Shown here piece by piece: positions 1 through 14,389 of a stretch of DNA of 14,389 nt. Position 1 is the first letter of the stretch. Each line of letters opens with the position of its first letter. Made by a program: the position numbers and the translations under genes. This DNA comes from Sulfurimonadaceae bacterium (lineage in GTDB: Bacteria > Campylobacterota > Campylobacteria > Campylobacterales > Sulfurimonadaceae): positions 1-14,389 of the forward strand of contig JBFEXS010000055.1 in NCBI GenBank assembly GCA_041562555.1, in the 5' to 3' direction. The notes under the pieces are model-generated. The model saw nothing but the letters and a program-made list of their open reading frames with translations, had not been told where the DNA came from and made no database searches.

Positions 1-593
1 CCTTTGTTAAAGACTACCCAGTCAGGGAACGCTTTTTCGAACTTGCGCGTAAGCGTGACAAGATCGGGACGGTTATTTTTTTAGGAGGATCCCAGGGTGC
101 GCGCTTTATCAATGAGCTCGCACTTCAGGTCGCCCCGCTTTTACGTGACAAAGGGATAAACATCATTCATCAGGCCGGTAAGCTGGAGGTAGAGAAGGTC
201 ACCAAAGCCTATAGGGATTTGGACATTGATGCGGAAGTCTTTGATTTCCGGGAGGATCTTGATCAGCTTATGCAGCAAAGTGATCTTGCGGTGAGTCGTT
301 CAGGAGCCAGTACCTTGTGGGAGTTGTGTGCCTCCAATCTTCCGGCGCTTTATATTCCTTACCCTTACGCCGCAGGCGATCATCAATATCACAATGCGGC
401 TTTTTTGGTAGAGCATGGCGCATCATGGGTATGCCGGCAAGATGATGAGGTTTATGCGCGTTTGGTCGAATTGTTGGATAAAGACATGGGCGAAGCAAGT
501 ATGCGTTTGAAGGGTCTTATACACACGAACGGGGCACAAAGTATCATCGCAGAGATAGAAAGATCCCTGCAATCGAAAGAAGAGGTGAAGTAG
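1..593 (+). CDS. murG: MurG, undecaprenyl-PP-MurNAc-pentapeptide GlcNAc transferase (5'-truncated by window edge)
   Basis: The frame is open from position 3 (FVKDYPVRERFF...IFLGGSQGARFIN...IIHQAGK...) into the listed 219..593 ORF. It contains the MurG C-domain motifs GGSQGA, HQxG, SRSGAST and PYPYAAGDHQYHNA. Stop TAG at 591-593. Confidence 0.95.
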   Translation, partial: FVKDYPVRERFFELARKRDKIGTVIFLGGSQGARFINELALQVAPLLRDKGINIIHQAGKLEVEKVTKAYRDLDIDAEVFDFREDLDQLMQQSDLAVSRSGASTLWELCASNLPALYIPYPYAAGDHQYHNAAFLVEHGASWVCRQDDEVYARLVELLDKDMGEASMRLKGLIHTNGAQSIIAEIERSLQSKEEVK

Positions 594-1205
594 ATGTTGG
601 CCGAATTGACAAACTTTATTGTTACAACGGTAGGTGAATGGGGGTATGCGGGGATTGTGATAATGATGGCGATCGAGAGCAGCTTTATCCCTTTTCCAAG
701 CGAGATTGTGATGATACCTGCCGGTTACTTGGCTTATAAGGGAGAGATGAATCTCTTGCTTGTGCTTTCGTCAGGTTTTGCGGGCTCTATGATCGGGGCA
801 TGGGTGAACTATTTTTTAGCCATGAGTCTGGGACGAAGGTTTTTATATCGATATGGGAAATACTTCTTCATAAGTTCCGAGACATTGGAAAAAATGGAGA
901 GTTTTTTCAAAACACATGGGGCTGTATCGACCTTCAGCGGAAGACTTATTCCTGGGGTAAGACAGCTTATCTCGATTCCCGCAGGACTCTCGAGAATGCC
1001 TTTGGGATTGTTTAGTCTGTATACCTTTTTGGGTGCTGGGATTTGGTCAGCTGTTCTGGTCTTATTGGGTTATTTTCTCGGTGAGAATGAAGCCCTCATA
1101 AAGACATATCTTCATGAGTTGGTATGGATTTCTTTAGCGATTGTCCTGTCCATCGGTGTTATATATACGTATTTGCATAGACGTAAAACGAAAAAAATCA
1201 ATTAA
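594..1205 (+). CDS. dedA: DedA/SNARE_assoc family membrane protein
   Basis: Motifs [10 protein letters not shown] and [16 protein letters not shown] plus hydrophobic segments. ATG immediately follows the murG stop, with GAGG upstream. Confidence 0.92.
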
Positions 1206-1228
1206 TTTTACTCTTATGATATAAAGAC

Positions 1229-1234
1229 TATACT
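1229..1234 (+). promoter_or_regulatory. Putative sigma70 -10 box (TATACT) for the 1261 ORF
   Basis: TATACT in an AT-rich intergenic gap ~27 nt before the ATG, overlapped by a short TAAAG-N6-CTTTA inverted repeat (1222-1237). AAGG RBS at 1253-1256. Confidence 0.45.
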
Positions 1235-1260
1235 TTAATAGTAATTTTATCTAAGGCTGA

Positions 1261-1629
1261 ATGATGAAGAATATGTTTGAGGCAGTTCGGGAAAAGTTTA
1301 TTGACTTGAATACATTTTTGAGTGAATTGGATTTTGATGAAGATTTGAAAGAACCTTCGATTATGGAAAGTCTGAATGACAAGCTTTCGAATGCCTATAT
1401 CTCCCTTAACCAGGGGTTCTGTGAAAATGCGCAGATGTGTGAAGAATGTGTCGATAATCGTGATCAGCTCGGGGCACTGAGCAGTATGATCGATAGTTGT
1501 GAATCAGGGCAGAAGCTTAGTGAAGAGGCGTATACTGCCCTGTCGTCGTTTGCAGAGAATATTCCGGAAATGTTGACGAAGATGGAATTTATCTATTTAG
1601 AGCTTATCAAGAACCGCGAAGAGGTGTAA
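1261..1629 (+). CDS. Hypothetical acidic alpha-helical protein with C-x5-C-x2-C-x16-C motif (paralog 1)
   Basis: 122-aa ORF with AAGG RBS (start may be 1264). Aligns without gaps to the 1698/1704 ORF at ~32% identity, which supports coding status. No family recognised. Confidence 0.85.
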   Translation: MMKNMFEAVREKFIDLNTFLSELDFDEDLKEPSIMESLNDKLSNAYISLNQGFCENAQMCEECVDNRDQLGALSSMIDSCESGQKLSEEAYTALSSFAENIPEMLTKMEFIYLELIKNREEV

Positions 1630-1663
1630 ACGATTTTTTAACGCAAAATTAACACGCATTTTA

Positions 1664-1669
1664 TATAAT
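1664..1669 (+). promoter_or_regulatory. Putative sigma70 -10 box (TATAAT) for paralog 2
   Basis: Perfect TATAAT in the 1630-1697 gap, preceded by periodic T/A tracts typical of Campylobacterota promoters. Confidence 0.6.
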
Positions 1670-1703
1670 TCCTTATGAAGCTACAATGTAGAATGGGGTG
1701 ATT

Positions 1704-2063
1704 ATGGATATTTTCGCGGAAGTTCAAGAGAACTTTATGGAATTGGGGATACTGCTAAGTGGATATGACTTGGATAAGGACCTTGAAAAAGAAGAAGTCC
1801 TGGCGACGATCGAAGATGCCTTGAAAGAAGCGAATAAAAGCTTTGAAAAAGGATTGTGCGATAAAGCGTACATGTGTTCAAAATGTACTCAGACCGGCGA
1901 AGAACTCCACCGGTTGGTTGCGTTGATAGACAGCTGTGTTAAAGATAAGAGAATCAATGCGGAAGCCAAGGTCGCATTGATCGAGTTTACCTATAAGATC
2001 CCTGCCATTCTGTCTGAACTTAAAAACGTGTATCTAGAGAGTCTTAGCAAAAGAGCTGTCTAA
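1704..2063 (+). CDS. Hypothetical alpha-helical protein with C-x5-C-x2-C-x16-C motif (paralog 2)
   Basis: The ORF track starts at GTG 1698. ATG 1704 is preferred because GGGGTGAT (1695-1702) looks like an SD. Collinear paralog of 1261..1629. Confidence 0.85.
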   Translation: MDIFAEVQENFMELGILLSGYDLDKDLEKEEVLATIEDALKEANKSFEKGLCDKAYMCSKCTQTGEELHRLVALIDSCVKDKRINAEAKVALIEFTYKIPAILSELKNVYLESLSKRAV

Positions 2064-2082
2064 GTACGCATCTACCCACTTT

Positions 2083-2113
2083 TATAATATTTTTACCCCT
2101 TCTTAGCTATAAT
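2083..2113 (+). promoter_or_regulatory. alaS promoter region with two TATAAT boxes (2083-2088 and 2108-2113)
   Basis: Two perfect TATAAT hexamers in the intergenic gap. The second has the gnTATAAT context and lies 73 nt before the alaS ATG. AGGA RBS at 2176-2179. Confidence 0.6.
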
Positions 2114-2186
2114 CGCGTACTTTTTTAACATAAAACTCCACGATGGGTTTTGACAAGAGTTAAATCTATATTCATAGGAAACAAGA

Positions 2187-4739
2187 ATGGACGTTCGTAA
2201 AGCGTTTTTAGACTATTTTGAATCAAAAGGGCATGCTAAAATCGCCTCTGCACCTTTGGTGCCCGATGATGCGACACTACTGTTTAATAATGCAGGTATG
2301 GTGCCTTTTAAATCAATATTCACGGGTGAGGTTCCTGTTCCGGAGAATCCCAGAGCGACGTCATGCCAGACTTGTTTGCGTGCAGGTGGAAAACATAACG
2401 ACCTTGAGAATGTCGGACATACTGCAAGACACCATACATTTTTTGAGATGTTGGGGAATTTCTCGTTTGGTGACTACTTCAAAGAAGAAGCGATCGCTTA
2501 TGCCTGGGAATTTATCACAGAACATCTTGAATTACCGATCGACAAGCTTTGGGTCACTGTACATGAGAGTGATGATGAAGCAGAAGAATTATGGAAAAAA
2601 CATGTAGCGCCTGATCGTATCATGCGTCTAGGTGATGCAGACAACTTCTGGTCGATGGGAGATACGGGCCCATGTGGTCCATGTTCGGAGATCTTCTATG
2701 ATCAGGGTGAAGAACATTTCAACGGGCCTGAAGACAAGATGGGCGGCGATGGTGATCGCTTTTTGGAGATCTGGAACCTGGTTTTCATGCAGTACGAGGT
2801 TAAAGTCAAGGGGGGTGAGCGAATCCCTTTAGCGAAACCGTCTATCGATACAGGTATGGGGCTTGAGCGTGTGACTGCGATCAAAGAGGGCGTACTTTCA
2901 AATTATGATTCATCCATGTTCATGCCGATGATCCGTAAAGTCGAAGAGCTTACAGGTAAAACGTATGAGTATGCATCGGGAGCATCGTATCGTGTCATCG
3001 CTGATCATATCCGTACGGCAGTATTCCTACTCTCCCAAGACATCAACTTCTCTAACGAGGGACGCGGATATGTATTACGCCGTATCCTGCGCCGAGCGGT
3101 ACGTCACGGATATTTGCTGGGTCTGCGTGAAGCCTTTATGTACAAGATTGTTGATATTCTTGTGGATCAGATGAAAGAGGTCTACCCATATCTGGAGAAA
3201 AAAGCCGAAACGGTCAAAACTCAGGTGCAGCTTGAAGAAGAGCGCTTTTTCAAGACGATCGCATCCGGGATCGAACTTTTCAATGCTGAACTTGAGAATA
3301 CCAAGGATGTCTTTTCCGGTGAAGTGGCTTTTAAACTTTATGATACCTTTGGATTCCCGTTGGATCTGACGGAAGATATGCTTAAGGGTGAAAACCTTAG
3401 ATTGGATTCGGCGAAGTTCGATGAACTTATGAATGAGCAGCGTACTCGTGCTAAAGCTGCATGGAAAGGTTCAGGAGACGAGGCGAACGAGGGGGACTTT
3501 AAAGCCCTTCTTGAAAAGTTCGGTCAAAATGAGTTTACAGGATATGAGTCAACGGCCAATGAAGCCACGATTCAAGCGCTTTTGAGTGAAGACTTTAAGA
3601 TCGTTGATGAACTTCATGCAAGCCAAAAAGGGTGGGTACTTCTGGATAAGACGCCATTCTATGCCGAGTCCGGTGGTCAGGTCGGAGATATCGGTCAATT
3701 GGATAATCGTGCGACGGTAACAGATACACGCAAGTTTTTTGATCTAAATCTCTCCCATGTGGAAGTAAAAGAGACGATCTCAGCCAATGAAAAAGTCAAA
3801 GCAGTCGTAGATATCAACCGTCTGGAAGTGGAAAAGCACCACTCAGCGACCCACCTTCTGCATGCTGCTTTGTATGATATTCTTGGGGATCATATCTCTC
3901 AAGCGGGTTCATCCAATGATGCACGACGTCTGCGTTTTGATTTCTCACATCCTAAGGCGATGACAGCAGCAGAGATCGCAGAGGTAGAAGAACAGGTGAA
4001 CTATCAGATACTTCGCGGTATCTCAGGTCAGACAAAAGAGATGAGTATTGATGAAGCAAAAAGCTCTGGGGCAAAGGCGCAATTCGGAGAGAAATACGGA
4101 GATACGGTCCGTGTTGTCAGCTTCGGTGATGCCAGTGTTGAACTTTGTGGGGGAACACACGTCAGTAATACGGCAGTGATAGGTACTTTTGCCATCGTCA
4201 AAGAGTCAGGTGTGTCTGCCGGTGTACGCCGTATTGAAGCTGTCTGTGGAAATGCAGCGTATAATCTTTTCAAAGAGCAGCGTCATACATTGCTAAAGGT
4301 AGAAGAAGAGGTGAAAAACCGGGATGTGCTTACGGGTATCAATAAACTCAAAGAGCAGATCAAAACACTGAAACAGGAAGTACAAGAGGCGATGTCCGCT
4401 TCCAAAGAGGAGCTTGGGGCAGAATCGGTCAACGGGGTAAGTGTGATCGTAGAAGAGATCAAGTCAGGCGATGTGAAGACGCGTATCGATGAGCTGAAAA
4501 ACGAGCATGAGAAAGTCTGTGCAATGCTCTTCCAGATCAAGGGTGACAAAGTGATGATCGCAGCAGGTGTCAAAGGTGCTGATGCAAAAGCGGGTGATTG
4601 GATCAAGCAGATCGCACCGATTTTGGGCGGAGGCGGGGGCGGCCGTCCTGACTTTGCACAAGCAGGTGGAAAAGACCCGTCTAAAATAGATGAGGCAAAA
4701 AATGCTTCACTGGATTACATTAAAGGAGTATTGGCATAA
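2187..4739 (+). CDS. alaS: Alanine--tRNA ligase
   Basis: 850 aa. Motifs [60 protein letters not shown], editing-domain HHSATHLLH and ELCGGTH, C-terminal [15 protein letters not shown]. Confidence 0.99.
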
Positions 4740-5275
4740 TGAAGCAGGCTATGACAGACTTGTTCTGGGCGTACCCGGAACTGATCGTATTTTTACATGT
4801 TATCTCAGCAGTCGTCTGGGTGGGCGGAATGATCGTGATGCGTTTTGCAGCGCACCACTCTTTCGCACAGATCGATGATCCACGCTTGAAACTCCAGCGT
4901 ATTGCCCATGCATTGAAACGCCTGTTTTATATCGTCATTCCATTTGTGACGATTCTTATTATTACGGCGGTACTGATGGCAGTTGGCTGGGACTTTAGAA
5001 ATGCCGCGGTAGATGCAAACTCCAATGTCATCGATGAACACGCGATGTATATCTACAATCTTGTACATGTCAAAGAAGTTTTATGGATGCTTATGGCGAT
5101 GAACCTTGGTCTGATGATGTGGTTACGTGCAAAGGCTGAAAAATTAACGGCAGAAGACAATCTGAGAGATGCACAAAAGCGTCTTGGATTGATCGGTAAA
5201 TACCTTGTACCACTTAATATCCTTATGGGAATCGCAGCAATCTACCTAGGCGTCATACTTCGCTATTCTCATTAA
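4739..5275 (+). CDS. 4-TM membrane protein, HemJ/CopD-like superfamily (paralog A)
   Basis: TAATG overlap with the alaS stop and AAGGAG RBS (4723-4728). Four hydrophobic segments, LHVISAVVWVGG in TM1 and HVK before TM3. The family assignment is by eye. Confidence 0.8.
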   Translation: MKQAMTDLFWAYPELIVFLHVISAVVWVGGMIVMRFAAHHSFAQIDDPRLKLQRIAHALKRLFYIVIPFVTILIITAVLMAVGWDFRNAAVDANSNVIDEHAMYIYNLVHVKEVLWMLMAMNLGLMMWLRAKAEKLTAEDNLRDAQKRLGLIGKYLVPLNILMGIAAIYLGVILRYSH

Positions 5276-5279
5276 AACA

Positions 5280-5312
5280 GTCACCTTCCCTACTATAAGG
5301 TAAGGTGATTTT
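5280..5312 (+). terminator. Probable intrinsic terminator after alaS-paralog A
   Basis: TCACCTT (5281-5287) pairs with AAGGTGA (5302-5308), extended by CCT/AGG around a 6-nt loop and followed by TTTT. Starts 5 nt after the stop codon. Confidence 0.6.
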
Positions 5313-5385
5313 CCATTATAAAAAAAACGAATTGTTTATACGCTTTCTATCACATTTATGACACTAAAATTACAAAATAAAAACT

Positions 5386-5411
5386 TATAATACTAGATTA
5401 AGTGGCACTTA
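5386..5411 (+). promoter_or_regulatory. -10 box (TATAAT 5386-5391) plus operator-like palindrome TAAGTG-G-CACTTA (5399-5411)
   Basis: Perfect TATAAT after periodic A-tracts. A perfect 6-1-6 inverted repeat lies at the expected transcription start. Confidence 0.55.
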
Positions 5412-5451
5412 GTTACTATCTCAAGGAAGTATATTGCCAAGGGAAGTTTTA

Positions 5452-5991
5452 ATGAGTGATACCATCTATTATTTGATGACAAATTTTACAAATCAGATCG
5501 TTTTTTTACATGTGTTTTCTGCCGTTATCTGGGTGGGGAGTATGGTCTCTGCACGTTACGGAAGGGTCAAGCCGCTTAATTCCTTGACAGAGCCTGAAGA
5601 GTATATCTTCGAGACAAAACGTTATACGCGTTTTTTTAAGATGATGACACCTTTTATCGTTATCTTGTTTATCACTTCGATTATCATGGCGATGAGTTTT
5701 CATGACAATGCCTATGACGAAGATGGGTTTATTCTTTCGCAAAGTGCCGTGGAGCTTTTAAAAATGATCCATACAAAAGGTGGTATCTGGACAGTCATGA
5801 CCATGAATATGGGACTGATGGCGTGGATCAACTGGAAGGCCTCTAAAAGTTTTGTCTCCTGTTCGAACGTCAAAGAGTGCAAACGCTGTAAAGAAGCACT
5901 TGAGATCATCTATAATTATCTTATGCCGGCAAATATCATCATGGGTACGATCGAGATCATGTTAGGAGTCGTACTGCGTCACGCGTATTAA
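5452..5991 (+). CDS. 4-TM membrane protein, HemJ/CopD-like superfamily (paralog B), with a C-x5-C-x2-C loop
   Basis: Paralog of 4739..5275 (IVFLHVxSAVxWVG, HxK, MNxGLMxW, YLxPxNIxMG, LGVxLR). ATG 5452 is preferred over TTG 5434 because it gives the same 15-residue N-terminus before IVFLH as paralog A and has AAGGGAAG upstream. Confidence 0.82.
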   Translation: MSDTIYYLMTNFTNQIVFLHVFSAVIWVGSMVSARYGRVKPLNSLTEPEEYIFETKRYTRFFKMMTPFIVILFITSIIMAMSFHDNAYDEDGFILSQSAVELLKMIHTKGGIWTVMTMNMGLMAWINWKASKSFVSCSNVKECKRCKEALEIIYNYLMPANIIMGTIEIMLGVVLRHAY

Positions 5992-6007
5992 GTCATTTTA
6001 AAATAGG

Positions 6008-6013
6008 TATAAT
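6008..6013 (+). promoter_or_regulatory. -10 box (TATAAT) 6 nt upstream of the maf ATG, probable leaderless promoter
   Basis: ggTATAATacacctATG, with no SD between the box and the start codon. Confidence 0.6.
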
Positions 6014-6019
6014 ACACCT

Positions 6020-6580
6020 ATGAAAAAAGAGACGATACGTTTATGTTCCCAATCCCCCAGCAGAGCGCTGCTCTTATCAAGGGCAGGTGTTGATTTCATT
6101 CAATCCCCTGTTGATTTTCCCGAAGATGCCATTGTCGCGACTTCTCCCAAAAACTTTGTGTATCAGGCTACTCTTGGAAAATATCAGACAGCTTTAAAAC
6201 TATATGATTATAAACAGATGCCAATCTTATGTGCAGATACGGTTGTCACTTCGCAAGACAAGATATTGCGAAAAGCAAAAGATGTGGAAGACGCACGAAG
6301 GATTCTTTTACGTCAAAGTGGACATGTCACTTCTATTGTCTCTTGCATGATCTATAAGTCTGAATCACTGGAACTGATAGATATCTCCACCACGGATTAT
6401 CTTTTTGATGCGTTTGATAAAGAGGATCTAGAAGCTTACCTGGCTTCGGGCGAGTGGCAAGGCAAGGCCGGTGCCTGTATGGTCGAGGGTTTTTGTAAAC
6501 CCTATATCAAAGAGGTCAAAGGCTACGAGTCCTGTGCTATGGGTTTGAGTGTTGAAAAACTACTGCCTTGGATTGAATAG
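6020..6580 (+). CDS. maf: Maf family nucleoside triphosphate pyrophosphatase
   Basis: N-terminal LCSQSPSR (variant of LASxSPRR), ADTVV, LRKAKD and GEWQGKAGA motifs. 186 aa. Confidence 0.95.
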   Translation: MKKETIRLCSQSPSRALLLSRAGVDFIQSPVDFPEDAIVATSPKNFVYQATLGKYQTALKLYDYKQMPILCADTVVTSQDKILRKAKDVEDARRILLRQSGHVTSIVSCMIYKSESLELIDISTTDYLFDAFDKEDLEAYLASGEWQGKAGACMVEGFCKPYIKEVKGYESCAMGLSVEKLLPWIE

Positions 6581-6582
6581 GC

Positions 6583-6588
6583 TATAAT
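6583..6588 (+). promoter_or_regulatory. Putative -10 box for the SPFH-NfeD-bioF unit
   Basis: gcTATAAT just after the maf stop, 28 nt before the ATG. AAAGG RBS at 6606-6610. Confidence 0.6.
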
Positions 6589-6616
6589 AAGTCATATTAA
6601 ATATTAAAGGTCTGTT

Positions 6617-7531
6617 ATGGAAGCTGTTTCTGCCATTGGTATTGCCATTGTCGTGGCTGTGTTGATTATTATTGTCAAGGGGATTAAGATCGTTCCTCAG
6701 TCCCATGCCTATGTCATCGAGCGATTGGGAAAATATAATTCGACCCTTGAGGGTGGATTCCATGTCATCATCCCCATTATTGATTCTGTTGCAATGGCGG
6801 TAACAAAGCAGGAACAGATCATTGATATTCCTCAACAATCGGTCATTACCAAGGATAATGTCAATATCTCTGTCGACGGTCTGGTCTTTATTCAGGTGGA
6901 GAATGCCAAGATGGCTGCCTACGGTGTAGTGGACTTTAAACGGGCAATTGCCAACCTCGCGACGACTTCTTTGCGGGCGGAGATCGGTCAGTTGGCTTTG
7001 GATGAGACGCTCTCATCCCGTGATACACTCAATAGAAGTATCTTAAGTGCTTTGGACGAGGCCTCTCAAAAGTGGGGTATCAAGACTATGCGCGTTGAGC
7101 TGAGAGATATCTCGGTACCCCAGGAAATCGAAGAGGCGATGAACCTTCAGATGAAGGCGGAACGGGAAAAACGTGCGATCGAGTTGAATGCAACGGCAAA
7201 AAAAGAGGCGGTAATCCGTGAGGCAGAAGGTGCTAGACAAAAAGCTTTTCTCGAAGCAGAAGCGATAGAGCGCATGGCTGATGCACAGAAATATGAACAG
7301 GAAGCTACAGCAGAGGGACAGGCCAAGGGTATGATGTTGATCAATCAGGCGATGGCGACCAACCCTGAGGCGGCGGAATTCTTACTTGCAAAAGATCGCA
7401 TTGCCGCTTTTAATGCGATGGCGAAAAACGATTCGAACGATAAGGTGATCGTTCCTTACGAGGCTACCGAGTTCGTCGGTTCGCTTTCGATCCTAAAAGA
7501 GTTCTTGGGATCTAAGAAGGCGGAGGCATAA
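6617..7531 (+). CDS. SPFH/band-7 (QmcA/paraslipin-like) membrane protein
   Basis: N-terminal TM anchor, VIERLGKY, PQQSVITKDNV, LDETLSSRD, WGIK, QMKAEREKRA coiled coil. Confidence 0.95.
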   Translation: MEAVSAIGIAIVVAVLIIIVKGIKIVPQSHAYVIERLGKYNSTLEGGFHVIIPIIDSVAMAVTKQEQIIDIPQQSVITKDNVNISVDGLVFIQVENAKMAAYGVVDFKRAIANLATTSLRAEIGQLALDETLSSRDTLNRSILSALDEASQKWGIKTMRVELRDISVPQEIEEAMNLQMKAEREKRAIELNATAKKEAVIREAEGARQKAFLEAEAIERMADAQKYEQEATAEGQAKGMMLINQAMATNPEAAEFLLAKDRIAAFNAMAKNDSNDKVIVPYEATEFVGSLSILKEFLGSKKAEA

Positions 7532-7944
7532 TGGAAGTCATTGAGTGGTATTACCTTTTGGCCATCGGTATTGTGATGATCGGTCTTGAAGCGCTGATCT
7601 TCTCATTTTTTCTGGTATGGCTTGGCGTAGGATTTATTGTTGTAGCCGGTCTGAGTTACATGGGAGTATATGAAAACGGTATTGCACAGTTGGCCTCGGC
7701 TGTCTCTGTAGGATTGGTGTTGGTCTTTATATTGCGTAAATGGAGTATGGGTATGCTTAATAAAACGCAGGATGACACTGAAGAGAAGATCCACCGTGCA
7801 GGCATCGGTACGATCGACAACGGAATGATCCGAATGGATGGTACCTATTGGCAAAGCGATGACGATCTGAGTATATACAAGGATGGAGACAAGGTCAATG
7901 TCGTTGATATTGTAAACAATAAGGCAGTTCTTGCGACGGAATAG
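7531..7944 (+). CDS. Short NfeD family (YbbJ-like) membrane protein
   Basis: TAATG overlap with the SPFH gene. N-terminal TM helices and a C-terminal OB-fold-like G.IRMDGTYW...GDKVNVV segment. NfeD genes are habitual SPFH neighbours. Confidence 0.88.
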   Translation: MEVIEWYYLLAIGIVMIGLEALIFSFFLVWLGVGFIVVAGLSYMGVYENGIAQLASAVSVGLVLVFILRKWSMGMLNKTQDDTEEKIHRAGIGTIDNGMIRMDGTYWQSDDDLSIYKDGDKVNVVDIVNNKAVLATE

Positions 7945-7953
7945 TAAGTAAAG

Positions 7954-9048
7954 ATGTATTACGAGAAAGAGTTGGCAGCACTGAAACGCTCAGGACGATA
8001 TCGCGAGCGAAAGCTATTTGATGAAAACCTGATTGACCTTGCTTCAAATGATTATCTGGGACTTGCCCATGAACGTTCTTTGATGGATGAAGCATATGCG
8101 CGTGTGGGCGCCTATTCATCCCATGCATCGAAGGCATCCATGCTAGTGAATGGATATCATCCTATCCATGCTGATTTTGAAAAGGCTTTGTGTGAAGCCA
8201 ATGGTTTTGAAGATGGTGTGATCCTTGGTTCAGGGTTTTCCGCCAATGTTGCGATGATCGAGACCTTGCTGCGCAAGGGTGATGAGCTGTTTATGGATGA
8301 GAAGTACCACGCTTCGGGGGTGATGGCAACGAAACTCAACGATGCACAGACCTATTATTTTAGACATAATGATGCTGCAGAACTGGAGGAGATGCTTAAA
8401 GCTTCCACCGCCAGGCGAAAAGTCATTGCCGTTGAGGGTATCTACTCCATGGATGCAGATCTGTTAAATATCGATATTATCCATCTGGCGGATAAGTATG
8501 ATGCCTTACTGATCTTGGATGAGGCACATTCATCAGGGGTGATCGGTTCTAGTCTGATGGGAATTTTGGATTATTATGAACTCCCTGTAAAAGAGAACTA
8601 CATCAAGATGGGGACCTTGGGTAAGGCTTATGGCAGTTTTGGCGCTTATATCCTGGCAAGTCAACATATCATCGAGTTTTTGATCAACAGGGCAAAACCC
8701 ATCATCTATGCGACGGCACCTTCGCTTTTTGATACGGCTTTGGGTCAGGTTTCCTTGGAGTATATTTTGGAGCATGCATCTACACTCTCTTTGAAGATAA
8801 AGGAACACCAACAGATCGTCAAAGAGAGTCTGGATATAAAGATCGATGGCTTGATCGTCCCCATACCGGTTGCTGACAATCGCAAAGTGATACAGATCCA
8901 GGCCGAACTGATGGAAGCGAACTATCTGGTAGGTGCTATTCGTCAGCCTACGGTTGATACGGCGATAATCAGGTTGATCGCCCGTTTGGGTGTAGATAAA
9001 GAGGAACTGTTTAATGTTTGTAATCTTATCCAAGGTAAAATAAGTTAG
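7954..9048 (+). CDS. bioF: 8-amino-7-oxononanoate synthase-like PLP enzyme (class II aminotransferase fold)
   Basis: DLASNDYLGL, GFSANV, DEKYHAS, LDEAH, GTLGKAYG (PLP lysine), AIRQPTV. Confidence 0.88.
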   Translation: MYYEKELAALKRSGRYRERKLFDENLIDLASNDYLGLAHERSLMDEAYARVGAYSSHASKASMLVNGYHPIHADFEKALCEANGFEDGVILGSGFSANVAMIETLLRKGDELFMDEKYHASGVMATKLNDAQTYYFRHNDAAELEEMLKASTARRKVIAVEGIYSMDADLLNIDIIHLADKYDALLILDEAHSSGVIGSSLMGILDYYELPVKENYIKMGTLGKAYGSFGAYILASQHIIEFLINRAKPIIYATAPSLFDTALGQVSLEYILEHASTLSLKIKEHQQIVKESLDIKIDGLIVPIPVADNRKVIQIQAELMEANYLVGAIRQPTVDTAIIRLIARLGVDKEELFNVCNLIQGKIS

Positions 9049-9078
9049 AATATCCGCATTATAAACCTTAGAGTCTAA

Positions 9079-9768
9079 ATGAAAATAGAAAAACTGCATA
9101 TTCGGTACCAAGACAAGTCCCTTGTCGATATTGCCTTTGATATCAATCGATCCTTGGCATTAGTGGGACAGAGCGGAAGCGGGAAGAGCCTTTCTTTGAA
9201 GGCCTTACTGGGAATGTTGCCAGAAGATATGCAGATGGAATTGAAACTGGATGCACCTTTTGAACTCATCAATGGTGTGAGCTTGGCTTTCGTTCCGCAA
9301 AACCCGTTTACGGCGCTTTCACCGCTTACGAAGATACATAAACAGTTCTTCGCTTCGGATGCACGTATGCGTGAGCTATTTGAGCAGGTTGGATTGGCAT
9401 ATGAACTCAAGGACCGTTTTCCACCGGAGCTTTCTGGAGGACAGTTGCAGCGGGTGATCATTGCGATGGCATTGAGCTCAGACCCAAAATTACTGCTACT
9501 GGATGAGCCGACGACGGCACTGGACCCCCATAACAGGGAAGTGATCATCCAGTTACTCAAGGACCTGCAAGAGAAGATGGGGTTTAGGATGTTGTTTGTT
9601 ACACATGATATGAAGTCAGCAGCTTCCTTGTGTGAAGAGATCTGTGTGATCAAAGATGGAGAGGTGGTCGAAAAAGGTGTGTTGCAAGAGGTGCTAGAGG
9701 CACCGCAACAGGAATACACCCAGACCCTTATCTCCTCAAATTTTTCAAATCGGGAATTTAGAGTATGA
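9079..9768 (+). CDS. ABC transporter ATP-binding protein, DppD/OppD/NikD-like, single NBD
   Basis: Walker A GQSGSGKS, Q-loop VPQNPFTALSP, signature FPPELSGGQLQR, Walker B LLLLDEPTTALD, VTHD switch, C-terminal PQQEYTQTL. Confidence 0.93.
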   Translation: MKIEKLHIRYQDKSLVDIAFDINRSLALVGQSGSGKSLSLKALLGMLPEDMQMELKLDAPFELINGVSLAFVPQNPFTALSPLTKIHKQFFASDARMRELFEQVGLAYELKDRFPPELSGGQLQRVIIAMALSSDPKLLLLDEPTTALDPHNREVIIQLLKDLQEKMGFRMLFVTHDMKSAASLCEEICVIKDGEVVEKGVLQEVLEAPQQEYTQTLISSNFSNREFRV

Positions 9769-11729
9769 TATCGAGAATATTCAGTTTAAGACATATCTTT
9801 ATCGCTTTTATCATTTTGTTTGTCGCCATTACGGGATACATCACCTATTACTACAATCAGATTAAATATGAGGTGGGCCCCCTTATCGAGTACAACCCGA
9901 CCCTAACGACAGAAATCTACGATCGTAACGGGGATAAGATCGCCAATATCTTTGATAAAGAACATCGCTATTTTGCACATATCGAAGATATCCCTCCGCA
10001 GATCATAGAAGCACTTTTGGCGATCGAAGATACAATGTTTTTCGAGCATTCGGGTGTGAACGTGGATGCGATCTTTCGTGCGATCGTCAAAGATATCAAG
10101 GCGATGAAGCTGGTCGAGGGTGCATCGACCATTACACAACAACTTGTCAAAAACACCCTGTTGACGCGGGAGAAGAAGTTCTCACGTAAGTTCAAGGAAC
10201 TGCTGTTTTCACTCAAGATCGAAAGTGAATTGACAAAAGAAGAGATCTTGGAACGTTATCTTAATCAGATCTATTACGGGCATGGATATTACGGGATCAA
10301 GACGGCTGCACAAGGCTATTTTCATAAAGACCTGGATGATCTTACGCTCAAGGAGATCGCGATCCTTGTCGGATTGCCAAAGGCACCCTCGTATTACTCA
10401 CCGACGCGTCGATATGAACAGTCACTCGGGCGGGGAAATCGTGTCGTCACCCGTATGCATCAACTGGGGTGGATCGATGATGATGCCTATACTGCTGCTA
10501 TGGCGGAGATGCCAACGGTGTATGATGATACCCTGACACAGAATCGGGCACCTTACATCGTCGATGAAGTACTCCGACAGTTAAGCGGAGAGTTTAAAAA
10601 TATTCGCGGTGGAGGATACAAGATCTATACGACAGTGGATATCCGTATGCAAGAGGCTGGACGCCAGGCGCTTAAAGAGGGGTATGACATGAGTATGCAG
10701 CGTGCTCTTGAATCCGAGGATTACAATCAGACTTTGATAGAAAAACTCAATGGAGCACTCGTCTCTATCGAGCCTAAGTCGGGCGACATCTTGGCCCTTG
10801 TCGGCGGGGTTGATTATGATAAGAGTCAATATAACCGTGCGACACAGGGAAAACGACAGCCGGGTTCGGCCTTTAAACCGCTTATCTATCAAGTAGCGGT
10901 TGACCTGGGATATTCCGGTGCTTCCCAATTGGTAGATATCGCCCGTACCTATGATTATGAGCTTGACGGTGAAGAGAAGAAGTGGAAACCGAAGAACTAT
11001 GGGAAAGATTATAAAGGTTTCATCTCTTTGCGTGAAGCCTTGGTGCATTCACGAAACCTGGCAACGATCAACCTGGTGACAGATATAGGGCTGACTACGA
11101 TGCGTAGAGAGTTGAGCAAATTCCATATCAAAAACCTTCCACCGGACCTTTCTTTGGCTTTGGGGTCGATCACCGTATCACCGTTGGAGTTCTCACATTA
11201 CTATACCATCCTTTCCAATTATGGGACGGAGGTCGAGCCTATTTTGATCCGAAGTGTTCAAAATGCCTATGGCGAAGAAGTGCGTTATGAAAATAAATCC
11301 GAGCAGCAGACGACACCGCAGCAGGCCTATATCATGATCGATGTGATGAAGGATGTCATCAAGAAAGGTTCCGGTAGAAAGGCTCGGGTCGAGGGAATAG
11401 AACTAGCGGGTAAGACAGGGACGACAAACAAGGGTGTCGATGCCTGGTTCTGCGGATTCTCTCCGGATATTCAGACCGTTATCTGGTATGGGAATGATGA
11501 TAATACCCCGATGTCCAAGGGGGAACAGGGCGGACGTACGGCTGCACCTGCCTTCGCCGCTTTTTATCGTAAGGTTTTGAAGAGTCATCCGGAGACCAAG
11601 CGGCATTTTGAAGAGCCGGAAGGGATTATCAGCACCTATGTAGGTAAGCAAAAGGAGTATTTTACAGAGATATCCAAGCCGCCACAGGTACAAAACACGC
11701 AAGATGCTGAAGAAGAGCTGCTTTTCTAG
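9765..11729 (+). CDS. pbpA: Class A penicillin-binding protein 1A (transglycosylase-transpeptidase)
   Basis: N-terminal TM. GT51 motifs EDxxFFEHSG, GASTITQQL, RKFKE, KEEILERYLN, LPKAP. Transpeptidase motifs SAFK, SRN, KTG. ATGA overlap with the upstream ATPase. Confidence 0.96.
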   Translation: MISRIFSLRHIFIAFIILFVAITGYITYYYNQIKYEVGPLIEYNPTLTTEIYDRNGDKIANIFDKEHRYFAHIEDIPPQIIEALLAIEDTMFFEHSGVNVDAIFRAIVKDIKAMKLVEGASTITQQLVKNTLLTREKKFSRKFKELLFSLKIESELTKEEILERYLNQIYYGHGYYGIKTAAQGYFHKDLDDLTLKEIAILVGLPKAPSYYSPTRRYEQSLGRGNRVVTRMHQLGWIDDDAYTAAMAEMPTVYDDTLTQNRAPYIVDEVLRQLSGEFKNIRGGGYKIYTTVDIRMQEAGRQALKEGYDMSMQRALESEDYNQTLIEKLNGALVSIEPKSGDILALVGGVDYDKSQYNRATQGKRQPGSAFKPLIYQVAVDLGYSGASQLVDIARTYDYELDGEEKKWKPKNYGKDYKGFISLREALVHSRNLATINLVTDIGLTTMRRELSKFHIKNLPPDLSLALGSITVSPLEFSHYYTILSNYGTEVEPILIRSVQNAYGEEVRYENKSEQQTTPQQAYIMIDVMKDVIKKGSGRKARVEGIELAGKTGTTNKGVDAWFCGFSPDIQTVIWYGNDDNTPMSKGEQGGRTAAPAFAAFYRKVLKSHPETKRHFEEPEGIISTYVGKQKEYFTEISKPPQVQNTQDAEEELLF

Positions 11730-11762
11730 TATGGTGTATCAGAGGCAAGGGGGAAGTGAAAC

Positions 11763-12863
11763 GTGGATGAGATCTTAACAAAGATCCCTTTCTCAGATAC
11801 TGAGTTTGGCGTACATCTGTTCATACTTATTATCAATCTGCTGTTATTGATTTTTTCCAAACCGATAGTCTCACTCTTCAAGACCCACAGTGAAAACAGT
11901 TTTGAACTGGCCGTATTTCGGGTCTTAAACCTCACCTTTTTGTTCCTGCATATCCTTGATTTTATCCTGATCATCTGGAGTAAAGATTATCAGAGTCTCT
12001 TTGCCCGTTTGGCATGGACCATCGTCTGCATCTATCTTGGTCTTCTGCTTTTCTCCTTTGTCTCCTATCTGAGTCGTAAGAAGTTCGGTATAGAAAAGAA
12101 GATAGATACGACGCTTGTCTATGTCGATACCTATAACAGCCGTCTTGTAGACCTGATCGTCTTGGTCGTCATCTCGATATTCTCTTTATATATCATCATC
12201 GATATCTGGGAACTAGACTCTTTGTTGCAAACGACAGGGATCTTCGGTATTGCAGCTGCTTTTTTGGCATTGACCAATCAGATCTGGGCTCCGGACATGT
12301 TTTACGGGATGGTGATCTTGAACTCGAAGATGCTTGAAGACGGGGATGTGATACAGTTTTCCGATAGCAAGGATGAATATATCATTAATAAGGTGACCTT
12401 TATCTATACGATCTTACTGGATGTGCGTAACAATCACCGTACCTTGATCAAGAACTCCAAACTGGTGGATGCACGCATCGACAATTTGAGTAAAAAAGCG
12501 TCGACAGACGGGTTGAGGATGAAGCTGACCTATAAGATCGGTTATCCGAAGCAAGAAGATTTCGAAACCTTTAAAAAGCAGATCGACCATATGTTTTCTG
12601 AAGCAAATGAAGTGGCCGTCAATGCTGATGAGATCAAGATCAATGAGAATATCCCTTTTGAATGGTATCTGCACGAGACAGGAGATTATGCTTTGGTGTA
12701 TGAACTCTTTTATTATGTGGATGCATTGCCGAACACGAAGGTAACGCGTACGGTACGTTCCTATCTTTTGAAAACACCCAACCTTGTGAACGAGGCGGTC
12801 TATGACGCATCTATAGTCCATGGTGTCGACCTCTCAACGCCGATCTTGCATCAGGGTGTCTGA
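11763..12863 (+). CDS. MscS-family mechanosensitive channel-like protein
   Basis: GTG start after GGGGGA. About five TM segments, then GMVILNSKMLEDGDVIQF...TILLDVRNNHRTLIKNSKL...IDNLS, matching the MscS beta-domain pattern. Confidence 0.8.
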   Translation: MDEILTKIPFSDTEFGVHLFILIINLLLLIFSKPIVSLFKTHSENSFELAVFRVLNLTFLFLHILDFILIIWSKDYQSLFARLAWTIVCIYLGLLLFSFVSYLSRKKFGIEKKIDTTLVYVDTYNSRLVDLIVLVVISIFSLYIIIDIWELDSLLQTTGIFGIAAAFLALTNQIWAPDMFYGMVILNSKMLEDGDVIQFSDSKDEYIINKVTFIYTILLDVRNNHRTLIKNSKLVDARIDNLSKKASTDGLRMKLTYKIGYPKQEDFETFKKQIDHMFSEANEVAVNADEIKINENIPFEWYLHETGDYALVYELFYYVDALPNTKVTRTVRSYLLKTPNLVNEAVYDASIVHGVDLSTPILHQGV

Positions 12864-12898
12864 TAACTTCAAAGTTTTTTATATTGTTTTTTATAGAG

Positions 12899-12904
12899 TA
12901 TAAT
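12899..12904 (+). promoter_or_regulatory. Putative -10 box for the CsgG-family lipoprotein operon
   Basis: TATAAT preceded by T-tracts at ~10-11 bp period. AAGG RBS at 12922-12925, ATG at 12932. Confidence 0.6.
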
Positions 12905-12931
12905 GGTCTTATCTCATATATAAGGCTTTCC

Positions 12932-13897
12932 ATGAAAATACGACAATATCTTTCTATAGTCGCGGTGATATCCATGATGTCCGGATGTGCGACGGTTCAG
13001 CATAAAACAGAACATGAGACCCCTTCTACGACACCTGCGGTCAGTAAGACCCTTGTCCAGAAGGATACGAAATCGCTAAAGCGTAAAGTCGCCATCGGAC
13101 GATTTACGAATGAGACGACCTACGGTCAGAGTTTTTTTATTGATAAGGAGAATAACCGTATCGGCAAGCAGGCCATGGATATTCTCTCTGCCAAACTGTT
13201 TGAGACGGGCAAGTTCATCATGCTTGAACGTTCCGACCTGGCACAGATCCAAAAAGAGCTTGAGATCGGCGGATCGTCTGAGTTGAAAAATGCGGCGGAT
13301 TATATCATCGTCGGATCGATCACCGAGTTTGGCCGTAAAGAGGTAAGCGATGTGGGGATCTTTTCCCGGGTAAAGAAGCAAGAGGCAAATGCCAAGGTGC
13401 ATATCCGAGTTATCGATGTGACGACAGGTCAGATCATCTACTCGGAAGAGGGGAAAGGTACGGCTTACTCCGAAGCCGGTGTAGTCTTTGGTGTGGGGTC
13501 TAAAGCAGGATATGATGCATCCTTGAACGACAAGGTCTTGGATGCTGCGATCACAAACCTGGCATCCAATATCATCGAAAATATGCTGGACAAGCCGTGG
13601 CGATCCTATATCCTAGGATATGAAGAGGGTAACCTGATCATCTCCGGGGGTAAATCACAAAACATCAAGGTCGGTTCACGGTTTGATGTCCTTAAAGAGG
13701 GTAAGAAGATCAAAAATCCCCAGACAAATATGATGATCACCCTTCCGGGAAAGAAGATTGCGACGATCGAGGTCTTGATGAGTGTGGGTGATACACCGGA
13801 GTCTGAAGTGTCTATGTGTAGCATTGTCGAAGGAAACCTCGACACCTATCTAAAGACGAAAAAATATGATGCGCTCTATATTCAAGAGCCAAAGTAG
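12932..13897 (+). CDS. CsgG/HfaB family lipoprotein with C-terminal FlgT_C-like beta domain
   Basis: Start moved from TTG 12884 to ATG 12932, giving the signal peptide MKIRQYLSIVAVISMMSG|C. CsgG-like motifs KVAIGRF, TGKFIMLER, ADYIIVGSITEFG, RVIDVTTGQIIYS. C-terminal GGKSQNIKVGSRFDV...IKNPQT. Confidence 0.85.
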   Translation: MKIRQYLSIVAVISMMSGCATVQHKTEHETPSTTPAVSKTLVQKDTKSLKRKVAIGRFTNETTYGQSFFIDKENNRIGKQAMDILSAKLFETGKFIMLERSDLAQIQKELEIGGSSELKNAADYIIVGSITEFGRKEVSDVGIFSRVKKQEANAKVHIRVIDVTTGQIIYSEEGKGTAYSEAGVVFGVGSKAGYDASLNDKVLDAAITNLASNIIENMLDKPWRSYILGYEEGNLIISGGKSQNIKVGSRFDVLKEGKKIKNPQTNMMITLPGKKIATIEVLMSVGDTPESEVSMCSIVEGNLDTYLKTKKYDALYIQEPK

Positions 13898-13906
13898 GAG
13901 AGACAG

Positions 13907-14218
13907 ATGAAGTATATGAAGATTATCGGTATAAGTCTTATGGTGAGTTTGATGGCATTGACGAGTGGATGCGGGTACAAAGAGGGCGTCAAGACACAGG
14001 AGCGTACGGCATATCTTTATTTTACGGGAAATGCGAAGGGTGCTGAGGTCAGTATCGATGATACGATGACCTTCACCGTAGAGAAGACAGGTGTCAATGA
14101 GCAGTATAAAGTAGCCCCGGGCAAGCATATAATCATTGTGACTCAAGACGGTGCGATCGTTGTCAAACGCGAACTCCTACTGGGTGATGGCATTGCGAGA
14201 GAGATCAATATACCTTAG
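13907..14218 (+). CDS. Small lipoprotein with PEGA-like beta-sandwich
   Basis: AGGAG RBS overlapping the upstream stop, signal peptide ending LTSG|C, and GAEVSIDD...VAPGKHIIIVTQDG resembling PEGA repeats. Confidence 0.75.
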   Translation: MKYMKIIGISLMVSLMALTSGCGYKEGVKTQERTAYLYFTGNAKGAEVSIDDTMTFTVEKTGVNEQYKVAPGKHIIIVTQDGAIVVKRELLLGDGIAREINIP

Positions 14219-14234
14219 AAGCAAAGGCAGGTAA

Positions 14235-14389
14235 ATGAAACAGAGTTTAGTGTATAGTGTAGTCTTTGCAGCGCTATTGGTCAGCGGATGCAGTACCCAT
14301 CAAGGGATGTATGAATATGCGGATTATTCCGAGAGCTTTTACGGTTTGAAAAAAGATGCTACTCCCGAGGCAGCGGGTGAGTGGAAAAA
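14235..14389 (+). CDS. DUF4810-like lipoprotein (3'-truncated by window edge, not in the ORF track)
   Basis: Translated by hand: MKQSLVYSVVFAALLVSG|CSTHQGMYEYADYSESFYGLKKDATPEAAGEWK, open to the window end. It has a lipobox, and the Y-x-Y/W-x-D-Y-x4-Y pattern resembles DUF4810 proteins, which commonly follow CsgG-family genes. Confidence 0.75.
   Translation, partial: MKQSLVYSVVFAALLVSGCSTHQGMYEYADYSESFYGLKKDATPEAAGEWK

Follow-up and report, generated by a model that had tools for sequence, protein, structure and literature searches.

Three families of small membrane proteins stand closest to one half of the locus described here. DUF2269 (PF10027), CopD (PF05425) and HemJ/UPF0093 (PF03653) proteins comprise about 160-180 amino acids, fold into four long helices and carry a His-x6-Trp-x-Gly signature in the first transmembrane helix (TM1). 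HemJ is a b-type heme protein, going by the title of Skotnicova et al., 2018, as cited in PMC11662147, and DUF2269 is referred to as a membrane domain of unknown function in PMC4562309. Our literature searches returned no article treating HemJ, CopD and DUF2269 together, and nothing related on Sulfurimonas and 'copper resistance protein D'. We know of no described member of these families with a cytoplasmic loop carrying three cysteines (a Cys3 loop). Cysteine triplets are found in other proteins: three closely spaced cytoplasmic cysteines of the membrane protein RseC are described in PMC11729352 as giving rise to an O2-sensitive Fe-S cluster, and a table in PMC8928951 ranks CX5CX2C first among the spacings seen in [2Fe-2S] ferredoxins.

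Two duplicated gene pairs flank alaS

The window, by which we mean the whole 14,389-nucleotide stretch of DNA analysed, comes from a Sulfurimonadaceae bacterium and contains these features:

1261..1629, forward strand: S1, open reading frame of 122 aa; soluble, predicted four-helix bundle; S family, S1 type
1420..1449, forward strand: S1 motif C54-x5-C60-x2-C63, CENAQMCEEC (codons 54-63), from translation, family alignment and AlphaFold2 model; turn between helices 2 and 3
1698..2063, forward strand: S2, open reading frame of 121 aa from GTG; S1 paralog, S2 type
1857..1886, forward strand: S2 motif C-x5-C-x2-C, CDKAYMCSKC, from translation and family alignment
2187..4739, forward strand: alaS (alanyl-tRNA synthetase), 850-aa open reading frame; context gene between the S and M pairs
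4739..5275, forward strand: M-A, 178 aa; four-helix membrane protein, DUF2269/CopD/HemJ-like, of a Campylobacterales-wide family
5434..5991, forward strand: M-B, diverged, genus-specific M-A paralog; probably 179 aa from ATG 5452
5860..5889, forward strand: M-B motif C137-x5-C143-x2-C146 (179-aa numbering), CSNVKECKRC; cytoplasmic turn between helices 3 and 4

A preliminary description of this DNA had proposed that two duplicated gene pairs flank alaS, that S1, S2 and M-B share the motif C-x5-C-x2-C, and that M-B has no cysteines outside it. All of this holds. Pairwise comparison identifies S1 and S2 (34% identity, E 2e-27) as well as M-A and M-B (34% identity, E 7e-35) as paralogs, the translations place the motif at the positions listed above, and the cysteines of M-B number exactly three. 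The database entry for S2 is 119 aa long, with a start probably at ATG 1704. The alaS gene, whose stop is overlapped by the M-A start (TAATG), shares 67-92% identity with its syntenic counterpart in 15 of the 16 related loci. An Rfam scan of the window gave no match, and promoter and terminator counts were at the level of shuffled sequence.

How surprising is the shared spacing? In the window's own genome, C-x5-C-x2-C occurs in 9 of 2079 crude ORF-genes, and three of the nine lie here within 4.7 kb, which is unlikely to happen by chance. Because S1 and S2 go back to one duplication and count only once, what has to be explained is that a single unrelated neighbour has the same spacing; with about six neighbouring genes, the odds of this are roughly 1-2%, judged post hoc. 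At the protein level, S2 and M-B show no similarity (E 1.8). The likeness of the residues leading up to their motifs (ANKSF.. versus ASKSF..), previously taken as a further link, turned out to be peculiar to S2, the S family consensus xxYxxxNxGxCE being without it, and the alignment derives the M-B run-up from a KAEKLF stretch of the M family. Compared as DNA, the motif regions of S2 and M-B give an alignment no better than that of 24% of random 69-mers drawn from the window; on these grounds we reject the idea that the M-B motif was born by recent DNA exchange with S.

The S family: small soluble proteins with a conserved Cys3 turn

Proteins of the S family measure about 115-120 aa and have neither a signal peptide nor a hydrophobic segment, in agreement with their earlier designation as signal-less and soluble. 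A search among 1.8 billion representatives returned 25 S-family matches, 22 of them with the motif. In the alignment, C54 and C63 are each found in 23/23 rows and C60 in 22/23; these positions are kept at an overall identity of 22-43% while the surrounding residues vary. The S2-type proteins form a clade with a support of 100/99 in the tree. An AlphaFold2 model of S1 (mean pLDDT 87.8) comprises helices 2-22, 32-53, 61-83 and 88-121, and places the first cysteine at the end of helix 2 and the other two at the start of helix 3, as its cap and within its first turn, respectively. An additional cysteine (C80), 16 residues further on, occupies the opposite end of helix 3; many members lack it. The Met in front of the CxxC is mostly conserved (consensus MCxxC).

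Consistent with their presumed undescribed status, neither the S proteins nor M-B have a family match in Pfam or NCBIfam. A word-based protein search with S2 recovered S2 itself as the sole match, Foldseek against the PDB retrieved generic or designed four-helix bundles only (none at E<=0.001), a PDB profile search gave nothing below E 0.04, and an atlas comparison of S1 was uninformative (best score 0.76). In [2Fe-2S] ferredoxins (CX5CX2CXnC), ligands one to three are spaced exactly as in the S and M-B motif, but ferredoxins require a fourth cysteine 27-82 residues on, whereas C80 of S follows after only 16 and M-B has three cysteines in total. Held against the ferredoxin pattern CX4-5CX2CX22-82C and the beta-grasp fold, S is all-helical, its fourth cysteine is unconserved and no ferredoxin Pfam family is matched. 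The M-x-C-x-x-C copper sites of CopZ and Atx1 resemble S in having a CxxC at a helix N-terminus after a mostly conserved Met; the HMA domain, however, is ferredoxin-like, whereas S has a different fold and gives no profile match. RseC/RnfF shares with M-B the three closely spaced cysteines on the cytoplasmic side of a membrane protein, but its motif is CX2CX5C and sits in the N-terminal domain of a two-TM protein, unlike in S or M-B, neither of which matches RseC/MucC in Pfam or NCBIfam.

The M family: a genus-specific paralog with a cytoplasmic Cys3 turn

A search on the Campylobacterales-wide family of M-A identified 918 relatives. In all 32 aligned M-family members, TM1 contains invariant H20, W27 and G29, that is, the conserved His and the subsequent Trp-x-Gly of the superfamily; DUF2269 and CopD are each matched by 18 of the 32 at E<=1, and the atlas neighbours of the family are CopD/DUF4149 clusters. 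Despite the likeness in size, helices and signature, M-A and M-B are both far below every gathering score. Against DUF2269, with a cut-off of 28 bits, M-A reaches 12.8 bits and M-B has no match, and the best M-family scores are 25.8 bits for CopD (cut-off 32.1) and 24.6 bits for HemJ/UPF0093 (cut-off 34.2). One distant member (L038) passes the DUF2269 cut-off of 28 bits at 30.1 bits, and the others score 20-22 bits. Judged from sequence, the link of the M family to DUF2269 shows kinship at the superfamily level only. The genome encodes a true HemJ elsewhere (contig C17, 179.6 bits), with which the M profile aligns over TM1-TM2 only (hhalign, E 0.016). The idea that M proteins bind heme has its sole basis in the invariant TM1 His common to the HemJ/CopD-like superfamily; a second His (H107) is substituted in 5 of 21 M-A-type rows.

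The expectation that the three cysteines are conserved among M-B orthologs was borne out, with the motif present in 45 of 48 search matches and in 45 of 46 full-length M-B orthologs. The three matches without it are a Cys-to-Arg variant, a fragment and an M-A-type protein. None of 120 M-A-type proteins has the motif, which lies partly inside a four-residue insertion relative to M-A. As in S, the cysteine positions are kept while the surrounding residues vary, here at an overall identity of 64-91%. Two further positions separate the paralogs: a His aligned to V39 of M-B, at the TM1 end that faces the cytoplasm, and a Glu aligned to G110, after the TM3 His-x-Lys, are each found in 20 of 21 M-A-type rows and in none of 11 M-B rows.

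An AlphaFold2 model of M-B (mean pLDDT 86.0) contains helices 2-36, 48-87, 97-136 and 144-176. With these helix limits, a tally by hand of Lys and Arg residues in the M-B sequence gives about 13 in loops 1 and 3 and about 3 in the N-terminus, loop 2 and the C-terminus. By the positive-inside rule, this supports the cytoplasmic placement of the TM3-TM4 loop that had been proposed. TM3 is only moderately hydrophobic and was overlooked by a crude hydropathy scan, so that the grounds for assigning four TM segments are the model and the resemblance to the family. Foldseek against the PDB and VIA-align (wide) returned only generic or designed four-helix bundles for M-B, none at E<=0.001, and a PDB profile search with the M family gave nothing below E 0.04.

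S and M-B are distributed independently

If S and M-B acted together, they should co-occur across genomes. This earlier prediction failed: in 151 Sulfurimonadaceae genomes, their distributions are independent. S is present in 57 of them, covering 10 of 23 genera, and M-B in 15, all belonging to one genus (g1, Sulfurimonas); both are found in 10 genomes, S only in 47, M-B only in 5 and neither in 89. Outside the Sulfurimonadaceae, an order-wide sample yielded S in two genomes of one other family. Within g1, S accompanies M-B in 10 of 15 genomes. The five M-B genomes without S by profile search (G001, G007, G008, G009 and G012) are 76-99% complete, and in four of them the gap between dedA and alaS measures only 146-234 bp. 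Conversely, a 100% complete genome (G002) has S and, as its only M protein, M-A, and the M-A-type proteins in S-bearing genomes of other genera are Cys-free.

The surroundings of S are of at least five different kinds and shift between genera: dedA-S-alaS, dedA-S without alaS, aldo-keto reductase/DUF234/DnaJ, HycI, and ABC/DUF4149/DnaJ/ftsZ. In genus g7, S remains beside dedA, with alaS and M elsewhere. A murG-dedA-S-alaS-M-maf cluster holds S together with an M-family gene in at least five genera. Several genomes have two S copies. In genus g33, a DUF4149 membrane protein is encoded two genes away from the second copy; we set this protein aside, as it has a single cysteine and lacks the motif, and an hhalign comparison with the M profile gave E 0.33.

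Discussion

Starting from what is directly observed, namely conservation, predicted fold, topology by charge and independent distribution, we think it rather likely that two unrelated families, which do not form a dedicated pair, have each come to possess a conserved site of three identically spaced cysteines in the cytoplasm. On this view, what looked like a four-gene module is the chance meeting of two old duplications with a short motif that arose by convergence. Because S and M-B occur independently across genomes, they probably represent two separate metal/redox sites, and the sites, both cytoplasmic and independent of each other, are most likely of the metal, Fe-S or thiol kind. S and M may nevertheless be loosely tied in function, because S and an M-family gene share a cluster in at least five genera.

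In our reading, M-B arose as a duplicate of the alaS-linked M-A, in a duplication limited to one genus, lost the cytoplasmic His of TM1 and the Glu of TM3, and acquired through the four-residue insertion its Cys3 turn in the loop from TM3 to TM4, predicted to have the same helix-turn-helix geometry as that of S. Each Cys3 turn might bind a thiophilic metal (Cu(I) or Zn), hold an oxygen-labile Fe-S cluster or serve as a thiol switch, a chemistry that we infer from the conservation and geometry of the cysteines. Conceivably, M-B handles a metal or cofactor, and the Cys3 turn has taken the place of the ancestral cytoplasmic His in the ligand set on its inner face. Should the two Cys3 sites prove to bind metal or an Fe-S cluster, M-B would give a CopD/DUF2269-like protein a defined set of cytoplasmic ligands for the first time, and with it a handle on what a large uncharacterised membrane superfamily moves or senses, and S would be a new small metalloprotein family for sulfur-oxidising Campylobacterota. 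As it stands, our result is mainly corrective of the idea of a four-gene module.

Alternatively, the cysteines may be structural zinc staples or thiol-disulfide switches that do no more than steady or gate the helical hairpins, without any cofactor transfer, and S may be a small redox- or zinc-dependent regulator comparable to the zinc-binding anti-sigma (ZAS) factors. The H-x3-C-x2-C sites of the latter have, like S, a CxxC at a helix N-terminus, the ZAS domain is a small helical bundle too, and RsrA-type proteins carry zinc or redox-switch sites of comparable layout. A CxxC at a helix N-terminus with a third ligand nearby, on a four-helix bundle, indeed recalls such sites, and S genes stand alone, change neighbourhoods and are duplicated in several genomes, the first two as is often the case for regulators and stress proteins. 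We nonetheless regard this explanation as unlikely, since only three ligands are conserved, neither zf-HC2, with its H-x3-C-x2-C profile, nor a regulator family is matched at E<=1 (or at E<=0.1 over 23 members), and no sigma gene, of the ECF type or other, stands beside S in the window, where the neighbours are dedA and alaS, or among 45 neighbouring ORFs (8 of 20 fetched loci, E<=1e-8).

It appears very improbable that, as the preliminary description had proposed, S1 and S2 work with the Cys-bearing M-B as the soluble carriers of one system for passing on or sensing a metal or Fe-S cluster. Such a single system would account for the identical spacing and helix-turn-helix placement of the motif in both models, the cytoplasmic location of both sites, the rarity of the motif (9 of 2079 crude genes) and the clustering of the genes around alaS here and in nine other g1 genomes. 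It is contradicted by the 47 of 57 S genomes without M-B and the 5 of 15 M-B genomes without S, by g7, where S stays by dedA with alaS and M apart, and by the run-up likeness, which is specific to S2 and absent in the DNA. Co-folding of M-B with S1 (score 0.00 against a mark of 0.32) was run without controls and weighs on neither side with regard to binding.

A broader scheme, to which we give very little credence, casts the S proteins as small Cys3 metalloproteins (Cu(I) or labile Fe-S) of a new, four-helix-bundle class that services CopD-like membrane proteins generally, M-A by way of its cytoplasmic His and M-B, in one genus, by way of a matching Cys3 relay. Hints in this direction are the murG-dedA-S-alaS-M-maf arrangement in at least five genera and the S copy near a DUF4149 protein in g33; if true, the module first suggested would be real, but looser and older than proposed. 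Finally, that the motif is functionally meaningless in one or both of the families, for example as a lineage-specific quirk, would fit its shortness and the single cysteines missing from one M-B ortholog (P0019) and one S member (P0058), but is highly improbable given that the cysteines persist in M-B and in S at overall identities of 64-91% and 22-43%, respectively, while their flanking residues vary.

Conservation of the Cys3 motif

Two conserved cytoplasmic Cys3 sites (C-x5-C-x2-C) in unrelated helical proteins are what remains of the preliminary proposal that the small soluble proteins upstream of alaS (S1 and S2, family S) and the membrane protein M-B form one metal or Fe-S system. The genes concerned, including that of M-A, the four-helix paralog of M-B in the M family, are ordered as follows.

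Gene order in the window
3-593, + strand, murG 3' end
594-1205, + strand, DedA/UptA-like VTT-domain protein (Pfam VTT, E 4e-21; NCBIfam UptA, E 2e-36, under the cut-off)
1261-1629, + strand, S1
1698-2063, + strand, S2
2187-4739, + strand, alaS
4739-5275, + strand, M-A
5434-5991, + strand, M-B
6020-6580, + strand, maf

A 304-aa ORF and then a 137-aa small membrane ORF, overlapping by 1 base, occupy 6617-7944; from reading the sequence, we take them to be stomatin/HflC-like and NfeD partner-like, respectively. Judging from how relatives are named in the databases, the contig belongs to Sulfurimonas.

Translation places the motif in S1 (C54/C60/C63), S2 and M-B (C137/C143/C146, 179-aa numbering) exactly where it had been described, and its cysteines are indeed the only three of M-B. 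Both paralogies hold (S1/S2, 34% identity, E 2e-27; M-A/M-B, 34% identity, E 7e-35), and S2 is not similar to M-B (E 1.8). With none of the four proteins did any Pfam or NCBIfam family reach a meaningful score. The motif occurs in 9 of 2079 crude genes of this genome, and three of the nine lie within this region, a clustering that is unusual yet assessed after the fact. As for the claimed likeness of the residues running up to the motif in S2 and M-B, ANKSF of S2 is no feature of the S family, KASKSF of M-B derives from an M-family KAEKLF stretch, and the DNA flanking the two motifs has no similarity beyond random.

Both motifs are kept among homologues. A profile of S1 and S2 found only 25 proteins among 1.84 billion representatives, and 22 of them carry the motif, the exceptions being a Cys-to-Ser member, a fragment and an unrelated, marginal 1332-aa match. 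In the alignment of 23 S rows (overall identity 22-43%), every row has C54 and C63 and 22 have C60, while an additional Cys80 occurs in some members only. The M-B search gave 48 matches, every one with a source name being from Sulfurimonas; 45 carry the motif, and the remaining three are P0019 (Arg at the first Cys), P0047 (a 142-aa fragment) and P0049 (an M-A-type protein). Among the matches listed, 0 of 120 M-A-type proteins have the motif, each containing 0-1 Cys.

Distribution of S and M-B across genomes

The hypothesis of a single module fails the co-occurrence test that had been proposed for it, made here across 151 Sulfurimonadaceae genomes. S profile matches were found in 57 of these (10 of 23 genera) and M-B, called at E ≤ 1e-40 and thereby clearly apart from M-A cross-matches at about 1e-30, in 15, all of genus g1; M-B is missing from 47 of the 57 S genomes, and S from 5 of the 15 M-B genomes.

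Co-occurrence of S and M-B
S present, M-B present: 10 genomes
S present, M-B absent: 47 genomes
S absent, M-B present: 5 genomes
S absent, M-B absent: 89 genomes

The five genomes with M-B and no S are 84% (G001), 95% (G007), 76% (G008), 89% (G009) and 99% (G012) complete. Four of these have 146-234 bp between dedA and alaS, which leaves no room for an S gene, and in G001 this gap holds an ORF unrelated to S. Genome G002, 100% complete, encodes S plus M-A only. In an order-wide sample of 201 genomes, S was found, apart from the window's genome, in a single other family, where 2 of 14 genomes have it. A looser tie of S to M-family proteins in general is conceivable but of low probability. The G001 frame (L023:5939-6433, - strand), in the gap that S occupies in relatives, has hydrophobic stretches and could encode as many as 164 aa.

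History of the two gene pairs

The tree of g1 S proteins sets an S2-type clade (support 100/99) against an S1-type group, and only the window's genome, among 11 S-bearing g1 genomes, has both, in tandem; the two "duplicated pairs" are thus of old date, each with its own history. The S1 and S2 types resemble alternative forms of one locus (1261-2063), other g1 genomes having either one, a pattern that suggests an ancient duplication followed by reciprocal loss, or else lateral acquisition.

M-A has 918 relatives, and its start codon overlaps the stop of alaS (TAATG). An M-type gene between alaS and maf is found across Campylobacterales (window 2187-6580; loci L023-L038, L053, L056, L059). Among 32 M-family members, weak matches recur at E ≤ 1 to DUF2269 (18), CopD (18) and HemJ/UPF0093 (5), one member passing the DUF2269 cut-off, and the closest atlas clusters are CopD/DUF4149-like; a genuine HemJ, distinct from M-A and M-B, is encoded separately in the window's genome. 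H20, W27, G29, M31, K109, W113, M116, P159, N161, G165 and G172 are invariant in all 32 rows. The differences between M-B and M-A are systematic: a His aligned to M-B V39 and a Glu aligned to M-B G110 are each present in 20 of 21 M-A rows and absent from 11 of 11 M-B rows, C137 lies within a 4-residue insertion relative to M-A, and C143 and C146 stand at hydrophobic or Ala positions of M-A.

Predicted geometry and possible ligands of the Cys3 sites

The S1 model built from the family alignment is a confident four-helix bundle (pLDDT 87.8) with the Cys segment between helix 2 (32-53) and helix 3 (61-83), and the M-B model has four long helices (pLDDT 86.0), residues 137-143 forming the turn that joins helices 3 and 4; both motifs would thus be the same kind of helix-turn-helix cap. 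Structure searches returned nothing but generic or designed bundles. By helix geometry, C80 of S1, which follows C63 on helix 3 at a distance of 17 residues, would lie about 25 Å from it and should therefore share no site with the motif cysteines in an S monomer. TM3 of M-B is only moderately hydrophobic and escaped a crude hydropathy scan, a caveat for the topology of M-B. Lys and Arg of M-B, counted by hand with the helix limits of the model, are concentrated in loop 1 (7) and loop 3 (6), as compared with the N-terminus (0), loop 2 (2, plus 5 acidic residues) and the C-terminus (1); this distribution places loops 1 and 3, and thus the Cys3 turn, on the cytoplasmic side, as had been proposed.

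What might such sites bind? By analogy, metal or Fe-S binding in S and M-B is plausible because of precedents in the literature: RseC is described as having three cytoplasmic Cys that hold an O2-sensitive Fe-S cluster (PMC11729352), and the [2Fe-2S] ferredoxin signature is given as beginning with CX5CX2C (PMC8928951). Cu(I) would also be suited, given the Met preceding the second Cys, mostly kept in S, and the conserved His and Met of the M family. The predicted sites could bind metal, hold a labile cluster or act as a thiol switch.

Neighbourhoods of S

The neighbourhoods of S vary by genus.

Gene contexts of S by genus
murG-dedA-S-alaS-M-maf: g1, g9, g26, g28, g32 (in g32, dedA 2.7 kb upstream)
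murG-dedA-S without alaS: g7 (3 of 3 loci)
S with aldo-keto reductase, DUF234 and J-domain protein: g33
S with HycI: two g6 genomes
Second S copy with ABC ATPase, DUF4149, J-domain protein and ftsZ: g33

The HycI-type hydrogenase maturation protease directly adjoins S in the two g6 genomes, in two orientations (L055:4062-5011, L060:3388-4425). J-domain (DnaJ) proteins repeatedly lie within 1-2 genes of S in both g33 contexts (L050, L052, L057, L062, L064), and these are either 262-273 aa long with a C-terminal J domain, or 96 aa.
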